Positions 1 through 64,000 of a stretch of DNA of 64,000 nucleotides are shown piece by piece. A model generated the notes under the pieces. That model saw only the letters and a program-made list of their open reading frames with translations, searched no databases and was not told the origin of the DNA. The stretch is from contig JBHJGN010000031.1 of NCBI GenBank assembly GCA_050331735.1, positions 111,747 to 175,746 of the forward strand. Reading direction: 5' to 3'. The first letter of the stretch is position 1. Each line of letters opens with the position of its first letter. A program made the translations under genes and the position numbers. This DNA is from Cyanophyceae cyanobacterium. GTDB taxonomy: Bacteria > Cyanobacteriota > Cyanobacteriia > Cyanobacteriales > JBHJGN01.

Positions 1-1
1 C

Positions 2-289
2 TTCGCTTGGCTGACAGGCTTCCTCTCTGTTGCTTTTGCAAAGCTGTTTTATTTCATTTTGACGGGGCTATCTTCGATTGTGGTGCTCGATGCTATTCAG
101 GATGTGTCCCTAACAGACTTTGTGGACTCGATTCTGGTGGGAATCTTTGTCGGAGCACTGGCACCGCTGCTTTCCTTGGCAGTGTGCGTGAGCGGCGGTC
201 GAGCGGTATTTCAAAGTTTAGTCGGCTACGTAGTTCCGGCGGTTGATTCGACGGTGCGGCGGCGGCAGATTTATCGAGCAGGAAAGTAA
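2..289 (+). CDS. Partial (5' end outside window) polytopic membrane protein, possibly cyanobacterial conjugation/T4SS VirB6-like
   Basis: Frame open from position 2 (FAWLTGFLSVAFAKLFYFILTGLSSIVV...) to TAA at 289; several hydrophobic segments. Confidence 0.55.
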   Translation, partial: FAWLTGFLSVAFAKLFYFILTGLSSIVVLDAIQDVSLTDFVDSILVGIFVGALAPLLSLAVCVSGGRAVFQSLVGYVVPAVDSTVRRRQIYRAGK

Positions 290-313
290 ACAGATAAGCA
301 TTTTTGTAAGGGA

Positions 314-1072
314 TTGAGGGCTGTGGTGCAGATACTTCCAGAGAAAAAATCGAGAAACTACCTAGCGCTGTTTGTGCTGCTTACCGTGATTATGCAGGGG
401 GCGAGTGTGCTGCTGCTGCTCTTTCAGGGGGCAATTATCAATCGCCTGAGCAAAAACCCGCCCACTCTGGTACAGCTTGTGGATGGAGAATCGATTCGCG
501 TCGAGCCGATGGATTACCTAGAGCGTACGCCCCAAACAATCCGCGAGTTTGTTGAAGATACCATGACCATGCTAATGACCTGGTCGGGGGAACTTCCGGT
601 CGAGTCGGCGCAGGATGAAAAGGTGCCGAGGCGCGACCCAGGAGTGACGATAGCGACGGAATCGGGTCGCTCTCAAAGGATTGCCACCTCTACCTGGCAA
701 GCAGGATTTGCTCTTTCTGAAGACTTTCGGGTTGAGTTTTTGCAGGAACTGACTCGCCTCACTCCTCAGCGAATCTTTAGCAGAAATCAGGATACGCAGG
801 TTGTTTTGGTGATACTCGATTTGTCTGAACCGAAGAAGATTGAAGAGGGTAAATGGAAGCTGGCAATGGTCGCTAACTTACTGTTTTTTAGGGACGGTAG
901 TTCCCTCGGAGAGGGAGTCCCGTTTAACAAAGAAGTTTATGTGCATACTGTCGTTGCGCCAGAAGTGCCTGATGATGCGACTCCTCTAGCTCGGAAAATT
1001 TATCAGGTGCGACAAGCTGGCTTGGAAATCTACGCCATGCGTGATTTAGAGGCGGAGGAAATTTTGGAGTAG
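314..1072 (+). CDS. Single-TM hypothetical protein resembling cyanobacterial conjugative (MPF-C, VirB8-like) proteins
   Basis: 252 aa ORF; N-terminal TM followed by PPTLVQLVDG...ERTPQTIREFV...MLMTWSG; family call from recall only. Confidence 0.55.
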   Translation: MRAVVQILPEKKSRNYLALFVLLTVIMQGASVLLLLFQGAIINRLSKNPPTLVQLVDGESIRVEPMDYLERTPQTIREFVEDTMTMLMTWSGELPVESAQDEKVPRRDPGVTIATESGRSQRIATSTWQAGFALSEDFRVEFLQELTRLTPQRIFSRNQDTQVVLVILDLSEPKKIEEGKWKLAMVANLLFFRDGSSLGEGVPFNKEVYVHTVVAPEVPDDATPLARKIYQVRQAGLEIYAMRDLEAEEILE

Positions 1073-1165
1073 ATATACCTCTATAGAATGGGGGAAAAGA
1101 GTAAGGGAGAAAGGAAACTCAAAATTCGATAAAGTGGGGATACATAAAGTGACAGGGATCAAACT

Positions 1166-1732
1166 GTGACAACGCTGGTTAAGTGGACGGTTGAAGACTA
1201 TCACCGGATGATTGAGGCAGGTATCCTCTCCGAACGACGCTGCGAGTTAATCGGAGGAAAAATCGTTGAGATGGCGCCGGAAGGACCGCTGCATCGGTTT
1301 ATCAATGAAACGGTCGGTGACTATTTACGCCAGCAATTGGGAACTGCGGCTCTCGTTTCAGAAGCTCATCCCATTACTCTCGTAGATTCAGAACCAGAAC
1401 CAGATATTGCCATTATTCAACCTCCTCGGAGTCGATACAGGAATCGCCATCCTGCCCCCCAGGATATTTACTGGCTAATCGAAGTTGCCGATACGACCCT
1501 TGCTGAAGATACAGGGGAAAAATTGACAGCGTATGCTAAAGCAGGTATCCCTGAGTATTGGGTCATCGACGTTCAGCGATCGCAAGTCAAAGTCTTTCGC
1601 CAGCCCCTCGAAGAGCAATACCGAAGCGAGACAACTGTGACGGCGGGAACAGTTTCGCCACTAGCCTTTGCTGATGTTGCCATTTCTGTAGAACGATTGT
1701 TGGGGGTAAGGAATAGCGAGACTCAGCTTTAG
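1166..1732 (+). CDS. Uma2 family (DUF820) endonuclease-like protein
   Basis: WTVEDYHRM, ELIGGKIVEM, SEPEPDIAI, LIEVADT, YAKAGIPEYWVID motifs. Confidence 0.92.
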   Translation: MTTLVKWTVEDYHRMIEAGILSERRCELIGGKIVEMAPEGPLHRFINETVGDYLRQQLGTAALVSEAHPITLVDSEPEPDIAIIQPPRSRYRNRHPAPQDIYWLIEVADTTLAEDTGEKLTAYAKAGIPEYWVIDVQRSQVKVFRQPLEEQYRSETTVTAGTVSPLAFADVAISVERLLGVRNSETQL

Positions 1733-1827
1733 CCTTGGCGAGCGATCGCACCGATGCCAAGTTGCCATTTGAGACAATCTTCTATTCACAATACTCACTA
1801 GACGAGTAGTTGTTTCATGGTTTCGAC

Positions 1828-2754
1828 TCAGCGCGGAACGTTTAACGCTCCGTTGTTTCTCAGCCAAAGTTTCTGGTCTTCAGTGAATCCTTCTGCGTTT
1901 GTAAAAGTCGCGCCTGCTACAGTACACTCCGTTAAATCAACGTCGTCCCATACTGTATCTTCCACATTAGCATCTCGCAAATCAGCGTTTCTTAAACTAA
2001 CCTGCGTTAATATTGACCCTTCTAAGCTGGCGGAAAACAAGGAAGCTTGAGTAAGATCTGAGGACTTAATTTGAGTATTTTGTAAACTAGCACGATTTAA
2101 ATCTGCCTGTCGCAGAATAACAGTTTCGATTTCTGCTGCTCTGAGGTTAACACCAATTAGATCAGCTCCCGTAAAATCGGCTCTGGTGATACAGGCGCGG
2201 CTCAAATTAGCTTTTTCCAGATTTGCCTGCTGCCAAATTGTTCCCTGAAGATTAGCCGCTTCTAACGAAGCTTGACGAAGATTGGCCCCGCTAAAATTGC
2301 TATTAAGAAAAGTAGCCGCTCCCAAATTTGCTGCCTCTAAATTTGCCCGACAAAAGTTAGTGTTTTCTCCTTTGGCTTCTCTAAAATCCACTCTCTTTAA
2401 AACTGCTGCATAAGCCTCAGCATTATGAAGAGTGGCTCCATAAAATTTGGCATTTTCGGCCTTGGCCTCTCTAAGGTTGGCTCGTTCCAGGGAGGCACTG
2501 TTGAGCATAGCGTAGGCAAGATTGGCCCGAATTAGTTCTGTGCCTGTTAAAGTAGCAAACATCAGCGTTGCTTCCGAAAAGTTTGTGTCTCGGCAAGATG
2601 CTGCGGAAAGATTAGCGCCACGAAGATACGCTGCGGTAAAGTCTCCTCCATCTAGCTTGGTTTGCTGTAGATCGATGTGGCTTAGCTCCGCTTCATAAAA
2701 AGATTGTCCCAGTCTCAGTCTCATTAAGACTTCATCGGGAGAAAATAGCGACAT
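1828..2754 (-). CDS. Pentapeptide repeat protein
   Basis: Long A(D/N)LxxA pentapeptide array; ATG at 2754 chosen because a GAGG RBS precedes it (track start is 2790). Confidence 0.92.
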   Translation of the reverse strand: MSLFSPDEVLMRLRLGQSFYEAELSHIDLQQTKLDGGDFTAAYLRGANLSAASCRDTNFSEATLMFATLTGTELIRANLAYAMLNSASLERANLREAKAENAKFYGATLHNAEAYAAVLKRVDFREAKGENTNFCRANLEAANLGAATFLNSNFSGANLRQASLEAANLQGTIWQQANLEKANLSRACITRADFTGADLIGVNLRAAEIETVILRQADLNRASLQNTQIKSSDLTQASLFSASLEGSILTQVSLRNADLRDANVEDTVWDDVDLTECTVAGATFTNAEGFTEDQKLWLRNNGALNVPR

Positions 2755-3075
2755 CTGTAGGTTGAGCCTCCGTATAGATGAATTAATCAATTGGTTCGAG
2801 CGGCACTGCTAAGTGTAATTACGCAAACTGACCGTAAATTGCTCCAAAATTAATCATTTTCTCACTCAGCAGTCTACACCATTTATAAGTCAAGCAGAAG
2901 GCTATTGAGTCATGCTCACCAACTAAAGAGCTGCCCTCAATTTAGTCTTGATCGGGTATAGTTGATTGCACTCTGGACGTTTTTATTTCCTGGGCTATCT
3001 TATAAGAATGAATGATGCAAAGCTCATTAGCCGGCTCAAACTAGGAAAGAATTCTGACACTATTTAAAGCCCCTC

Positions 3076-4008
3076 ATGTTTCAGCTCAAACACGGATTAT
3101 TTAAATATAACGTTAGTGATTATTATGCTGTTCTCGGAATTCCTGTGGATGCAGACGCTAAACAGATTCGACAGCGATATTTGAAAATTGCTCAAAAACT
3201 GCATCCAGATACCTGTAAAGCCAAAGATAAAGCTCAACTTCAGCAGGCTAGCCAGCTATTGTCAAAGTTAGTCAATCCGGCTTACGAACAGCTCAGCAAG
3301 GAACGCTCGCGCTCAGAGTACCGGTTAATCATTGCCCGCCTTGGGGAGCAGTTGGCCCGAGAACCAGCAACGGTAGAATCCGAGGCGGCTCAAGAGCTGT
3401 CGCAGTCTGGCGATCGCCTAGAGACAACCTACCACAAGCTGCTGCAATCTTTAGCAGACGACTGTTATCAAGATCTTAGCCGAGTCATACCTACTGTGGC
3501 TCAGCTCAGCGAGCTGAACTTAATCTACCTCAAGTTCAAACAAACACACAAGCAGCGACCGGTTCCTGCGATAGCGGTCGGGGCGAGTGCTGCCAAAGGA
3601 GCGAGCAGTTCCCCATCAGCTAAAACTACTGCGCTAGGAAACAAAGAGCCAGAACTTTCTCCTGTTGAGCTTTACATCCGACGCGCCCAAGAGAATCTTA
3701 ATCGCCGTCAGTATGACCGGGCCGTTTTAGACCTACGCGATGCTCTCAAACTGGAGCCAAAGAACAGCACCTGTCACGGCTTGATGGGAATAGCCTATCT
3801 GCGTCAGAAACAGCTAGGCATGGCCAAAGTTCACATCAATAAAGCCTGGGCAGCTAATTCCAAAGATCCGATTGTCATCCAAGGCAAGCAAGAACTGGAC
3901 AAACTCAACTCCACATCAGGAGGAGCGAAATCTAATCGCTCAGCAGATGCTAATTCTAAACAGGCAGGCGGTATTTTCGGCGGTCTATTTGGTGGTAAAA
4001 AGAAGTAA
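3076..4008 (+). CDS. J-domain (DnaJ) protein with C-terminal TPR
   Basis: DYYAVLGI...HPD J-domain; TPR-like helices at the C-terminus; ends GGLFGGKKK. Confidence 0.9.
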   Translation: MFQLKHGLFKYNVSDYYAVLGIPVDADAKQIRQRYLKIAQKLHPDTCKAKDKAQLQQASQLLSKLVNPAYEQLSKERSRSEYRLIIARLGEQLAREPATVESEAAQELSQSGDRLETTYHKLLQSLADDCYQDLSRVIPTVAQLSELNLIYLKFKQTHKQRPVPAIAVGASAAKGASSSPSAKTTALGNKEPELSPVELYIRRAQENLNRRQYDRAVLDLRDALKLEPKNSTCHGLMGIAYLRQKQLGMAKVHINKAWAANSKDPIVIQGKQELDKLNSTSGGAKSNRSADANSKQAGGIFGGLFGGKKK

Positions 4009-4062
4009 GAGACAGGGGTTTTGAGGCCGCTGTTTTTGAGTTGCCCACCAAAATAGTTTGTC

Positions 4063-5277
4063 ATGATTCATCAGCCACCAGCCGGTGCGAGAGATTTACT
4101 GCCCCTAGAAGTTGTTCAAAAGAGCTGGATTAACGATCGCCTCCAGCAGGTGTTTGCTCAGTGGGGATACCAGCGCATCGTCACGTCTACCTTAGAGTGG
4201 CTTGATACCCTGATGGCAGGAGGAGCGATCGAGCGCTCAACAGTAGTTCAGCTTCAAGATAATTCGGAGGGAACTTTAGGGCTGCGTCCAGAATTAACCG
4301 CTTCTATTGCGCGAGCAGCGGTGACGCGCATGGAAGCAAAAACCTACCCTCAGCGCCTCTGTTACCGCGCTAACGTATTTCGTCAACCCCCCGCCGGACA
4401 TCACGGGCGGCAGATGGAATTTTATCAAGCTGGCGTAGAGCTGCTGTTTGCCGGGGGAGTGGTGGCAGATGCCGAAGTGTTGCTGCTGTTGGTGGACTGT
4501 TTGCATCAGCTTGGCTTGCAGCAGTGGCAGTTACTGTTAGGAGAAGTGGGCTTAACGCGATCGCTGCTTTCCCCGTTTCCAGAGCCGTTGAAGCAGGAAA
4601 TCCGACACTGCTTAGCTCATCTCGACCGCGTTGCCCTAGAAAACCTGGAACTGACTTCAGAGCAGCAGGAGCGGGCGCTGTTGCTGTTTGACCTACGGGG
4701 ACGACCAGAGGACGTGCTTCAGCAGGTGGCTCAGCTCGAACTTGACGAGACGGGACAGCAAATTGTCCAAAACTTGAAAACGTTAGTCGAGTTACTCAAC
4801 AGCAGTCGCCCCGAACCGCTGCCGCTGATTCTAGATTTGAGCCTACTGCAAACCTTTGATTACTACACAGGCATTGTGTTTGACGTCGTAAGCCGAGGCG
4901 ATCGCTCTTCCCGTATCGTCGGGCAGGGAGGACGCTACGACAGGCTTTTAGGGCTGTATCATCCGCACAAGCAAGATTCTCCCGGCATTGGCTTTTCGTT
5001 CTATTTGGAAGATCTGTATACCTGTCTACTGGCTAGCAACGCGCTACCGACAGAAGCTCCTATGAGCCATTGGCTGGTGATTCCTGACTCTTCGCAAGCG
5101 GACGCGGCAGCTTTCGCCTATGCTCAAACCTTGAGAGCCGAGGGAGTCGTGCGAGTCGAGATGGAATTGAAGAGGCGATCGCCGGAGCAGATTCGAGAGT
5201 ATGCGCGCCAGCGCCGCATTAAGTACTTGGCTTGGGTAAAGGGTGACGGGATTCCGAAAATTGAAGCAGTCAGCTAG
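4063..5277 (+). CDS. hisZ: ATP phosphoribosyltransferase regulatory subunit
   Basis: PAGARDLLP, LRPELTASIAR, FYQAGVEL, YYTGIVF, GGRYD motifs. Confidence 0.93.
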   Translation: MIHQPPAGARDLLPLEVVQKSWINDRLQQVFAQWGYQRIVTSTLEWLDTLMAGGAIERSTVVQLQDNSEGTLGLRPELTASIARAAVTRMEAKTYPQRLCYRANVFRQPPAGHHGRQMEFYQAGVELLFAGGVVADAEVLLLLVDCLHQLGLQQWQLLLGEVGLTRSLLSPFPEPLKQEIRHCLAHLDRVALENLELTSEQQERALLLFDLRGRPEDVLQQVAQLELDETGQQIVQNLKTLVELLNSSRPEPLPLILDLSLLQTFDYYTGIVFDVVSRGDRSSRIVGQGGRYDRLLGLYHPHKQDSPGIGFSFYLEDLYTCLLASNALPTEAPMSHWLVIPDSSQADAAAFAYAQTLRAEGVVRVEMELKRRSPEQIREYARQRRIKYLAWVKGDGIPKIEAVS

Positions 5278-5328
5278 CGCCGTAGGCCCGGGAAAAAAGT
5301 TCCTACGGAACGGGGAAAAGGGGAAGGA
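5275..5328 (+). repeat. Mini-hairpin / purine-heptamer mosaic repeat directly after the hisZ stop
   Basis: TAG-CGCCGTAGGCCCGGG, hairpin GTTCC-TAC-GGAAC, then GGGGAAAAGGGGAAGG; related copies elsewhere in the window. Confidence 0.75.
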
Positions 5329-5335
5329 GAAAAAT

Positions 5336-5920
5336 ATGACGACTGTTACAATTCCCAAAGGATTTATAGTGACGCCGGGACAGTTTGATGAACTTGCTGA
5401 TGCCAATACCGGCATTCGCCTGGAGTTAACCGCTCAAGGAGTATTGCTAGTTATGTCGCCAACAGGGGGAACAGCAGGAAGAAGAAATTTTCGCCTTTGT
5501 CAGCAATTGGCCAATTGGGCAGAGCGAGATGAAACCGGAGTTGGCTTTGACTCATCAACCATTTTTGTTCTGCCTAACGGCGCAAGACGTTCCCCCGATG
5601 CTGCCTGGATTCAGTTGAAACGCTGGAATACTCTCACTCAAGAAGAGCAAGACGGCTTTCCTCCGATTGCTCCTGATTTTGTGATTGAGTTAGTCAGTCC
5701 GAGCGATTTAGCAAACCAGCGCTATGAAGACTTACAGCAGAAAATGCCGGAATATCTGGACAATGGAGTGCGCCTCGGTTGGCTCATCGAGCCGAAGACA
5801 CAAACTGTTGAGATTTACCGTATGGGGCAGCCTGTTGAAGCTTTACAGAATCCGAAATCTCTTAGTGGTGAGGTGGTTTTGCCGGGATTGCTCCTCGATT
5901 TGGAGCCGATTTGGGGTTAA
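5336..5920 (+). CDS. Uma2 family (DUF820) endonuclease-like protein
   Basis: RLELTAQG, GFDSST, RSPDAAW, APDFVIELVS, YLDNGVRLGWLI; ATG at 5336 (the upstream ORF extension is repeat DNA). Confidence 0.92.
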   Translation: MTTVTIPKGFIVTPGQFDELADANTGIRLELTAQGVLLVMSPTGGTAGRRNFRLCQQLANWAERDETGVGFDSSTIFVLPNGARRSPDAAWIQLKRWNTLTQEEQDGFPPIAPDFVIELVSPSDLANQRYEDLQQKMPEYLDNGVRLGWLIEPKTQTVEIYRMGQPVEALQNPKSLSGEVVLPGLLLDLEPIWG

Positions 5921-5930
5921 ATCAGAGCTA

Positions 5931-6055
5931 GTGAGAAACTTAATGAGTTGGAAAAAGGGAAGGGGGAAAGGTCAGCACAGCAAGTTTTTCCCTTTGCACC
6001 CCCAACTCTTGGTTTGTTTGGAGAACTATCTAACTACTTTCGGTCAATGGTATTA
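5931..6055. repeat. Dispersed MITE-like repeat, copy 1 (left end eroded)
   Basis: Shares GAACTATCT(A/G)ACTACTTTCGGT(C/A)AATGGTAT with 9684-9828 and 33804-33936. Confidence 0.75.
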
Positions 6056-6323
6056 GCCCTTGCGATCAACAACTAGTGACTGTTGACTCAATACGAGCCT
6101 AATCTATTTTTGGTCAGTCAGCAGTAATACTGAGGGCAATTGTGTTGGGAATTGTCAAACTAGGCTTATTCCACTGTCAAATCATCTTTAGTCTTTCTGC
6201 TTCTGAAACATTAAAAGCAAGCAGGAAAAATTAGGGACAGCTCATTTTATGGGTGGAAGTTTTAGCAATCTGCAATAAATATAAACGCTTAATATTTAAA
6301 ATTGCGAAATTGAGGCGGTAGAG

Positions 6324-9300
6324 ATGAAAACAGACTTATCTTCCCTGAAACCTTCTAACCCTGTTGCCACCCTCGTTTTTATCGATGCTGGAGTTAAAAA
6401 TTATCAACAGTTAGTTGATGGTGTTATTCCTAAAGCGGAAGTATTTGTCTTAGATGCAGCGGCTGATGGTGTTGAGCAAATTAGCCATGTTTTACAGCAG
6501 CGGCAGAATGTCGGAGCTGTTCATATCGTTTCTCACGGTGCGCCAGGTGGCTTGTACTTGGGTAACACCCGATTAAGTCTTGATACTTTCAGGCACTATG
6601 CCACTCAGCTACAGAAGTGGAAGGTAGTCAATCTCTTTCTCTACGGCTGTAACGTGGCTGCTGGGGACGCAGGTGAAGAGTTTATCGAGAAGCTGCACCA
6701 GCAGACAGGAGCAAGTATAGCAGCGTCGCGTCGAGTAATCGGTGACGGGTACTGGTTCCTAGATGTTAACCCTACAGGGACGACAGCACAGACCCCATTT
6801 GATGAAGCAGTTCTAGAAAGCTGGACAGGACGACTAGCGCTAAACATCAGCAATCTCAGTAACTCATCGTATACTGAGCAAGACCCCGCTATTATCCTAG
6901 ACAGTGATATCAGCTTCTCAGGTGGGACAAACTACAGCAGCGGCTATCTTGAGTTTAGTTTAAGCACCGCTACTGCGTCTGATTTTTTAAGTTTAGTTGC
7001 TGATGACAACATTTCTACCGCTAACAACCAGATTTCTATTGTTGCTAATACAGTTTATCTCGGCGATGGCAGCGAGGCAGCAGTAGTCGGTACCGTAGAT
7101 TCAACATTCGACGGTCAGAATGGAAAAAATCTACGGATTAACTTATCCACTAGTTTTCCAAACGGTAATTTCAACATTGGCTCGCCTGAAGACACAACCA
7201 TCACGAGTTGGACAACGGTAAACCAGCAGGTCAAATTTGGAAACGATACAATTGCTAACTTAACTACGCCCACCGACAGCACCATTCCCTCAGACTCTAA
7301 TGGGGACCAAAACACTCCTTCTAGCCCAGGGACGATGACGACAGTCCTTGATGCTACACAGAACGACGGAGGCGGAAATTCTCTTCGGCTCGCCTCTACA
7401 GGAATTACTACTGCCGAAGGATATGATATCGTTCGCGGTCCATACGTTTACAGTGATACGGCTATATCCTTGTCATCTGGCGACCAGGTGTCCTTTGAAT
7501 GGCAAGCTCAAGGGGGGGGAGATGCCTATGATATTTATGGCTACATTGTTGATATTAACAACAATCACATCGAAACTATTCTAGATGAAACAGGCAGTAG
7601 TGAATCTGCTGCTACTACTTGGGCAACGGAGACAATTACTGTTTCCCAAGCTGGTGAGTACAAATTTGTCTTTGTTGCCGGTACTTACGACTATTCTGGC
7701 GGTAAAGCTGCAGGAGCACAGCTCTACATTGACGATGTAACAGTTACTCAATCGGTCCCGTCCGCAGTTTTCGACGATACTCATGTATCTGCGCTCGCTC
7801 AGAGAGTGCAGTACAACAATACCTCAGATAGTCCTGAAACCTCAAAAACTCTCACTGTCTCCGTTCAAAACAGCGCTGATGAGATAGTAAGCGATACGGC
7901 AACCATTGATATTACGTTAGTAAACGATGCCCCCACTGCGCTTAGCCTCAGCAGCACCAGTATTAATGAGAACAGTGCGGCGGGAAGTGCAATCGGTACT
8001 TTCAGCAGCACTGACCCTGACGCGAGCGAGACCTTCACCTATACTCTAGTGGCTGGCACTGGAGATACGGATAACAGTGCCTTTACCATTGACAGCGACC
8101 AGCTTAAAATCATCGACTCCCCCGACTACGAAGCTAAGGATAGCTATAGCATTCACGTCCGCACCACAGATAGTGAGAACGAAATCTATGAAGAAGCGTT
8201 TACTATCAATGTCAACGATTTTAATAAAACACCCACTGCTATTGCTCTTGATAACAACCGGGTTAACGAGAATCAAAATAGCCGCACTCTCGTCGGTACT
8301 CTTTCTACCATTGATGCCGATGACGGCGACACTCATATTTACCAGCTCGTGGGTGGGGAGGAAGATACAGATAACAGTGCCTTTACCATCGATGGTAATC
8401 AACTGAAAACTAACACTCGGCTTAACTACGAAGCTAAATCCAGCTACAGCATTCGTATCCAAACCACAGATAGCGAGAGCGAAACCTACGAAAAAACCTT
8501 TACTATCAGCGTCAACAATCTCAACGAAATCCCCAGACTCAGTTTAATCAACACTAATACCTCCTTAGCTGAAGACATCGATACCAGCACTAGGATTAAG
8601 GTAGCAGACATCCGCATCTATGATGATGGTTTAGGAGCAGAAACCATTGCCCTGAGCGGCCCTAATGCCGACCTCTTCGAGCTGGATGGGAGAAAACTCT
8701 TTCTCAAAGCCGATACTCCTCTCAACCATGAAACCGAAGCTGAGTTAAACGTGCAGGTCTCGGTCAACGACTCCACCATCGGCTCCACACCAGACGATAC
8801 TGAATCCTTGGCAATCGCCATCAGCGATGTCAATGAAGCCCCCAGCCTCAGCTTCACTAACTCTACCGCTTCATTAGCCGAAGACACCGACACCAGCACT
8901 AGGATTAAGGTAGCTGATATTGTCATTAGTGATGATGCCCTCGGCAACAACACCTTAAGCCTCAGCGGGGAAGATGCTGAGAGCTTTGAAATTGACGACA
9001 GCGCTCTGTTCCTCAAAGCCAATACCCCCCTCGACTTTGAAACCCATCCTGAGCTATCGGTCTCGCTTAGCATCGATGATGCTACCTTGGGAGATGGAGC
9101 GGAAGCAACAGAATCCTACACCCTGAATCTGATTGATATGCCAGATGACGGCCTTGAAGGGGATATTAGCTTATTCTGGTCTAACCGCGCCACCGGAGAG
9201 AACCAGCTCTGGCTCTTCACGGGACTCCAGAGGCAGTCTGTGGTATTGCCCCTTACCGATACAGATTGGCAACTGCGAGACGTCGGAGACTTTAACGGAG

Positions 9301-9584
9301 ATGACCAGTACGACCTGCTCTGGCGACACTCGGCTACCGGAGAAAACGCTGTTTGGCTGATGAACGGCACTGACTTTATTCAAAGAAGTAGTTTGCGCTC
9401 TGCTTCCAACCTCGATTGGTCCCTGGTGGGCGCGGCAGACTTCAACGGAGATGACAAAGACGACCTACTCTGGCGACACGCGGCTACCGGGAAAAATGCT
9501 GTCTGGCTGATGGACGGCACGACTTTTATGAGCAGCAGTTCTCTGCCAGAATTCTCTGGGGCTGACTGGTCTGCGGTTGTTTAA
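6324..9584 (+). CDS. Large surface/adhesin protein: DUF4347, beta-rich module, four cadherin-like repeats, two FG-GAP-like repeats
   Basis: LVFIDAGV..HIVSHG..LYGCNVA (DUF4347); VNDAPT/VNEAP and D(Y/F)E cadherin motifs; GDFNGD..DLLWRH twice. Confidence 0.88.
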   Translation: MKTDLSSLKPSNPVATLVFIDAGVKNYQQLVDGVIPKAEVFVLDAAADGVEQISHVLQQRQNVGAVHIVSHGAPGGLYLGNTRLSLDTFRHYATQLQKWKVVNLFLYGCNVAAGDAGEEFIEKLHQQTGASIAASRRVIGDGYWFLDVNPTGTTAQTPFDEAVLESWTGRLALNISNLSNSSYTEQDPAIILDSDISFSGGTNYSSGYLEFSLSTATASDFLSLVADDNISTANNQISIVANTVYLGDGSEAAVVGTVDSTFDGQNGKNLRINLSTSFPNGNFNIGSPEDTTITSWTTVNQQVKFGNDTIANLTTPTDSTIPSDSNGDQNTPSSPGTMTTVLDATQNDGGGNSLRLASTGITTAEGYDIVRGPYVYSDTAISLSSGDQVSFEWQAQGGGDAYDIYGYIVDINNNHIETILDETGSSESAATTWATETITVSQAGEYKFVFVAGTYDYSGGKAAGAQLYIDDVTVTQSVPSAVFDDTHVSALAQRVQYNNTSDSPETSKTLTVSVQNSADEIVSDTATIDITLVNDAPTALSLSSTSINENSAAGSAIGTFSSTDPDASETFTYTLVAGTGDTDNSAFTIDSDQLKIIDSPDYEAKDSYSIHVRTTDSENEIYEEAFTINVNDFNKTPTAIALDNNRVNENQNSRTLVGTLSTIDADDGDTHIYQLVGGEEDTDNSAFTIDGNQLKTNTRLNYEAKSSYSIRIQTTDSESETYEKTFTISVNNLNEIPRLSLINTNTSLAEDIDTSTRIKVADIRIYDDGLGAETIALSGPNADLFELDGRKLFLKADTPLNHETEAELNVQVSVNDSTIGSTPDDTESLAIAISDVNEAPSLSFTNSTASLAEDTDTSTRIKVADIVISDDALGNNTLSLSGEDAESFEIDDSALFLKANTPLDFETHPELSVSLSIDDATLGDGAEATESYTLNLIDMPDDGLEGDISLFWSNRATGENQLWLFTGLQRQSVVLPLTDTDWQLRDVGDFNGDDQYDLLWRHSATGENAVWLMNGTDFIQRSSLRSASNLDWSLVGAADFNGDDKDDLLWRHAATGKNAVWLMDGTTFMSSSSLPEFSGADWSAVV

Positions 9585-9683
9585 TCGGCTCCATCACGGA
9601 GCACCCATTGAATAGCGAGAAGAGGGAATTTTCCCTTTCCCCCAATCTATAAATGAGTGCATCCACAACCAGGAACCGTCGTC

Positions 9684-9828
9684 TTATGCCAATTAGAAAA
9701 AGTCATCGGAGATGGGGGAAAGGGTCAGGGGGAAAGAGGAAAGGTAAGCACCGCAGCTCTTTCTCCTTGAACTTCCAATGCTTGGTTAGTTCGGGGAACT
9801 ATCTGACTACTTTCGGTCAATGGTATTA
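9684..9828. repeat. Dispersed MITE-like repeat, copy 2; right end overlaps the dapE stop codon
   Basis: TTATGCCAATT...AATGGTATTA imperfect terminal inverted repeats; internal similarity to copies 1 and 3. Confidence 0.78.
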
Positions 9829-11013
9829 GCTAAAAGAATCAAAAAACTTTTCAATGATTCTTTCATAAACACAGCAAAGCTCATACACATGAGCAATAGG
9901 AATATGCTCCCCCACCTGATGCATCGTATTATCCAACGGGCCATATTCAACCGTAACGCAGTGGGGCACAAGAAAACGGGCATCGGTAATTCCGCCATCG
10001 GTACTGAGACGGGGGCGACGGCCAGAAACCTCTGCCACCGCATCCTGCACAAGGCTGACAAAAGGATCTTCAGGATTCGTCCGAAATGCTTCCCCACTGA
10101 CGCGGAAGCGAACATCGTACTCAACGCCATAGGACCGAGCAAGGGGTTCAATCGTGTCCCGAATGAGCTGTTGTAACCCATTCCCCGTTTGCTCGTCGTT
10201 AAAGCGGATGTTGAAGCGCAGATTAACGGCGGCAGGAATGACGTTTTCCGCACAGGGAGCTGTTTCAAACTTAGTAAATTCTAGATTAGACGGTTCAAAC
10301 CACTCATTACCCTCGTCGAGAGGTAAATTTTGCAGCGCTGCTGCCATTGCCACCGCCGCCGGAACTGGATTGAGCACATTGCGCTGGTAGGCGACGTGTC
10401 CCTGCTTGCCTTTGATGGTAATAAAGGTATTGATGCTGCCGCGACGACCAATATGAACGCAGTCGCCCATCTCTAGCGGGTTCGTCGGTTCACCCACTAC
10501 GCAGGCATCAATCTTCTCGCCTCGCTGCTGTAGCCATTCCATCACGGGTTTCGTGCCGTTAATCGCTTCGTGCTCCTCGTCGCCCGTGATAATGAAGCTG
10601 AAAGACCCCTGGAAATCCTTCCTCTTCGCAAGCCACGCCGATACAGCAGCAATAAAGCAGCCAATTCCGGCTTTCATATCCACCGTGCCCCGTCCCCAGA
10701 GAATGCCGTCGCGGATTTCAGCCTTGTAGGGGTCGATATCACCCCAGCGCAGGCGATCGCCTTCTGGCACCACATCGGTATGTCCGGCAAAGGCGAGGTT
10801 TGGTTCGGCTGTTCCCAATCGGGCATAGAGATTATCCACTTCGTAGCTGCCGGGTTCGTTGTAAAATTTGAGGCGCTGGCAGGTAAAGCCGAGTAATTCC
10901 AGATGACGCTGCACCACATCCAACCCCCCGTGTCGATCCGGCGTGACGCTCGGTCTGCGGATCAGTTCTTGGGTTAACTTAACAGGATCGAAAACAGGAA
11001 CATTGACAAGCAT
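9826..11013 (-). CDS. dapE: Succinyl-diaminopimelate desuccinylase (M20A family), somewhat divergent
   Basis: NLYARLG, FAGHTDVVP, GRGTVDMK, GDEE, GEPT, GRRGS, QGHVAY, DARF, MHQ motifs. Confidence 0.88.
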   Translation of the reverse strand: MLVNVPVFDPVKLTQELIRRPSVTPDRHGGLDVVQRHLELLGFTCQRLKFYNEPGSYEVDNLYARLGTAEPNLAFAGHTDVVPEGDRLRWGDIDPYKAEIRDGILWGRGTVDMKAGIGCFIAAVSAWLAKRKDFQGSFSFIITGDEEHEAINGTKPVMEWLQQRGEKIDACVVGEPTNPLEMGDCVHIGRRGSINTFITIKGKQGHVAYQRNVLNPVPAAVAMAAALQNLPLDEGNEWFEPSNLEFTKFETAPCAENVIPAAVNLRFNIRFNDEQTGNGLQQLIRDTIEPLARSYGVEYDVRFRVSGEAFRTNPEDPFVSLVQDAVAEVSGRRPRLSTDGGITDARFLVPHCVTVEYGPLDNTMHQVGEHIPIAHVYELCCVYERIIEKFFDSFS

Positions 11014-11028
11014 GGCATCTCCTCAGAT

Positions 11029-11931
11029 TTAGACTGTAGACGGAGCAGTAGTTTGCTCAGTTACAAATTGCTTGTAAGCATCAATTAAACGAGTGGTGAC
11101 AGGACCGAAAGGTTCAAAACGATACTCGTCAATCTCACTTACCGACTCAATCTCGCAGGTAGTCCCAGTGAGAAAGACTTCCTGCGCTTGGGCGAGTTCT
11201 TCTAGCTTGATGTGGCGTTCAATAACAGAAATCTCTAATTTCTCCGCCAATTTCATAATAGTTTGCCGGGTAATGCCATTCAAAAAGCAATCCGGTATCG
11301 GCGTTAGCAAACTCCCATCGCGTACCAGAAATACGTTGGATGTGGTCGATTCAGCAATCAGCCCTCGATAGTCTAACATGAGAGCATCATCAAAGCCTTG
11401 TTGGACGGCTTCATCTTTGCTCATGGTGCAGATGGGGTAGAGACAAGCTGCCTTGCTCACCGTTGGTGCGGTCGTCGGATCGGGCTTGCGCCAGGGTACG
11501 TGGCGAGTCAGCTTCAGTGGCTTCTTGGTGTCAATATCAAATAGCGTCGTCGGGAATGACCAGGCAGCAATGCCAACGCAGATTGAGGTATCGGGGGCAT
11601 ATACCCGCAATCTTTCACTGCCGCGCCAAGCAAAATGGCGGATGTAGCCCACTTTAATATTTTCTCGCTCCAGCAGATTATTAGTGGCTTCGACAAGAGC
11701 ATCCAGCGCATAGGAAATGGTAAAACCAAGAATTTCAGCCGATTGATACAGGCGCTCCAGATGTTCAGCTAACAAAAACGGCTTGCCGTTATAGATGCGC
11801 ACTCCTTCAAATACACTACTAGCGTAATGCAGTCCGTGGGTGAGCGGGTGAATCGTGGCTTCTTTCCAAACAACTATGTTGCCATTCAGCCACAAAAACC
11901 CTTCCTTTTGATCGAACGGAAACAGAGACAT
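11029..11931 (-). CDS. PLP-dependent fold-type IV aminotransferase, branched-chain (IlvE)-like
   Basis: HGLHYASSVFEGVR, YIR, catalytic Lys in SKAACLY, AESTTSNVF, LNGITR, EVFLTGT. Confidence 0.88.
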   Translation of the reverse strand: MSLFPFDQKEGFLWLNGNIVVWKEATIHPLTHGLHYASSVFEGVRIYNGKPFLLAEHLERLYQSAEILGFTISYALDALVEATNNLLERENIKVGYIRHFAWRGSERLRVYAPDTSICVGIAAWSFPTTLFDIDTKKPLKLTRHVPWRKPDPTTAPTVSKAACLYPICTMSKDEAVQQGFDDALMLDYRGLIAESTTSNVFLVRDGSLLTPIPDCFLNGITRQTIMKLAEKLEISVIERHIKLEELAQAQEVFLTGTTCEIESVSEIDEYRFEPFGPVTTRLIDAYKQFVTEQTTAPSTV

Positions 11932-11992
11932 AGAGAATCTTCTTTGGAGTGAATTGTTCGACGTGATCGCTATTAATAAACAGAGGGAACAG

Positions 11993-12144
11993 GAGTTTGC
12001 GTCGAACGGGGAAATTGTCCGGTGCGGGACGGGTAAGGGTTAAAGAACACAGAGTTAAGAAAACTAATTTATTCACCCTTTCCCCCTTCCCCTTTCCCCT
12101 TTCCCCGTCGCGGAGCGACTTCTTTCCCTGCGCCTGCGGCGCTA
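11993..12144. repeat. Mini-hairpin / heptamer mosaic repeat with inverted purine and pyrimidine arms
   Basis: GTCCGGTGCGGGACGGG...AAAGAACACAGAGTTAAGAAA...(TTCCCC)n...GTCGCGGAGCGAC...GCGCCTGCGGCGCTA; abuts the dapD stop. Confidence 0.78.
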
Positions 12145-12996
12145 ATTCCGCAACAGTTCGTTAATCGATGTTTTAGAACGGGTTTTGTCATCAACCGTTT
12201 TGACAATCACGTTGCAGTACAGGCTTGGACCCGGTGAGCCATCGGGAAGCGGTTTGCCGGGTAGGGTGCCGGGAACAACAACTGCATAGGGAGGAATTTC
12301 CCCGTAGAAAATCTTGCCAGTGGTGCGATCGACGATTTTAGTAGACTGACTGAGATGAACGCCGATCCCCAAAACGGCTCCTTCGCGGACAATCACACCC
12401 TCAGCCACTTCGCTTTGACCGCCAACAAACACATTATCTTCGATAATTACTGGATTGGCCTGAAGCGGTTCGAGAACGCCACCAATGACGACTCCAGAGG
12501 ACAAATGGCATCCTTGGCCGATTTGGGCGCAGGAACCGACAGTGACGTAGCTATCCACCATCGTTCCGGTATCAATATAGGCCCCGATGTTGACAAAGCT
12601 AGGCATTAGCACAACATCTCTCGCGACATAGGAACCGCGACGGACGACGCAATTGGGAACGGCTCGAAATCCAGCGCGAGTAAAGTCATCCTGAGTCCAG
12701 CCGGAAAACTTGGACGGCACTTTATCAAACCAGGGCGCTTCTTTGAGAGCCTGAGATTGCAGACCACTGGCGATGACGGCAGATTGATTCAAACGGAAAG
12801 ACAGCAGCACAGCCTTTTTAAGCCACTGATTTACTACCCAGTCATTCCCGGATTTTTCAGCAACACGATATTGACCGCTATCTAATCCTGCTATGGCGTG
12901 TTCGACAGCCTCGCGTATTTCCCCTGACGTTTCTGCGTTAACGCTACTGCGGTTTTCCCAAGCCGTATCGATCGTTGTTGTCTGTGTTGTGTCCAT
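12142..12996 (-). CDS. dapD: 2,3,4,5-tetrahydropyridine-2,6-dicarboxylate N-succinyltransferase
   Basis: [62 protein letters not shown] at 12996 gives 284 aa. Confidence 0.95.
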
Positions 12997-13091
12997 CTCG
13001 TCTTTACTTAAATCCACTACTGCTAATCTGAGAGTCAATTCTTCAAATGGTATCGCTAACGGGGAAAGGGGGGAAGGGGAGCGATCGCCGA

Positions 13092-15170
13092 TTACTGCTT
13101 CAGCGGTTGACCGTTGCTCCGTAACAGCTCTAACCCAGCGGCTACTACCGTTTCTGGCGCTATGTCTAAACACTCTAAACTGTAGGGACAGGTAAAGGCA
13201 TAGCAGGGACTACAGACAGTCGGACGACGCAATAACTTTACGTCTGTTGCTCTCGGTTGCCACTGACACTCTAATTCAGTTCCGGCAAACAGAATCACGG
13301 CAGGGGTGCGTGTGGCATCGGCAATGTGCATGGTGGAGGTGTTATTAGTCAGCACCAGACGCGCCTGAGCAATCAAAGCTGTGAGTTCGCTTAAAGTCGT
13401 TTTCCCAATTGAGTCAACGGCGCGATCGCCCAAAAATTCTAGCAGAGGACGAGAGCGATCGCGGTCTTTGGCTACGCCGGTGACGACCACTGGCCACCCT
13501 GTCTGTTCACTGAGTTGCCGTGCCGCTTCCGCAAAGCGCATCCCCTCATAGTTGCGAGACTGGCAGCTTGTCCAGGGGTTGAGCAAGATGTAGGAACCCG
13601 ATACGCCGTTAGAGGTGGGGACATGCAGAGAGAGGTGGCGATCGCAAACCCTAAACCCGACAGACTCGATCAGGCGAAGGTTGCGCTCAACTTGATGGGT
13701 GCAATCGGGGGCTGATGCCACCTCATGAGTGAGAATTCCCAAACCCCGCTCCTTTGATTCTCCTAGGCGAAGAGGAATTCCGGCCAGATAACAAATTAAG
13801 GCAGGCGGATGAGGACTCTGACTGAAGCTAGTGAAGATAATTGCCGCATCAAATTGACGAGCAGCTAATGTATCAATCAGTTGCCATTCTCGTTCCGGGT
13901 CAAAATCTAATCGTCCTAAGTCTTGCCAGAGAACGCGCCAGGGCAGCACCTCATCTACCCAAGGTAGGAGAGAAGCCGTGAGCGCACCGCCGGGACTCGC
14001 CATTAACGTTAGCTGAGCGTGAGGCAAATTTTCTTGAATCGCCCGCAAAGCTGGACTAGTCATAATCACATCTCCAATGTTGTCCAGCCGCATCACCAGG
14101 ATGTTACGAGCACTAGACCACTCTGAGAGCAACGATTGAGGAGGAAACTCTCTCTGACTCTCTACCCCCTGACGACTAACCACTAATCCCGTCCCTCTCA
14201 ACACCCTCTCCGCCTCAGCCACGACTGCTTGAGGAGACACCGCTTCGGTGCAGGTCTCCCACTCAAAGGGACAAACCCCACTGTACCAGCAGGACTGTTG
14301 CGTAAAATTGCTAATGATGCGTTCCGGACATTCGGGATATCCCTGCAAATTAATGTGAGGGGTGGGGTGCCCGTAGCGTTCGTGCCAGGAGGGACCAAAC
14401 AGAGTAATCGTCGGTACATCAAGGGCGACGGCAATTCTCACCGGTCCTGTATCAGCGCCAATCACTAAATCGGCGTTGGCCATCGCTGCCGCTAGCTTTC
14501 GCAGGGTTCCTCGCGGCCAGACGTAGGCATCACCTCCAATGGCAGAGGCAATCGCTTGGGCTTGTTTATCTTCGCTTTCCACCACAAAGATGGTGCCGCC
14601 CTGCTGCTGAAGTGCTTTGCCGAGGGCAACAAACTTATCTGGGGACCAGCGCTTAATTGACATTCCGGCATCGGGAATGAGGAAAATGAGGGGACGGTAT
14701 GCTGCTCCCAAAGCTTGTTCTGCCTGCGCCTTTTCTGTCCGAGAGAGTTCGATCAGCGGATGTTGGTTTTGAACACTATCGGGGGTAATTAACCCCTCTT
14801 CAAGCAGAATTTGGAGAAAGCGATCACCCACTCGCTGGTGCGCAGGAGGATTACGCCAGAGATTGGTAACGGTTCTCTTGGCTGCCTTTGCAACAACGTC
14901 AGCAATGCCTTCGTAGTTGGTATCAGAAACAATTAAATCAAACCCTTGCTGAACCAGTTCCTCAACGGCTTGACGAGCTTGGCCTTTTTGAGCAACGACA
15001 ATTTGAGCGATTAGACTATTTTTCTGCAATAAGTCCGCAGCGGGGGAGAAAGTCAGCACCGTGAGGCGAGCTTGAGGATGACTGAGGGCCAAGGCTTTGA
15101 TAGCAGGAAGGGCAATGAGTCCGTCTCCAATTCCGCCCAATAACTCTATAAATAGAATCTTCTGGATCAA
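13092..15170 (-). CDS. Tandem fusion of two glycosyltransferase family 9 domains
   Basis: Two GT9 units: LGGIGD..ALPAI..DTGP and [24 protein letters not shown], each ending in a Cys-rich tail. Confidence 0.88.
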
Positions 15171-15173
15171 GCT

Positions 15174-15455
15174 TTAATTCCGACTGACTAACTTACAGAA
15201 ACGACTTTCTTCACCGCTTTTCAGCTTCTCTTGATAGAGAAAAGCGAGTTTGCTCTCTTCAAATTTTTCAAAGAACTCTTCCCATTCAATTCTCTCCAAG
15301 GAGTCTTGCCCACTGTAGCCCGGAAAATCGATGCGCAGCAGCCCCGGTCCATTTTCTTTGGTCCTTTTTACCGTTGCGGGGTAACCGCCTCGCTCTTCAA
15401 CCCAGCGCTTGATCTCGTCGCGATCTGTCGTTTTTTTAGATTCTGCTTCAGACAT
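15174..15455 (-). CDS. Conserved small hypothetical protein
   Basis: TTDRDEIKRWVEERGG.PA.V, LRIDFPG, WEEFFEKFE motifs; ends 3 nt before the GT9 start. Confidence 0.8.
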   Translation of the reverse strand: MSEAESKKTTDRDEIKRWVEERGGYPATVKRTKENGPGLLRIDFPGYSGQDSLERIEWEEFFEKFEESKLAFLYQEKLKSGEESRFCKLVSRN

Positions 15456-15870
15456 AAATAATTTCTCAACGCTGCTATCGAAGAGCATATATCGCTGAAG
15501 ATAACAGTTCCCAATTGAGCGCTGCTTCTGCCTTTAGAATGAAGATAGCCTTCCTCCTATTTAGCTAAGCTTCAAGTCCACCATTCTGTTTGGAACTGTG
15601 TGCTATCGCTGAGCACACCTAGCTTTTCTTCCCGCTCATAAAAGCCCATTCTCAGCAACAACTGCGCTTAGCTAGTTCTTGATTATGCTCTTGGCTCTTT
15701 AGATTTCACTCCGCTGATAGAGACAAAATCTAGTGTTTTACTTTTAGATAAAGTATAAGACTAAACAGACATACATGCATAAATATGCATTTCAACCGCC
15801 GTTGAGCTGAACTAGTTTCGGTTGCTGTCTTAGCGAGAGTTAGCTTTTAGAACAAAGGAATACGATTACT

Positions 15871-16713
15871 ATGGTTAAAAGTCACAACAATAGTTTGACA
15901 AAACAAACAGCAGTCCGTATGGGAGCGATCGCCCTTGGGATGGCGGCCCTCCTGCTTCCTGGCTGCAACAACCCCCAAGAAATTGCGGAAGAAGAAACAA
16001 ACGTCACAACTGAAGACGTTGCCGAAGATCCAGTAGAAGCTGATGATGCCAACGCTAGCGGATTGGTGACGGTTCGGGGCGAAGTGTCGCAAGAACTTGA
16101 TGAGCAAGGCTTTGAGCTTCAGTCTGAGGGCGAATCAATTTTAGTCATCAATGCCTCTGGAACACCTTTAACTCTCCCCACAGATGACGTGCCAGTGCAG
16201 GTAACAGGAGACTCGGTACAGTTTGTGACTGCCGACGTTGAGAGCGAGTACGGTTTGGAGTTAGATCCAGAGCTATACGTCGATTATGAAGAACAGCCTG
16301 CGATTATTGCCGAGTCGATTGCGCTTGCGCCCACGGCTGAACAGCTTGCAGAAGATCCATCACCCTACTATGACCAGGTTATTGCTCTCCAAGGAGAAGC
16401 CAGACGAGTTTACTCTCCCAGTGCGCTATCTGTGTTTGAAGACGGCTGGGTGGATGATGTCGGCTTAATGGTTGTCGGAGTCGATCAGGTTCTTCAAACT
16501 GAAGGAGAAGGCGGTGAAGTTCAGCAAGGAGAGATGGTCGTCGTGACTGGTAGAGTAGAGCCATTCGATCTCGCTCAGCTTGAGCAGGAGTACGAGCTTG
16601 GTTTAGAACCCGATGTCGTAGAAGAGTTTGAAGCAAGCTACACTGAAGAACCCTTCCCAAATCGACCCGTGATCGTTGCTGATGATATTTATCCGTCAGC
16701 GGTAGAAGAATAG
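15871..16713 (+). CDS. Acidic lipoprotein, hypothetical
   Basis: Signal peptide with lipobox LPGC; two internally similar halves; very acidic. Confidence 0.8.
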   Translation: MVKSHNNSLTKQTAVRMGAIALGMAALLLPGCNNPQEIAEEETNVTTEDVAEDPVEADDANASGLVTVRGEVSQELDEQGFELQSEGESILVINASGTPLTLPTDDVPVQVTGDSVQFVTADVESEYGLELDPELYVDYEEQPAIIAESIALAPTAEQLAEDPSPYYDQVIALQGEARRVYSPSALSVFEDGWVDDVGLMVVGVDQVLQTEGEGGEVQQGEMVVVTGRVEPFDLAQLEQEYELGLEPDVVEEFEASYTEEPFPNRPVIVADDIYPSAVEE

Positions 16714-16921
16714 AGAGCTTTGTGTACCTTTAGGCGGGAATAGCGCTAATCAGCGCCATTTTCCGCTGTTTTGCCCGTATAAATATTAGCTAATTGCCTA
16801 ATTTAACCAATTAGATAGATGTAGTGTTATCCCTTCAGAGAGATGAGATCTGCCCGTTGTCTAAGAGAAAAAAGAGGTGATTGATTACTAAGCACACGTA
16901 ACACTTTACTAAGGAAAAAAA

Positions 16922-17692
16922 ATGGTTAGAGACAGAGATGTAGTTAGAGACAGAGATGTAGTTGGAGCTGATATGGATTCCGCTCACTACAAGCGTGCCG
17001 TTGGTGTTTTTGAAAGAAAGGAAGATACCGAAGGGGCACTGCGCGCTCTTAAAGAGAACGGTTTCAATATGGATAACGTTTCTTTGCTAGCGCGGGATCT
17101 TGATAACGTGAGCGGTGCTGAAGAAGTAACTGAGAAGGAAGGTAACAACGCACCTGAAGGTGCGGGTGCGGGTGCTACGACTGGCGCAGTTCTAGGAGGG
17201 ATTGGTGGTTTCTTGGTTGGCGCTGGTGTCCTTGCGATTCCTGGTATCGGGCCTGTGCTGGCTGCTGGAGCTGGAATTTCAGAAATTGCCGCTACTCTAG
17301 CCGGTGCTGGTATTGGTGCAGCGACAGGTGGCATTATCGGTGCGTTAGTTGGCTTAGGCATTCCTGAAGAGAAAGCGAAGGTCTATGAAGATCGCGTCAA
17401 GGCTGGTGAATATTTAATGATGGTTGTTGGCACAGAAGATGAGGTAAAACGGGCTGAATCTCTTCTGCGCGATCGCCACATTCAAGAATTTGAAATTTTC
17501 GACGCTCCAGATTATCAAGGCGGAGTCACCCCAGCAGCTAGTGAGGTAGAAACGGGACGCGAACCGGTAGCAGGAAGAGTGGTTGAAAGCCGCGATTTAG
17601 ACCGAGATGGCAACCCAGAAGTAATCATTGTTGATAAGCGCGATGGCGTTGTCGATAAAGGTGACAACGTTGTTGAGAGAGACGTTCTCTAG
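16922..17692 (+). CDS. General stress protein (YflT-like, Gly-rich membrane segment)
   Basis: RAVGVF...GAGAGATTGAVLGG..LAIPGIGP..GGIIGALVGLGIPEEKAKVY. Confidence 0.85.
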   Translation: MVRDRDVVRDRDVVGADMDSAHYKRAVGVFERKEDTEGALRALKENGFNMDNVSLLARDLDNVSGAEEVTEKEGNNAPEGAGAGATTGAVLGGIGGFLVGAGVLAIPGIGPVLAAGAGISEIAATLAGAGIGAATGGIIGALVGLGIPEEKAKVYEDRVKAGEYLMMVVGTEDEVKRAESLLRDRHIQEFEIFDAPDYQGGVTPAASEVETGREPVAGRVVESRDLDRDGNPEVIIVDKRDGVVDKGDNVVERDVL

Positions 17693-17699
17693 GATCTCA

Positions 17700-18174
17700 G
17701 GATAGATGCCGGTACCCAATTGGACACCAAAAAGGTAAATTTTACCCAAAAATATACGAACCAGATTTGGCTACTGTTAACTTGAGCACAACTGATTAAC
17801 TCTATCCCCATCTTGATGGGGATTTTTTATGAAATTGCTAGAGAGTTCGATGAGTCCGGCAGACAAACAAGCTCGTAGCAGATGAGGAGGTAGCCCAGTT
17901 CTATGCCGATGACATAGCGGAAGGATTTCGGCAAGGCGTTCGAGGTCCGGCTGATGACGCAATTCTTTTGTATCGGGAATGGGGGTTTAGCGTTGAGGAG
18001 ATAGAGATAGAAGTACACCTGTTTCACGGAGAAGAAGACAGGTTTGCGCCCTATAGCTATGCAGTGTATTTCGACGAGAAAATTCCACAAGCCAAGCTGC
18101 ATGGGTATCCAAAAGAAGGACACTTATTTATAGTACGGCTGTTTGCCGAGGTATTTAAGCAAGTTTCACAGTGA
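17700..18174 (+). pseudogene. 3' remnant of an alpha/beta hydrolase, frameshifted
   Basis: ...SPADKQ / frameshift / LVADEEVAQFYADDIAEGFRQG..WGF..VHLFHGEEDRFAP..YPKEGHLF; no N-terminal half; left boundary approximate. Confidence 0.7.
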
Positions 18175-18210
18175 AGACGGAACAGAAGCTAACGGGTCAG
18201 AGAAACCCCA

Positions 18211-18253
18211 CCACGTTCGTCACGAGTGCCTAAACTTGGTTTAGGCAACGTGG
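18211..18253. terminator. Nested hairpin between convergent genes
   Basis: TGCCTAAAC-TTG-GTTTAGGCA perfect 9-bp stem inside CCACGT/ACGTGG. Confidence 0.5.
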
Positions 18254-18327
18254 GAAGTTTTGCTCAACTGTTGCCAGAGAACTCGCTAGATAACAGCTCA
18301 GTTTGACGAGCGCGTTCAACAGATGTT

Positions 18328-18714
18328 CTATTTTCTAAGCCAAATCAACAGAGCAAAAATTCCTAGTACCAGAGCTTCAGCGATCAATAACCCATTGATA
18401 GTTTGCGCAGCTTCGGGATGGAGGACAAACTGCGATCGCCAAAGCGTATAGGGGACAAACTGAAGAAGCGCGATTCCTCCAAAGACGAGCCACACAGACC
18501 AGAAAACCCCTCGCCACAGGCTAATAGCAGTCACTACATCAAAGCACAACAGCGCTATATCCATCCCTCTCCATAAGAGCGGCGTAGACAACCAGGGTGT
18601 CCCAGTTAGGCCTGCCATATTACCAATATGAACAGTAGCTCCATAGAAGAGGACAATCGCTAGCAGTTTGGCGTAGGCAGCAGTCCAGGGATGTTGCAGG
18701 GCATCTCGGTTCAT
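18328..18714 (-). CDS. Hypothetical membrane protein (about 4 TM)
   Basis: Hydrophobic ORF from ATG 18714 (MNRDALQHPW). Confidence 0.75.
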   Translation of the reverse strand: MNRDALQHPWTAAYAKLLAIVLFYGATVHIGNMAGLTGTPWLSTPLLWRGMDIALLCFDVVTAISLWRGVFWSVWLVFGGIALLQFVPYTLWRSQFVLHPEAAQTINGLLIAEALVLGIFALLIWLRK

Positions 18715-18875
18715 TTTGGTTAAACCCCATTCATCGTGCAAAAAGCAAAAGCTCAAAATTAGCCAGGAGCGTAGTACGGTGACTGTATGCTACGTTCTTA
18801 TCTGAGAGGTATCCCCTCGCAATAGGGGCATCGACTCTCATCAAGCCTGTTTACTTCTAATGCCCGCTCTCAAAC

Positions 18876-19163
18876 TTACAGAGATGCCTGCGTTCTAGCC
18901 TGCTTCACCATGTCAATGAGAGTATGGTGAGCATCTTCAGAGTCTTTGAGAACGTGGTCAAACTCGATGCGGACGGGGCGTTCTCCCCCATCAGTCTGGA
19001 CCAACAAATTCATGCCGTGGGGATCGATGGCGATCATTTCAGCGGCTTGAGTATCGGCAACGTTACCGAAAACTTGAGCATAAAGGGCGATCTCCTCGCT
19101 GTGGTCGTCGTTCATATGCTGGCAGATGCGATCGCTAACGGTTGCGGTGAGCGGATCGGGCAT
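18876..19163 (-). CDS. DUF2470 domain protein
   Basis: SDRICQHMNDDH..IDPHGM..RIEFDH motif. Confidence 0.9.
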   Translation of the reverse strand: MPDPLTATVSDRICQHMNDDHSEEIALYAQVFGNVADTQAAEMIAIDPHGMNLLVQTDGGERPVRIEFDHVLKDSEDAHHTLIDMVKQARTQASL

Positions 19164-19184
19164 AGTTTTACCTCCTGAATCTCT

Positions 19185-19949
19185 TTACCTAGAATAAACG
19201 GTTTGGCAAAACTCTAGCACCTCCATCACCTGGTCAGTTTGCTGAGGATAAAACATTTTGGGTCGGGCAATCACCACCAGAGGAATGCCAAGCTGCTGAG
19301 CAACAGCCCGCTTGACGTCTTCTCCCCCAGCTTGCCCCGATGCTTTTGTCACCACTAGGGAAATTTGCCACTGTTGCCACAGGGCGGTTTCTAGCTCAGC
19401 ACTGATGGGAGGACGCAGGGCAATGAGGCGATCCGAGGTAAATCCAGCCTGAGAGGCAGCGGCGAGAGAGCTTTCTGTTGGCAACACGCGAGCAAAGAGA
19501 GTAGCGCGCTGCTGCCAGGGGGCAAATAGCGGAAGGGCTTTGCAGCCAACGGTGAGCAAAACTCTTTGAGCGAGGAGATAACTGCCGCAGAGCAGCTCGT
19601 CAAAGTTTAGCTCTCTGCTTAAATCGTTTTCTGCCAAAGTCGGACGTTCGTAGCGCAGGTACGGAATTTGGCAATAGGAGGCAGCGGCGATCGCCGTTTG
19701 AGAAATAGCTACTGCGTAGGGATGCGACGCATCAACAATCGCTCCAATCTGCTCTTGTTTCAAAAAGTCCTCTAGTCCACTCTCTAGCTTGCCTACCCTC
19801 ACTTTCAGCCAGCGGCACTGCGGGTAGAGAGTTTGGGCGGCAGCGGTGGTAACGGTAATCGTGCAGGGTAGATGCTGTTCAGCAAGCAGTCGAGCGATCT
19901 CTGCACTATCGCTCGTTCCGCCGATAAGCCAAATCCGTGCCTTCACCAA
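19185..19949 (-). CDS. cobK: Precorrin-6A / cobalt-precorrin-6A reductase
   Basis: IWLIGGTSDS, IVDASHPYA, YLRYER, VVTKASGQAGG, LVVIARP. Confidence 0.92.
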   Translation of the reverse strand: MVKARIWLIGGTSDSAEIARLLAEQHLPCTITVTTAAAQTLYPQCRWLKVRVGKLESGLEDFLKQEQIGAIVDASHPYAVAISQTAIAAASYCQIPYLRYERPTLAENDLSRELNFDELLCGSYLLAQRVLLTVGCKALPLFAPWQQRATLFARVLPTESSLAAASQAGFTSDRLIALRPPISAELETALWQQWQISLVVTKASGQAGGEDVKRAVAQQLGIPLVVIARPKMFYPQQTDQVMEVLEFCQTVYSR

Positions 19950-19957
19950 TCAGCGTC

Positions 19958-20146
19958 TTAGCCTTTGAGGGCTTTTTGAAAGTTTCTGCGATAGGTTTTA
20001 TTAGCGATTAGAGCAGGCCACAGCAAGGCTAAAACCACACGGTTGCTTAAACTGGGACTATAGTTAGTTCGTTTAAATCCTTTCCAGAATTTCCAAACCC
20101 CCCCACCATAGACGATGAGCAAAACAATCAAGATTAACTGGCCCAT
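19958..20146 (-). CDS. Small cyanobacterial membrane protein
   Basis: 62 aa, YGGGVWKFWKGF..TN..LLWP..YRRNFQKALKG; ends 8 nt before the cobK start. Confidence 0.8.
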   Translation of the reverse strand: MGQLILIVLLIVYGGGVWKFWKGFKRTNYSPSLSNRVVLALLWPALIANKTYRRNFQKALKG

Positions 20147-20180
20147 AGAACAATCCCTTTGTGTTTGATGTTGAGCTTGC

Positions 20181-20265
20181 TCAAAGCGGCTGGGGCGTGG
20201 TTCTAAGTTCCCTCAGAACGTAAGCCGGCCCCGAAGCCGGAATCTTTTCCGGCGGAACTTTGAGT
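20181..20265. ncRNA. Candidate structured RNA or leader (unassigned)
   Basis: Nested pairings CTCAAAG/CTTTGAG, CGGCT/AGCCG, GGGGC/GCCCC, GTTCT/AGAAC plus an alternative hairpin GCCGGAA/TTCCGGC. Confidence 0.4.
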
Positions 20266-20362
20266 GTCAAACTTTACCGATCAGTCTGTAGATAATATTG
20301 TAGGCATTTTTTCCTCCGTCGCGTAGTCGCTTCGTTGTCCCTCGCTGCTCCAAGTGCTACTT

Positions 20363-21688
20363 TTACGTGTAACGAAAAACGTTATCCCAAACGTAGTCAA
20401 CCAAACGTTTAGCATCATCAAGCGGCAAAACATGACAGTGGCCCTGAGCATCTTTCTTGAGAAGGGCCACTTCGCTTGTGGAGTTCTTATCTCCATTTTC
20501 AATCGCCTTACCCCGTATTTCTTGTAAATTCCGAACGGGGCCATTAATATCAAAGTCTATTTTAGTTTCAAACTTTTTGTCCATCCAGTTTTCAATTTTG
20601 TCGTCTAACTGAGAAGGCGTTAGCGCAGCTTTACTAATTAGCAAATGATAATAAACCAAAATGATTTCTTTGCACTCCTCCTCTTCCGCAGCATCAATTA
20701 AACTATGAAAGACGCTGGCATTATTGGCAAGGTTTTTAAAAAAGAGCGTATCTGTTACTTTCTTTCTAAACTCAATAACTTTGCTTTTATATTTACTGTA
20801 TTGCTTAAAAGCAAACCCTCCTAGCACGACAATCAGCGATAAGCTTGCCGTGAGCACAGGCATAAAATCGCGCACATTTTCTTCGCTAATCCTCAAACCA
20901 AAAATTTGCGTAGTCCCAAAAACCAGAAAAGAAATTGCTCCAACAAGGAGAGTTAACTTAGGCAAAGTCCTTAGAATAACCGGAATAGCTGCACCAACAG
21001 CAGGAACTCCTAACAGGAGGCGATCCTTCCAGGTCATGCTAATCTTTATGTTGGGAAACAGCAGCTCTAAATCAAATTTAGGAACATTTCTGTAGAAGTA
21101 AACGTACATTTTCCCAGGAGCAAACTTAAGTAAGCCACCCTTGGTATTCTGGTTTTCAAAATGCTCTTGCTCTTTAAACTTAATCAGTAAAACAACCCGA
21201 TCGAAAACATCGATCTTTTTTTTAATCTTTCTAAAAAATTTTCTAACTTCAATGGTTTGATAGAAATCGCCCCGCCGATAACACACTAATTCATCAAAAT
21301 CGTTCAGATCAACTTTAGTTTGTAGTTCAATTAGCGATCGCTCTTTGAAAGCTTGCTTTAAAGCGGCGGAGGAAATCGGCGCATAGTTGGCTCGCTCCAA
21401 AACGGTTTTAAAGTCTTCAACGAGTGTAGCTTCCATTTTTGCCAACCGTTCTGAAGTAGGCGGTTCTCTATACTTTCTCTGCCCATCCGGATTAAACGGA
21501 GCATAGTTATCCTTCAACCGTTCCAAGTAAGCCTGAAACTTAAAGTGGTAAAAAGCGCAGAGGAGCGAGCAAAATTCTCGAAACTGCTGCGCCTCTGCAT
21601 CGGTGAGCTGACCATCTTCCAGGCAAAGTTCAATCAGGTCTGTTCGACGATAGGGAATATACGTCTCTCGATCTTGGTACGATGCCAT
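20363..21688 (-). CDS. DUF3754 / TMEM143 family membrane protein
   Basis: RETYIPYRR, LKDNYAPFNPD, PKFDLELLFPN, LFFKNLANNASV, LIDAAEEEECKE. Confidence 0.85.
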   Translation of the reverse strand: MASYQDRETYIPYRRTDLIELCLEDGQLTDAEAQQFREFCSLLCAFYHFKFQAYLERLKDNYAPFNPDGQRKYREPPTSERLAKMEATLVEDFKTVLERANYAPISSAALKQAFKERSLIELQTKVDLNDFDELVCYRRGDFYQTIEVRKFFRKIKKKIDVFDRVVLLIKFKEQEHFENQNTKGGLLKFAPGKMYVYFYRNVPKFDLELLFPNIKISMTWKDRLLLGVPAVGAAIPVILRTLPKLTLLVGAISFLVFGTTQIFGLRISEENVRDFMPVLTASLSLIVVLGGFAFKQYSKYKSKVIEFRKKVTDTLFFKNLANNASVFHSLIDAAEEEECKEIILVYYHLLISKAALTPSQLDDKIENWMDKKFETKIDFDINGPVRNLQEIRGKAIENGDKNSTSEVALLKKDAQGHCHVLPLDDAKRLVDYVWDNVFRYT

Positions 21689-21734
21689 CAGTTTCTCTTC
21701 TAGGCAGAAATTGTAAAGTACGACTTGATTTGTA

Positions 21735-21900
21735 TGGGGAAAAGGGGAAATAGTTGCTCCGCAACGGGGAAGGGGGAAAGGGATAACTATCCAGTGCGGG
21801 ACGTCAAAAGAACATAGGGCTAAGAAACAAACTAGTTCATTCCCCTTTCCCCCTTACCCTTTCCCCTTTACCCGTGCCTACGGCACCTGCCCTCTTCCCT
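21735..21900. repeat. Mini-hairpin / heptamer mosaic repeat, partly inside the 3' end of the YyaL-like gene
   Basis: GTTGC-TCC-GCAAC, CCAGTGCGGGAC, AAAGAACATAGGGCTAAGAAA, (TTTCCCC)n, GTGCC-TAC-GGCAC. Confidence 0.75.
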
Positions 21901-23924
21901 GACTCATATAATTGCGCTAACATTTGGTCTGAAGTTTGAGCGGGTTCTAGGCAAGTTAGCCCCTGGCAGACAAGGGCAACGGCCTGATCGGGTAAGTCGT
22001 CTTCTGCACGATAGACAGCGGTGGGAAAGTATTGAGGAATGATGCCTGCTAGCTGCTCCTTGGTCGTTCGCACCAGAGTAGAGTGATGATACCAATCTAG
22101 AGCGACAAACAAAGTCGGACAAGCCACCGGAGACTGCTGCATGATGCTGCTGAAAGCCTGGAGAGTTTTTTCTGCGCGGTCGAGGTAATTTAGATCTTCG
22201 GTGAGAAGGGCTAAACGAACGAGGTTAGCAACTGCGACTCCGTTTGGAGAGGGAGTCGCGTTATCAACATAGCTGCGCTCGCGCACTAACAGCTCATCGC
22301 TGTTTTCCACTGCGTTGTTGTAGTATCCTCCCTCGCTCGCCCAGAAGAACTCGTCAAACTCTCGCTGGATAGCCACTGCCTGCTCAAGCCACTGAGACTC
22401 TTGAGGCTGACAAGCATACAAATCGAGCAGGGCTTTGATCAAGAACGCATAGTCTTCTGATTGAGCGAGAACCTGAGGTTGACCGTCGTAATTGAGACGA
22501 TGCAGCCGTTCATCCTGCCACTGATGCTTCAGGATAAACTGAGCGGCACGAGTGGCTAATTTTAGATAGTGTGCCTGACCAAAAACACCAGAGGCTCTTG
22601 CTAACCCAGAAATCATCAAGCTGTTCCAAGCCACGATCATTTTGGTGTCCGTTACGGGAGGAATGCGTCCCGGCCAGTTGCCGGATTTTGCTTCCTGGTT
22701 GTTCTGTGCTGGCGCAAAGGTTTCGACCTCTTGGCTACCGTATCGGGCTGCAAACAGCTTCGCTAACGTTTGCTCTAGCTGTTCTGATAAATGTCCTCCC
22801 TGGCGGCGCTGGAGCACGTTGCTGCCTTCAAAATTTCCGTTGGGCGTGACGGTAAATTGCTCTACAAGTTCCGATAACTCTTCGGAAGTAAGCCGTTTCT
22901 GGAGTTCTGAGTAGCTCCATACGTAAAAAGCTCCTTCTTCCGGTTCGGCCTCGTCTGGAACGGTGAAACTATCGGCATCTTGGGCGGCGTAGAAGTAGCC
23001 TGCGGTGGCGGTCATTTCTCGCTGAAGCCACTGTACCGTTTCTTCAATAGCCCGCTCAAAGGCCGGTTCTTGATGGCCCATACTCCAGAGATTTGCTAAA
23101 TACTCCACGATTTGTCCGTTATCGTAGAGCATTTTTTCAAAGTGAGGCACGGTCCAGGTTGAGTCTACCGTGTAGCGGTGGAAGCCTCCGGCCACGTGAT
23201 CGTATATGCCGCCGAGAGCTAAATCTTGCCCACGCTGAAGCCAAGGGTGCTCAGCGCTGTAGCGATGTTCAAAGCGGCTGCCCTGAAGCGCAATTTGAGC
23301 ATAGGGAATCATTGGAAAACACGGACGACCCAAGTCGTTGGCGCTAATCACTCCGGTATTGGCTTCTACTCCCTCTACCAGAAGTGCTTTGCTTGGGGCC
23401 GCCTCTCCCGGAGTGAGCGTGGTGGTTTGCTCAAGAGTGGAGACGATTTCTTGCTTAAAGTTCTGGAGTTTCTCTGCTTCTTGGTCGTAGAAGCGGCGCA
23501 CAGACTGCAATACCTGCATAAAACCCGGGCGACCGTAGCGCGGCTCCACCGGAAAATAAGTCCCGCCGTAGAAGGGGACGCGATCGCCGGGCGTGAGAAA
23601 TAGATTCAGAGGCCAGCCGCCTTGCCCTACCATCATCTGAAGGGCCTGCATGTAGATACTGTCGATGTCTGGTCGTTCTTCGCGATCGACTTTAATAGGC
23701 AGAAAGTTCGCGTTCATATACGCGGCAATTTCAGGATCGGAAAAGGCTTCTCCTTCCATCACCGTACACCAGTGACAGCTAGAGTAACCGATCGACAAAA
23801 AGATCGGTTTATTTTCGGCCTCAGCGGTGTGAAGCGCCTCTTCACTCCAAGACCACCAATCGATGGGATTATCGGCGTGTTTGCGGAGGTATAAGCTTTG
23901 AGCGTGGGCCAGGCGATTTGGCAT
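21837..23924 (-). CDS. Thioredoxin-domain protein, YyaL/SSP411 (DUF255) family
   Basis: NRLAHAQSLYLRKHA, SIGYSSCHWCTVME, KVDREERPDID, VPHFEKMLYDN. Confidence 0.93.
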   Translation of the reverse strand: MPNRLAHAQSLYLRKHADNPIDWWSWSEEALHTAEAENKPIFLSIGYSSCHWCTVMEGEAFSDPEIAAYMNANFLPIKVDREERPDIDSIYMQALQMMVGQGGWPLNLFLTPGDRVPFYGGTYFPVEPRYGRPGFMQVLQSVRRFYDQEAEKLQNFKQEIVSTLEQTTTLTPGEAAPSKALLVEGVEANTGVISANDLGRPCFPMIPYAQIALQGSRFEHRYSAEHPWLQRGQDLALGGIYDHVAGGFHRYTVDSTWTVPHFEKMLYDNGQIVEYLANLWSMGHQEPAFERAIEETVQWLQREMTATAGYFYAAQDADSFTVPDEAEPEEGAFYVWSYSELQKRLTSEELSELVEQFTVTPNGNFEGSNVLQRRQGGHLSEQLEQTLAKLFAARYGSQEVETFAPAQNNQEAKSGNWPGRIPPVTDTKMIVAWNSLMISGLARASGVFGQAHYLKLATRAAQFILKHQWQDERLHRLNYDGQPQVLAQSEDYAFLIKALLDLYACQPQESQWLEQAVAIQREFDEFFWASEGGYYNNAVENSDELLVRERSYVDNATPSPNGVAVANLVRLALLTEDLNYLDRAEKTLQAFSSIMQQSPVACPTLFVALDWYHHSTLVRTTKEQLAGIIPQYFPTAVYRAEDDLPDQAVALVCQGLTCLEPAQTSDQMLAQLYESGKRAGAVGTGKGERVRGKGE

Positions 23925-23975
23925 GGGATAACTGAAGTGCTTCTCCTGTTAGTCTACCGCGCCTCTACAGGAGCG

Positions 23976-24185
23976 CTAAGGATCTGTATTGATCATCTTT
24001 TCATAGGCTTGTCTTGCTTCCGGGGTAGCTGCGGCAAGACACTCGGCATGAATCCGCTCTAAGCGATCGATATATTCCTGATTTTGAACCAGGACGGAAT
24101 TGGCTTTGGTCGAAGCAATCATCGTCAACTGCGCTCTTAGGGGTAAGTGACGAAAGGCATCGAGCCGTTGTTCTAATGAGGACAT
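23976..24185 (-). CDS. Small hypothetical protein
   Basis: 69 aa ATG-started helical ORF, same strand as its downstream neighbour. Confidence 0.6.
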   Translation of the reverse strand: MSSLEQRLDAFRHLPLRAQLTMIASTKANSVLVQNQEYIDRLERIHAECLAAATPEARQAYEKMINTDP

Positions 24186-24614
24186 CAGTACTAAATATAA
24201 GCGTTGATAAAAATGTTAACGCGAGTTGACAGAAGGATTTAAGTCGGTTACTCGGTCTCAGCCGAAAACAGTAGCATTGATGCAGAAGATTGATGCCAAC
24301 GTGGTCGGTATTGTTACGGCTGTTAAAGAAACGAACGCTTGGGTCAAGAAACTGGCGGCTATCGACGCAAAGTTGCCCCAGTTGGTTCGCGCACCGCTCA
24401 AGTGTCCCCTCTTTACGAAAGGTGAAGAGGGCTGAATTCCCGTAGAGGGAACCAACCCTTCTGGGTTTCTTAGTTGTAGGCAAAGGCGAGTTCAATCAAA
24501 TTGAGAAAATTTGAGCAGTCACTTTAAAAGCGATCGGCCACAGCCAACACAGCACCCAATCCTTTGAGCAAAATATGTCCATTCGGCTAATCCAGATGGA
24601 GGAAGTCGTCTAGG

Positions 24615-24737
24615 AGTGGCTTCGGCTACGGTGCTGGAGTTCGGGTTCAGTCTCCGTTAGATCCGATTTGGATCGACTACGCCATCAACGATGAAGGCGA
24701 TTCTGAAATCGAATTTGGGATTGGAGAAAAGTTTTAA
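24615..24737 (+). pseudogene. C-terminal remnant of an Omp85/BamA family outer membrane protein
   Basis: Translates SGFGYGAGVRVQSPLDPIWIDYAINDEGDSEIEFGIGEKF*, the typical cyanobacterial Omp85 C-terminus; no start or upstream body. Confidence 0.8.
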
Positions 24738-24827
24738 AGAAAGCTCAATTTCTAGGCTGAGACCGGAGTTAATTTGTTAGGATACTCGAATCTTTTGCTT
24801 TGTAGATTTTCAGTGAAGAGAGGCAGC

Positions 24828-25505
24828 ATGTTAGGCGATATCGCATCCTCCAGCATCGAACTTCCATCCCACGCTCCACTGCAAATCGTCATTGTAGAAG
24901 ACGATCCGGTGATGCAGCTAGGACTAGAGCAGTTTCTGGAGGATTGTGAAAACTTTCAGGTTCTCGGTCGAGCCGAAGATGGCTATTCGGGCATTGCCGT
25001 GACGCTTGAGTTAAAGCCGGATGTGGTGGTGATGGATATTGGCTTACCTCAGCTCGATGGCATTGCCGCTACCCAACAGATTAAGCAAAAACTGCCAGAC
25101 GTACGAGTAGTCATGCTTACTTCCCATACCGCAGACATGGAGATGGTCGCGGCGTTAGCTAGCGGTGCTGATGCCTACTGTATTAAGGGAATTGGCCTAG
25201 AACAGCTCAAAATTGCGATTAACTGCGCTCATACCGGAGCTGCTTATCTAGATCCACAAATTGCCCGTCGCGTCATCAATCATCTGCAATATACTCGCCC
25301 GAGCGCTCCAACGATTGAGCTATCGAAGCGGGAACTGGATGTATTAAGACTGGTTGTTGAAGGCAAAAGCAACCCGGAAATTGCGGCTGAACTGTTTCTT
25401 AGTATCAGCACGGTCAAGACTCACCTCCGCAGCGTGATGAATAAGCTGTCGGTGGACGATCGCGTTCAAGCGGCGGTCGCCGCGTTAAGAACCGGACTCG
25501 TTTGA
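24828..25505 (+). CDS. NarL/LuxR family response regulator
   Basis: REC domain (VEDD, MDIGLP, LTS, YCIK) plus HTH LSKRELDVL..SNPEIA..TVKTH. Confidence 0.93.
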   Translation: MLGDIASSSIELPSHAPLQIVIVEDDPVMQLGLEQFLEDCENFQVLGRAEDGYSGIAVTLELKPDVVVMDIGLPQLDGIAATQQIKQKLPDVRVVMLTSHTADMEMVAALASGADAYCIKGIGLEQLKIAINCAHTGAAYLDPQIARRVINHLQYTRPSAPTIELSKRELDVLRLVVEGKSNPEIAAELFLSISTVKTHLRSVMNKLSVDDRVQAAVAALRTGLV

Positions 25506-25625
25506 TTTGATTGAACTGTTCACAGCCCTCACCGCTGTTTTAACGGATGAATTCTTAACCAGTTCAAACAGCAGGCTAGTCTTGGAAGAGTGGAAGAAAT
25601 CGAGTACGAGGGCGAGCAAAATATC

Positions 25626-26918
25626 ATGACGTGCAGACGATATCGAATCTGGTTTTCTAGCCTCATCCTGACTGTATTAGTCAGTCTCGTCCTGGGGATA
25701 TGGCCTAGGGCAGTTTCTCTCTCATCGACTCAGACTGAGCTGTTTGATGCGGTTTGGGAAACCATTGATGAGAATTTTTTCGACCCCAACTTCAACGGCA
25801 TAGACTGGGAAGCAGTGGGAGACCAATACCGACCGCAGGTCGCCCAAGCCTCGTCGCGTACAGAACAGGCAGCTCTCATTAACGAGATGCTCGGCGAGCT
25901 GCAAACCTCCCACACCCATCTTTATACCCCCGCTGAACCGGCCTACTATCAGGTGCTTGGCATCTTCTATCCGCGTATCCGGGAACTGCGGACTCAGCTT
26001 CAAGACACCTTTCCAAACGGCAAATTGGAGTATGCAGGCATTGGCGTTGTCACTCAAGAAATAGACGGCAAAACCTTTGTTAGAGCCATCTTTGATGGTA
26101 GTCCAGCCGCAGCGTCAGGGCTACAGGTAGGCGACCAAATTCTCAGCGTCGCTGGTCAGCCCTTTGAACCAATTCAGTCTTTTGCCGGACAGGTAGACCA
26201 ATCTATTAACCTCCTCGTGCAACGATCGCTCGCTCCTGACAGTCAGGAAGAAATAACGGTGAACCCTCAACTATTCGACGGGATCGCCATGTTCCTTGAT
26301 GCCATGACAGACAGCGTCCAGGTCGTTGAAAGAGCGGATCAGCAGATTGGCTATATTCATATTTGGTCCTATGCGGGGGACCAGTATCAGCAAAAGCTGG
26401 AAGAAGAACTGATCTACGGTCGTTTAAAAGATGCCGATGCCCTAGTGCTCGATCTCCGGGAAGGATGGGGAGGCGCACCGCCAACGGCCCTTCATCCCTT
26501 CACGGCCCGAGGTCCGAGCGTAACGAGTATTGGACGAGATGGGCAAGCTTCGACCTACCAGAGCCAGTGGAATAAGCCAGTGGTGATGCTGGTCAACGAA
26601 GGCAGCCGCAGCGCTAAAGAAATTTTAGCCTATGGTTTTCAGCAGTACGAGATTGGACCCGTCGTTGGTAGCAAAACTCCCGGCGCAGTAGTAGCCGGAC
26701 GACCTTTCCTGATGCCCGACGAGAGCTTACTGTACGTGGCGGTGGCGGATGTCTATGTTGATGATACGGTTCGTTTAGAAGGTGTCGGAGTCACTCCTGA
26801 TGTGGTGGTTCCTTTCCCCATTGAGTACGCCCAGGGAAATGACCCGCAAAAGGAACGAGCGATCGCCCTCGCAGTAGAAATCCTTAATCAATCGAAAGGG
26901 ACTCATCGCGGTAGTTAA
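25626..26918 (+). CDS. S41 family peptidase with PDZ domain, exported
   Basis: Signal peptide; GSPAAASGLQVGD; LVLDLREGWGG; SRSAKE; GVGVTPD. Confidence 0.9.
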   Translation: MTCRRYRIWFSSLILTVLVSLVLGIWPRAVSLSSTQTELFDAVWETIDENFFDPNFNGIDWEAVGDQYRPQVAQASSRTEQAALINEMLGELQTSHTHLYTPAEPAYYQVLGIFYPRIRELRTQLQDTFPNGKLEYAGIGVVTQEIDGKTFVRAIFDGSPAAASGLQVGDQILSVAGQPFEPIQSFAGQVDQSINLLVQRSLAPDSQEEITVNPQLFDGIAMFLDAMTDSVQVVERADQQIGYIHIWSYAGDQYQQKLEEELIYGRLKDADALVLDLREGWGGAPPTALHPFTARGPSVTSIGRDGQASTYQSQWNKPVVMLVNEGSRSAKEILAYGFQQYEIGPVVGSKTPGAVVAGRPFLMPDESLLYVAVADVYVDDTVRLEGVGVTPDVVVPFPIEYAQGNDPQKERAIALAVEILNQSKGTHRGS

Positions 26919-26929
26919 GTTATCTGTAC

Positions 26930-27019
26930 ATAGCGGTTCTCGGCATGAGATACACCTAACACCTGCCTCCTGCCTCAAAACTAAAAATTCTGTTCCTCAC
27001 GCTTTTTGAGAACTGCTAT
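26930..27019. mobile_element. 90-bp MITE-like element
   Basis: Terminal inverted repeats ATAGCGGTTCTC / GAGAACTGCTAT (11 of 12 match); internal CCTGCCT heptamers; no ORF. Confidence 0.65.
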
Positions 27020-27107
27020 ATCTTCCAGGAGAAAAAACAATTAGCCATCAACAATCAACAACAAAGCCGCCTAGTAATCTACCCCTCATTAACTGGAGAA
27101 CTGCCCT

Positions 27108-27899
27108 GTGAACCATCTCGAAGTTGCACAGTTTTGGAATCGGAACGCGCCAGCCTGGACTGCTTTATCTAGGCAGGGATATGATGTTTATCGGGATTTA
27201 GTTAATACCCCCGCTTTTCTGGAGCTACTGCCCAATATTGCTGGTTTGAAAGGACTCGACATTGGCTGTGGCGAGGGAACAAATACGCGCCAGCTTGCTC
27301 AACTAGGGGCTAGCATGGTGGCTATTGATGTGGCGCCATCTTTTCTTGAGTATGCCCAGGCTCAAGAGCAGCAAGATCCTCACGGAATCCTTTTTCAAAC
27401 CGCTAGTGCCCTAGATTTGCCGTTTGGTGAGGCGACGTTTGATTTCGTTACGGCTTTTATGAGCCTGATGGATATGCCCGACAATCAAAAGGCGATTCAG
27501 GAAGCCTACCGCGTACTCAAGCCAGGGGGGTTTTTGCAATTTTCTATCACCCATCCCTGTTTCGATCCGCCCTATCGTCGCAGCCTGAAAGATCCAGCAG
27601 GACAAGAGTATGCGATCGCCGTCGGACGCTACTTTGAGCGCGAAGATGGACGTATCGATGAATGGATATTTAGCAACGTTCCTGATGAGCTGCGGCAGCG
27701 CTGGTCTAAATTTCGCATTCCCCGCTTTCATCGCACCCTCAGTGAATGGCTCAATATGCTGATTGCTGCCGGATTTGTGATTAAAGCGCTGGCAGAACCG
27801 CGAGCGAGTGAAGCGATCGCGCGCACGTGCCCCACCGTTGCCGATACCCGAATCGTCGCTTACTTTTTGCTCGTCCGCTGCTGTAAACCTTCCCCTTGA
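27108..27899 (+). CDS. Class I SAM-dependent methyltransferase
   Basis: LDIGCGEG motif I; FDFV; RVLKPGG..FSITHPCF. Confidence 0.92.
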   Translation: MNHLEVAQFWNRNAPAWTALSRQGYDVYRDLVNTPAFLELLPNIAGLKGLDIGCGEGTNTRQLAQLGASMVAIDVAPSFLEYAQAQEQQDPHGILFQTASALDLPFGEATFDFVTAFMSLMDMPDNQKAIQEAYRVLKPGGFLQFSITHPCFDPPYRRSLKDPAGQEYAIAVGRYFEREDGRIDEWIFSNVPDELRQRWSKFRIPRFHRTLSEWLNMLIAAGFVIKALAEPRASEAIARTCPTVADTRIVAYFLLVRCCKPSP

Positions 27900-27900
27900 G

Positions 27901-29022
27901 ATGCAGAACGCTCCATCCGCACGATTAACCTTTATGGATAACCTGCGAGTCGCACTCACGATTCTCGTTGTCGCTCACCATGCTGCTCAGCCCTACGGAC
28001 CTACAGGAGGCGAATGGCCGATTTTTAATCCCGAACGAGCTATGCTGCTAGGCTCCTTTTTTGCCGTCAATGCCGCCTTTTTCATGGGGCTGTTCTTCTT
28101 TATTGCGGGATACTTTACTCCAGTAGCTTGCGATCGCAAAGGAGTTCGGCAGTTTCTCCAAGAGCGGCTGCAGCGATTAGGGATACCGCTTTTGTTCTTT
28201 ACTCTCTTCGTCTTTCCACCCGTCCTTTATAGTCTAGCTGCCCCACCCGTTTCTTTTTTCGCCTTTTTTATTCAGGTGTACATTCATCAGTGGGATATCG
28301 AAGTCGCTCACCTGTGGTTCCTGATGCATCTCCTGGTTTATACGGTTTGCTATGTTCTCTGGCAGCATCGCTTTGATCTCCCCACCCATACTCAGATACC
28401 GAGCCATCAGACCATTCTTGTTTACTTACTTAGCCTCACCGTTGTCACGTTTATAGTTCGCATTCAGTATCCAATTGACCAATGGGTGAATCTGTTTGGG
28501 ATTTTGCCGACTGAGGTGGCTCATCTTCCTCAATACGTTAGCTTATTTATGCTCGGCATCGTCGCTTACCGTCGTCGCTGGCTTGAGGGAATGGCAAGGT
28601 GGCGAGGATACATCTGGCTAGGAATTGGGCTGAGTGCTGCACTGCTGCGCTATGGCTATAGCCTGAATCAGGAAAGACTGGCGCTTCCCATGATCTTTGC
28701 CGGAGGTGGATTAAACTGGCGTAACCTAGTCTGGAGTGGTTGGGAAGCAACAATTTGCGTAGGGCTTTGTATTGGATTGTTAATTTTGTTCCGCGAAAAG
28801 CTTAATAGTCAAGGAAGGCTACTGCGAATGCTATCTGCTAACGCCTACGGAGTATACTTAATTCACCTTTTGCTTGTTCTCTACCTGCAATTCCAGTTTG
28901 CCGATTTATCTCTTGGTCCGCTCACCAAATTTTTGCTCGTCTTTACCACTGGAACTCCTCTATGCTTTGCTCTTAGTGCACTTCTGCGGCAACTTCCGTT
29001 AACCAAATTAGTTGTCCCCTAG
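27901..29022 (+). CDS. Acyltransferase family 3 (MdoC-like) membrane protein
   Basis: DNLRVALTILVVAHH, FFMGLFFFIAGYF, RLQRLGIP, HLWFL, YGVYLIH. Confidence 0.9.
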   Translation: MQNAPSARLTFMDNLRVALTILVVAHHAAQPYGPTGGEWPIFNPERAMLLGSFFAVNAAFFMGLFFFIAGYFTPVACDRKGVRQFLQERLQRLGIPLLFFTLFVFPPVLYSLAAPPVSFFAFFIQVYIHQWDIEVAHLWFLMHLLVYTVCYVLWQHRFDLPTHTQIPSHQTILVYLLSLTVVTFIVRIQYPIDQWVNLFGILPTEVAHLPQYVSLFMLGIVAYRRRWLEGMARWRGYIWLGIGLSAALLRYGYSLNQERLALPMIFAGGGLNWRNLVWSGWEATICVGLCIGLLILFREKLNSQGRLLRMLSANAYGVYLIHLLLVLYLQFQFADLSLGPLTKFLLVFTTGTPLCFALSALLRQLPLTKLVVP

Positions 29023-29025
29023 TCA

Positions 29026-29466
29026 ATGAGAACCATGAATATTTCTTCACCCGCCGATATCGTCTTTGTCGAAAACGGAAGAGTTGATGTTGAGCAGCTC
29101 AACGCTCTTTATCAAACGATTGGCTGGAATTCAAACGGACAGCGAACTTTAGAGAAAACAACAGAAATGCTGCAAGTCAGTCACTACTATATCGCCGCCT
29201 ATGCCACTGACAGTCTTCTGGTGGGCTTTGCTAGGGTATGCGGCGATCCCTACATTGTTCAGGTGCTAGACGTCATTACCCATCCCGCCTATCGCCGCCG
29301 GGGTATCGCTACACGCTGTATGCAAGAGGTCATTAATCATCTTCAGCGCTCTCAGTATATTTCCGTTACCCTCACTGACGGTAGCGGGATTACAGATTTC
29401 TACCAGCGTTTTGGGTTCAGAGTCATTCATGGTGATGCTGTTGCGCGAGTTTGGCGACGAGGGTGA
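29026..29466 (+). CDS. GNAT N-acetyltransferase
   Basis: LVGFAR, DVITHPAYRRRGIA, FYQRFGF. Confidence 0.9.
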   Translation: MRTMNISSPADIVFVENGRVDVEQLNALYQTIGWNSNGQRTLEKTTEMLQVSHYYIAAYATDSLLVGFARVCGDPYIVQVLDVITHPAYRRRGIATRCMQEVINHLQRSQYISVTLTDGSGITDFYQRFGFRVIHGDAVARVWRRG

Positions 29467-29471
29467 GCAAT

Positions 29472-30965
29472 TTAGCCGCGATTAATCTCCTGCCGTCCCG
29501 TGGTGGCAAGAGGCAAGGTAAACCAAAAAATCGTTAACGAATTGGGTTCGCTCACGACTCCAATTTGCCCCCCGTGGGCCGTAACAATCTGTTGGCACAG
29601 ATAAAGCCCTAACCCCAATCCGGGCATATAGCGAGCACGGTTGCCGCGAGTATACAGCTCAAAAAGACGGTGGCACTGCTCGCGGGGAATCCCGATCCCG
29701 TTATCCTGGACGGAACAAAGTAGCATGGGCATCTTTGCTTGGTTCGACGGTGGTAGAGATACTCCGTTAGCGTGCCTCACAAAATTGAAACCATTCTTAA
29801 CCACTTCGGCCTTCAAAATCAGCTTAATCCCTGGTGGATTGTGCTTGAGGGTATTATCCACTAGGTTACTAAACACTCGCCACAGATGAGTAGGATCGGC
29901 ATTGACGAGAGGAAGCGCTGCATTGATAGTATTGTGTAGCTCCACCTGATTTTGTCTCAGTCTGGGTTCAACATCCGCGAGCACTGTGTCAACGACTTTA
30001 CTAAGCTGTAGAGGCTGGCAGTGCAGCGTGATGCCTTTGCCATCGGCATGATAGGCTTCGACGAGAGCGTTAATCAGTGCAAGCTGGCGATCGCTTCCTT
30101 GAGCCAGGCGTTCTAAGACCGAAATGCCGACCTTGACGTATTCATCATCGGCTTGATTAAGTAATCGTCGTGTCACCATTGCCGTTCCCATCACCGGACT
30201 CCGCAGATCGTGAGAAATAGCGTGGAGAAAGATTTTTAGCTCTCGCCGGGATTCAAACTCAGAGCGCCGCAGCCGTTCATAAACATAAACGCCGACGTTA
30301 CAGATGAGACACACCCAGGCAATTTTAATAAACGTGCCTAAGCTATAGATACTGTCGAAAATAGAGAGATTTCCCACTTCAGTAATACCAAGCAGAGGCA
30401 GGACCACCGTGTAGTAGGTAATTGGGAGGAGCTGAGAGAGCAAATGTAGCGGCCAGCGTAGCGGTAAAAGGACGGCAAAGGCTAAAAAAACAGTTGTGCT
30501 GGGTTGAGCAGGAATATCATAAAAGGTGGCAATGAGTTGAGTAACAAAGCCGTTAACGGAGCCTGCAAAAATTAGAAATATCGTGGCTGGATAGCATTTT
30601 CCCCACCTGCTTCGATGCATCAGTAGGCAGCCGATAATCAGCCCGACGATTAGAAAAAAACCGATAATGGTAATGTCACGTAAATGGTCGGCTAGCCAAG
30701 GTTCTCCGTAGAATTTATCAAAATCTGACCGTAACTGCTCGATTTCAATGACATAAATGTAAAGTCCGTGACTGGATGAGATTAGAAAGCAAATTAGCCC
30801 AATCCAAAGCCCGAATCCGAGCCGCTTGTACAAAAACTGATGTCGCCAGTTGCGGTAATCAGCGGATTCTGTCGGAAGCAGAGTGCCTTTTATCTGAAAC
30901 CAGCATTGCTGCCACTGTAGTTTAACGCCACCGAGAGACAGACTCGCCTTGCTACGACTATTCAT
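29472..30965 (-). CDS. Membrane sensor histidine kinase (paralog A)
   Basis: Multi-TM N-terminus; HAISHDLRSP H-box; NLVDNTLKH; DNGIGI; GLGLGL. Confidence 0.92.
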   Translation of the reverse strand: MNSRSKASLSLGGVKLQWQQCWFQIKGTLLPTESADYRNWRHQFLYKRLGFGLWIGLICFLISSSHGLYIYVIEIEQLRSDFDKFYGEPWLADHLRDITIIGFFLIVGLIIGCLLMHRSRWGKCYPATIFLIFAGSVNGFVTQLIATFYDIPAQPSTTVFLAFAVLLPLRWPLHLLSQLLPITYYTVVLPLLGITEVGNLSIFDSIYSLGTFIKIAWVCLICNVGVYVYERLRRSEFESRRELKIFLHAISHDLRSPVMGTAMVTRRLLNQADDEYVKVGISVLERLAQGSDRQLALINALVEAYHADGKGITLHCQPLQLSKVVDTVLADVEPRLRQNQVELHNTINAALPLVNADPTHLWRVFSNLVDNTLKHNPPGIKLILKAEVVKNGFNFVRHANGVSLPPSNQAKMPMLLCSVQDNGIGIPREQCHRLFELYTRGNRARYMPGLGLGLYLCQQIVTAHGGQIGVVSEPNSLTIFWFTLPLATTGRQEINRG

Positions 30966-31146
30966 AGAAACAGCTTCAGTTGTTGAAACGAGAGTACGGG
31001 TAATCGCAACTTACATGGGTCGGGGCGATCGCACATCATGCAGAGCGCGGGGCTGCCGCGCCTAGCTCAAAATTTCTTTGATTGCAGGTTTGAGGTCTGT
31101 TTGCTGGTTCTTACACCTATCTACAACTGTAGTGCTTAATTGCTGT

Positions 31147-31788
31147 CTAAGTTCCGATTGGCAAATAACTTTGCAAATATCTCAACGTCAATCGTTTAGT
31201 TTCTACTACGAGACGTTGCCGAAAGTTTTTCTCTTGACTAAGAGACAGCCATAGTAAGGTTCCGATCGCTTTCACCAGCACAAAGGCGATCGCCTCATAA
31301 TCGGCGGATTCTAAATCTGGATAGCGTTGGGACAAAGACGCTACCAAATCTTGAATAAGTTGAGCATCAGCGGCATTTTCGATTTCTTCTAGTTCTGGCA
31401 TTGTCCCTTGCACCTGCATGAAAATGGCGTGATAGCCGGGGTATTCAGTAAAAAATTGAGCGGTTGTATCGATAAGCCGATCTATGTAGACAGGCAGAGA
31501 CAGCATGTTGATCTCGTCAGTATTCAACTGAGCAAAACGTTGGTGGAGTAGATCCGTATAGCGCATTGTTAAGGCTTGCAGAATTGCCGCCTTATCGGGA
31601 AAAAACTGATAGAGCGACCCAATTGGGACTTTGGCACGAGCGGCGATCGCATTCGTCGTGGTGGCATGGTATCCATCCGTAATAAAGAGCTGTTCAGCCA
31701 CATCCAAAATCCGGTTGACTCGCTTCTGGCTCCGGGCTTGTTGCGGTTGACGACGCATGCCCTGCGGTTTTGATAAATTTGAAGCCAT
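31147..31788 (-). CDS. TetR/AcrR family transcriptional regulator
   Basis: RRQPQQARS..TTNAIAARAKVPIGSLYQFFPDK. Confidence 0.93.
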   Translation of the reverse strand: MASNLSKPQGMRRQPQQARSQKRVNRILDVAEQLFITDGYHATTTNAIAARAKVPIGSLYQFFPDKAAILQALTMRYTDLLHQRFAQLNTDEINMLSLPVYIDRLIDTTAQFFTEYPGYHAIFMQVQGTMPELEEIENAADAQLIQDLVASLSQRYPDLESADYEAIAFVLVKAIGTLLWLSLSQEKNFRQRLVVETKRLTLRYLQSYLPIGT

Positions 31789-31817
31789 TCGATTTCTCTC
31801 TGTCTCCTGAAATTACT

Positions 31818-31891
31818 TGAGCAAAACTCACATTTTTCTTGACAAAAAACGAGTAAGCCTCATATTATTTATAAGTGAGCTTTACTCATAT
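31818..31891. promoter_or_regulatory. Three (T/C)GAG-N5-CTCA operators overlapping the P450 promoter
   Basis: TGAGcaaaaCTCA (31818), CGAGtaagcCTCA (31850), TGAGctttaCTCA (31876); TTGACA at 31839 and TATTAT at 31863. Confidence 0.7.
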
Positions 31892-31922
31892 TTTAAGTTA
31901 AGTTGATCAGGGAGACCCTTCT

Positions 31923-33314
31923 ATGAGTCAAAATTTGCTTGCATTACCCAGTCCGAAAGCTAGCTCTGCCCTAGCAGAATATAGTCAAGACCCGTTAGGC
32001 TTCATGACCCGCTGTGCCCGCGAGTTTGGAGAGATAATTCCGTTACGGTTTGAAGGCAAGCTATACTGCTTACTCTCCAATCCAGAGCATATCACCGAAG
32101 TTTTGAAAGATCGGTTGTTCGTCAAAGCGGAGGATTTACGGATTTTGCGGGGCTTGCTAGGCAACGGCTTACTTACCAGCGAGGGGGATTTTTGGCAACG
32201 GCAGCGACGGCTGATCCAACCGGTGTTTCATCAGCATCGCATCAATAGTTATGCCGCCGTTATGGTAAGCTACACCGAACGACTGTTGCAGTCGTGGCGC
32301 GAAGGGGAAGTGCGCGACGTGCATGATGAGATGATGCGCCTCACGCTCAATATTGTGATGAAGACTATCTTTGACCAGGACGTGACAGATGATGAAGCTA
32401 GCCGCGTCGCTCGTGCCTTAGATGAGGCAATGACCTGGTTTGATCGGCAAACGGCGGTTGAACCGACCGCAAGCGAGTTGTGCGCTCGCCGCATCAACTT
32501 TGTGGTTCAACTGCTCCAGCATATCGGATTGAAGCACAGCAGTACTGCCAGTGACAGCGATCGCCGCTACCAAAAAGCGATCGCCCTGCTGGACGAAACG
32601 ATTTATGCTATGATTCAACATCGTCGTTCGAGCGGGATTGAAAGCGAGGATCTGTTGGGCATGTTAATGCAGGTGCAGGATGCTGACGACGGTAGCCGCA
32701 TGAGTGACAAGCAACTGCGCGATGAAGTGGCAACGCTAATGCTAGCAGGACACGAAACCACCGCCAACACGCTGTCTTGGACGTGGATGCTCCTCGCAAA
32801 GCACCCCCGCGTTCAGACAAAACTCACCGCCGAGTTTGAGACCGTTTTGCAGGGACGCCCCCCCACAATCGCCGACCTGCCGCAGTTGCCATACGCGCAC
32901 ATGGTCATCAAAGAGGCGATGCGACTTTACCCACCTATTACCGATGTGAGCCGAGAAGCCGCGAGGGATTGCGAAATTGGCGGCTATTTTATCCCCAAGG
33001 GAACCACGCTGATTGCTAGCCAATGGGTAATGCACCGCGATCCGCGCTACTTCACTGAGCCAGAGATGTTTAACCCGGAACGCTGGGCAGACGATCTGGA
33101 AAAGCGCTTACCAAGAGGTGTTTACTTTCCCTTCGGCGATGGTCCGCGCGTCTGCATCGGCAAAAATTTTGCCCTGATGGAAGCGGTGTTGATCTTGGCA
33201 ACAATCGCTCAACGGTTTCAACTAGAACTGGTAGAGAGTCGAGCGATTGAGCTTCAGCCTTCGATTACCTTACGTCCTCAACACGGTATCAAAGTGGTGC
33301 TGAAAAAAGCCTAG
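31923..33314 (+). CDS. Cytochrome P450
   Basis: AGHETTA I-helix, EAMR (ExxR), PERW, FGDGPRVCIG heme motif. Confidence 0.96.
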   Translation: MSQNLLALPSPKASSALAEYSQDPLGFMTRCAREFGEIIPLRFEGKLYCLLSNPEHITEVLKDRLFVKAEDLRILRGLLGNGLLTSEGDFWQRQRRLIQPVFHQHRINSYAAVMVSYTERLLQSWREGEVRDVHDEMMRLTLNIVMKTIFDQDVTDDEASRVARALDEAMTWFDRQTAVEPTASELCARRINFVVQLLQHIGLKHSSTASDSDRRYQKAIALLDETIYAMIQHRRSSGIESEDLLGMLMQVQDADDGSRMSDKQLRDEVATLMLAGHETTANTLSWTWMLLAKHPRVQTKLTAEFETVLQGRPPTIADLPQLPYAHMVIKEAMRLYPPITDVSREAARDCEIGGYFIPKGTTLIASQWVMHRDPRYFTEPEMFNPERWADDLEKRLPRGVYFPFGDGPRVCIGKNFALMEAVLILATIAQRFQLELVESRAIELQPSITLRPQHGIKVVLKKA

Positions 33315-33330
33315 ACCCCTCACAACTTTG

Positions 33331-33367
33331 AACGCTCGATAAAACCCCTGTTTTTATATCGAGCGTT
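33331..33367. terminator. Hairpin downstream of the P450 gene
   Basis: AACGCTCGATA...TATCGAGCGTT 11-bp inverted repeat. Confidence 0.55.
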
Positions 33368-33803
33368 TGAAATCCCTGTACAATAATTTATCCCTCGTGG
33401 AGTCAACGATGAGATGTTCGCGTTTCCTTTACTTCGGCTACATTGGGTTTCGCTTTCTGCGTTATCGATTTTCTCCCTGGATCGCACTGGTGAAGGCGCT
33501 ACTTGATTTGCTTTTTGCAGCGGGCGTTAACCGCGCCACTGCGAAAATCCGCTACCTGAGAGCGATCGGCAAAATTAATTTTGCTGGTGTCTACGAAGTT
33601 ATCAATGATTTGTTGTGGTGAGGTCAATCACAATGTGCTCCGCTTTACAGCCACTCAACTTTCGCTGGCTTTGGTTGGGACAAACTTTCCTTCTCTGTGC
33701 CTCTCAGTTCTGGTTTGTGGCCTTGACCTGGCTAGTGTTGCCAAAAACGGGCTCAGGATTCGCCGTTGGCATAGTGTTGACGGCAGCCGCCTGAAATCGT
33801 ATC

Positions 33804-33936
33804 TAATACCAATTAGAAAAATTAATAGGAGACTTGATGAGTTGGGGGAAAGGGAAGCACAGCAGCTCTTTGCCCTTGAACCTCCAATTGTTGGTTAGTT
33901 TGGGAACTATCTGACTACTTTCGGTAAATGGTATAA
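33804..33936. repeat. Dispersed MITE-like repeat, copy 3
   Basis: TAATACCAATT...AATGGTATAA termini; internal similarity to copies 1 and 2. Confidence 0.78.
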
Positions 33937-34045
33937 TAATTGCCTCTGATGAGTTTTGGGTTGGGTAAGAGGGAACGGACGATAGCAACTGGAACAAGAT
34001 TCTTTATCGGCATCACTCGTAGAAGAGGTTCCCGGTCCTTCACGC

Positions 34046-34678
34046 TCACAAATGCTCTTTAGCCCAAAGGACGGCAGAGATGCGATCGCGCAGTCCAAGC
34101 TGGCTGAGAATGCGAGTCACGTAGTTTTTCACTGTCCCTTCTGTGATGTAAAGTGCCCGAGCAATCTCTTGATTGTTTTTGCCTTGAGCAATAAGTTGAA
34201 GCACTTCCAGTTCTCGTCTGCTCAGGTGGCTTTGAGGCTGTACGGTTGATGCCGAGGGTTTCGGAGAGAGATAGGCAAATACTTTTGGGGCAATCGTGGG
34301 TCCGAGTTGACTGTAGCCTGAGTGTGCCGAACGAATGGCCGTGACAATCTGTTCAGCCGGAGTGCGCTTGAGCAAATACCCAATCGCCCCAGCCTGCAAA
34401 GACTGTCCAATATATTCGTCATCGTCGAACACCGTGAGGACAACAATGCGAATCCAAGGATAGCGCTGGTGAATGTTGCGGGTGGCTTCGACCCCATCGC
34501 ATACAGGCATTCGCACATCCATCAAAATCACGTCGGGCTGTAATTTAGCGGTTAGGGCGATCGCCGCTTCCCCATTATTAGCTTGTCCAACGACTTCAAT
34601 CCCTTCTCTAATCGAGAGTAGTTCCCCCAACCCTTCTCGGAAAACTTCTTGGTCGTCAACAAGCAATAGTCGAATCAT
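34046..34678 (-). CDS. NarL/LuxR family response regulator
   Basis: LLVDDQ, MDVRMP, GYLLK, LSRRELEVL..EGTVKNY. Confidence 0.94.
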   Translation of the reverse strand: MIRLLLVDDQEVFREGLGELLSIREGIEVVGQANNGEAAIALTAKLQPDVILMDVRMPVCDGVEATRNIHQRYPWIRIVVLTVFDDDEYIGQSLQAGAIGYLLKRTPAEQIVTAIRSAHSGYSQLGPTIAPKVFAYLSPKPSASTVQPQSHLSRRELEVLQLIAQGKNNQEIARALYITEGTVKNYVTRILSQLGLRDRISAVLWAKEHL

Positions 34679-34744
34679 AAGCCCGAAAAATGATTACTAT
34701 GATAAGATTCTGTCTACTCAGCTTATTCCTAATTTTCTCCTCAA

Positions 34745-35941
34745 TCAATTTTCCCTTTTTAGGGGAAGAACCACCTGTATTTGAGTGCCTGCCCCTGGGG
34801 CGCTGCAAATCCTTAAGTCGCCGTTCAAGAGCTGTACCCGTTCTTTCATGCTCTGTAGCCCAAAGCCAGAATAGGACTGGGCTGGATCGAACCCTTGACC
34901 ATTATCTTCTAATCTCGCAGTCACGCCATCAGACGTTGCTTGACAACCCAGATAGAGTTGAGAAGCATTGCTGTGCTTTTGAAGATTGGTTAGTCCTTCT
35001 TTGATAATGCAGTACAGATGATGGCTGACCTGAAAGGGCAACGGTGGCAAGTTGATTTCTGCATACACTTTCAGCCCTTGATTATGCTTGAGTTGTTCGA
35101 GTAAGCTCTGTAAGGCTTGAGTGAGATTAAAATCATTTTGGTGCATCGCTTGTAGTGTCAGACTCATATCCTCAACGCACTGATCGGCCAAGAACTTAGC
35201 TAAATCAATCGCTCTAAAAGCGCGGTCGGGTTTGTGTTGGCGAAATTCCTGAGCGAGTGCCAGTTGAACTTGGAGGTTTGTTAGCGTGTGTCCAAAAGAA
35301 TCGTGGATGTCGCGGGCAATGCGAACCCGCTCCAATTGAGCCGCTAGTCCCTCAACTTGTTGTGTTAATTCTTCAGCTCTTTGGCGGCTTTTTTGTTCTG
35401 CCAGCAGGGTAGAGCTAAATAGAATGACGAAACTGCTCGACATCACATAGTGAGCTGTGCTGTTCGCAATCAGATGCCGGATAACGGTCGGCTCTCGAGG
35501 ATTGTAGTTAGTTGGATTTTGAGGAAATGCCTCGACAGCTCTAGGGAAAGACCAAACAAAAATTCCCACATACAAAATTCCCACTACAGCAGAGAGCATC
35601 ACTGTCCGTTTGCGCCTGAGCATAAAACAGCTTTTAGCGATATATAGATAGATAAATAATTCCAGATGAATACCACTTAGATACCCAAGGGTTAAGACCA
35701 GCAAAATTTCTAGAGAAATATAGGCGTACTTGCTCCACAGCGAGCGATGAAGGGGAAATATCATACTCCAGGCCGCAATCGTGACAAAGAAAGCACTCAA
35801 TTGCCAAAACCGTTCTGCTGTCAGGTTTAAGGTGTCATTTGCCGCTAGGGAGAAATAGTAGACAACGTGTACAGCGATCAATGTCCATTCCACATAACGG
35901 AACATCTTTTGAACGGATACGGAAGGGCTGATGGCTGTCAT
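34745..35941 (-). CDS. Membrane sensor histidine kinase, HisKA_3 (DesK/NarX-type)
   Basis: ERVRIARDIHDSFGH, EGLTN..KH, DNGQGF, GFGLQSMKER; start uncertain (35941, 35965 or 36013). Confidence 0.9.
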   Translation of the reverse strand: MTAISPSVSVQKMFRYVEWTLIAVHVVYYFSLAANDTLNLTAERFWQLSAFFVTIAAWSMIFPLHRSLWSKYAYISLEILLVLTLGYLSGIHLELFIYLYIAKSCFMLRRKRTVMLSAVVGILYVGIFVWSFPRAVEAFPQNPTNYNPREPTVIRHLIANSTAHYVMSSSFVILFSSTLLAEQKSRQRAEELTQQVEGLAAQLERVRIARDIHDSFGHTLTNLQVQLALAQEFRQHKPDRAFRAIDLAKFLADQCVEDMSLTLQAMHQNDFNLTQALQSLLEQLKHNQGLKVYAEINLPPLPFQVSHHLYCIIKEGLTNLQKHSNASQLYLGCQATSDGVTARLEDNGQGFDPAQSYSGFGLQSMKERVQLLNGDLRICSAPGAGTQIQVVLPLKREN

Positions 35942-35997
35942 CTTAACTGTTGCAGTGAGAAACATATCAAGGCTAAAGTGATTTTTTCCAACTGACA

Positions 35998-36015
35998 ATA
36001 TGACCCACGTCATAT
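35998..36015. promoter_or_regulatory. Palindromic candidate regulator site
   Basis: ATATGAC-CCAC-GTCATAT between the kinase and the divergent gene run. Confidence 0.5.
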
Positions 36016-36266
36016 ATTTCCATGAAATTCATATGATTCTGGGTAGTAGCGTCTCGCCTCAATTTCTCCTACCTTGAAATAGACACAAATCGCTCTGAAT
36101 ATTGAGCCTTTTCTCTAGATAAATTTAACGCAAGAGTCCACTAAACAAGACTCGCTATAAATTTATGTTGTTCCAAAGGCCATTCTTAAATCGCTAACAT
36201 GAAAGTTGTCAAAAACCCAATTAGCGATAAAAAATGTGTTGTTAAAATTTACTGGTAAATACTCAA

Positions 36267-36881
36267 ATGGCCAAGCAAAAAATCAGAATCGGTTGTCTTT
36301 GCCTTACTCTAATCAGTAGTACCATTATTGTGACAGATTTTCATTCTCGGATTCTTTTAGCAAATGAATTAACGCCTCTAGAAGGCGCTCGACTAATTCC
36401 AAAAGAAGCTTTGGGATCTTTATACATTTCTACCAGTTCCCAGGATTGGCAAAAAATTCAACAATCAGCCCCCCCTGAAGCGCAAAGTTTATTCAAACAT
36501 GAACTGAATGCTTTTAGTCAAACAGCAGCTTTACAGAAAATTGATTATCAGCAAGATATTCGTCCTTGGCTTGGCAATATCGTGTTGGTCTTTTTGCCAA
36601 AAGATAATTTTCCTGAGCGCAGTCGCGAAAATTATGTAGCAATCATTGGTGTCAAAAATAAACTTGGCTTGTTGAAATTGGCTAGCCATCTTAGAAATCA
36701 GAACGATCTCCAAATTGAGAGCAGCAACTACCAAAATGTTCCTATCGTTAAAGTTACTGATAGTAACCGCAACATTATGTGGTTAGCGGTTTTTAAAGGC
36801 CAGTTGCTTATGTCTTCTAGCTCAAAAGGTTTAGAGTTAGCCATCGATGTTTATCAAGCTGAAGCTTATCTTGGAAAATGA
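36267..36881 (+). CDS. DUF3352-like protein, apparently C-terminally truncated
   Basis: GARLIPKEA..YIST, IDYQQDIRPWLG motifs; only 204 aa. Confidence 0.6.
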   Translation: MAKQKIRIGCLCLTLISSTIIVTDFHSRILLANELTPLEGARLIPKEALGSLYISTSSQDWQKIQQSAPPEAQSLFKHELNAFSQTAALQKIDYQQDIRPWLGNIVLVFLPKDNFPERSRENYVAIIGVKNKLGLLKLASHLRNQNDLQIESSNYQNVPIVKVTDSNRNIMWLAVFKGQLLMSSSSKGLELAIDVYQAEAYLGK

Positions 36882-38419
36882 ATGTCATTTCTATTATTAT
36901 CGATAAAAAATTATTCCCGATTAAATTTTTACTTTTTGCTACGGTTTTCAGTTTTGCTTATACACAGGAACCTATCTATAACCTGCCCGAAAATGCTGAT
37001 GGAAATCAAACCACTAAATTTCTTGACGGCTTGGCTAGAGCAGGGCATGGTTTTCTCGACCGAGACTGGACAGCTAACACGATAGATCCTCTGCCCGCCT
37101 TTACGTCATTAGTTGAACTTACCTATAGATATATTCATCATGAATATGCTTTTTATATTTACTATGGGTTAATTATGGGGCTATATGTTTGTAGTCTATT
37201 TGGAATTGCCAATTATGTGTATCACATCAAGAAAAGTTTGGTAGGAACTTTCCTCTATTTTGCGCTTTTTGTCGGCATTCATACCGTTCATTTGAAATTG
37301 GGACTCTTTGACAGTGCTTGGCATCTTCACAGCGGAGTAGCAGGACAGTATATTTTAGGCCCTGTTCTTCAGCCCTGTACGTTTGGCGTTTTTATCCTGC
37401 TGTCGGTTTGGCTAGCCCTATATAAAAAGTATTATTGGGCAGTTTTAGCTAGTGCGATCGCCGCTACTTTCCACCCTGCCTATATTTTTAGTGCGGCAGT
37501 GTTTGCCTTGTCTTACGTTCTCTTCATTTTTCCAAAACAGCCTAAAAAAGCGATCGCTATTGGTTTTCTGTCGGGGCTGCTGTTACTGCCAATTGTTAGC
37601 TATATGTACTTGAGTTTTCCGGCAACGACTGGGGCCATCAAAAAGCAAGCAATGGAGATTATTGTCAATTTTAGAATCTCTCATCACTCGGTTCCAGAAG
37701 TTTGGTTAGCATTAGGCACATCTCATCTACAATCTGTAGTAGCAATCATCGGTTTATATCTAGTTAGATACACCCCACTATTCAAGATTCTACTGATTCC
37801 TTTTCTAACGGCTTTTTATCTAACCATTCTGCAAGTATCGTTAGATAGCAATTTAATCGGGTTTGTTGCTCCTTGGCGCTTATCTGTCTTTCTAGTCCCC
37901 CTATCAACTGCCGTTATTATTGCTGCGATCGCGTCGTATATTGCTGAGTTAGTAAAGAGAAGATCTGGGATCGAGCGCGGGGTAGTTGGCATTAGCTTGG
38001 TAATTATTTCTGCTCTAACCTTTCAGGGGTTAGACCAGCAAATTGCTCTCTTTCACTATCAAGGAGAAAGTACTCCCATGCTGAATTTTGTTAAAGCAAA
38101 CAAACAAGCGGGAGATACTTATTTAGTTCCTCCTAATTCTCACCCCCTTCAAAAATTTAGATTGTATACGGGAGCGCCAATTTTTGTGAATAAGAAATCT
38201 CATCCATATAAAGATACTGAGGTAATTGAATGGTATCGCAGAGTGATGAGAGCTAACCAAGTGTATGGACAAGAGGGCGATCGCTGTCAATTACTGCAAC
38301 AGCTAGAGACAAATTACGCTCTCACTCATGTGGTTGCTGAAAGGGAAAATCAATTCTCGTGCCGTTTTTTAACAACTTTATATCAAGACCGCAAGTATAC
38401 AGTTTATCAAATTCACTAA
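36878..38419 (+). CDS. Polytopic membrane protein (DUF6798-like, possible GT-C fold)
   Basis: Many TMs; DWTANTIDPLP, GVAGQYILG, FHPAY, APWRLSV, KSHPYKDTEVIEWY. Confidence 0.75.
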   Translation: MNVISIIIDKKLFPIKFLLFATVFSFAYTQEPIYNLPENADGNQTTKFLDGLARAGHGFLDRDWTANTIDPLPAFTSLVELTYRYIHHEYAFYIYYGLIMGLYVCSLFGIANYVYHIKKSLVGTFLYFALFVGIHTVHLKLGLFDSAWHLHSGVAGQYILGPVLQPCTFGVFILLSVWLALYKKYYWAVLASAIAATFHPAYIFSAAVFALSYVLFIFPKQPKKAIAIGFLSGLLLLPIVSYMYLSFPATTGAIKKQAMEIIVNFRISHHSVPEVWLALGTSHLQSVVAIIGLYLVRYTPLFKILLIPFLTAFYLTILQVSLDSNLIGFVAPWRLSVFLVPLSTAVIIAAIASYIAELVKRRSGIERGVVGISLVIISALTFQGLDQQIALFHYQGESTPMLNFVKANKQAGDTYLVPPNSHPLQKFRLYTGAPIFVNKKSHPYKDTEVIEWYRRVMRANQVYGQEGDRCQLLQQLETNYALTHVVAERENQFSCRFLTTLYQDRKYTVYQIH

Positions 38420-39006
38420 AGGGGATAATGCTGACGTACTTTAGACATCATTGCTATTGGCTCCATTGCCGATGGCAGTTCCTCTTGCTTTGGTCCGGTC
38501 TATCACGCGGGAAAGATTGCCTTACACTACTACTGGTCGGGAGTTGGACCAATCGTTTACCATGCCAGCGACGGTCTTGTTCGTCTGCGATTGTACCGTC
38601 CTGGTGCAATTCAAGGTTCCTTAGCCTGGGCACCAGTTAATCGCCTTAAGACAAGAGCCTATAAAATCCGCGCTAACCGGGTTAATGCTGCTCCGACTGC
38701 GGATGTGGTGGCAACTAGAATAGCCAATTGGATTGAAAACAGTAACCAATGGGTAGGAACCGACGACGAGCCTTAGAGCTTCAAAACATTCAAATATCTC
38801 TTCGCTTTGTTTCCCAACTTTTTTTATCGTCTTCAGCTTTACGGCTGGCCCAGAGGCAGCAAGTTCTCAAATTCTTCTGATTAATATCCACTACCCTTTT
38901 GTCTCAAGGATACCAAAGACATTGACTCGATATTGCTGCACACTTCAACACGGTGTCTTCTTTGACCGCTCCTATTGCGTCCTAACTTGCATTATTAACT
39001 AAGTAA

Positions 39007-40584
39007 ATGTTTGAAACACTATCTGCTAAATATCGGTTCAAACGATTTTTCACCCATGACTTCGCCATCCCAGGCTATTTCGCCTTCGGAAAACTACTGC
39101 TCCATTTTCTCACCAATAGTCAATATGGTTTTTTTGGCGATGAGCTTTACTTTATGGCAGCAGGAGAGCATCTAAGTTGGGGATTTGCTGATTTTCCCCC
39201 CCTGACCCCTGTTATTGCTAACATCAGTCGTTGGTTGCTAGGAGATTCCCTATTTGCGATTCGCCTATTTCCAGCGATCGCCGGAGCGTTGACGGTTTTT
39301 TTAACGGGAGTCATGGTTCGCGAACTGGGAGGAGGAAGTTTAGCTCAGGGCCTCGCTACGCTCTCCGTTATCATTGCGCCTGGGTATTTGTTTATCCATA
39401 CCATTCTCACCATGAATGCATTTGAGCCAATGCTTTGGATGCTTTGCGCTTACCTGGCAATTTTAATTCTAAAGTACGAAGCCCCTAAGCTTTGGCTTAT
39501 AGCCGGATTGATTGTCGGGATTGGGTTAATGAACAAGTTTTCAATTGCCTTCTTTGCCATCAGCTTTCTCGTTGGCTTGCTCGTCACTCCAGCTCGCAGG
39601 CTTCTTGTCAATCAGTGGTTTTGGCTTGGTTGCCTGATAGCCTCAGTCATTTGCTCGCCGACAGTTTTTTGGCAAATTCAGCATCACTGGCCGTTTCTAG
39701 AGCATCAAAGGGAAGCAAACTTATACGATAAAAAACCGTTTCTTTCGTCTACTGTTGACCTGGTTCTACAACAAATCGTTTTGGTTAACCCTGTAGCATT
39801 TCCCGTTTGGTTAACAGGAATTTACTATTATTTATTCGCCAGAGATGGCCAGAAATATCGCGGGCTTGGCTGGACATTTATTGTTATTCTAGCTTTCTTT
39901 TTATTCTTTGAGGCTCGATATTACTATTTGCTTCCTATTTATCCCGTATTTCTGGCTGCCGGAGCGATAGTGTTTGAGCAACTCATCCATTATTATAAAA
40001 ATTCTCTAAAATATTTTCTCCTCTGCGTTCTACTCGCGGGCGGCATCGTGATGGCACCAATCGGTCTGCCCCTCTTGCCAATGGAGAAACTAATTAGTTA
40101 CTCAAACTTCATTTATCGACCTCCCGCATTATCGAGGTTTTCTCCTAATCAGTCAGCAGAGGCTCCCTGGCATTTTAGACTGATGCTCGGTTGGGAAGAT
40201 ACTACGTCTACCGTAGCAACTACCTACCATAACCTTAGTTCTAGCGAACAGTCTAAGTGTGCAATTTTAGCTTGGAGCTATAATTATGCTGGAGCAATAG
40301 ATTTTTTTCGTCGAGACTACAATCTTCCTCAAGCGATCAGCGGGCATATGGGCTATTACTTTTGGGGAACCAGAAATTATTCGGGCGAAATTGTCCTCAG
40401 CGTCGGTGGTAATTTAAGTTTCCTAAAACAAAAATTTATCCCCGTGGAAAAGGTGGCGACTGTCACGAACGATCGAATTGTCGGCGTTACAAAGAATATC
40501 CCAATCTACCTCTGTAAGGATATCAAAAAACCTTTAAAAGAGATCTGGTCAGATTTTAAATTTTATTTTAATATGCCAATTTAG
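39007..40584 (+). CDS. Glycosyltransferase family 39 / ArnT-like membrane protein
   Basis: YGFFGDELYF, WGFADFPPLTP, GLMNKFS, YYLLPIYP, AGAIDFF..LPQAISGH. Confidence 0.88.
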   Translation: MFETLSAKYRFKRFFTHDFAIPGYFAFGKLLLHFLTNSQYGFFGDELYFMAAGEHLSWGFADFPPLTPVIANISRWLLGDSLFAIRLFPAIAGALTVFLTGVMVRELGGGSLAQGLATLSVIIAPGYLFIHTILTMNAFEPMLWMLCAYLAILILKYEAPKLWLIAGLIVGIGLMNKFSIAFFAISFLVGLLVTPARRLLVNQWFWLGCLIASVICSPTVFWQIQHHWPFLEHQREANLYDKKPFLSSTVDLVLQQIVLVNPVAFPVWLTGIYYYLFARDGQKYRGLGWTFIVILAFFLFFEARYYYLLPIYPVFLAAGAIVFEQLIHYYKNSLKYFLLCVLLAGGIVMAPIGLPLLPMEKLISYSNFIYRPPALSRFSPNQSAEAPWHFRLMLGWEDTTSTVATTYHNLSSSEQSKCAILAWSYNYAGAIDFFRRDYNLPQAISGHMGYYFWGTRNYSGEIVLSVGGNLSFLKQKFIPVEKVATVTNDRIVGVTKNIPIYLCKDIKKPLKEIWSDFKFYFNMPI

Positions 40585-41521
40585 CAAGTTTTTTCATTAT
40601 TGGAAGCTCTTATGTCTCACAAATAAATCTATTTTTTTACAATGAGTATTACTCTACTAACACTTAAAACTCGATTAAAGATAGGCTTAGACTCTATCTT
40701 CAAAAACACTCCGAAGAGCCTTGCAGTTTAGCCTTTAATCACTTCGAGTATCTCTTGGCCTTAGCTAAAGAATATTAAAAGCTAAGCATTAAGCTCCCCA
40801 TACTTAAATCAAGAATTCTTCTTATCCTTGTTTTTGATTGGGTAGTGCTAAACAAGTAATGGCGCATTGTAACAAGGTATTTCAAGTTAACTTATTCAAA
40901 ACATAAGGATAGTATTCTGTATGTAGTGAAAGACCAAAAATCAAGGGAAATACTGTTGAAAAGCCTGGGGCAAAAGCATCGCGGCTTTCTAACAGTATTT
41001 AGTTCGTGTTATTGTCCTAGACAAAACTACTTGTTAGCACCTTGAGCTTGCACCCGTGAATAGCAACGGAATCGTATCTTCCGCTAAGCCAGATTTTCGC
41101 TTTTGAAAACAGCTTAAACAGTTACGGACAACTCACGTTCTGAAGAAAAGCTCCAGAACCGTATCCTCATCAGTTCGTAAAACGATATGTGGCAGTAGAA
41201 ATTCTCCGCACTCCCAGAGCCAAGCGAGTTTTGGATTGGAAAGCTTGTAAATCTAGAACGCGCTCAAGTCTACTAACTTGGTAAACCGTCATTAACTGCG
41301 GATAGCTCCAGGGTGAATGGTCCTTTATGCCTAGTAGCTCATTAACTGTGTCCAGTTGGAGGTATCCAGTTGGACGATGTCAAACTCGCTTTGCTCTTTC
41401 AATAATAAATAGAGATAAAGACTAGCTTTCCTAATCTGTTTAGGCAAATCTGTGCTTGATTCTTCGCAACTGGCTAGTCAATTAGTGACAGAACGATCTT
41501 GTTAACTAAGTGTTTAAGGCA

Positions 41522-41893
41522 ATGTTGCAGGTTCAGTGTTTAAAAATACCGATTCTACCCGATAAGGTTAACCAGTTGCGTCACTGGCTAACACAGCTTT
41601 CTAATCGACACGCCGAAGTTCTCGAAGCACTCAGAACCGAGGGCTTTGCTGATGGAGCACTTTTCTTATCAACGGAAGGCGCCACCGATTTTTTATATAT
41701 CTATTCCCGCGCCCAGGATCTATCCGCTGCTACTGCTGAGTTTCAAGATTCGTTGCTGCCGCTTGACATCGAGTTCAAGTGTATGATGAGCGATTGCCTC
41801 GATCTGCGAGGGATTATTCCGCTCAACGTCAAGTTTGCTGCCGATCTCAAAGATTTTGCGGCTGAACAAGCGCAATCCTCCCATTATTGCTAG
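41522..41893 (+). CDS. Hypothetical protein (DUF6176-like)
   Basis: EVLEALRTEG...DFLYIY...SLLPLDIEFK pattern; family call from recall. Confidence 0.65.
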   Translation: MLQVQCLKIPILPDKVNQLRHWLTQLSNRHAEVLEALRTEGFADGALFLSTEGATDFLYIYSRAQDLSAATAEFQDSLLPLDIEFKCMMSDCLDLRGIIPLNVKFAADLKDFAAEQAQSSHYC

Positions 41894-42067
41894 CAGCACA
41901 TCACAACTTTGGGAAGTAACAATGCCTTCCAGTATCGAGCCACTAGGGTGAACCAGTTGGAGGAAGACGGCTAAAGGAACCCCGTATTATCTTAATTCTC
42001 AGAACCTAAAGCAGTTGTTCAAAGATGATGACCTGCGCTTGTCCAATTATTTTAGTGGGTTAACCCT

Positions 42068-42415
42068 ATGGCTTCTATACATGAGCTAATTCAAGAAGCG
42101 ATCGCAGCGGGCGATTTAGATCCCGAAACCGAAGCTCAACTACGAAAGATCGTTAAAAGTTGGTCTGACGACGAGGATATGCAAGCTTTTGTCAATTTAC
42201 AACCCGCCGAACCTTTTTGTCAGAGGTTTCCTGATTTTGAAGAACAGAACCGGTGCGAACAGACAATTCAGACGAATTTCGACCGTGCTTACCAAATTAC
42301 TGCCGCGATCGCCGCTGCTGCTCTCATCGCTCTGAGCACTTCAGGAAAACTCGAAACGGCAGATTTAGCTGAAGGGGTTGGGACAACAGCATTACCATCA
42401 AATATACACAAGTAG
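42068..42415 (+). CDS. Hypothetical protein
   Basis: 115 aa ATG ORF preceded by the recurring motif at 41952. Confidence 0.6.
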   Translation: MASIHELIQEAIAAGDLDPETEAQLRKIVKSWSDDEDMQAFVNLQPAEPFCQRFPDFEEQNRCEQTIQTNFDRAYQITAAIAAAALIALSTSGKLETADLAEGVGTTALPSNIHK

Positions 42416-42511
42416 GGAGGGAAAATTAATGCACCGTCTCACGCCTGCTGTAGCAGTCGGCATCGCTATTCTCCATAGATATCCCTAATTCTGGTGACTG
42501 CGACTGAATTT

Positions 42512-44023
42512 CTAGTTTGCGGAGCAGGAAGACAGCTTACTGGTGGTCGTCAGGGGCAGAGTGAACCAAAAGATGGTAAAAGAGTTGGAATCGCTGATTA
42601 CCCCAATTTCTCCCCCGTGAGCCGTAACAATTTGTTGACACAGATAAAGCCCTAACCCCAATCCAGGCATATAGCGAGCGCGTTGACCGCGAGTATACAG
42701 CTCGAAGAGTCGCTGACGCTGCTCGCGGGGAATTCCGATGCCGTTATCTTGGACGCGGCAGAGCAGCATCGGCATCATGAGGCTAGAAGTAGTCGGTAAG
42801 GTTGGTAACACCGTTTGGGGTCGGTTTGCTCGTAGCAAAGACATGCTGCTGGGCTGGCAAGCCAAACTGTGTGCATCCTTTAGCACTTCGGCCTCTAAAA
42901 TCAATCGAATGCCGGGAGGGTTGTGCTTGAGGGCATTATCCACCAGGTTACTGAATACCCGCCAGAGGTGAGTGGGATCGGCTTGAACGGGCGGCAGGGC
43001 AGGACTAATGGCGTTGTGTAGCTCTACCTTATTTTGCGTGAGTCTCGGTTCAACATCCGCGAGCACTGCGTCAACGACAGCGCTGAGCTGAAGAGGCTGA
43101 CAGCGAAGCGTAATGCCCTGGCTATCGGCATGATAGGCTTCGACGAGAGCATTGATCAGTGCTAGCTGGCGATCGCTTCCCTGGACGAGGCGCTCTAGCA
43201 CCGGAACATCAATTTTGACGGAGCCATTATCGGCTTGATTGAGTAAATGTTTGGTCACCAGTGCCGTTCCCATGACAGGATTACGAAGGTCGTGGGAGAG
43301 CGCATGTAACAAGATCTTCAGCTCTCGCCGGGATTCAAACTCAGAGCGGCGCAATCGTTCATAAACACAAATGCTGACGTTACAAATCAGGCACACCCAA
43401 ACGATTTCAACAAAAGCTCCCAGATTGTACACATCTTCAATAATAGAGAGGTTTACGTTTTTAGTAAATCTGAGAAGAGGTGAGACCACCGTGAAGTAGG
43501 TGATTGGTAATAGCTGAGAGAGTAGATGCAGGGGCCAGCGCAGCGGTAAAAGCACGGCGAAGACCAGAAAAACAATGGTGCTTGGTTTAACGGGAATTCC
43601 ATAGAACGTGGAGGTAATCTGAGTAACCAACCCATTAAGAGAGCTAGCAAAAATGAGAAAGACAATTGCTGGATAGCGTTTTCCCCAGCGGCTTCGCTGC
43701 ATCAGTATACAGACAACAATGAGCGCTGTTGTTACGAAGAAGCTGATCAAGGTGATATCGCGTAAATCTTCGGCCCGCCAAGGTTGACCGTAAAGTGTGT
43801 CTAGGTCTGAGCGGATCTGCTCGAGTTTAAAGATGTACTTATAAAGGAGGTGACTCGTTGCTATCAGGAAGCAAATCAGCCCGATCCACAGCCCAAAGCT
43901 GAGCTGCTGATGTAAAAACTCATGTCGCCATCGGAGATAATCGGCTGATTCGGCAGGAAAAAGAGTGCGTTTTACCTGAGACCAGCACTGATGAGTTTGT
44001 TGTCGCAGGTCGCGAAGATTCAT
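42512..44023 (-). CDS. Membrane sensor histidine kinase (paralog B of 29472-30965)
   Basis: HALSHDLRNP; long stretches identical to paralog A (YERLRRSEFESRRELKI, ARYMPGLGLGLYLCQQIVTAHGG). Confidence 0.92.
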   Translation of the reverse strand: MNLRDLRQQTHQCWSQVKRTLFPAESADYLRWRHEFLHQQLSFGLWIGLICFLIATSHLLYKYIFKLEQIRSDLDTLYGQPWRAEDLRDITLISFFVTTALIVVCILMQRSRWGKRYPAIVFLIFASSLNGLVTQITSTFYGIPVKPSTIVFLVFAVLLPLRWPLHLLSQLLPITYFTVVSPLLRFTKNVNLSIIEDVYNLGAFVEIVWVCLICNVSICVYERLRRSEFESRRELKILLHALSHDLRNPVMGTALVTKHLLNQADNGSVKIDVPVLERLVQGSDRQLALINALVEAYHADSQGITLRCQPLQLSAVVDAVLADVEPRLTQNKVELHNAISPALPPVQADPTHLWRVFSNLVDNALKHNPPGIRLILEAEVLKDAHSLACQPSSMSLLRANRPQTVLPTLPTTSSLMMPMLLCRVQDNGIGIPREQRQRLFELYTRGQRARYMPGLGLGLYLCQQIVTAHGGEIGVISDSNSFTIFWFTLPLTTTSKLSSCSAN

Positions 44024-44374
44024 AGAAACAGCGTTGGTGGGCCAGAGTGCATCGGTAATGGCACCTTACCTTAGCGGGGGCGATCGCACATCGTCCACTC
44101 AGTCATTTTTGAGAGCATTCTAGGCTTCTCTTTGTGGGACAACGCAGGAGAAAACTATGTTATACCTCTTAGAGCAGCATTTCCCCTCAACAAAGTTTCA
44201 GAACGACAACAATACGCACAGAACAGTATCCTGTTTGACCAGTCGGACGATGTGGCATTCTCTCTTAACATGAATAATATTCCTTGTCCTCAAAAGACAC
44301 TTAACTTTGCCAATAGACGATTCTGTAAACTAAACCAGTGTTTGTCAGCTACAAAAGATTTTTAATTGCAATTA

Positions 44375-44881
44375 ATGGTTATTTTAAAAACAAATCGCCT
44401 GCTCCTGCGCCTCTTTAGAGAGGAAGATTTCGAGGAGTATGCCGCTTTATTTTCTCAGCCAGAAGTGGTTCAATATCTGGGCAACGGAGCACCGCTATCA
44501 CGGGTCGTCGCTTGGCAGAGTCTTGCGTCACAACTGGGTCACTGGCAGCTCAGAGGCTATGGGATGTGGGCGGTTGAGGAGCGTGATAGTCAAGCGTTTG
44601 TCGGACGAATTGGCTTTTTCGATGCCGAAGGCTGGCCTGGCTTTGAATTAGGATGGGTACTAAAGCCTGCTTACTGGGGGCGGGGTTACGCTACAGAGGG
44701 AGCAAAAATAGCGCTGAACTATGCTTTTGATTATCTAGACCAAAAGCGCGTGCTCAGCCTGATTCATCCCGACAATATCCGCTCAATTCGAGTTGCTGAG
44801 AGGTTAGGAGCGAAACCTGCGGGAGAGACGGAAACCTTTGGTAAAAGAGTACTGGTCTACGCCATTGAGCGACGAGAATAA
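44375..44881 (+). CDS. GNAT N-acetyltransferase, RimJ/RimL type
   Basis: TNRLLLR, GHWQLRGYGMWAV, ELGW..YWGRGYATE, IHPDNIRSIRVAERLG. Confidence 0.92.
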   Translation: MVILKTNRLLLRLFREEDFEEYAALFSQPEVVQYLGNGAPLSRVVAWQSLASQLGHWQLRGYGMWAVEERDSQAFVGRIGFFDAEGWPGFELGWVLKPAYWGRGYATEGAKIALNYAFDYLDQKRVLSLIHPDNIRSIRVAERLGAKPAGETETFGKRVLVYAIERRE

Positions 44882-45267
44882 AGAATCGGGTTTATAACCT
44901 CGTCAACTTTAGTTCCAGGTCAACGGAAAGAATTGTTCTGTTCTGTATTAACTAAAAGACGATTGAGGCAGTTGAGTGTTAGCTATTAGTCCCTGCTCGT
45001 CGCTGCTTTGAGCAAGCTCGCTCTTCTGTTTAACCTCCTTTAAAGATTGAGCCTCTGTGTTGAAAGCGATCGCATCTGAAGCCTAAACAGTGGAAATATT
45101 GGGGTTACTGTAGCTCAATTAGCGTGACTTCAGCAGTTTAGTCGCTTTTAATACATCCCTCTAGACCAGATTGAAGGAAACTGCGAGTAACGAAGATAAC
45201 AAATACGGGGAAACGGGGAAGGGGGAAAGGGTAAAGGCAATTTCTTCATGGCCCAGAATTTAGAACT

Positions 45268-46623
45268 ATGGAAAAGCTCTCTCCCGAACTACAGACCTTA
45301 CACGCAACTTTAGTAGAACAGGGCGTTAAGTATGCGCTAGCTAGCTACGTTGATGTTCACGGCATCTGCAAGGCCAAAGCAGTTCCCCTGGCACACTTTG
45401 CTCAGATGATGCAGGGAGCGGAGTTGTTTACCGGAGCCGCCCTGGATGGCGTTCCCCAAGCTGTCAATGATGAGGAAGTGTCGGCAAGACCTGACCCCGA
45501 TACCGCTACAGTCCTTCCCTGGAACCCAGAAATTGTCTGGTTCGCTAGCGATCTGTATTTGCAGGGGAAGCCGTTTAGCGCCTGCTGCCGAACGATCTTA
45601 AAAAAAGTCCTCAATCAGGCCGCTCAAATGGGTTTAGGCTTTAATTTGGGGATTGAAACGGAATTTTTTATCCTCAAAGACGCTAACGGTCAGGCTGTCC
45701 CGGTGAGCGATCGCGATACGCTAGCTAAACCCTGTTACGACCTCACCGGATTGCTCGATAACTACCCGTGGGTGAGCGAAATTGTCGAGACCATGAATCA
45801 ACTGGGATGGGATGTCTACTCCTTCGACCATGAAGATGCTAACGGTCAGTTTGAAACGGATTTTGCCTACTGCGATGCCCTGAAAATGGCGGACCGTTTA
45901 ACATTTTTTCGGTTGATGGTTAAGGAAATTGCCCGCAGACACGGCCATTTTGCCAGCTTTATGCCCAAGCCCTTTGGCGATCGCACGGGCAGCGGCGCTC
46001 ACTATAATATGTCTCTCTACGATATTAATACGGGTGAGAACTTATTTACTAGCAGTGACGATCCCCGTGGCTGTGGACTATCAAAGCTCGGCTATCAGTT
46101 TATCGCTGGAGTGCTGAAACATGCAGCGGCGGTATGTGCCGTGATTGCGCCCACCGTAAACAGCTACAAACGATTGATCCCGAGAGGCAGTATGTCGGGG
46201 TTTACCTGGGCTCCTGTCTATATTTGCTACGGCAACAACAACCGCACCAATATGCTGAGGATTCCCCTAGGCGGGGGGCGAGTTGAGTGCAGAGCTGCCG
46301 ATATTTCCAATAATCTATATTTAGGAGCTGCCATGATTTTAGCAGCAGGTTTAGAAGGAATCAGAGAAGATCTAGCTCCAGGGGAACTCCATACCGAAAA
46401 TATGTATGAATATTCTCCAGAAGAACTCAAGATGAAGGGCATTGATACCTTACCCCGTACCCTTGGCGAGGCCATTGAAGCCTTTGCCGCCGATCCTCTC
46501 AGTCAGTTAGTGATGGGAGACTTGATGTATCAGACCTACGTAGATTTCAAATCCCAGGAGTGGCAGGAGTACCATAACCACATTTCTGATTGGGAACGAG
46601 AGCGGTATTTGAAGTTTTTTTAG
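45268..46623 (+). CDS. glnT: GlnT-type glutamate-ammonia ligase family protein (gamma-glutamylamide synthetase-like)
   Basis: YVDVHGICKAKAVP, GIETEFF, DHEDANGQFE, FMPKPF..TGSGAH, PTVNSYKRL, NNRTNMLR, RVECR. Confidence 0.82.
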   Translation: MEKLSPELQTLHATLVEQGVKYALASYVDVHGICKAKAVPLAHFAQMMQGAELFTGAALDGVPQAVNDEEVSARPDPDTATVLPWNPEIVWFASDLYLQGKPFSACCRTILKKVLNQAAQMGLGFNLGIETEFFILKDANGQAVPVSDRDTLAKPCYDLTGLLDNYPWVSEIVETMNQLGWDVYSFDHEDANGQFETDFAYCDALKMADRLTFFRLMVKEIARRHGHFASFMPKPFGDRTGSGAHYNMSLYDINTGENLFTSSDDPRGCGLSKLGYQFIAGVLKHAAAVCAVIAPTVNSYKRLIPRGSMSGFTWAPVYICYGNNNRTNMLRIPLGGGRVECRAADISNNLYLGAAMILAAGLEGIREDLAPGELHTENMYEYSPEELKMKGIDTLPRTLGEAIEAFAADPLSQLVMGDLMYQTYVDFKSQEWQEYHNHISDWERERYLKFF

Positions 46624-46767
46624 CAAGTAGCTCTTAGCTGTTAGTTTTTAGCTGTCCTACTACAACCTTGGATGAGAAGGACGCTTATTAAGTAGTCAGG
46701 AGACCATGAACCATCAACAATTAACAAAAAACTAGAATGTTAAGACTGATCAGATTAGGAGGAAAAA

Positions 46768-47721
46768 ATGACAACAACGTTAACAATTCCGGTCATTGAT
46801 TTTGCGGCTTTTATCAACGGGAATGAGGCTCAGCAGCAGCGAGTTGCTCAAGAGATTTACGAAGCTTGCCACCGCATCGGGTTTATGTACCTCAAAGATC
46901 TAGGAATCTCTCAAGAGTTAATCCATCGCGTTTTTGCCCAGTCTCAACATTTCTTTTCTCTGCCAACCGAGGTCAAAAATCAGGTCGCTTGGTCCGATGC
47001 AGTCAGTAATCGTGGCTATGTGGGCATCGAACGAGAACGCCTAGACGAAACCAAGCCAGGAGATCTTAAAGAAGCGTTCAACGTTGGCAAAGAAGTTGGT
47101 GCGAATGAATTAGAAACCAATCCCGCTTTAACCCGCAACCAGTGGCTAGCAGAGGAGCCAGATTTTAAAGAAACCGTTTTAGAGTTCTACAAAGCCAGCG
47201 CGGCAGCGGCTGACCGCGTTTGCCAAGCCTTTGCACTTGCCCTCAACACGTCCGCCTCTTTCTTTGCCGATAAGCACTCTCAGCACGACTATACCCTGCG
47301 ACTGCTGCACTATCCTCCGGTTCCACAGGCTCCTAAACCGGATCAGGTGAGGGCAGGAGCCCATTCTGACTACGGAAGCCTGACGCTGCTCTTTCAAGAT
47401 GCAGTGGGCGGTTTAGAAGTGCGAACAGCGCAAGGAGAATGGATTAACGCTCCCTCCATTCCCGGTACGGTGGTGGTCAATACAGGAGATTTAATGCAGC
47501 GGTGGACAAACCACGTTTTCTGTTCAACCAAGCATCGGGTGCGGATTCCCACCGACGAACGAGTGAAGCGATCGCGCTACTCGATTGCCCTGTTTTGCCA
47601 TCCCAACTACGATACCGAAATTGCCTGTCTCGAAAGCTGCCAGGGAAGCGAGCGCCCTCCCCTATATCCCCCAATTAAGGCAGGAGACTATTTAATGAGT
47701 CGTCTGCAAGCTACTTACTAG
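46768..47721 (+). CDS. 2-oxoglutarate/Fe(II) dioxygenase, isopenicillin N synthase-like
   Basis: IPVIDF, NRGY, DLKEAF, LRLLHYP, HSD...H facial triad, RYS. Confidence 0.93.
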   Translation: MTTTLTIPVIDFAAFINGNEAQQQRVAQEIYEACHRIGFMYLKDLGISQELIHRVFAQSQHFFSLPTEVKNQVAWSDAVSNRGYVGIERERLDETKPGDLKEAFNVGKEVGANELETNPALTRNQWLAEEPDFKETVLEFYKASAAAADRVCQAFALALNTSASFFADKHSQHDYTLRLLHYPPVPQAPKPDQVRAGAHSDYGSLTLLFQDAVGGLEVRTAQGEWINAPSIPGTVVVNTGDLMQRWTNHVFCSTKHRVRIPTDERVKRSRYSIALFCHPNYDTEIACLESCQGSERPPLYPPIKAGDYLMSRLQATY

Positions 47722-47812
47722 CGCCGCAGGCGCGGGAAAACTGTCGCGTTTACGAAGTTCTTCCGGAGGAAGCACACGACGGGGAAAGGGGAAAGGGAAA
47801 GGGGGAAAGGGA
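47719..47812 (+). repeat. Mini-hairpin / purine-heptamer mosaic repeat directly after the oxygenase stop
   Basis: TAG-CGCCGCAGGCGCGGG...ACGGGGAAAGGGGAAAGGGAAAGGGGGAAAGGG. Confidence 0.75.
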
Positions 47813-47847
47813 GTTTAGCTGCTCCTTTTTTAGGGAGGCTTTGGTCG

Positions 47848-47863
47848 TGTAGCAAATAATACA
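47848..47863. promoter_or_regulatory. NtcA-type binding site
   Basis: TGTA-GCAAATAA-TACA is a perfect GTA-N8-TAC, about 90 nt upstream of the BMP gene; no canonical TAN3T at 22 nt. Confidence 0.65.
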
Positions 47864-47955
47864 AATAAGTTAGCTTCTGTTTGCCAAGCTAAGTCAGAGG
47901 AAGCTTCTATGCTTTGATAAACAAATTGCTTTAAATTTCATGAACTAACAAGCGT

Positions 47956-49035
47956 ATGCTGCAAAAATCTCCCCTTTTCCCCTTCCCCCTTCCCCCTTCC
48001 CCGACTTCTGCAAGAAGTCTCCTCGGCTGTGTTGTCCTGCTAATATCGCTCGTTCTAGGCGGCTGTGGTGGTTCAAATACCGAGCAAACCACTGAACCGA
48101 CGGAAACAGAGGCCGCTACCGAAACCACTGCGGAGGACGAACCGAGTTTGGCGATCGTGCTTGGGGGTCCGGCTAACGATGACTCGTGGAATGAAGCGGC
48201 TTACGATGCGGCTCAGGCATTAGAAGCAGAAGGCGTAGAGGTGGCGATTTCAGAATCCGTGGCGGATGCGGATGTGGCTAGAGTGCTGCGTCAGTATGCC
48301 GAGGAGGGCTATGACGTCATTATCGGTCACTCCTACAATCATCAAGATGCGGTCTTTCAGGTGGCTCAAGAATTTCCCGACACCAATTTTGCCTGGGCAG
48401 GCGCAGTGGGCAAAACCGCAGAAAACGTTGCCGACTACGACCAGCCGTTCTACGAAGGTGCGTACTTGGTCGGCTTGATCGCGGGTCAACTGAGTGAAAC
48501 GGGTCAATTAGGAGCGCTGTATGGCTTTGACATTCCTGCCTGTCACGCGATGGGTGAAGCGATGCTAGAGGGAGCGAAAACGGTTCGTCCTGATGCCACC
48601 CTAACCGCTACCGCCGTTGGCGACTGGTACGACGTCGCTAAAGCCAAAGAAGCCGCCACGGCCCAAGCTGAAACGGGCGTTGACTACTGGATTGGCTGCG
48701 GACAAGCACCAACAATCGGGACAATTGAGGTTGCCAAGGAACAGGGCGGCTATGCCACTGGCTATGTAGGCGATATGTCTTCTTTGGGTCCAGATGTGGT
48801 AGCGGCAAACCTGGTTTGGAACATGCAGCCGATTTTCGAGCAAATGCTAGCAGATACCGAATCTGAAGAGTTTGCCAACAAATACTACCAGCTCTCGATT
48901 GAAAACGATGTGGTACAGGTTAACCCTACCGAAGTGGGACAAGAGCAGCTCCCCGAAGACACCATCACTCAGCTTCAGGAAACCCGCGATGAAATCGCCT
49001 CCGGTAGTTTTGAAGTTCCTTTTATTCCCAATTAA
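47956..49035 (+). CDS. BMP/PnrA family ABC substrate-binding lipoprotein (nucleoside/purine type)
   Basis: Lipobox LGGC; GPANDDSWNEA, GYDVIIGHS, YEGAYLVGLIAG, GDWYD. Confidence 0.88.
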   Translation: MLQKSPLFPFPLPPSPTSARSLLGCVVLLISLVLGGCGGSNTEQTTEPTETEAATETTAEDEPSLAIVLGGPANDDSWNEAAYDAAQALEAEGVEVAISESVADADVARVLRQYAEEGYDVIIGHSYNHQDAVFQVAQEFPDTNFAWAGAVGKTAENVADYDQPFYEGAYLVGLIAGQLSETGQLGALYGFDIPACHAMGEAMLEGAKTVRPDATLTATAVGDWYDVAKAKEAATAQAETGVDYWIGCGQAPTIGTIEVAKEQGGYATGYVGDMSSLGPDVVAANLVWNMQPIFEQMLADTESEEFANKYYQLSIENDVVQVNPTEVGQEQLPEDTITQLQETRDEIASGSFEVPFIPN

Positions 49036-49037
49036 TC

Positions 49038-49270
49038 TGTCCGGTGCGGGACGGGGAAATAGTTCCTGTCGGAACGGGGAAAGGGTAAGGGGGAAAGGGA
49101 AATTTGTCCCGGAGGGACAAATGGAGAACAGAGAACTAAGGAATCGGCTTTAGAACTCCTCCCCGTTCCCTGCACCTGTGGCGCTTCCCCTTTCCCCCTT
49201 TACCCGCGCGTGGCGCTTCCCCTTTCCCCCTTACCATTCCTCCTTTACCCGCGCCTGTGGCGCTTCTTCC
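49038..49270. repeat. Largest mosaic repeat: purine arm with three mini-hairpins, pyrimidine arm with tandem GTGGCGCTTC units
   Basis: GTCCGGTGCGGGAC, GTTCCTGTCGGAAC, TTGTCCC-GGA-GGGACAA; GTGGCGCTTC three times. Confidence 0.78.
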
Positions 49271-49272
49271 TT

Positions 49273-50769
49273 ATGACCCCTCCTACTGTAGAACTACGCG
49301 GCATAACTAAACGCTTTGGCGACCTTATAGCAAATGACGGGATAGATTTTACCCTAGCTCAGGGGGAAATTCATGCTCTGTTGGGGGAGAATGGGGCGGG
49401 GAAAACAACCTTAATGAATATTCTCTGCGGACTGTACGAGCCGGATGCGGGGGAGATTTGGTTGAATGGGAAGGGGGTCAAGTTTCCGTCGCCACGAGAG
49501 GCGATCGCCTCGGGCATTAGCATGGTGCATCAGCACTTTATGCTGGTGGATAGCTTTACGGTGGCGGATAATATTGTGTTAGGTCAGTCTCAGCAACTGT
49601 GGCGAGAGGACGTTCAGCAACTCCACCAACGGCTCACTCAGCTCGCCCAACAGCACGGTTTACAGATCGATCCGGCGACTCCGGTTTGGCAGCTATCGGT
49701 AGGACAGCAGCAGCGGGTAGAGATTCTCAAAGCGATCTATCGCCGAACAAACGTGCTGATTCTCGACGAACCGACGGCGGTGTTAACGCCTCAAGAAGTA
49801 GACGATCTGCTTCAGACTCTCAAAAGTTTGGCGGCACAAGGAACGAGCATGATTTTTATTACCCACAAAATCCGAGAGGTGCTGGCTGTGTGCGATCGCG
49901 TCACCGTGCTGCGGGATGGCCAGAAAATTGATACCCTCCCCACCTCAGCAACGAACGAACGCAAACTAGCGCAGATGATGGTTGGACGGGAAGTGAGGTC
50001 GTGGCACAACGGGACAGCGAAAGAGGAATTGCAGACAGCGAACACGCCGCTGCTAACGATTGAGAACCTATGGGTGGATAACGAGCGCGGGTTGCCTGCG
50101 CTGCGCGGAGTCAATTTAACCGCCTGTAGCGGGGAGATTGTCGGCATTGCTGGAGTCGATGGCAACGGACAGCGAGAATTAGAGGAGGCGATCGCTGGGC
50201 TGCGTCCGAGTACACAAGGTCAGCTTGAAATAGCGGGAAAACTGGCTCACATCCCTTCCGACCGCTATACAATGGGACTGATTCAAGACTTCGCGGTTGC
50301 CGACAACATGGTGCTGCGAGACATTAACCGTCCGCCGTTTACCACAAAAGGCCTTCTTCAGCCCCCGAAGATTCTCCGCCACGCGCTCGCGCTCATTCAG
50401 CAATTTCTCATTCGCACTCCCTCAGCCAAAACTGCCGCCGGCAAACTTTCTGGCGGTAATGCTCAGCGGGTGGTGCTGGCGCGGGAACTGTCTCGGGAGC
50501 CGCAATTGATTCTCGCGGCTCAGCCAACGCGAGGACTCGATATCGGGGCGGTTGCAGACGTGCATCGCCAACTGAGAGAGCGGCGGGATGCCGGGGCTGC
50601 TATTCTAGTGATTTCTACAGAACTCGATGAAATTATGAGCTTGAGCGATCGCGTTGCGGTTCTCTACGAAGGTAAAATCGTCGGCATTGTCAACGCTACC
50701 GCCGCCGATGTCCGTCAGTTGGGATTAATGATGGGAGGAGGCGATGCCGCTACCGCCACCAGAAACTGA
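49273..50769 (+). CDS. ABC transporter ATP-binding protein (two NBDs, nucleoside/CUT2 type)
   Basis: GENGAGKTT, MVHQHFML, ILDEPTAVLTPQE, LSGGNAQ, QPTRGLD. Confidence 0.94.
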   Translation: MTPPTVELRGITKRFGDLIANDGIDFTLAQGEIHALLGENGAGKTTLMNILCGLYEPDAGEIWLNGKGVKFPSPREAIASGISMVHQHFMLVDSFTVADNIVLGQSQQLWREDVQQLHQRLTQLAQQHGLQIDPATPVWQLSVGQQQRVEILKAIYRRTNVLILDEPTAVLTPQEVDDLLQTLKSLAAQGTSMIFITHKIREVLAVCDRVTVLRDGQKIDTLPTSATNERKLAQMMVGREVRSWHNGTAKEELQTANTPLLTIENLWVDNERGLPALRGVNLTACSGEIVGIAGVDGNGQRELEEAIAGLRPSTQGQLEIAGKLAHIPSDRYTMGLIQDFAVADNMVLRDINRPPFTTKGLLQPPKILRHALALIQQFLIRTPSAKTAAGKLSGGNAQRVVLARELSREPQLILAAQPTRGLDIGAVADVHRQLRERRDAGAAILVISTELDEIMSLSDRVAVLYEGKIVGIVNATAADVRQLGLMMGGGDAATATRN

Positions 50770-51841
50770 CGTTAATCCGCCTCCAGCAACAGTTCTGTCG
50801 GGCGGAAACCGCCTGTGGGATGGAATTAAGAAAGGAGTTGTCGCGGCGATCGCTCCTCTGATTGGAGCTATTTTAGCGCTCGGGATCGGCGGAATTTTAA
50901 TTGGTTTGGGTGGCGTCAACCCTTTGGTTGCCTACCAGGAGATGATGGCTGGAGCCTTTGGCGGCACTCGCCAGCTTACTGAAACCGTTCTCAAAGCGAC
51001 CCCTCTCCTGATCATTGCCCTCGGATTAACCATTGCCTTTCGCAGCAAAGTTTGGAACATTGGCGCAGAAGGACAGTATTACATGGGTGCGTTAGCCGGC
51101 AGCGTGGTGGCGCTGACCTTGCCTGAGTGGTCCCCCTGGATGTTGATTCCCCTGATGCTCGTAGCTGGAGCCGGGGGCGGAGCCTTGTGGAGCGCGGTTG
51201 CTGGAGTCCTCTATCTGACGCGAGGAACAAATATCATTATTTGTACCCTGATGCTAAACTACATTGCTATTTTGCTCGTTACCTATGCCACTCGCGTACC
51301 GCTCCGCGATCCCGATGGTTTCCTTCCCGAAAGCGCTCAGTTTAGTGCCGCTGCCCAAATTCCGACTCTGTTTGGACGAATACATATCGGCGTTTTCCTG
51401 GCGCTGCTGCTGGCTGGGGTCGTGTCCGTTTTGCTGTGGCGAACGCCGCTAGGGTTTAAGCTCCGGGCAGTCGGATACAGTGCCAGCGTTGCCCGCGCCA
51501 CGGGCATTCGCGTTGCTCAACATCTCCTGATTGCCATCATGCTCAGCGGAGCGTTTGCTGGGGTTGCAGGCATTATTGAGACGAGCTATATCTACACGCG
51601 CCTCAAAGCCGGAATCTCTCCTGGCTACGGTTTCAGCGCTATCCTGGTGGCGCTGATGGGTCAACTCCATCCCGTGGGGGTGTTAATTGCGGCGGTGCTG
51701 TTTTCCGCCTTAACGATTGGCGCAGAAAGTCTTCAAGTATCGCTTCAGGTTCCCGCTGCCGTTGCCCAGGTAATTCAGGCACTAGTGGTGTTGTTTGCCA
51801 TTTCCAGCGATGCTCTCGCTAGGAGGAATGTAGATAATTGA
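50744..51841 (+). CDS. ABC transporter permease (nucleoside type, first subunit)
   Basis: ATPLLIIALG, WNIGAEGQ, TLMLNYIA, GYGFSAILVAL..HP.GV. Confidence 0.92.
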   Translation: MPLPPPETDVNPPPATVLSGGNRLWDGIKKGVVAAIAPLIGAILALGIGGILIGLGGVNPLVAYQEMMAGAFGGTRQLTETVLKATPLLIIALGLTIAFRSKVWNIGAEGQYYMGALAGSVVALTLPEWSPWMLIPLMLVAGAGGGALWSAVAGVLYLTRGTNIIICTLMLNYIAILLVTYATRVPLRDPDGFLPESAQFSAAAQIPTLFGRIHIGVFLALLLAGVVSVLLWRTPLGFKLRAVGYSASVARATGIRVAQHLLIAIMLSGAFAGVAGIIETSYIYTRLKAGISPGYGFSAILVALMGQLHPVGVLIAAVLFSALTIGAESLQVSLQVPAAVAQVIQALVVLFAISSDALARRNVDN

Positions 51842-51920
51842 TCTTGTAGAATCAATACTGCAAGGGTTAAAGGAGTCTAAGAGAGATGTCAATTGTACAG
51901 GTTGCTTCTTAAAGGGAAGC

Positions 51921-52036
51921 GACGAAGAGCAAAAGGCGTCGGTTAACTGGCGCTTCTCGGTGATTGATGCTAGAGACAAATTAGACCGACTCTACCCAGA
52001 ACCTAGCCTGTCATAATCCAGTTGGTCATCTACTAG
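51921..52036 (+). mobile_element. Right-end remnant of an IS630-family element
   Basis: Translates DEEQKASVNWRFSVIDARDKLDRLYPEPSLS* (stop at 52016), resembling the W.F...AR.KL.RLYP transposase C-terminus; ends CTACTAG. Confidence 0.68.
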
Positions 52037-52174
52037 TTTTTACTGTGGTGGTAATTTTACTATTTCTTAGTACGATCGTGGCTGGAAAGATAGCAAAAGC
52101 ATGTAGTTAACCTTTTTCTTTTCCCACCATCCGTTAGAGCTACCACCGCAATCAAGTCAGCTTCAATAAATGAA

Positions 52175-52195
52175 GGGTACGAAAGTTCCGTACCC
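52175..52195 (-). terminator. Hairpin downstream of the thrC-like / sulfur carrier pair
   Basis: GGGTACG-AAAGTTC-CGTACCC. Confidence 0.5.
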
Positions 52196-52243
52196 CTTGC
52201 AGCAACATAAAGCTCTGTCTTCAAGCATCAAATTTGCGTCTGC

Positions 52244-52519
52244 TTATCCTCCCGCAACAGCCGGAACGATACTCACTTCATCTCCATCATTCAGAGGAGT
52301 TTCTGCTCCTTGCAGGAAGCGAATATCTTCGCTGTTGACGTAGAAGTTGAGAAAGCGACGCGGCTTGCCTTCTTCGTCACAGAGACGGGACTTAATGCCG
52401 GGACAGCTACTTTCTAAAGCATCAAATAACTCATTAACGTTGCTGCCGGAACATTCAACCGTTGCTTGGTTATCGGTGTATTTTTGGAGAACGGTGGGAA
52501 CTAAAACTTTAACAGCCAT
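52244..52519 (-). CDS. MoaD/ThiS/CysO family sulfur carrier protein
   Basis: Beta-grasp pattern, [11 protein letters not shown]-terminal IVPAVAGG. Confidence 0.93.
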
Positions 52520-52610
52520 AGTCAACTTATAAATCAGATTATTTCACAAATTAGCTCACGCGTCGTTAGCTAGTAGGAAAGCGAAAAGCTAAGAGCTAAT
52601 AGCTCTTGAC

Positions 52611-53912
52611 TTAAACTAAAACTTGTTGCCATTCGAGGCGTTCTAGAGTGCGAGAGCGTTCTAGGGCTCTTTCAAAGCTATCCAGTTTTGCCTCAATTGT
52701 CAGCGGTTCGCCGACATAACCCTGAACGGCTTCTTGGGTTTTCAATCCGTTCCCGGTAATGTAAGCAACTGTGGTTTCTTCAGGGTCTATTTTGCCAGCT
52801 TCAACGAGCTTCTTTAGTACCGCAATGGTGGTTCCGCCAGCGGTTTCAGTAAAAATGCCTTCTGTTTCAGCAAGCAGCTTCATGCCTTCAATAATCTCGG
52901 CATCGGTAACGGCTTCAATGTTGCCTCCTGTTTTCTTAGCAACGTCTAAAGCATAAATTCCGTCTGCGGGATTACCAATCGCAATGGATTTAGCAATAGT
53001 GTTGGGCTTTACGGGAGTAACAAAATCTCGTCCTTCTTTGAAGGCTTGGGCAATAGGAGAACATCCTTCTGCCTGTGCACCGCTGAAGCGAACGTTCTTG
53101 TCGGCGACTAAACCGACTTCCACAAACTCTCGGAACCCTTTGTAGATTTTAGTGTATAGAGAACCAGAGGCTAGAGGCGCAACGACGTGATCGGGAAGCT
53201 GCCATCCTAGCTGTTCGGCTACTTCAAAGCCAAGAGTTTTAGAGCCTTCTGAATAGTAGGGACGCAGGTTAATGTTGACAAATCCCCAGCCGTAGGTGTT
53301 AGCAACTTCAGAACAGAGGCGGTTGACCTGGTCGTAATTACCCTTAACCGCCATCAGAGTTGGGTTGTAAATCAGCGTTCCCAAGATTTTGCCAGCTTCG
53401 AGGTCGGCGGGAATAAACACGCAGCAGTCTAATCCAGCATGAGCAGCGATCGCCGCAGTAGAATTAGCGAGGTTGCCTGTACTCGCACAGGAAACAGTAG
53501 AAAAACCCAATTCGCGGGCTCGCGTTAGCGCGACCGATACCACCCGATCTTTGAAACTCAGGGTCGGCATGTTGACGGCATCGTTTTTAATATAGAGATT
53601 TTTGAGACCAAGGCGACGAGCTAAGCGATGAGACTTGACTAAAGGTGTCATTCCTGTGCCAACATCAATGGGATTCTCGCTCTCAACTGGCAAGAAAGCT
53701 CGATAGCGCCAAATTGAGTGAGGTCCGGCTTGAATCGTTTCACGACTAACCTGACGACGAATCGCATCGTAGTCGTAAGCGACTTCTAAAGGGGCAAACG
53801 TCTCTTCACAGATATGAATGGCCTTCAGCTCATACTCTATGCCTCCTTCTTTAGAGACTAGTTTGGTAAAAGTCGGAGCCGTTGATTTGTTGCTTACCTG
53901 TACCTGGGTCAT
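52611..53912 (-). CDS. thrC: Threonine synthase family PLP enzyme (long form)
   Basis: PTLSFKDR, CASTGNLA, NLRPYYSEGSKT, SIAIGNP, EGIFTETAGG, TGNGLK. Confidence 0.82.
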   Translation of the reverse strand: MTQVQVSNKSTAPTFTKLVSKEGGIEYELKAIHICEETFAPLEVAYDYDAIRRQVSRETIQAGPHSIWRYRAFLPVESENPIDVGTGMTPLVKSHRLARRLGLKNLYIKNDAVNMPTLSFKDRVVSVALTRARELGFSTVSCASTGNLANSTAAIAAHAGLDCCVFIPADLEAGKILGTLIYNPTLMAVKGNYDQVNRLCSEVANTYGWGFVNINLRPYYSEGSKTLGFEVAEQLGWQLPDHVVAPLASGSLYTKIYKGFREFVEVGLVADKNVRFSGAQAEGCSPIAQAFKEGRDFVTPVKPNTIAKSIAIGNPADGIYALDVAKKTGGNIEAVTDAEIIEGMKLLAETEGIFTETAGGTTIAVLKKLVEAGKIDPEETTVAYITGNGLKTQEAVQGYVGEPLTIEAKLDSFERALERSRTLERLEWQQVLV

Positions 53913-53948
53913 GGGGTTTTCTACTTATATCCGTCAACTGCTGGGCTG

Positions 53949-54004
53949 ATAGTAGCATAGGCAAAAACCGCCGTCAAACATACCCGACTTTTTTTGTCGG
54001 ATAT
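53949..54004 (-). promoter_or_regulatory. Sigma70-type promoter with adjacent Rrf2/IscR-like palindrome
   Basis: Minus strand TTGACG-N17-TACTAT with extended TG; ATACCCGAC-T7-GTCGGATAT at 53980-54004. Confidence 0.68.
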
Positions 54005-54183
54005 AAAAACTCCCAGAATTTTCTGACATTTGGCTGGCTAACAGCAGGAAAATTCCGAGGAAATACGGCCCATCGCTAAAATTTCGCCGTGAAATATCAG
54101 CAGATTTGCGATTTACGGACCCCTATCGTAATAGCTATTGTGAGTTTAGAACTTATCAAGATGGCTATTGCGATATAAACAAT

Positions 54184-54582
54184 ATGATTGCAATTAATCT
54201 GCTTAACCCTCTCACTTCTGCGCCCTTGCAAAGCTGGTACTTTAGCTCTGAACCAGTGGTTCGCATTGGACGTTCCAAGGATAATGAAGTGACTGTGCAT
54301 AGCGCCATCGTCTCTCGCCGTCATGCCGAACTCAGACGGAAAAACTTTATCTGGGAGCTTGTGAATATCAGCAATAATGGAACTTATATTGATAACAAGC
54401 TAATCGAAAGTACGCTGATCAGAGAAAACGTCATCATCCGTTTATCTCCTACCGGTCCAAAACTTCAGATTCAGTTCAACGCCGATCGAGCAAAAGCCTG
54501 TTTGAGAACGAAACAAAAACAACGAACTGCTAAGCAAGTTGCAGAAAAAGCGAAAGAAACGATTGTTGCGTACAAGCCGTAG
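54184..54582 (+). CDS. FHA domain protein
   Basis: VRIGRSKDN, VSRRHAEL, SNNGTYID. Confidence 0.88.
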   Translation: MIAINLLNPLTSAPLQSWYFSSEPVVRIGRSKDNEVTVHSAIVSRRHAELRRKNFIWELVNISNNGTYIDNKLIESTLIRENVIIRLSPTGPKLQIQFNADRAKACLRTKQKQRTAKQVAEKAKETIVAYKP

Positions 54583-54774
54583 CGGCACGATCTTCAGCCT
54601 TTGCTACTTGGCTGTCGAGCAAGACACGCTTTAGTCCTGAATTTAATGAATGATGACAAACACTCAGTCTAGAGAGGTGCTGACCTTTTGTCACTAAACC
54701 TTGAGGCAAGGAAAAAGTTAACATCAAGAACGAATATCTTACTATAGATTTCAGAGTAACTTGTTTCTTGCTAC

Positions 54775-55755
54775 ATGAGCGATCGCCAAGCCGTTGTTCA
54801 ATCTCTTAATCAGCTAGGGAGTCAAAAAATCCCCTTCTTGTTTATCTTAGATTTCGAGCTAAAATCACCAATAATCTATCCGCTAAAAGAGCTAAATGCC
54901 AGAAGCGACATTCTTTATCAAGTGCTCGATGCTCGAAATTTTTCTTTAACTGATGTATTAGCTTATCACTCCCTCAGTCTCAAGAAAAATCCCCTATCTT
55001 TCACCCAATACAAACGTGCCTTCGATCAGGTTCAAGAGGCAATCAAGCGGGGAAATAGTTTTCTGGTTAACTTAACGTTTCCAACAGAAATTACCATAAA
55101 CGCAACCCTAAAGGAACTCTTTTACCGGAGTCAGGCAAAGTATAAACTGTGGGTTGAAGATCGGTTTGTCGTTTTTTCTCCAGAAACCTTTGTCGAGATA
55201 AAGGCGGGAACTATATATACTTATCCAATGAAAGGAACGATTGATGCCGCCGTTGACAATGCAGAGGCCGTTATCTTAGCAGATGAAAAAGAAATGGCCG
55301 AGCATGTTACCATCGTAGACTTACTTAGAAATGATTTAAGTATTTATGCAAAGAAGGTCAAAGTAGATAAATTTCGCTATTTGGAATCGATAGAAACTAA
55401 TTCGGGAAAGCTATTGCAGGTCAGTTCGCAAATCAGTGGAAAACTTCCTCCTGATTATCACTGCAAGTTAGGAAACATTCTCGTCAGCTTACTCCCGGCA
55501 GGCTCCATTAGCGGTGCGCCTAAAGCCAAAACGCTAGAAATTATTCGAGCGGCAGAAGGGTATCAGCGAGGATACTATTCTGGGGTATTTGGCATCTTTG
55601 ATGGAACAGATCTGAGAAGTGCAGTAATGATTAGGTTTATTGAAAAAATCGGCAACAAATATTATTTTAAAAGCGGCGGTGGCATCACCATCTTTAGCGA
55701 AGTGGAAAAAGAGTATCAGGAACTGCTCCAAAAAGTGTATGTGCCAATTGTTTGA
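54775..55755 (+). CDS. pabB: Aminodeoxychorismate synthase component I (short form)
   Basis: FSPETF, TYPMKGT, KEMAEHVTIVDLLRNDL, PAGSISGAPK, RGYYSG, SGGGIT. Confidence 0.88.
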   Translation: MSDRQAVVQSLNQLGSQKIPFLFILDFELKSPIIYPLKELNARSDILYQVLDARNFSLTDVLAYHSLSLKKNPLSFTQYKRAFDQVQEAIKRGNSFLVNLTFPTEITINATLKELFYRSQAKYKLWVEDRFVVFSPETFVEIKAGTIYTYPMKGTIDAAVDNAEAVILADEKEMAEHVTIVDLLRNDLSIYAKKVKVDKFRYLESIETNSGKLLQVSSQISGKLPPDYHCKLGNILVSLLPAGSISGAPKAKTLEIIRAAEGYQRGYYSGVFGIFDGTDLRSAVMIRFIEKIGNKYYFKSGGGITIFSEVEKEYQELLQKVYVPIV

Positions 55756-56335
55756 AAGCATTAAAGTATACCGTCACGAAATTTACAACCTGCCCTATCA
55801 TGAAGATCGCGTTAACCGCTCCAGGGCTGAACTATGGAAGATCGAGGAACCAGTAAATTGGCAGCAGCAGCTTACAATTCCTGCTCATCTGGGAGAAGGA
55901 CTGTACAAATGCCGCGTTACTTACGGTCCCGAAATTCAGCGAGTAGAGTTTCTCTCCTATCGAGCCACTCCTATCCGGTCGCTGAAGATTGTCTGTGACG
56001 ATATGATCGCATATACTCACAAATATCAGGACCGACAGGCTTTGCTGAGTCTACGAGAACAGCGGGGAAACTGTGACGATATTCTGATTGTTAAGAATCA
56101 CTGGGTTACAGATACTTCTTACTGTAACGTTGCTTGTTGGAGTGGAGAAAAATGGTACACTCCTGCCAAGCCTCTATTAGCAGGAACCCAAAGAGCATCG
56201 TTAATTGCTCAAGAAATTGTTCACGAAGAAGATATTCGTATTCAAGACCTCAATAAATTTAAGAAGCTTAAATTGATCAATGCTCTATTAGATTTTGAAT
56301 CAGCACCTGTTATTCCTATTTCGTGCATTTTGTAG
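55739..56335 (+). CDS. Aminotransferase class IV family, probable 4-amino-4-deoxychorismate lyase
   Basis: LFESIK, YHEDR, HKYQDR, VTDTSYCNV, PLLAGTQRA; overlaps the pabB end. Confidence 0.8.
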   Translation: MCQLFESIKVYRHEIYNLPYHEDRVNRSRAELWKIEEPVNWQQQLTIPAHLGEGLYKCRVTYGPEIQRVEFLSYRATPIRSLKIVCDDMIAYTHKYQDRQALLSLREQRGNCDDILIVKNHWVTDTSYCNVACWSGEKWYTPAKPLLAGTQRASLIAQEIVHEEDIRIQDLNKFKKLKLINALLDFESAPVIPISCIL

Positions 56336-56400
56336 CCTGAAAACTAGTCCTAGTTTCGCTTGGCTATTAATAACAGCAATAACGCTGCCAAAAAAATCAG

Positions 56401-57063
56401 TTAACTTTCTCGGGCCAATTTATACCAAATATCTTCTATTGCCAACAAAGATTCCAAAATTACATCTGCAATAATCAGTTTTTGATTGTAGTTTGTAAAA
56501 TCTTCAGGAATAGCAATACATTTCATTCGTGCTGCCTTGGCTGCCAAGACCCCGTTCAAGGAATCTTCTATGACCAAACACTCTTCTGGCAAAACCTGAA
56601 GCTTTTTAGCTGTAGTAATATAAACGCTTGGATGAGGTTTCCCATACTCTTCTTCAGTGGCAGAGTAAATTTCTTGAAAGCGATCGCGAATGCTCAGCTT
56701 ACCCAAAGTAACTTCAATAAGACTATAGGCAGAGGAGGACGCCAAAGCCAATTTGACTTCTTTCTGCGCGAAAAAGCTGATTGCTTCCTTCACTCCCGGC
56801 AACGGTTTTCCCGTAAGCCGAATTAGCTCAATCACCCGGTTCACAACTCGAGCTGCTACTTCCTCTCGAGTCATATTTTGCCAAGGGAAACGTTGATACC
56901 AATAGTCAACAACCTGATCGATTCTCAATCCCGTTGTTCTTTGACAAAGCTCATCGTTAAGAATAACGTTTACCAACTTAAAAACTTCAATCTCTGCTTC
57001 TCGCCATAGGGGTTCAGAGTCGATCAGTAAACCATCCATATCAAAAATTACTGCTTTGATCAT
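56401..57063 (-). CDS. HAD-family sugar-phosphate phosphatase (YniC/HxpB-like)
   Basis: IFDMDGLLIDSEPLW, LASSS, GKPHP, EDSLNG. Confidence 0.9.
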   Translation of the reverse strand: MIKAVIFDMDGLLIDSEPLWREAEIEVFKLVNVILNDELCQRTTGLRIDQVVDYWYQRFPWQNMTREEVAARVVNRVIELIRLTGKPLPGVKEAISFFAQKEVKLALASSSAYSLIEVTLGKLSIRDRFQEIYSATEEEYGKPHPSVYITTAKKLQVLPEECLVIEDSLNGVLAAKAARMKCIAIPEDFTNYNQKLIIADVILESLLAIEDIWYKLARES

Positions 57064-57773
57064 GCTGAGTGCAGGAAATAGCGGCAAGTGGGGACAGTTT
57101 GCATTAATAGCATATAAATCAGGAGCAACCAAACTTTGCGACTAGACAGCGCCGTAACACAAACAACGCTCTTCAACAGGGACTAAAAATTCTGACGAAC
57201 AACTAGCAGCACCGTCATCAACAGCGATCGCCCTCCCTTGACTTTTGTCGGGCCAGGAGGGATAGTCGCCCCGCCGCTTTGCCATGAGTCATGTCGTGTT
57301 CAGGCGCCAAAACTTATTTTCGGCGAGCGCTCCTCGATAAGAAGGCCAACACAAATGACGCGCTCATCCCCATCCTGGGTCCGGTGGGGATAAGCTGACG
57401 GACTCCCTGTCTACGGTGACACTCTAAGTCCCCTTTTTGGCGGTGCTGGTGTATGGGCTCTTTGGCTTTTTTCCTGTTGGAGAAACTTTGTGACCAATTT
57501 CTGACTTTTGATGTGTCAATTTTTTTCATTTGGGAACTGTAGACAGCCAATTTTTTTCTTATATTGTTGAAAACTTTTAGGAAACTATCTTCTCAGTGAT
57601 GTAAATCCTCCTCTTCCTTCCTAAGCCAGCTTACCGTTTCTCCAGACAACTTGAAGGCAATGACAACCTCCCTTGAAAAAATCACCAGCTGTGTTCTTTT
57701 TTGTCTTCAATCTGGGAAATCTAGGAGAGAGGAGTGATTCAAATCCTACTAGAGTCGTTACCCAACCATTACT

Positions 57774-59027
57774 ATGCCAGCTACTTTCCCAGACACTAAC
57801 CTACAGAACGACACCGTTTTAGACAACGAGAGATTGGATGCAGAGTTTTCTGACTCAGCATCCAATGACAAATCAGCCGATGAGTTAGTGGAACTCGATT
57901 TAGAAGAAATGGATGCCAACAGTGCATCCCAAAGACGTAACCGCAATACCACCGATCTTGTTCGGCTCTATCTACAGGAAATCGGTCGTGTTCCTCTGCT
58001 GAAAAAAGATGAGGAAGTTGCGAAGGCGCAGCAAGTACAGCGCTACGTTCAGCTCCTCGAACAGCGTAGTGAAGCTGCTGAGCAAGGAGATGAAGATTTG
58101 CAGCAGTTCGTCAAGCTTCTTGAAGTTCGCGACCAGTTGGTGAGTCACCTGAGTCACCGTCCTTCATTAGAGCGATGGGCACAGATGTGTGAGTTAACAG
58201 TTGCTGAACTGAAGCAATCTTTAGCCACTGGCAGGCAGCGATGGGCGCAGGTGGTTGGAATGGACAAGAAGGAACTGGAGCAGATCCAAAAAGCTGGGTT
58301 GCGGGCTAAGGATCACATGATCAAGGCGAATCTTCGTTTGGTGGTGTCAGTCGCTAAAAAGTACCAAAATCGTGGTTTGGAACTGCTAGATCTGATTCAG
58401 GAAGGGACGCTGGGGTTAGAGCGGGCCGTTGAGAAATTTGACCCCACTAAAGGATATCGTTTCAGTACTTATGCTTACTGGTGGATTCGGCAAGGCATTA
58501 CGCGGGCGATCGCTACTCAAAGCCGAACGATTCGGCTTCCGGTTCATATCACCGAGAAACTCAACAAAATTAAAAAAGCGCAGCGAGAAATTGCCCAGAA
58601 AAAAGGCTGTATCGCTAGCCTAGGCGATATTGCTAAAGAACTAGATATGACCGCTCCTCAGGTTAGAGAAGTGCTGCTGCGCGTTCCTCGCTCGGTTTCT
58701 TTAGAGCTGAAGGTGGGCAAGGAAAAAGATACCGAACTCGGCGAACTGCTCGAAACTGAAGATGCCTCTCCTGAAGATGTCTTAATGAGAGAATCGCTTC
58801 ACCGCGACCTGCATCGACTCCTCGAAGATTTGACCAGTCGCGAACGAGACGTCATTCAAATGCGGTTTGGCTTAGCCGATGGTAAATCCCATTCCCTGGC
58901 AGATATTGGTCGCGCTTTAGAGTTGTCCCGCGAACGGGTGCGGCAGATCGAAGCCAAAGCCCTGCAAAAACTGAGACAGCCGAAGCGTCGCAATCAGGTC
59001 AAAGACTACTTTGAGTCTCTCAGTTAA
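57774..59027 (+). CDS. sigC: Group 2 RNA polymerase sigma factor (SigC-like)
   Basis: MPAT N-terminus, DLVRLYLQEIGR, ANLRLVVSVAKKY, FSTYAYWWIRQ, SRERVRQIE. Confidence 0.88.
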   Translation: MPATFPDTNLQNDTVLDNERLDAEFSDSASNDKSADELVELDLEEMDANSASQRRNRNTTDLVRLYLQEIGRVPLLKKDEEVAKAQQVQRYVQLLEQRSEAAEQGDEDLQQFVKLLEVRDQLVSHLSHRPSLERWAQMCELTVAELKQSLATGRQRWAQVVGMDKKELEQIQKAGLRAKDHMIKANLRLVVSVAKKYQNRGLELLDLIQEGTLGLERAVEKFDPTKGYRFSTYAYWWIRQGITRAIATQSRTIRLPVHITEKLNKIKKAQREIAQKKGCIASLGDIAKELDMTAPQVREVLLRVPRSVSLELKVGKEKDTELGELLETEDASPEDVLMRESLHRDLHRLLEDLTSRERDVIQMRFGLADGKSHSLADIGRALELSRERVRQIEAKALQKLRQPKRRNQVKDYFESLS

Positions 59028-59111
59028 CCGTCTTGACTCGTGCGCGTCTTGCTGCTTTGGTTTTCAGCGAGCAGCGATCGCCTCCGCTGACCTGACGTTT
59101 TTGACCATAAA

Positions 59112-59148
59112 CAGAGAAGGGAACAGGATAAACCTGTTCCCTTCTCTG
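59112..59148. terminator. Strong hairpin downstream of sigC
   Basis: CAGAGAAGGGAACAGG-ATAAA-CCTGTTCCCTTCTCTG, perfect 16-bp stem. Confidence 0.65.
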
Positions 59149-59609
59149 CGATCACAGAAAAAAGCTAATGGTCAGAAAAAACCTAGACTAAATCTGATTG
59201 ATAGCAAATCACCGCGAACAAGGTGGCCATGACCGTGATACCAAGAGCTATCAAAGGATGTTGTCCTTGGCTCACTGCAAATGATGTCACAACTCCAGCC
59301 CCTAGGGCGGCAGTGGCGGCGGCGCTGACAAGATCTTTATTCGTTTTTCTATACATATGCGGCTGCTTAAGGAATTTAGGTTAAAAAAGTGTGTTTTTCA
59401 AAACAATGTCTTCCCAAAGTACCATTCTGTTTGGATTTGCTGATTTGGTTTCAGTGGATCTGCAACTAAGTGTAAAACTCAGTCAACTTTCTTAATGAAT
59501 CACAGACGTAGAGATTTGGTGATTTTTACTAGCGGTTTCTTGTTATGGAGACTTGATTCTCTTTGCTGGTTGTTAGAATAACAATCGCCTAATTTTTTGC
59601 TTGGCTTAT

Positions 59610-59924
59610 ATGTCTAACTACACCGTTGAACTTCACCATCAGGGCAAAAACTATACTATACAAGTCTCAGAAGCACAAACGATTTTGCAAGCCGCTGAGG
59701 ATGCGGGGATTGCCCTCCCCAGTTCTTGTAATGCCGGAGTTTGTACAACCTGCGCGGCCAAAATTCTCTCCGGAACTGTCGATCAAAGTGAAGGCATGGG
59801 TCTTTCTCCAGACCTGCAGGCAGAAGGATACGTGCTGCTCTGTATTGCCTATCCTCGCTCAGATCTCAAAATCGAGTCCGAGAAAGAAGAGCTAGTGTAC
59901 GAACGGCAATTTGGACAAGCTTGA
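59610..59924 (+). CDS. Plant-type [2Fe-2S] ferredoxin
   Basis: LPSSCNAGVCTTC...LLCIAYPRSD. Confidence 0.94.
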   Translation: MSNYTVELHHQGKNYTIQVSEAQTILQAAEDAGIALPSSCNAGVCTTCAAKILSGTVDQSEGMGLSPDLQAEGYVLLCIAYPRSDLKIESEKEELVYERQFGQA

Positions 59925-60023
59925 CGGGCAGGAAGGTCGAATAGGAGACAAGGAGATATGTCTTCACCGGAGTAACTGCTTTAGCATCGTAGCTATCAAC
60001 CCGACAGGAGACAACGACTAGTC

Positions 60024-60719
60024 GTGATCATTATCAATTGCGGTATGCCAAAGTCGGGCACAACCCTTGTCATGGAATACCAGAACGACTTAATTAGGTG
60101 TTTATCGTCTCGGAATGGATTGGAGGCAGCTCAAACGCTGGGATATCTTCCCAAGATAGAGTGTAAAACTGCAAGAGCTTTACGTAAGCTCTCTATTCAA
60201 AACGGCGATTTTTTGGTTAAAACACACTCGAAACCATCCTTTTGGATTCGAGAGTTAGTTGCCAAGGACGAAGCGAAAGTGACTTTCTGCTTCCGCGATC
60301 CTAGAGACACGATGTTATCAGTAATCGATCACGGCAAGAGAACTCGTGAAGGTCTTGATTCATCCGGCGCGTTTGCCGAAATTATTACTCTAAGAGATGC
60401 CATCTCCTTCGCTAAGGCCAGCATCAGGCTTTACTATGCATGGCGCAAGTATGGTCAGGCTCTATTCATCCAGTACGAAAAGTTGATGTCGAACAAGATG
60501 CAGTATCTGGAGAAGATGGCAACTTACTTTGGATATCCCTATGAGGAGCAAACCCTTGACGATATTTTCCAGAAGCACGAGCGCCTTAAAGAACGGGCCT
60601 GGAATTTTAACAAAGGGACTGTTAATCGTTGGCAAACTGAAATGACCCCAGAAGAACGTGCGCTCTGCAATAAGCTGTTTAACAAAGATCTTGTGGCAAT
60701 GGGCTACAAAATTCTGTAA
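60024..60719 (+). CDS. Sulfotransferase-domain protein
   Basis: GMPKSGTT (5'-PSB), KTH, RDPRD...S (3'-PB), KGTVNRW. Confidence 0.82.
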   Translation: MIIINCGMPKSGTTLVMEYQNDLIRCLSSRNGLEAAQTLGYLPKIECKTARALRKLSIQNGDFLVKTHSKPSFWIRELVAKDEAKVTFCFRDPRDTMLSVIDHGKRTREGLDSSGAFAEIITLRDAISFAKASIRLYYAWRKYGQALFIQYEKLMSNKMQYLEKMATYFGYPYEEQTLDDIFQKHERLKERAWNFNKGTVNRWQTEMTPEERALCNKLFNKDLVAMGYKIL

Positions 60720-60915
60720 ATTCGATTCTTAATATCAGCAAAGCAGAAAGATAAGGTCAAGTTGATGGGAGTTAAGGTGAGCCAGAAATGGTATAACAAT
60801 CGCAGCACAACAGACTACTTGAAGCCCCAGACAACAAGTGCAAAGCTATTGCCGCTGCTGAGTGCTAACTGAAGTCTAGCGATCTGATAAACTACTTAAA
60901 ACCCCGAACAAGATT

Positions 60916-61095
60916 ATGACCACCCACTTCATTACTGCCGAAATTAGCCTCCAAGAGAATTCTACGCAGCTCCAGCAGGAAATTACCGCAGAATTAGAAA
61001 AGCGGGGCGAACCCCTCCGTTGGGCTATTACTAAAGTTGATAGCGAGCAGCAGCTAGCCCACGTTGAGGCTGTTGTTCTATCCTCTGACGATTGA
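60916..61095 (+). CDS. Small hypothetical protein (59 aa, not in the ORF track)
   Basis: MTTHFITAEISLQ...RGEPLRWAITKVD...AHVEAVV; ends 10 nt before the DUF3326 start. Confidence 0.8.
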   Translation: MTTHFITAEISLQENSTQLQQEITAELEKRGEPLRWAITKVDSEQQLAHVEAVVLSSDD

Positions 61096-61105
61096 AGTAG
61101 GGCTT

Positions 61106-62155
61106 GTGCAGAGTCTTACCGTTGTTCTGATTGTGCCGACCGGAGTTGGAGCCGCCATCGGCGGCTACGCCGGAGATGCGCTGCCGGTGGCTAGAGCGAT
61201 CGCTCAAGTGAGTCACCGCTTGATCACTCACCCCAACGTGCTCAACGGCGCACAGCTATACTGGCCATTATCTAATACGCTCTACGTAGAAGGCTACGCC
61301 CTTGACAAATTTGCTAATTCGTGTTGGGGATTGAAACCCGTTCATCAGAATCGCGTAGGGATGATCCTCGACCAGGGAATTGAGCCAGAGCTGCGCCTGC
61401 GACACCTCCAGGCGGCAGAGGCCACCCGCGCCACCCTGGGACTGACCCTGACCGACTATATCGTGACCGATGCTCCTTTGGCAGTTGAGCTGCGCTCTGC
61501 CCCATCAGGAGCAAGCTGGGGGACGATTGGTAACCCCGGTAGCCTGCTGCGAGCAGCCCAAAAGCTAATCGAGCAAGCTAGAGCAGAGGCGATCACCGTG
61601 GTGGCCAGATTTCCAGACGATGACAGTGAGGCGTTGCAAAACTACCGCCAGGGAGCCGGAGTCGATCCGCTAGCGGGAGCTGAAGCCGTAATTTCCCATC
61701 TTTTAGTGCGCACCTTTCAGATTCCGGCTGCCCATGCTCCTGCCCTAATGCCTTTACCTCTCGATCCTCATCTGTCGCCGCGCTCGGCAGCCGAAGAAAT
61801 TGGCTATACGTTCTTGCCCTGCGTTCTCGTCGGACTGAGCCGCGCTCCTCAGTTCACAACCGGGAAAGAGCGCTCGGAGATTTGGGCAACAGATGTCGAT
61901 GCGGTCATTGTTCCTGCCGATGCCTGCGGCGGAAGCGCCGTTTTAGGGTTAAGCCGTTCGGCACAGATTATTGCCGTGACAGACAACCAAACACAAATGC
62001 AGGTAGCACCAGAACCATTAGGGATTAAAGCAATTCGGGTAAACTCATATTTAGAGGCGCTCGGTGTTTTGGTGGCCTACCGTGCTGGAATCAGCCCGGA
62101 GACCCTGCGCCCTTCCTTGTCCTCATTACGGTGTTTACGAACAGATCGTGGCTAA
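61106..62155 (+). CDS. DUF3326 domain protein
   Basis: LIVPTGVGAAIGGYAGDA, THPNVLNGA, GVDPLAGAEAVISH, HAPAL. Confidence 0.9.
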   Translation: MQSLTVVLIVPTGVGAAIGGYAGDALPVARAIAQVSHRLITHPNVLNGAQLYWPLSNTLYVEGYALDKFANSCWGLKPVHQNRVGMILDQGIEPELRLRHLQAAEATRATLGLTLTDYIVTDAPLAVELRSAPSGASWGTIGNPGSLLRAAQKLIEQARAEAITVVARFPDDDSEALQNYRQGAGVDPLAGAEAVISHLLVRTFQIPAAHAPALMPLPLDPHLSPRSAAEEIGYTFLPCVLVGLSRAPQFTTGKERSEIWATDVDAVIVPADACGGSAVLGLSRSAQIIAVTDNQTQMQVAPEPLGIKAIRVNSYLEALGVLVAYRAGISPETLRPSLSSLRCLRTDRG

Positions 62156-62738
62156 CCCGAACAACTCTGAACTCGACTTAACTCGCACCCAAATTCTGAT
62201 GGTGATGGGCGGAACCGCCGTTATCTTGCTGGCTGTTGCTAAACTGTGGCAGCAGCTCGGTGCTGTTGCTCTGCTCGACGTTCGCCTCACCATGTCAGCA
62301 TTACTCCTGGGGCTTGGTCTGGCAGCAGGAATCACGGTAGCTAGCAGTATAATTTATCGTCTCTGGCCCGCCTATCGCCGCAGCGCTAATATGTACCTCA
62401 ATCTGGTGCTGAAGCCTCTGCTGTGGCCCGACTTAATCTGGTTGGGGCTGCTGCCAGGTTTAAGCGAAGAACTGCTGTTTCGCGGCGTGATGTTGCCTGC
62501 CCTCGGATTAAACTGGAGTGCCTTAATTCTGTCGAGTACCCTATTTGGCGTTCTTCACCTCAGCGGGGCCGGACAGTGGCCCTACGTAGTTTGGGCAACG
62601 GCAGTCGGGTTCGTTCTGGGCTACAGCGCTTTAGTCACCGGAAACCTGTTGGTGCCGATTGTTGCTCACGTCACCACTAATTTAGTATCGAGTATTCTCT
62701 GGAAAATGGGGAAATCGGTCGGGTTCCCCTCGTCTTAG
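62148..62738 (+). CDS. CPBP (CAAX/Abi) family intramembrane metalloprotease
   Basis: SEELLFRG, FGVLH, PIVAH...N motifs. Confidence 0.9.
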   Translation: MANPNNSELDLTRTQILMVMGGTAVILLAVAKLWQQLGAVALLDVRLTMSALLLGLGLAAGITVASSIIYRLWPAYRRSANMYLNLVLKPLLWPDLIWLGLLPGLSEELLFRGVMLPALGLNWSALILSSTLFGVLHLSGAGQWPYVVWATAVGFVLGYSALVTGNLLVPIVAHVTTNLVSSILWKMGKSVGFPSS

Positions 62739-62749
62739 GGTTGCTCTGG

Positions 62750-62814
62750 GACGGGGAAGAGGGACAACAAGCTGAACAATTCTGCCCTTTCCCCCCGCGC
62801 CTACGGCGCTATTA
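62750..62814 (-). repeat. Mini-hairpin mosaic repeat directly after the GST stop
   Basis: Minus strand TAA-TAG-CGCCGTAGGCGCGGGGGGAAAGGG. Confidence 0.72.
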
Positions 62815-63798
62815 CCAAGCAGTGGTGACTGGAACCGTCAGGCGATCGCGATTGTGAGCAGATTCCAGATTGAAGTGTGGTCCTTTGGGGACAATGCCGC
62901 TCGGATTGACATGAGGGTGGCTCATGTAGTAGTGCCGCTTGATATGCTCCAGATTACAGGTTTCCTTGACGCCGGGATACTGATAGATATCTTTGAGATA
63001 GTTCCCTAGATTTGGGTAGTCCCAAATATGGCGCACATTGCATTTGAAGTGGACATAGTAAACCGCATCGAAGCGCAGCAGCGTCGTAAACAAACAGATA
63101 TCGGCTTCTGTAAGCTGGTTGCCGCACACATATCGCTGTTCTTCAAGGACTCCTTCCCAGTGGTTGAGAGCTTCAAAGAGATTAGTCACGGCTTCTTCGT
63201 AGGCTTCTTGACTTGTCGCAAATCCGGCTTTGTAGACTCCATTATTAATCGGCTCATAGATCGCATCAATCGCTTGCTCGATGTCTTCCCGCAGCTCCTC
63301 TGGGCAAAAATCTTCCTGGTTTTGAGCAATAGAGGCAAACTCATGGTCGAACATGCGGATGATTTCGCGGGATTCGTTATTGACAATGGTGTTTGTTTGC
63401 TTATCCCACAGAATCGGCACCGTCACTCGTCCGGTATAGTGAGAGTTTGCTTTAGCGTAAACGTCTCGGAGATAGTGCGTGTGATTGACTGTATCGGGAA
63501 CTGAGCCAGGGTAGTCCGAAAATTCCCATCCGTCCTCTGCCATCAGCGGAGCCACAATTGATACACCGATCGCCTGGTTTAATCCTTTAAGCTGTCGCAG
63601 GATTAAGGTTCGCTGCGCCCAAGGACAGGCGTAGGATACATAGAGATGATACCGTCCTGATTCTGGCTTGAAGCGGCTAGAGCCATCTGCCTTTACCCAC
63701 TCGCGGAATGTCGTGGGGTTGCGCTGGAAGCGCCCTTTGTCATCTTTTTCGTATCCTTCCTGTTTCCATTCCCCATCAATCATCATTCCGGTTGCCAT
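62812..63798 (-). CDS. Glutathionyl-hydroquinone reductase (Xi-class GST, YqjG/ECM4 family)
   Basis: RYHLYVSYACPWA, RVTVPILWD, NNESREI, INNGVYKAGFA, HFKCN, HIKRHYY. Confidence 0.93.
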   Translation of the reverse strand: MATGMMIDGEWKQEGYEKDDKGRFQRNPTTFREWVKADGSSRFKPESGRYHLYVSYACPWAQRTLILRQLKGLNQAIGVSIVAPLMAEDGWEFSDYPGSVPDTVNHTHYLRDVYAKANSHYTGRVTVPILWDKQTNTIVNNESREIIRMFDHEFASIAQNQEDFCPEELREDIEQAIDAIYEPINNGVYKAGFATSQEAYEEAVTNLFEALNHWEGVLEEQRYVCGNQLTEADICLFTTLLRFDAVYYVHFKCNVRHIWDYPNLGNYLKDIYQYPGVKETCNLEHIKRHYYMSHPHVNPSGIVPKGPHFNLESAHNRDRLTVPVTTAW

Positions 63799-64000
63799 AA
63801 CTTTCTCCTTAATTCTCCAATTCCTGATTGTGACTTCTCCCGACGCTCAATCAAAGATTAGAGCGCGGGCTTCTTCCTTCACACGGTCTTGTCTAGACTG
63901 AGTTGTTAGCTCAATCCCCGACAGCTCCCATCCAGAAGCAATTTCGATTGCCCATAGACCCCGGGCACAAATCACTTGCGAGCTAGCAATATCCCTAGGC

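Follow-up and report, generated by a model that had tools for sequence, protein, structure and literature searches.

A rare dapD–dapE cassette encoding a candidate fold-type-IV transaminase appears to have replaced DapL in a few cyanobacteria

The proteobacterial succinylase branch of diaminopimelate (DAP) synthesis runs through DapD, DapC or ArgD, and DapE, with a transaminase of fold type I; in E. coli, ArgD provides the DapC activity. An amino transfer is needed between the DapD and DapE steps (PMC4176475), and some genome reconstructions still have a gap at the DapC step (GapMind, PMC7311316, Table 1). The DapL route of cyanobacteria, plants and Chlamydia fills the same role, from THDP to LL-diaminopimelate (LL-DAP), in one step. 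DapL has been treated as the cyanobacterial and plant route to lysine and peptidoglycan DAP and discussed as a narrow-spectrum target (PMC4176475; PMC3102117), and the Synechocystis enzyme (sll0480) has been experimentally characterised (PMC4176475). A literature search, with most subscription journals outside its reach, returned no paper on a cyanobacterial succinylase route or on a DapC of fold type IV.

The locus described here resembles the proteobacterial branch in that its DapD and DapE score above their equivalog cut-offs and its genes follow pathway order. It differs in its cyanobacterial host, in its fold-type-IV transaminase (hereafter AT4) and in a DapE altered at two positions that are near-invariant in outside homologues. 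It lies in a window of 64,000 nucleotides (the whole stretch of DNA analysed) from genome G000, which is cyanobacterial and 99.98% complete. Coordinates are positions in the window:

9826..11013, minus strand: dapE, N-succinyl-LL-diaminopimelate desuccinylase (M20), 395 aa
11014-11028: gap between AT4 and dapE, 15 nt
11029..11931, minus strand: AT4, fold-type-IV (BCAT-like) aminotransferase, candidate N-succinyl-LL-diaminopimelate aminotransferase, 300 aa
11932..12141, minus strand: spacer between dapD and AT4, 210 nt, G-rich with GGGGAAA-type repeats
12142..12996, minus strand: dapD, tetrahydrodipicolinate N-succinyltransferase, 284 aa, ATG at 12996

The original prediction had described three co-oriented genes with 15 nt between the aminotransferase and dapE; the ORF list agrees, and the motifs it quoted are all found in the AT4 and DapE translations. 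The dapD open frame spans 12142..13173, running into the end of the glycosyltransferase gene that lies upstream. We considered the dapD-AT4 spacer as a candidate regulatory element, but seven spacers (about 60-333 nt) aligned with only 39% mean column identity and one invariant column; as the spacer is not conserved among related loci, we ruled this out. An Rfam search of positions 9000-14000 gave one sub-threshold chance match, no lysine riboswitch and nothing in the spacer at gathering score. Promoter and terminator counts were at or below those in shuffled sequence, making that scan uninformative on operon structure. Other genes of the window encode a SigC of cyanobacterial type (NF005785, 683 bits; TIGR02997, 430 bits), HisZ and a pentapeptide protein resembling HetL.

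The two flanking enzymes are readily identified. DapD matches TIGR00965 (NCBIfam) at 383.5 bits against a cut-off of 375.4 and carries the Pfam domains PF14805 (THDPS_N_2) and hexapeptide repeats (PF00132, PF14602); a genome search found this one copy in G000. As for the succinyl-CoA that DapD would draw on, the genome has adjacent sucC-like and sucD-like genes, both scoring below their cut-offs (162 vs 375.55 and 211 vs 353.2). DapE matches NF009557 at 443.2 bits (cut-off 284) and TIGR01246 at 389 bits (cut-off 361.8), with the Pfam domains Peptidase_M20 (PF01546) and M20_dimer (PF07687). It aligns with solved DapE structures at E = 2e-83 and keeps their H, D, EE, E and H motifs, the metal-binding and catalytic sequences reading AGHTD, DMK, DEE, GEP and HQxxEH.

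DapE also deviates, at D145-E-E-H-E-A150, T338-D-G-G-I-T-D-A-R-F347 and E356-Y-G-P359. The changes G148H, T342I, S343T and D368G are fixed in 10/10 cyanobacterial clusters, while 101-108 of 108 outside homologues have the usual residue. Next to the catalytic Glu pair and within the GGTSD motif, H148 and I342-T343 replace G/A and T-S (T in 107/108 and S in 108/108 of the outside set).

The host genome's best match to the DapL family TIGR03542 reaches 140.5 bits against a cut-off of 364.7, and a tblastn search for a remnant with a relative's DapL recovered generic aminotransferases only (at most 28% identity). A search of G000 for DAP dehydrogenase (Ddh) found none. As the original prediction had asked to be checked, dapF (321 bits) and a separate canonical ilvE (NF005146, 356 bits, cut-off 279) are kept in this DapL-less genome, as is an argD (531.8 bits, above cut-off). 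G000 also has two class-I aminotransferases related to the DapC/DapL families, one PRK07366-type (C29:24905-26095; NF005613, 715.8 bits, cut-off 486) and one PRK05942-type (NF004611, 815.9 bits); both types occur in 38/41 relatives, DapL holders included. DapL itself is used by most of the sampled relatives, being above cut-off in 34 of 40 from the same order, with dapD in none of the 40.

With G000 counted, dapD is above cut-off in 1/41 genomes of the relatives sample, 2/401 of the order sample and 1/401 of the phylum sample. The carriers besides G000 are few, mostly marine, filamentous cyanobacteria. In all seven dapD-bearing cyanobacterial genomes examined (G000, G419-G423 and G589), AT4 adjoins dapD; dapE follows AT4 in five, lies on another contig in one, and in one the contig stops after AT4. 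Conservation of the gene order elsewhere, for which the original prediction had proposed a search, extends to six other genomes with dapD-AT4, four of them continuing into dapE. DapL is above cut-off in 0/7 cassette genomes. By comparison, a congener of G589 (G034) lacks dapD and has a DapL scoring 603.5 bits. Six of the seven keep dapF; the seventh also lacks a canonical ilvE and may be incomplete. Canonical ilvE was found in four of five other carriers tested. In these few cyanobacteria, the one-step DapL route to diaminopimelate and lysine seems to have given way to the dapD-AT4-dapE cassette.

The proposed horizontal acquisition of this module fits both the rarity of dapD in the cyanobacterial samples and the alphaproteobacterial affinity of its nearest outside relatives. 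All three proteins have their closest homologues in named cyanobacteria (78-87% identity for DapD), and the nearest non-cyanobacterial ones are alphaproteobacterial (66-72% for DapD, 52-58% for AT4 against outside homologues, down to 48-54% for DapE). A block transfer from alphaproteobacteria went unseen in a small sample: neither dapD nor dapE lay near AT4's nearest non-cyanobacterial homologues (46-55% identity) in any of 80 metagenome loci, 44 of which extend 1.5 kb or more in each direction, and two annotated alphaproteobacterial dapD loci had neither AT4 nor dapE within 5 kb. As the sample is small and its AT4 homologues share no more than 46-55% identity, the trio could already have existed in an unsampled donor, formed there with a housekeeping BCAT. 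Non-photosynthetic-type members of the phylum were rejected as donors; in 24 genomes, dapD was just 42-48% identical and had no adjoining AT4.

AT4 belongs to PF01063 (Aminotran_4; Pfam, 173.8 bits), and only fold-type-IV families are among its NCBIfam matches; the fold-type-I families TIGR03537, TIGR03538, TIGR03539 and ArgD are absent. It may work like DapC, but is not a member of that family. Its best NCBIfam match is the BCAT family NF005726/PRK07544 (372.7 bits, under the cut-off of 396); it also falls under the cut-off of NF005146 (266.5 vs 279) and passes that of TIGR01122, ilvE_I, narrowly (247.2 vs 245.55). AT4 aligns with E. coli IlvE (PDB 1I1K, 1IYE, 1A3G) at E = 4.5e-47, allowing a residue-by-residue mapping in which K160, E194, Y36, F41, G43, R45, Y96 and R98 correspond to E. 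coli K159, E193, Y31, F36, G38, R40, Y95 and R97. The BCAT catalytic core is therefore kept, with the fold, the catalytic Lys, the PLP-binding Glu and all hallmark residues (Y36....F41.G43.R45 and Y96.R98). AT4 has this core in common with PRK07544-type BCATs, whose named members are alphaproteobacterial. It differs from them in forming its own clade (SH-aLRT 100) on a long stem of 0.8 substitutions per site, the sister group of which the tree does not resolve.

To compare residues, we used 50 cyanobacterial AT4 clusters and 70 clusters of outside homologues. Thirty-one positions distinguish the two sets. Of these, 12 are among the 57 that make up the active-site elements given for E. coli BCAT in Table 2 of PMC8320979 (odds ratio 3.1, one-sided Fisher p = 0.0055). 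Relative to PRK07544-type BCATs, AT4 has about 20 clade-fixed changes, including A109R, W126F, Y129T, P99H, G163C, M166P, A258T and A259C. Clade-fixed changes lie in three elements named in the same table: the O-pocket loop (G-S-E-R-L-R-V-Y-A-P in AT4 against G-D-V-G-M-G-V-N-P-P in E. coli IlvE), the interdomain loop (S-F-P-T-T-L-F against P-W-G-A-Y-L-G) and the beta-turn (GTTC against GTAA). L108-R109-V110, F126, T129 and G-T-T-C are fixed in 46-50 of the 50 cyanobacterial clusters, and the canonical hydrophobic pocket is not found. The deviations first noticed in AT4 and DapE are thus real and fixed across the clade. R109 occurs in 50/50 cyanobacterial clusters, against A in 63/70 outside clusters. 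However, the extra Arg of the G104-S-E-R-L-R-V110 loop, to which the original prediction had drawn attention, is undiagnostic by itself; R or K is found there in 29 of 150 diverse BCAT-like representatives, so we dropped it as a unique marker of AT4. Nor is AT4 uniquely fast-evolving within the trio: DapE and DapD also have clade-fixed changes, and DapE falls to 48-54% identity with its outside homologues. Purifying selection acts on each of the three cassette genes, with a dN/dS of 0.106 for AT4 from the one unsaturated pair.

Taken together, gene context and the remodelled substrate pocket make us lean towards AT4 as the cassette's N-succinyl-LL-DAP aminotransferase, and a novel type of enzyme for this transamination step is well worth considering in AT4, a good candidate. 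The cassette would take over the conversion of THDP to LL-DAP, DapL's usual step in cyanobacteria, in three steps via succinylated intermediates instead of one. DapD would succinylate ring-opened THDP with succinyl-CoA. AT4 would then aminate N-succinyl-L-2-amino-6-oxopimelate at C6, taking the amino group from L-glutamate, with a BCAT-type, L-specific geometry at the retained alpha-carboxylate site. Its side-chain (O-) pocket is predicted to be wider (W126F, Y129T) and more basic (R109, usually R107, and H99), and could therefore hold a long dicarboxylate side chain. DapE would remove the succinate, and the host's DapF and LysA would complete the pathway. Substrate, amino donor and stereochemistry are all predictions from sequence. 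If AT4 does perform the transamination, the DapC step would have a non-homologous solution of fold type IV. Biocatalysis could also take an interest in AT4, as a BCAT scaffold that nature has retuned to a long dicarboxylic keto acid.

In the main rival explanation, the cassette provides DapD and DapE only. The transamination would then be done by the host's ArgD or a class-I aminotransferase, and AT4 would be a travelling, diverged BCAT paralogue acting on some other amino-acid substrate. We consider this possible, if clearly the less probable of the two. G000 does have an ArgD above cut-off as well as the PRK07366- and PRK05942-type enzymes, all potential providers of the activity. AT4 itself retains every BCAT hallmark and just passes the ilvE_I cut-off, many members of the superfamily have a basic residue at position 109, and a passenger gene could be carried for some time if the cassette travels as a block. 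However, a passenger sits uneasily with the 7/7 linkage of AT4 to dapD, which holds in unrelated flanks and even where dapE is elsewhere, and with purifying selection on AT4. With a canonical ilvE already present, AT4 is unneeded as an IlvE. Its nearest outside homologues are unlinked to dap genes (0/80), and its pocket changes cluster in substrate-binding elements. A role for AT4 in the pathway is also favoured by the need for an amino transfer in a genome without DapL or Ddh.

The original prediction had also raised a route to a different DAP stereoisomer. AT4 and DapE could be co-adapted to a non-canonical intermediate, for example one with a D-centre at C6 (N-succinyl-meso-DAP), from which DapE would free meso-DAP with DapF bypassed; this would be a fifth, DapF-independent variant of the DAP pathway. 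D-amino-acid transaminases are of fold type IV and have a carboxylate trap built from O-pocket loop residues (PMC8320979), the loop in which AT4 has gained an Arg. In a docking model of H. influenzae DapE, A136 and T325 contact the free amino group and carboxylates of the substrate's DAP part (PMC5919655); their equivalents here, mapped by motif rather than by direct alignment with the H. influenzae enzyme, are the non-canonical H148 and I342. Nevertheless, the idea is weakened by the intact dapF in six of seven cassette genomes, and we regard it as unlikely. AT4 retains an alpha-carboxylate site of the BCAT-type L mode (R45, Y96, G43) and scores far under the cut-offs for D-amino-acid transaminases (NF005209, 134.8 vs 320; TIGR01121, 132.5 vs 277.45), and a small P-pocket would probably not fit the long succinylated chain. 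With the LL product that we favour, AT4 would still be the first DapC of fold type IV.

Least likely of all, though only slightly behind the stereoisomer route, is that the universal cyanobacterial PRK07366-type aminotransferase replaces DapL and the trio has some other or redundant role: its NCBIfam family is named 'LL-diaminopimelate aminotransferase', but as it occurs in 38/41 genomes, also alongside canonical DapL, it is no specific compensation, while DapL loss coincides with the cassette in 7/7 genomes and all three cassette genes are under purifying selection.

The cassette is mobile between cyanobacteria, since its flanks differ between lineages and one carrier is the sole dapD holder in its family. 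We compared the remaining ORFs of 120 aa or more in window positions 1-26000 with the other loci: none had a match in the five loci L053-L057 (E<=1e-15), and in L157 the sole match besides the cassette was to a response regulator (34% identity). Two upstream genes are common to L055, L056 and L057, and to these loci only. No integrase or transposase was found beside the cassette among 36 flanking proteins (33 from five related loci and 3 from the window). Between G000 and the other carriers, DapF is 61-69% identical and the trio proteins 76-88%. An essential step thus seems exchangeable in nature, given a mobile cassette that replaces DapL, and its carriers would be indifferent to DapL inhibitors. 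The single carrier is G589, alone among 61 genomes of its family in holding dapD. Its flanks best match those of congeners (67-81% nucleotide identity), while, of five genomes compared, G422 and G000 alone gave matches to its trio. In G589, dapE is about 230 nt away from a tRNA-Asp gene.

A mobile dapD-AT4-dapE cassette has very probably taken the place of DapL, the usual one-step cyanobacterial enzyme from THDP to LL-DAP, in the seven cyanobacterial genomes that carry it. AT4 here denotes the fold-type-IV (BCAT-like) aminotransferase encoded between dapD and dapE. The cassette and its neighbours in the window are:

6324-9584, plus strand: DUF4347/cadherin/FG-GAP protein of 1086 aa, downstream of the cassette
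9826-11013, minus strand: dapE (NF009557, 443.2 bits, cut-off 284; TIGR01246, 389 bits, cut-off 361.8)
11029-11931, minus strand: AT4 (Pfam PF01063, 173.8 bits)
12142-12996, minus strand: dapD (NCBIfam TIGR00965, 383.5 bits, cut-off 375.4)
13092-15170, minus strand: double GT9 heptosyltransferase-like gene of 692 aa in two halves, matching TIGR02193, TIGR02195 and TIGR02201

The original prediction of three co-oriented genes, with 15 nt between AT4 and dapE, is borne out by the ORF listing and the NCBIfam and Pfam matches, and all the motifs it cited were found in the ORF translations; dapD and AT4 are 210 nt apart. The best NCBIfam family for AT4 is NF005726 (PRK07544 BCAT), where its 372.7 bits fall short of the cut-off (396), and TIGR01122 (247.2 bits) barely exceeds its cut-off of 245.55. 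The upstream double GT9 gene is unrelated to the cassette, although the extended dapD open frame runs into its end. The downstream 1086-aa protein has an N-terminal DUF4347, cadherin repeats and C-terminal FG-GAP repeats, with no NCBIfam match. The contig is cyanobacterial, as it encodes cyanobacterial SigC, hisZ and a HetL-like protein.

DapL is absent from the host genome (G000; 99.98% complete, 99 contigs): the top match to the TIGR03542 profile scores 140.5 bits where 364.7 is required, and tblastn with a relative's DapL retrieved only generic aminotransferases of at most 28% identity. Neither a meso-DAP dehydrogenase nor a second dapD was found in this genome. It does hold dapF (321 bits) and a canonical ilvE separate from AT4 (NF005146, 356 bits), the latter also present in four of the five other carriers tested. 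Among 40 relatives from the same order (38 families), 34 have DapL above the cut-off and none has dapD; in larger samples of 401 genomes each, dapD exceeded its cut-off in only two at order level and one at phylum level. Distant dapD genes (258-303 bits, 42-48% identity) occur in 24 further members of the phylum, none with an adjoining AT4.

The host also encodes two class-I aminotransferases (NF005613, 715.8 bits; NF004611, 815.9 bits), whose families NCBIfam names 'LL-diaminopimelate aminotransferase' or aspartate aminotransferase. Since the NF005613 family is found in 38 of 41 genomes, canonical-DapL holders among them, it does not account for DapL's disappearance. Two relatives, G024 (99% complete) and G018 (94%), have neither dapD nor DapL above the cut-off. 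Each has an extra class-I aminotransferase with a DapL-model score of about 190 bits (G024:C114:28511-29632 and G018:C74:16786-17907), which may be a diverged DapL or belong to yet another route.

Cyanobacteria make succinyl-CoA via SucCD. On host contig C66, a sucC-like gene (424 aa, 162 bits) adjoins a sucD-like gene (300 aa, about 211-212 bits; locus L158, 2847-5038, minus strand). Both score well under the succinyl-CoA ligase cut-offs, and they probably encode succinyl-CoA synthetase subunits; if this diverged pair were not such an enzyme, DapD's source of succinyl-CoA would come into question.

When species-representative genomes were scanned, five cyanobacterial loci (L053-L057) proved to encode an AT4 of 77-83% identity; four belong to marine MAGs and one to Leptothoe sp. 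PORK10 BA2. Each has dapD immediately upstream of AT4; dapE comes next after AT4 in three, is on another contig in one, and in one the contig stops after AT4. The seventh carrier, G589, has the complete trio in the same order. The dapD-AT4 order is thus kept in six other cyanobacterial genomes, in four with dapE following. By the TIGR03542 profile, DapL is above the cut-off in none of the seven carriers. One of them, G421, has a 93-aa open frame (G421:C269:17454-17723, minus strand) with a strong match (125.8 bits) to the last 90 positions of the DapL model; contamination, a gene remnant or a fragment at a contig end are the possible sources.

Window ORFs of at least 120 aa in 1-26000 had no counterpart in L053-L057 beyond the trio (E<=1e-15), and the sole extra match in the G589 locus (L157) was a 34% identical response regulator. 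Two upstream genes are common to L055, L056 and L057 only. In L055, where dapE left the cassette, AT4 is followed on the opposite strand by a sodium/glutamate-symporter-like gene (9012-10463, minus strand; PF03616, E = 2e-12). The dapD-AT4 spacers, about 60-333 nt long, are not conserved and contain differing short repeats. Repeats were noted in:

window 11932-12141
L055 7668-8000
L056 7756-8000
L057 4677-4974

The repeats are lineage-specific, with GGGGAAA-type runs in the window and palindromic CCCCTTGG...GGGG units in the Leptothoe-type loci, which suggests repeated small insertions without separation of dapD and AT4.

The cassette moves between cyanobacteria, and G589 is the carrier with the clearest recent acquisition. 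It is the sole dapD holder in a family sample of 61 genomes that includes 39 from its own genus; its congener G034 has DapL and lacks dapD. Congeners give the best matches to the genes around its trio (67-81% nucleotide identity); of the five genomes compared, only G422 and G000 match the trio itself. A tRNA-Asp gene about 230 nt past dapE (L157 7175-7248, plus strand) may be an integration site; the 36 flanking proteins scanned included no integrase or transposase. Between the host and other carriers, DapF, used as a host marker, is 61-69% identical and the trio proteins 76-88%; as proteins differ in evolutionary rate, this gap is only suggestive of cassette transfer.

Identity to non-cyanobacterial (outside) homologues is far lower: it falls sharply after the cyanobacterial clusters for AT4 (72-83% to 52-58%), DapD (78-87% to 66-72%) and DapE (78-88% to 48-54%), and the named outside members are alphaproteobacterial. 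In the AT4 tree, the cassette members form one clade (SH-aLRT 100, stem of 0.8 substitutions per site) that meets an alphaproteobacterial-type clade in an unresolved fork and is not nested within it. dapD or dapE accompanied the nearest outside AT4 homologues at none of 80 metagenome loci, 44 of which extended 1.5 kb or more to either side. Neither AT4 nor dapE lies within 5 kb of two annotated alphaproteobacterial dapD loci, where the PLSDB gene tables are incomplete. The horizontal acquisition proposed in the original prediction is supported; given the unresolved fork, the claim on its origin stops at the nearest known relatives being alphaproteobacterial and does not extend to a donor.

ArgD acts as DapC in E. 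coli, and the main rival reading gives the N-succinyl-LL-DAP aminotransferase step to the host's ArgD in place of AT4. Gene context and pocket anatomy tip the balance slightly towards AT4 itself as the cassette's aminotransferase, which is the best-supported reading. AT4 aligns to solved BCATs (E = 5.6e-50 to 4.5e-47) and keeps K160, E194, Y96/R98, Y36, F41, G43 and R45 (E. coli K159, E193, Y95/R97, Y31, F36, G38 and R40). Thirty-one positions separate 50 cyanobacterial from 70 outside clusters, and 12 of these fall within 57 active-site-element positions (odds ratio 3.1, one-sided Fisher p = 0.0055), a set we chose from the E. coli BCAT listing in Table 2 of PMC8320979. The O-pocket loop, which comes from the neighbouring subunit, carries M108L, A109R, S111Y and Q113P, with R at position 107 in 37 of the 50 cyanobacterial clusters. 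Other changes are W126F, Y129T and F130L in the interdomain loop, GTAA to GTTC in the beta-turn, P99H beside R98, G163C, and M166P just outside the listed elements. The added loop arginine singled out in the original prediction (R109) is fixed in all 50 cyanobacterial clusters, but R or K also occupies this position in 29 of 150 diverse representatives.

In the BCAT description of PMC8320979, the O-pocket is the site of the substrate side chain and of the glutamate gamma-carboxylate. A wider, more basic O-pocket would be as expected for N-succinyl-2-amino-6-oxopimelate, whose side chain has two carboxylates. Divergence is not confined to AT4, however: fixed changes amount to 21 of 144 conserved positions in AT4, 16 of 139 in DapE and 14 of 169 in DapD. 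In the sole pair with unsaturated dS, dN/dS is 0.106 for AT4 and 0.012 for dapD, the remaining pairs being saturated; AT4 is under purifying selection.

DapE enzymes are generally LL-specific. The cassette DapE has intact metal-binding and catalytic motifs, and its clade-fixed changes, G148H (beside the Glu pair), T342I and S343T (GGTSD motif) and D368G, affect four positions that are near-invariant in 108 outside homologues. In the H. influenzae DapE docking model as described in PMC5919655, A136 and T325, with which we equated cassette residues by motif, contact the free amino group and carboxylates of the DAP moiety. These changes leave room for a slightly different intermediate; the retention of dapF in six of the seven carriers argues for the ordinary LL product. 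Our literature search, which took in few subscription journals, returned no description of DapL replacement by a cassette or of AT4's proposed role.

Elsewhere in the window, a 198-aa Aminotran_4-like ORF (55739-56335, plus strand) overlaps the 3' end of a pabB-type aminodeoxychorismate synthase gene (54775-55755, plus strand; NF005486, 468.9 bits). This ORF had no NCBIfam hit at E<=1e-20; it probably encodes a reduced lyase of the PabC type. Genes for a BMP-family ABC transporter follow downstream of a type III glutamine synthetase gene (45268-46623, plus strand; TIGR03105, 575 bits).
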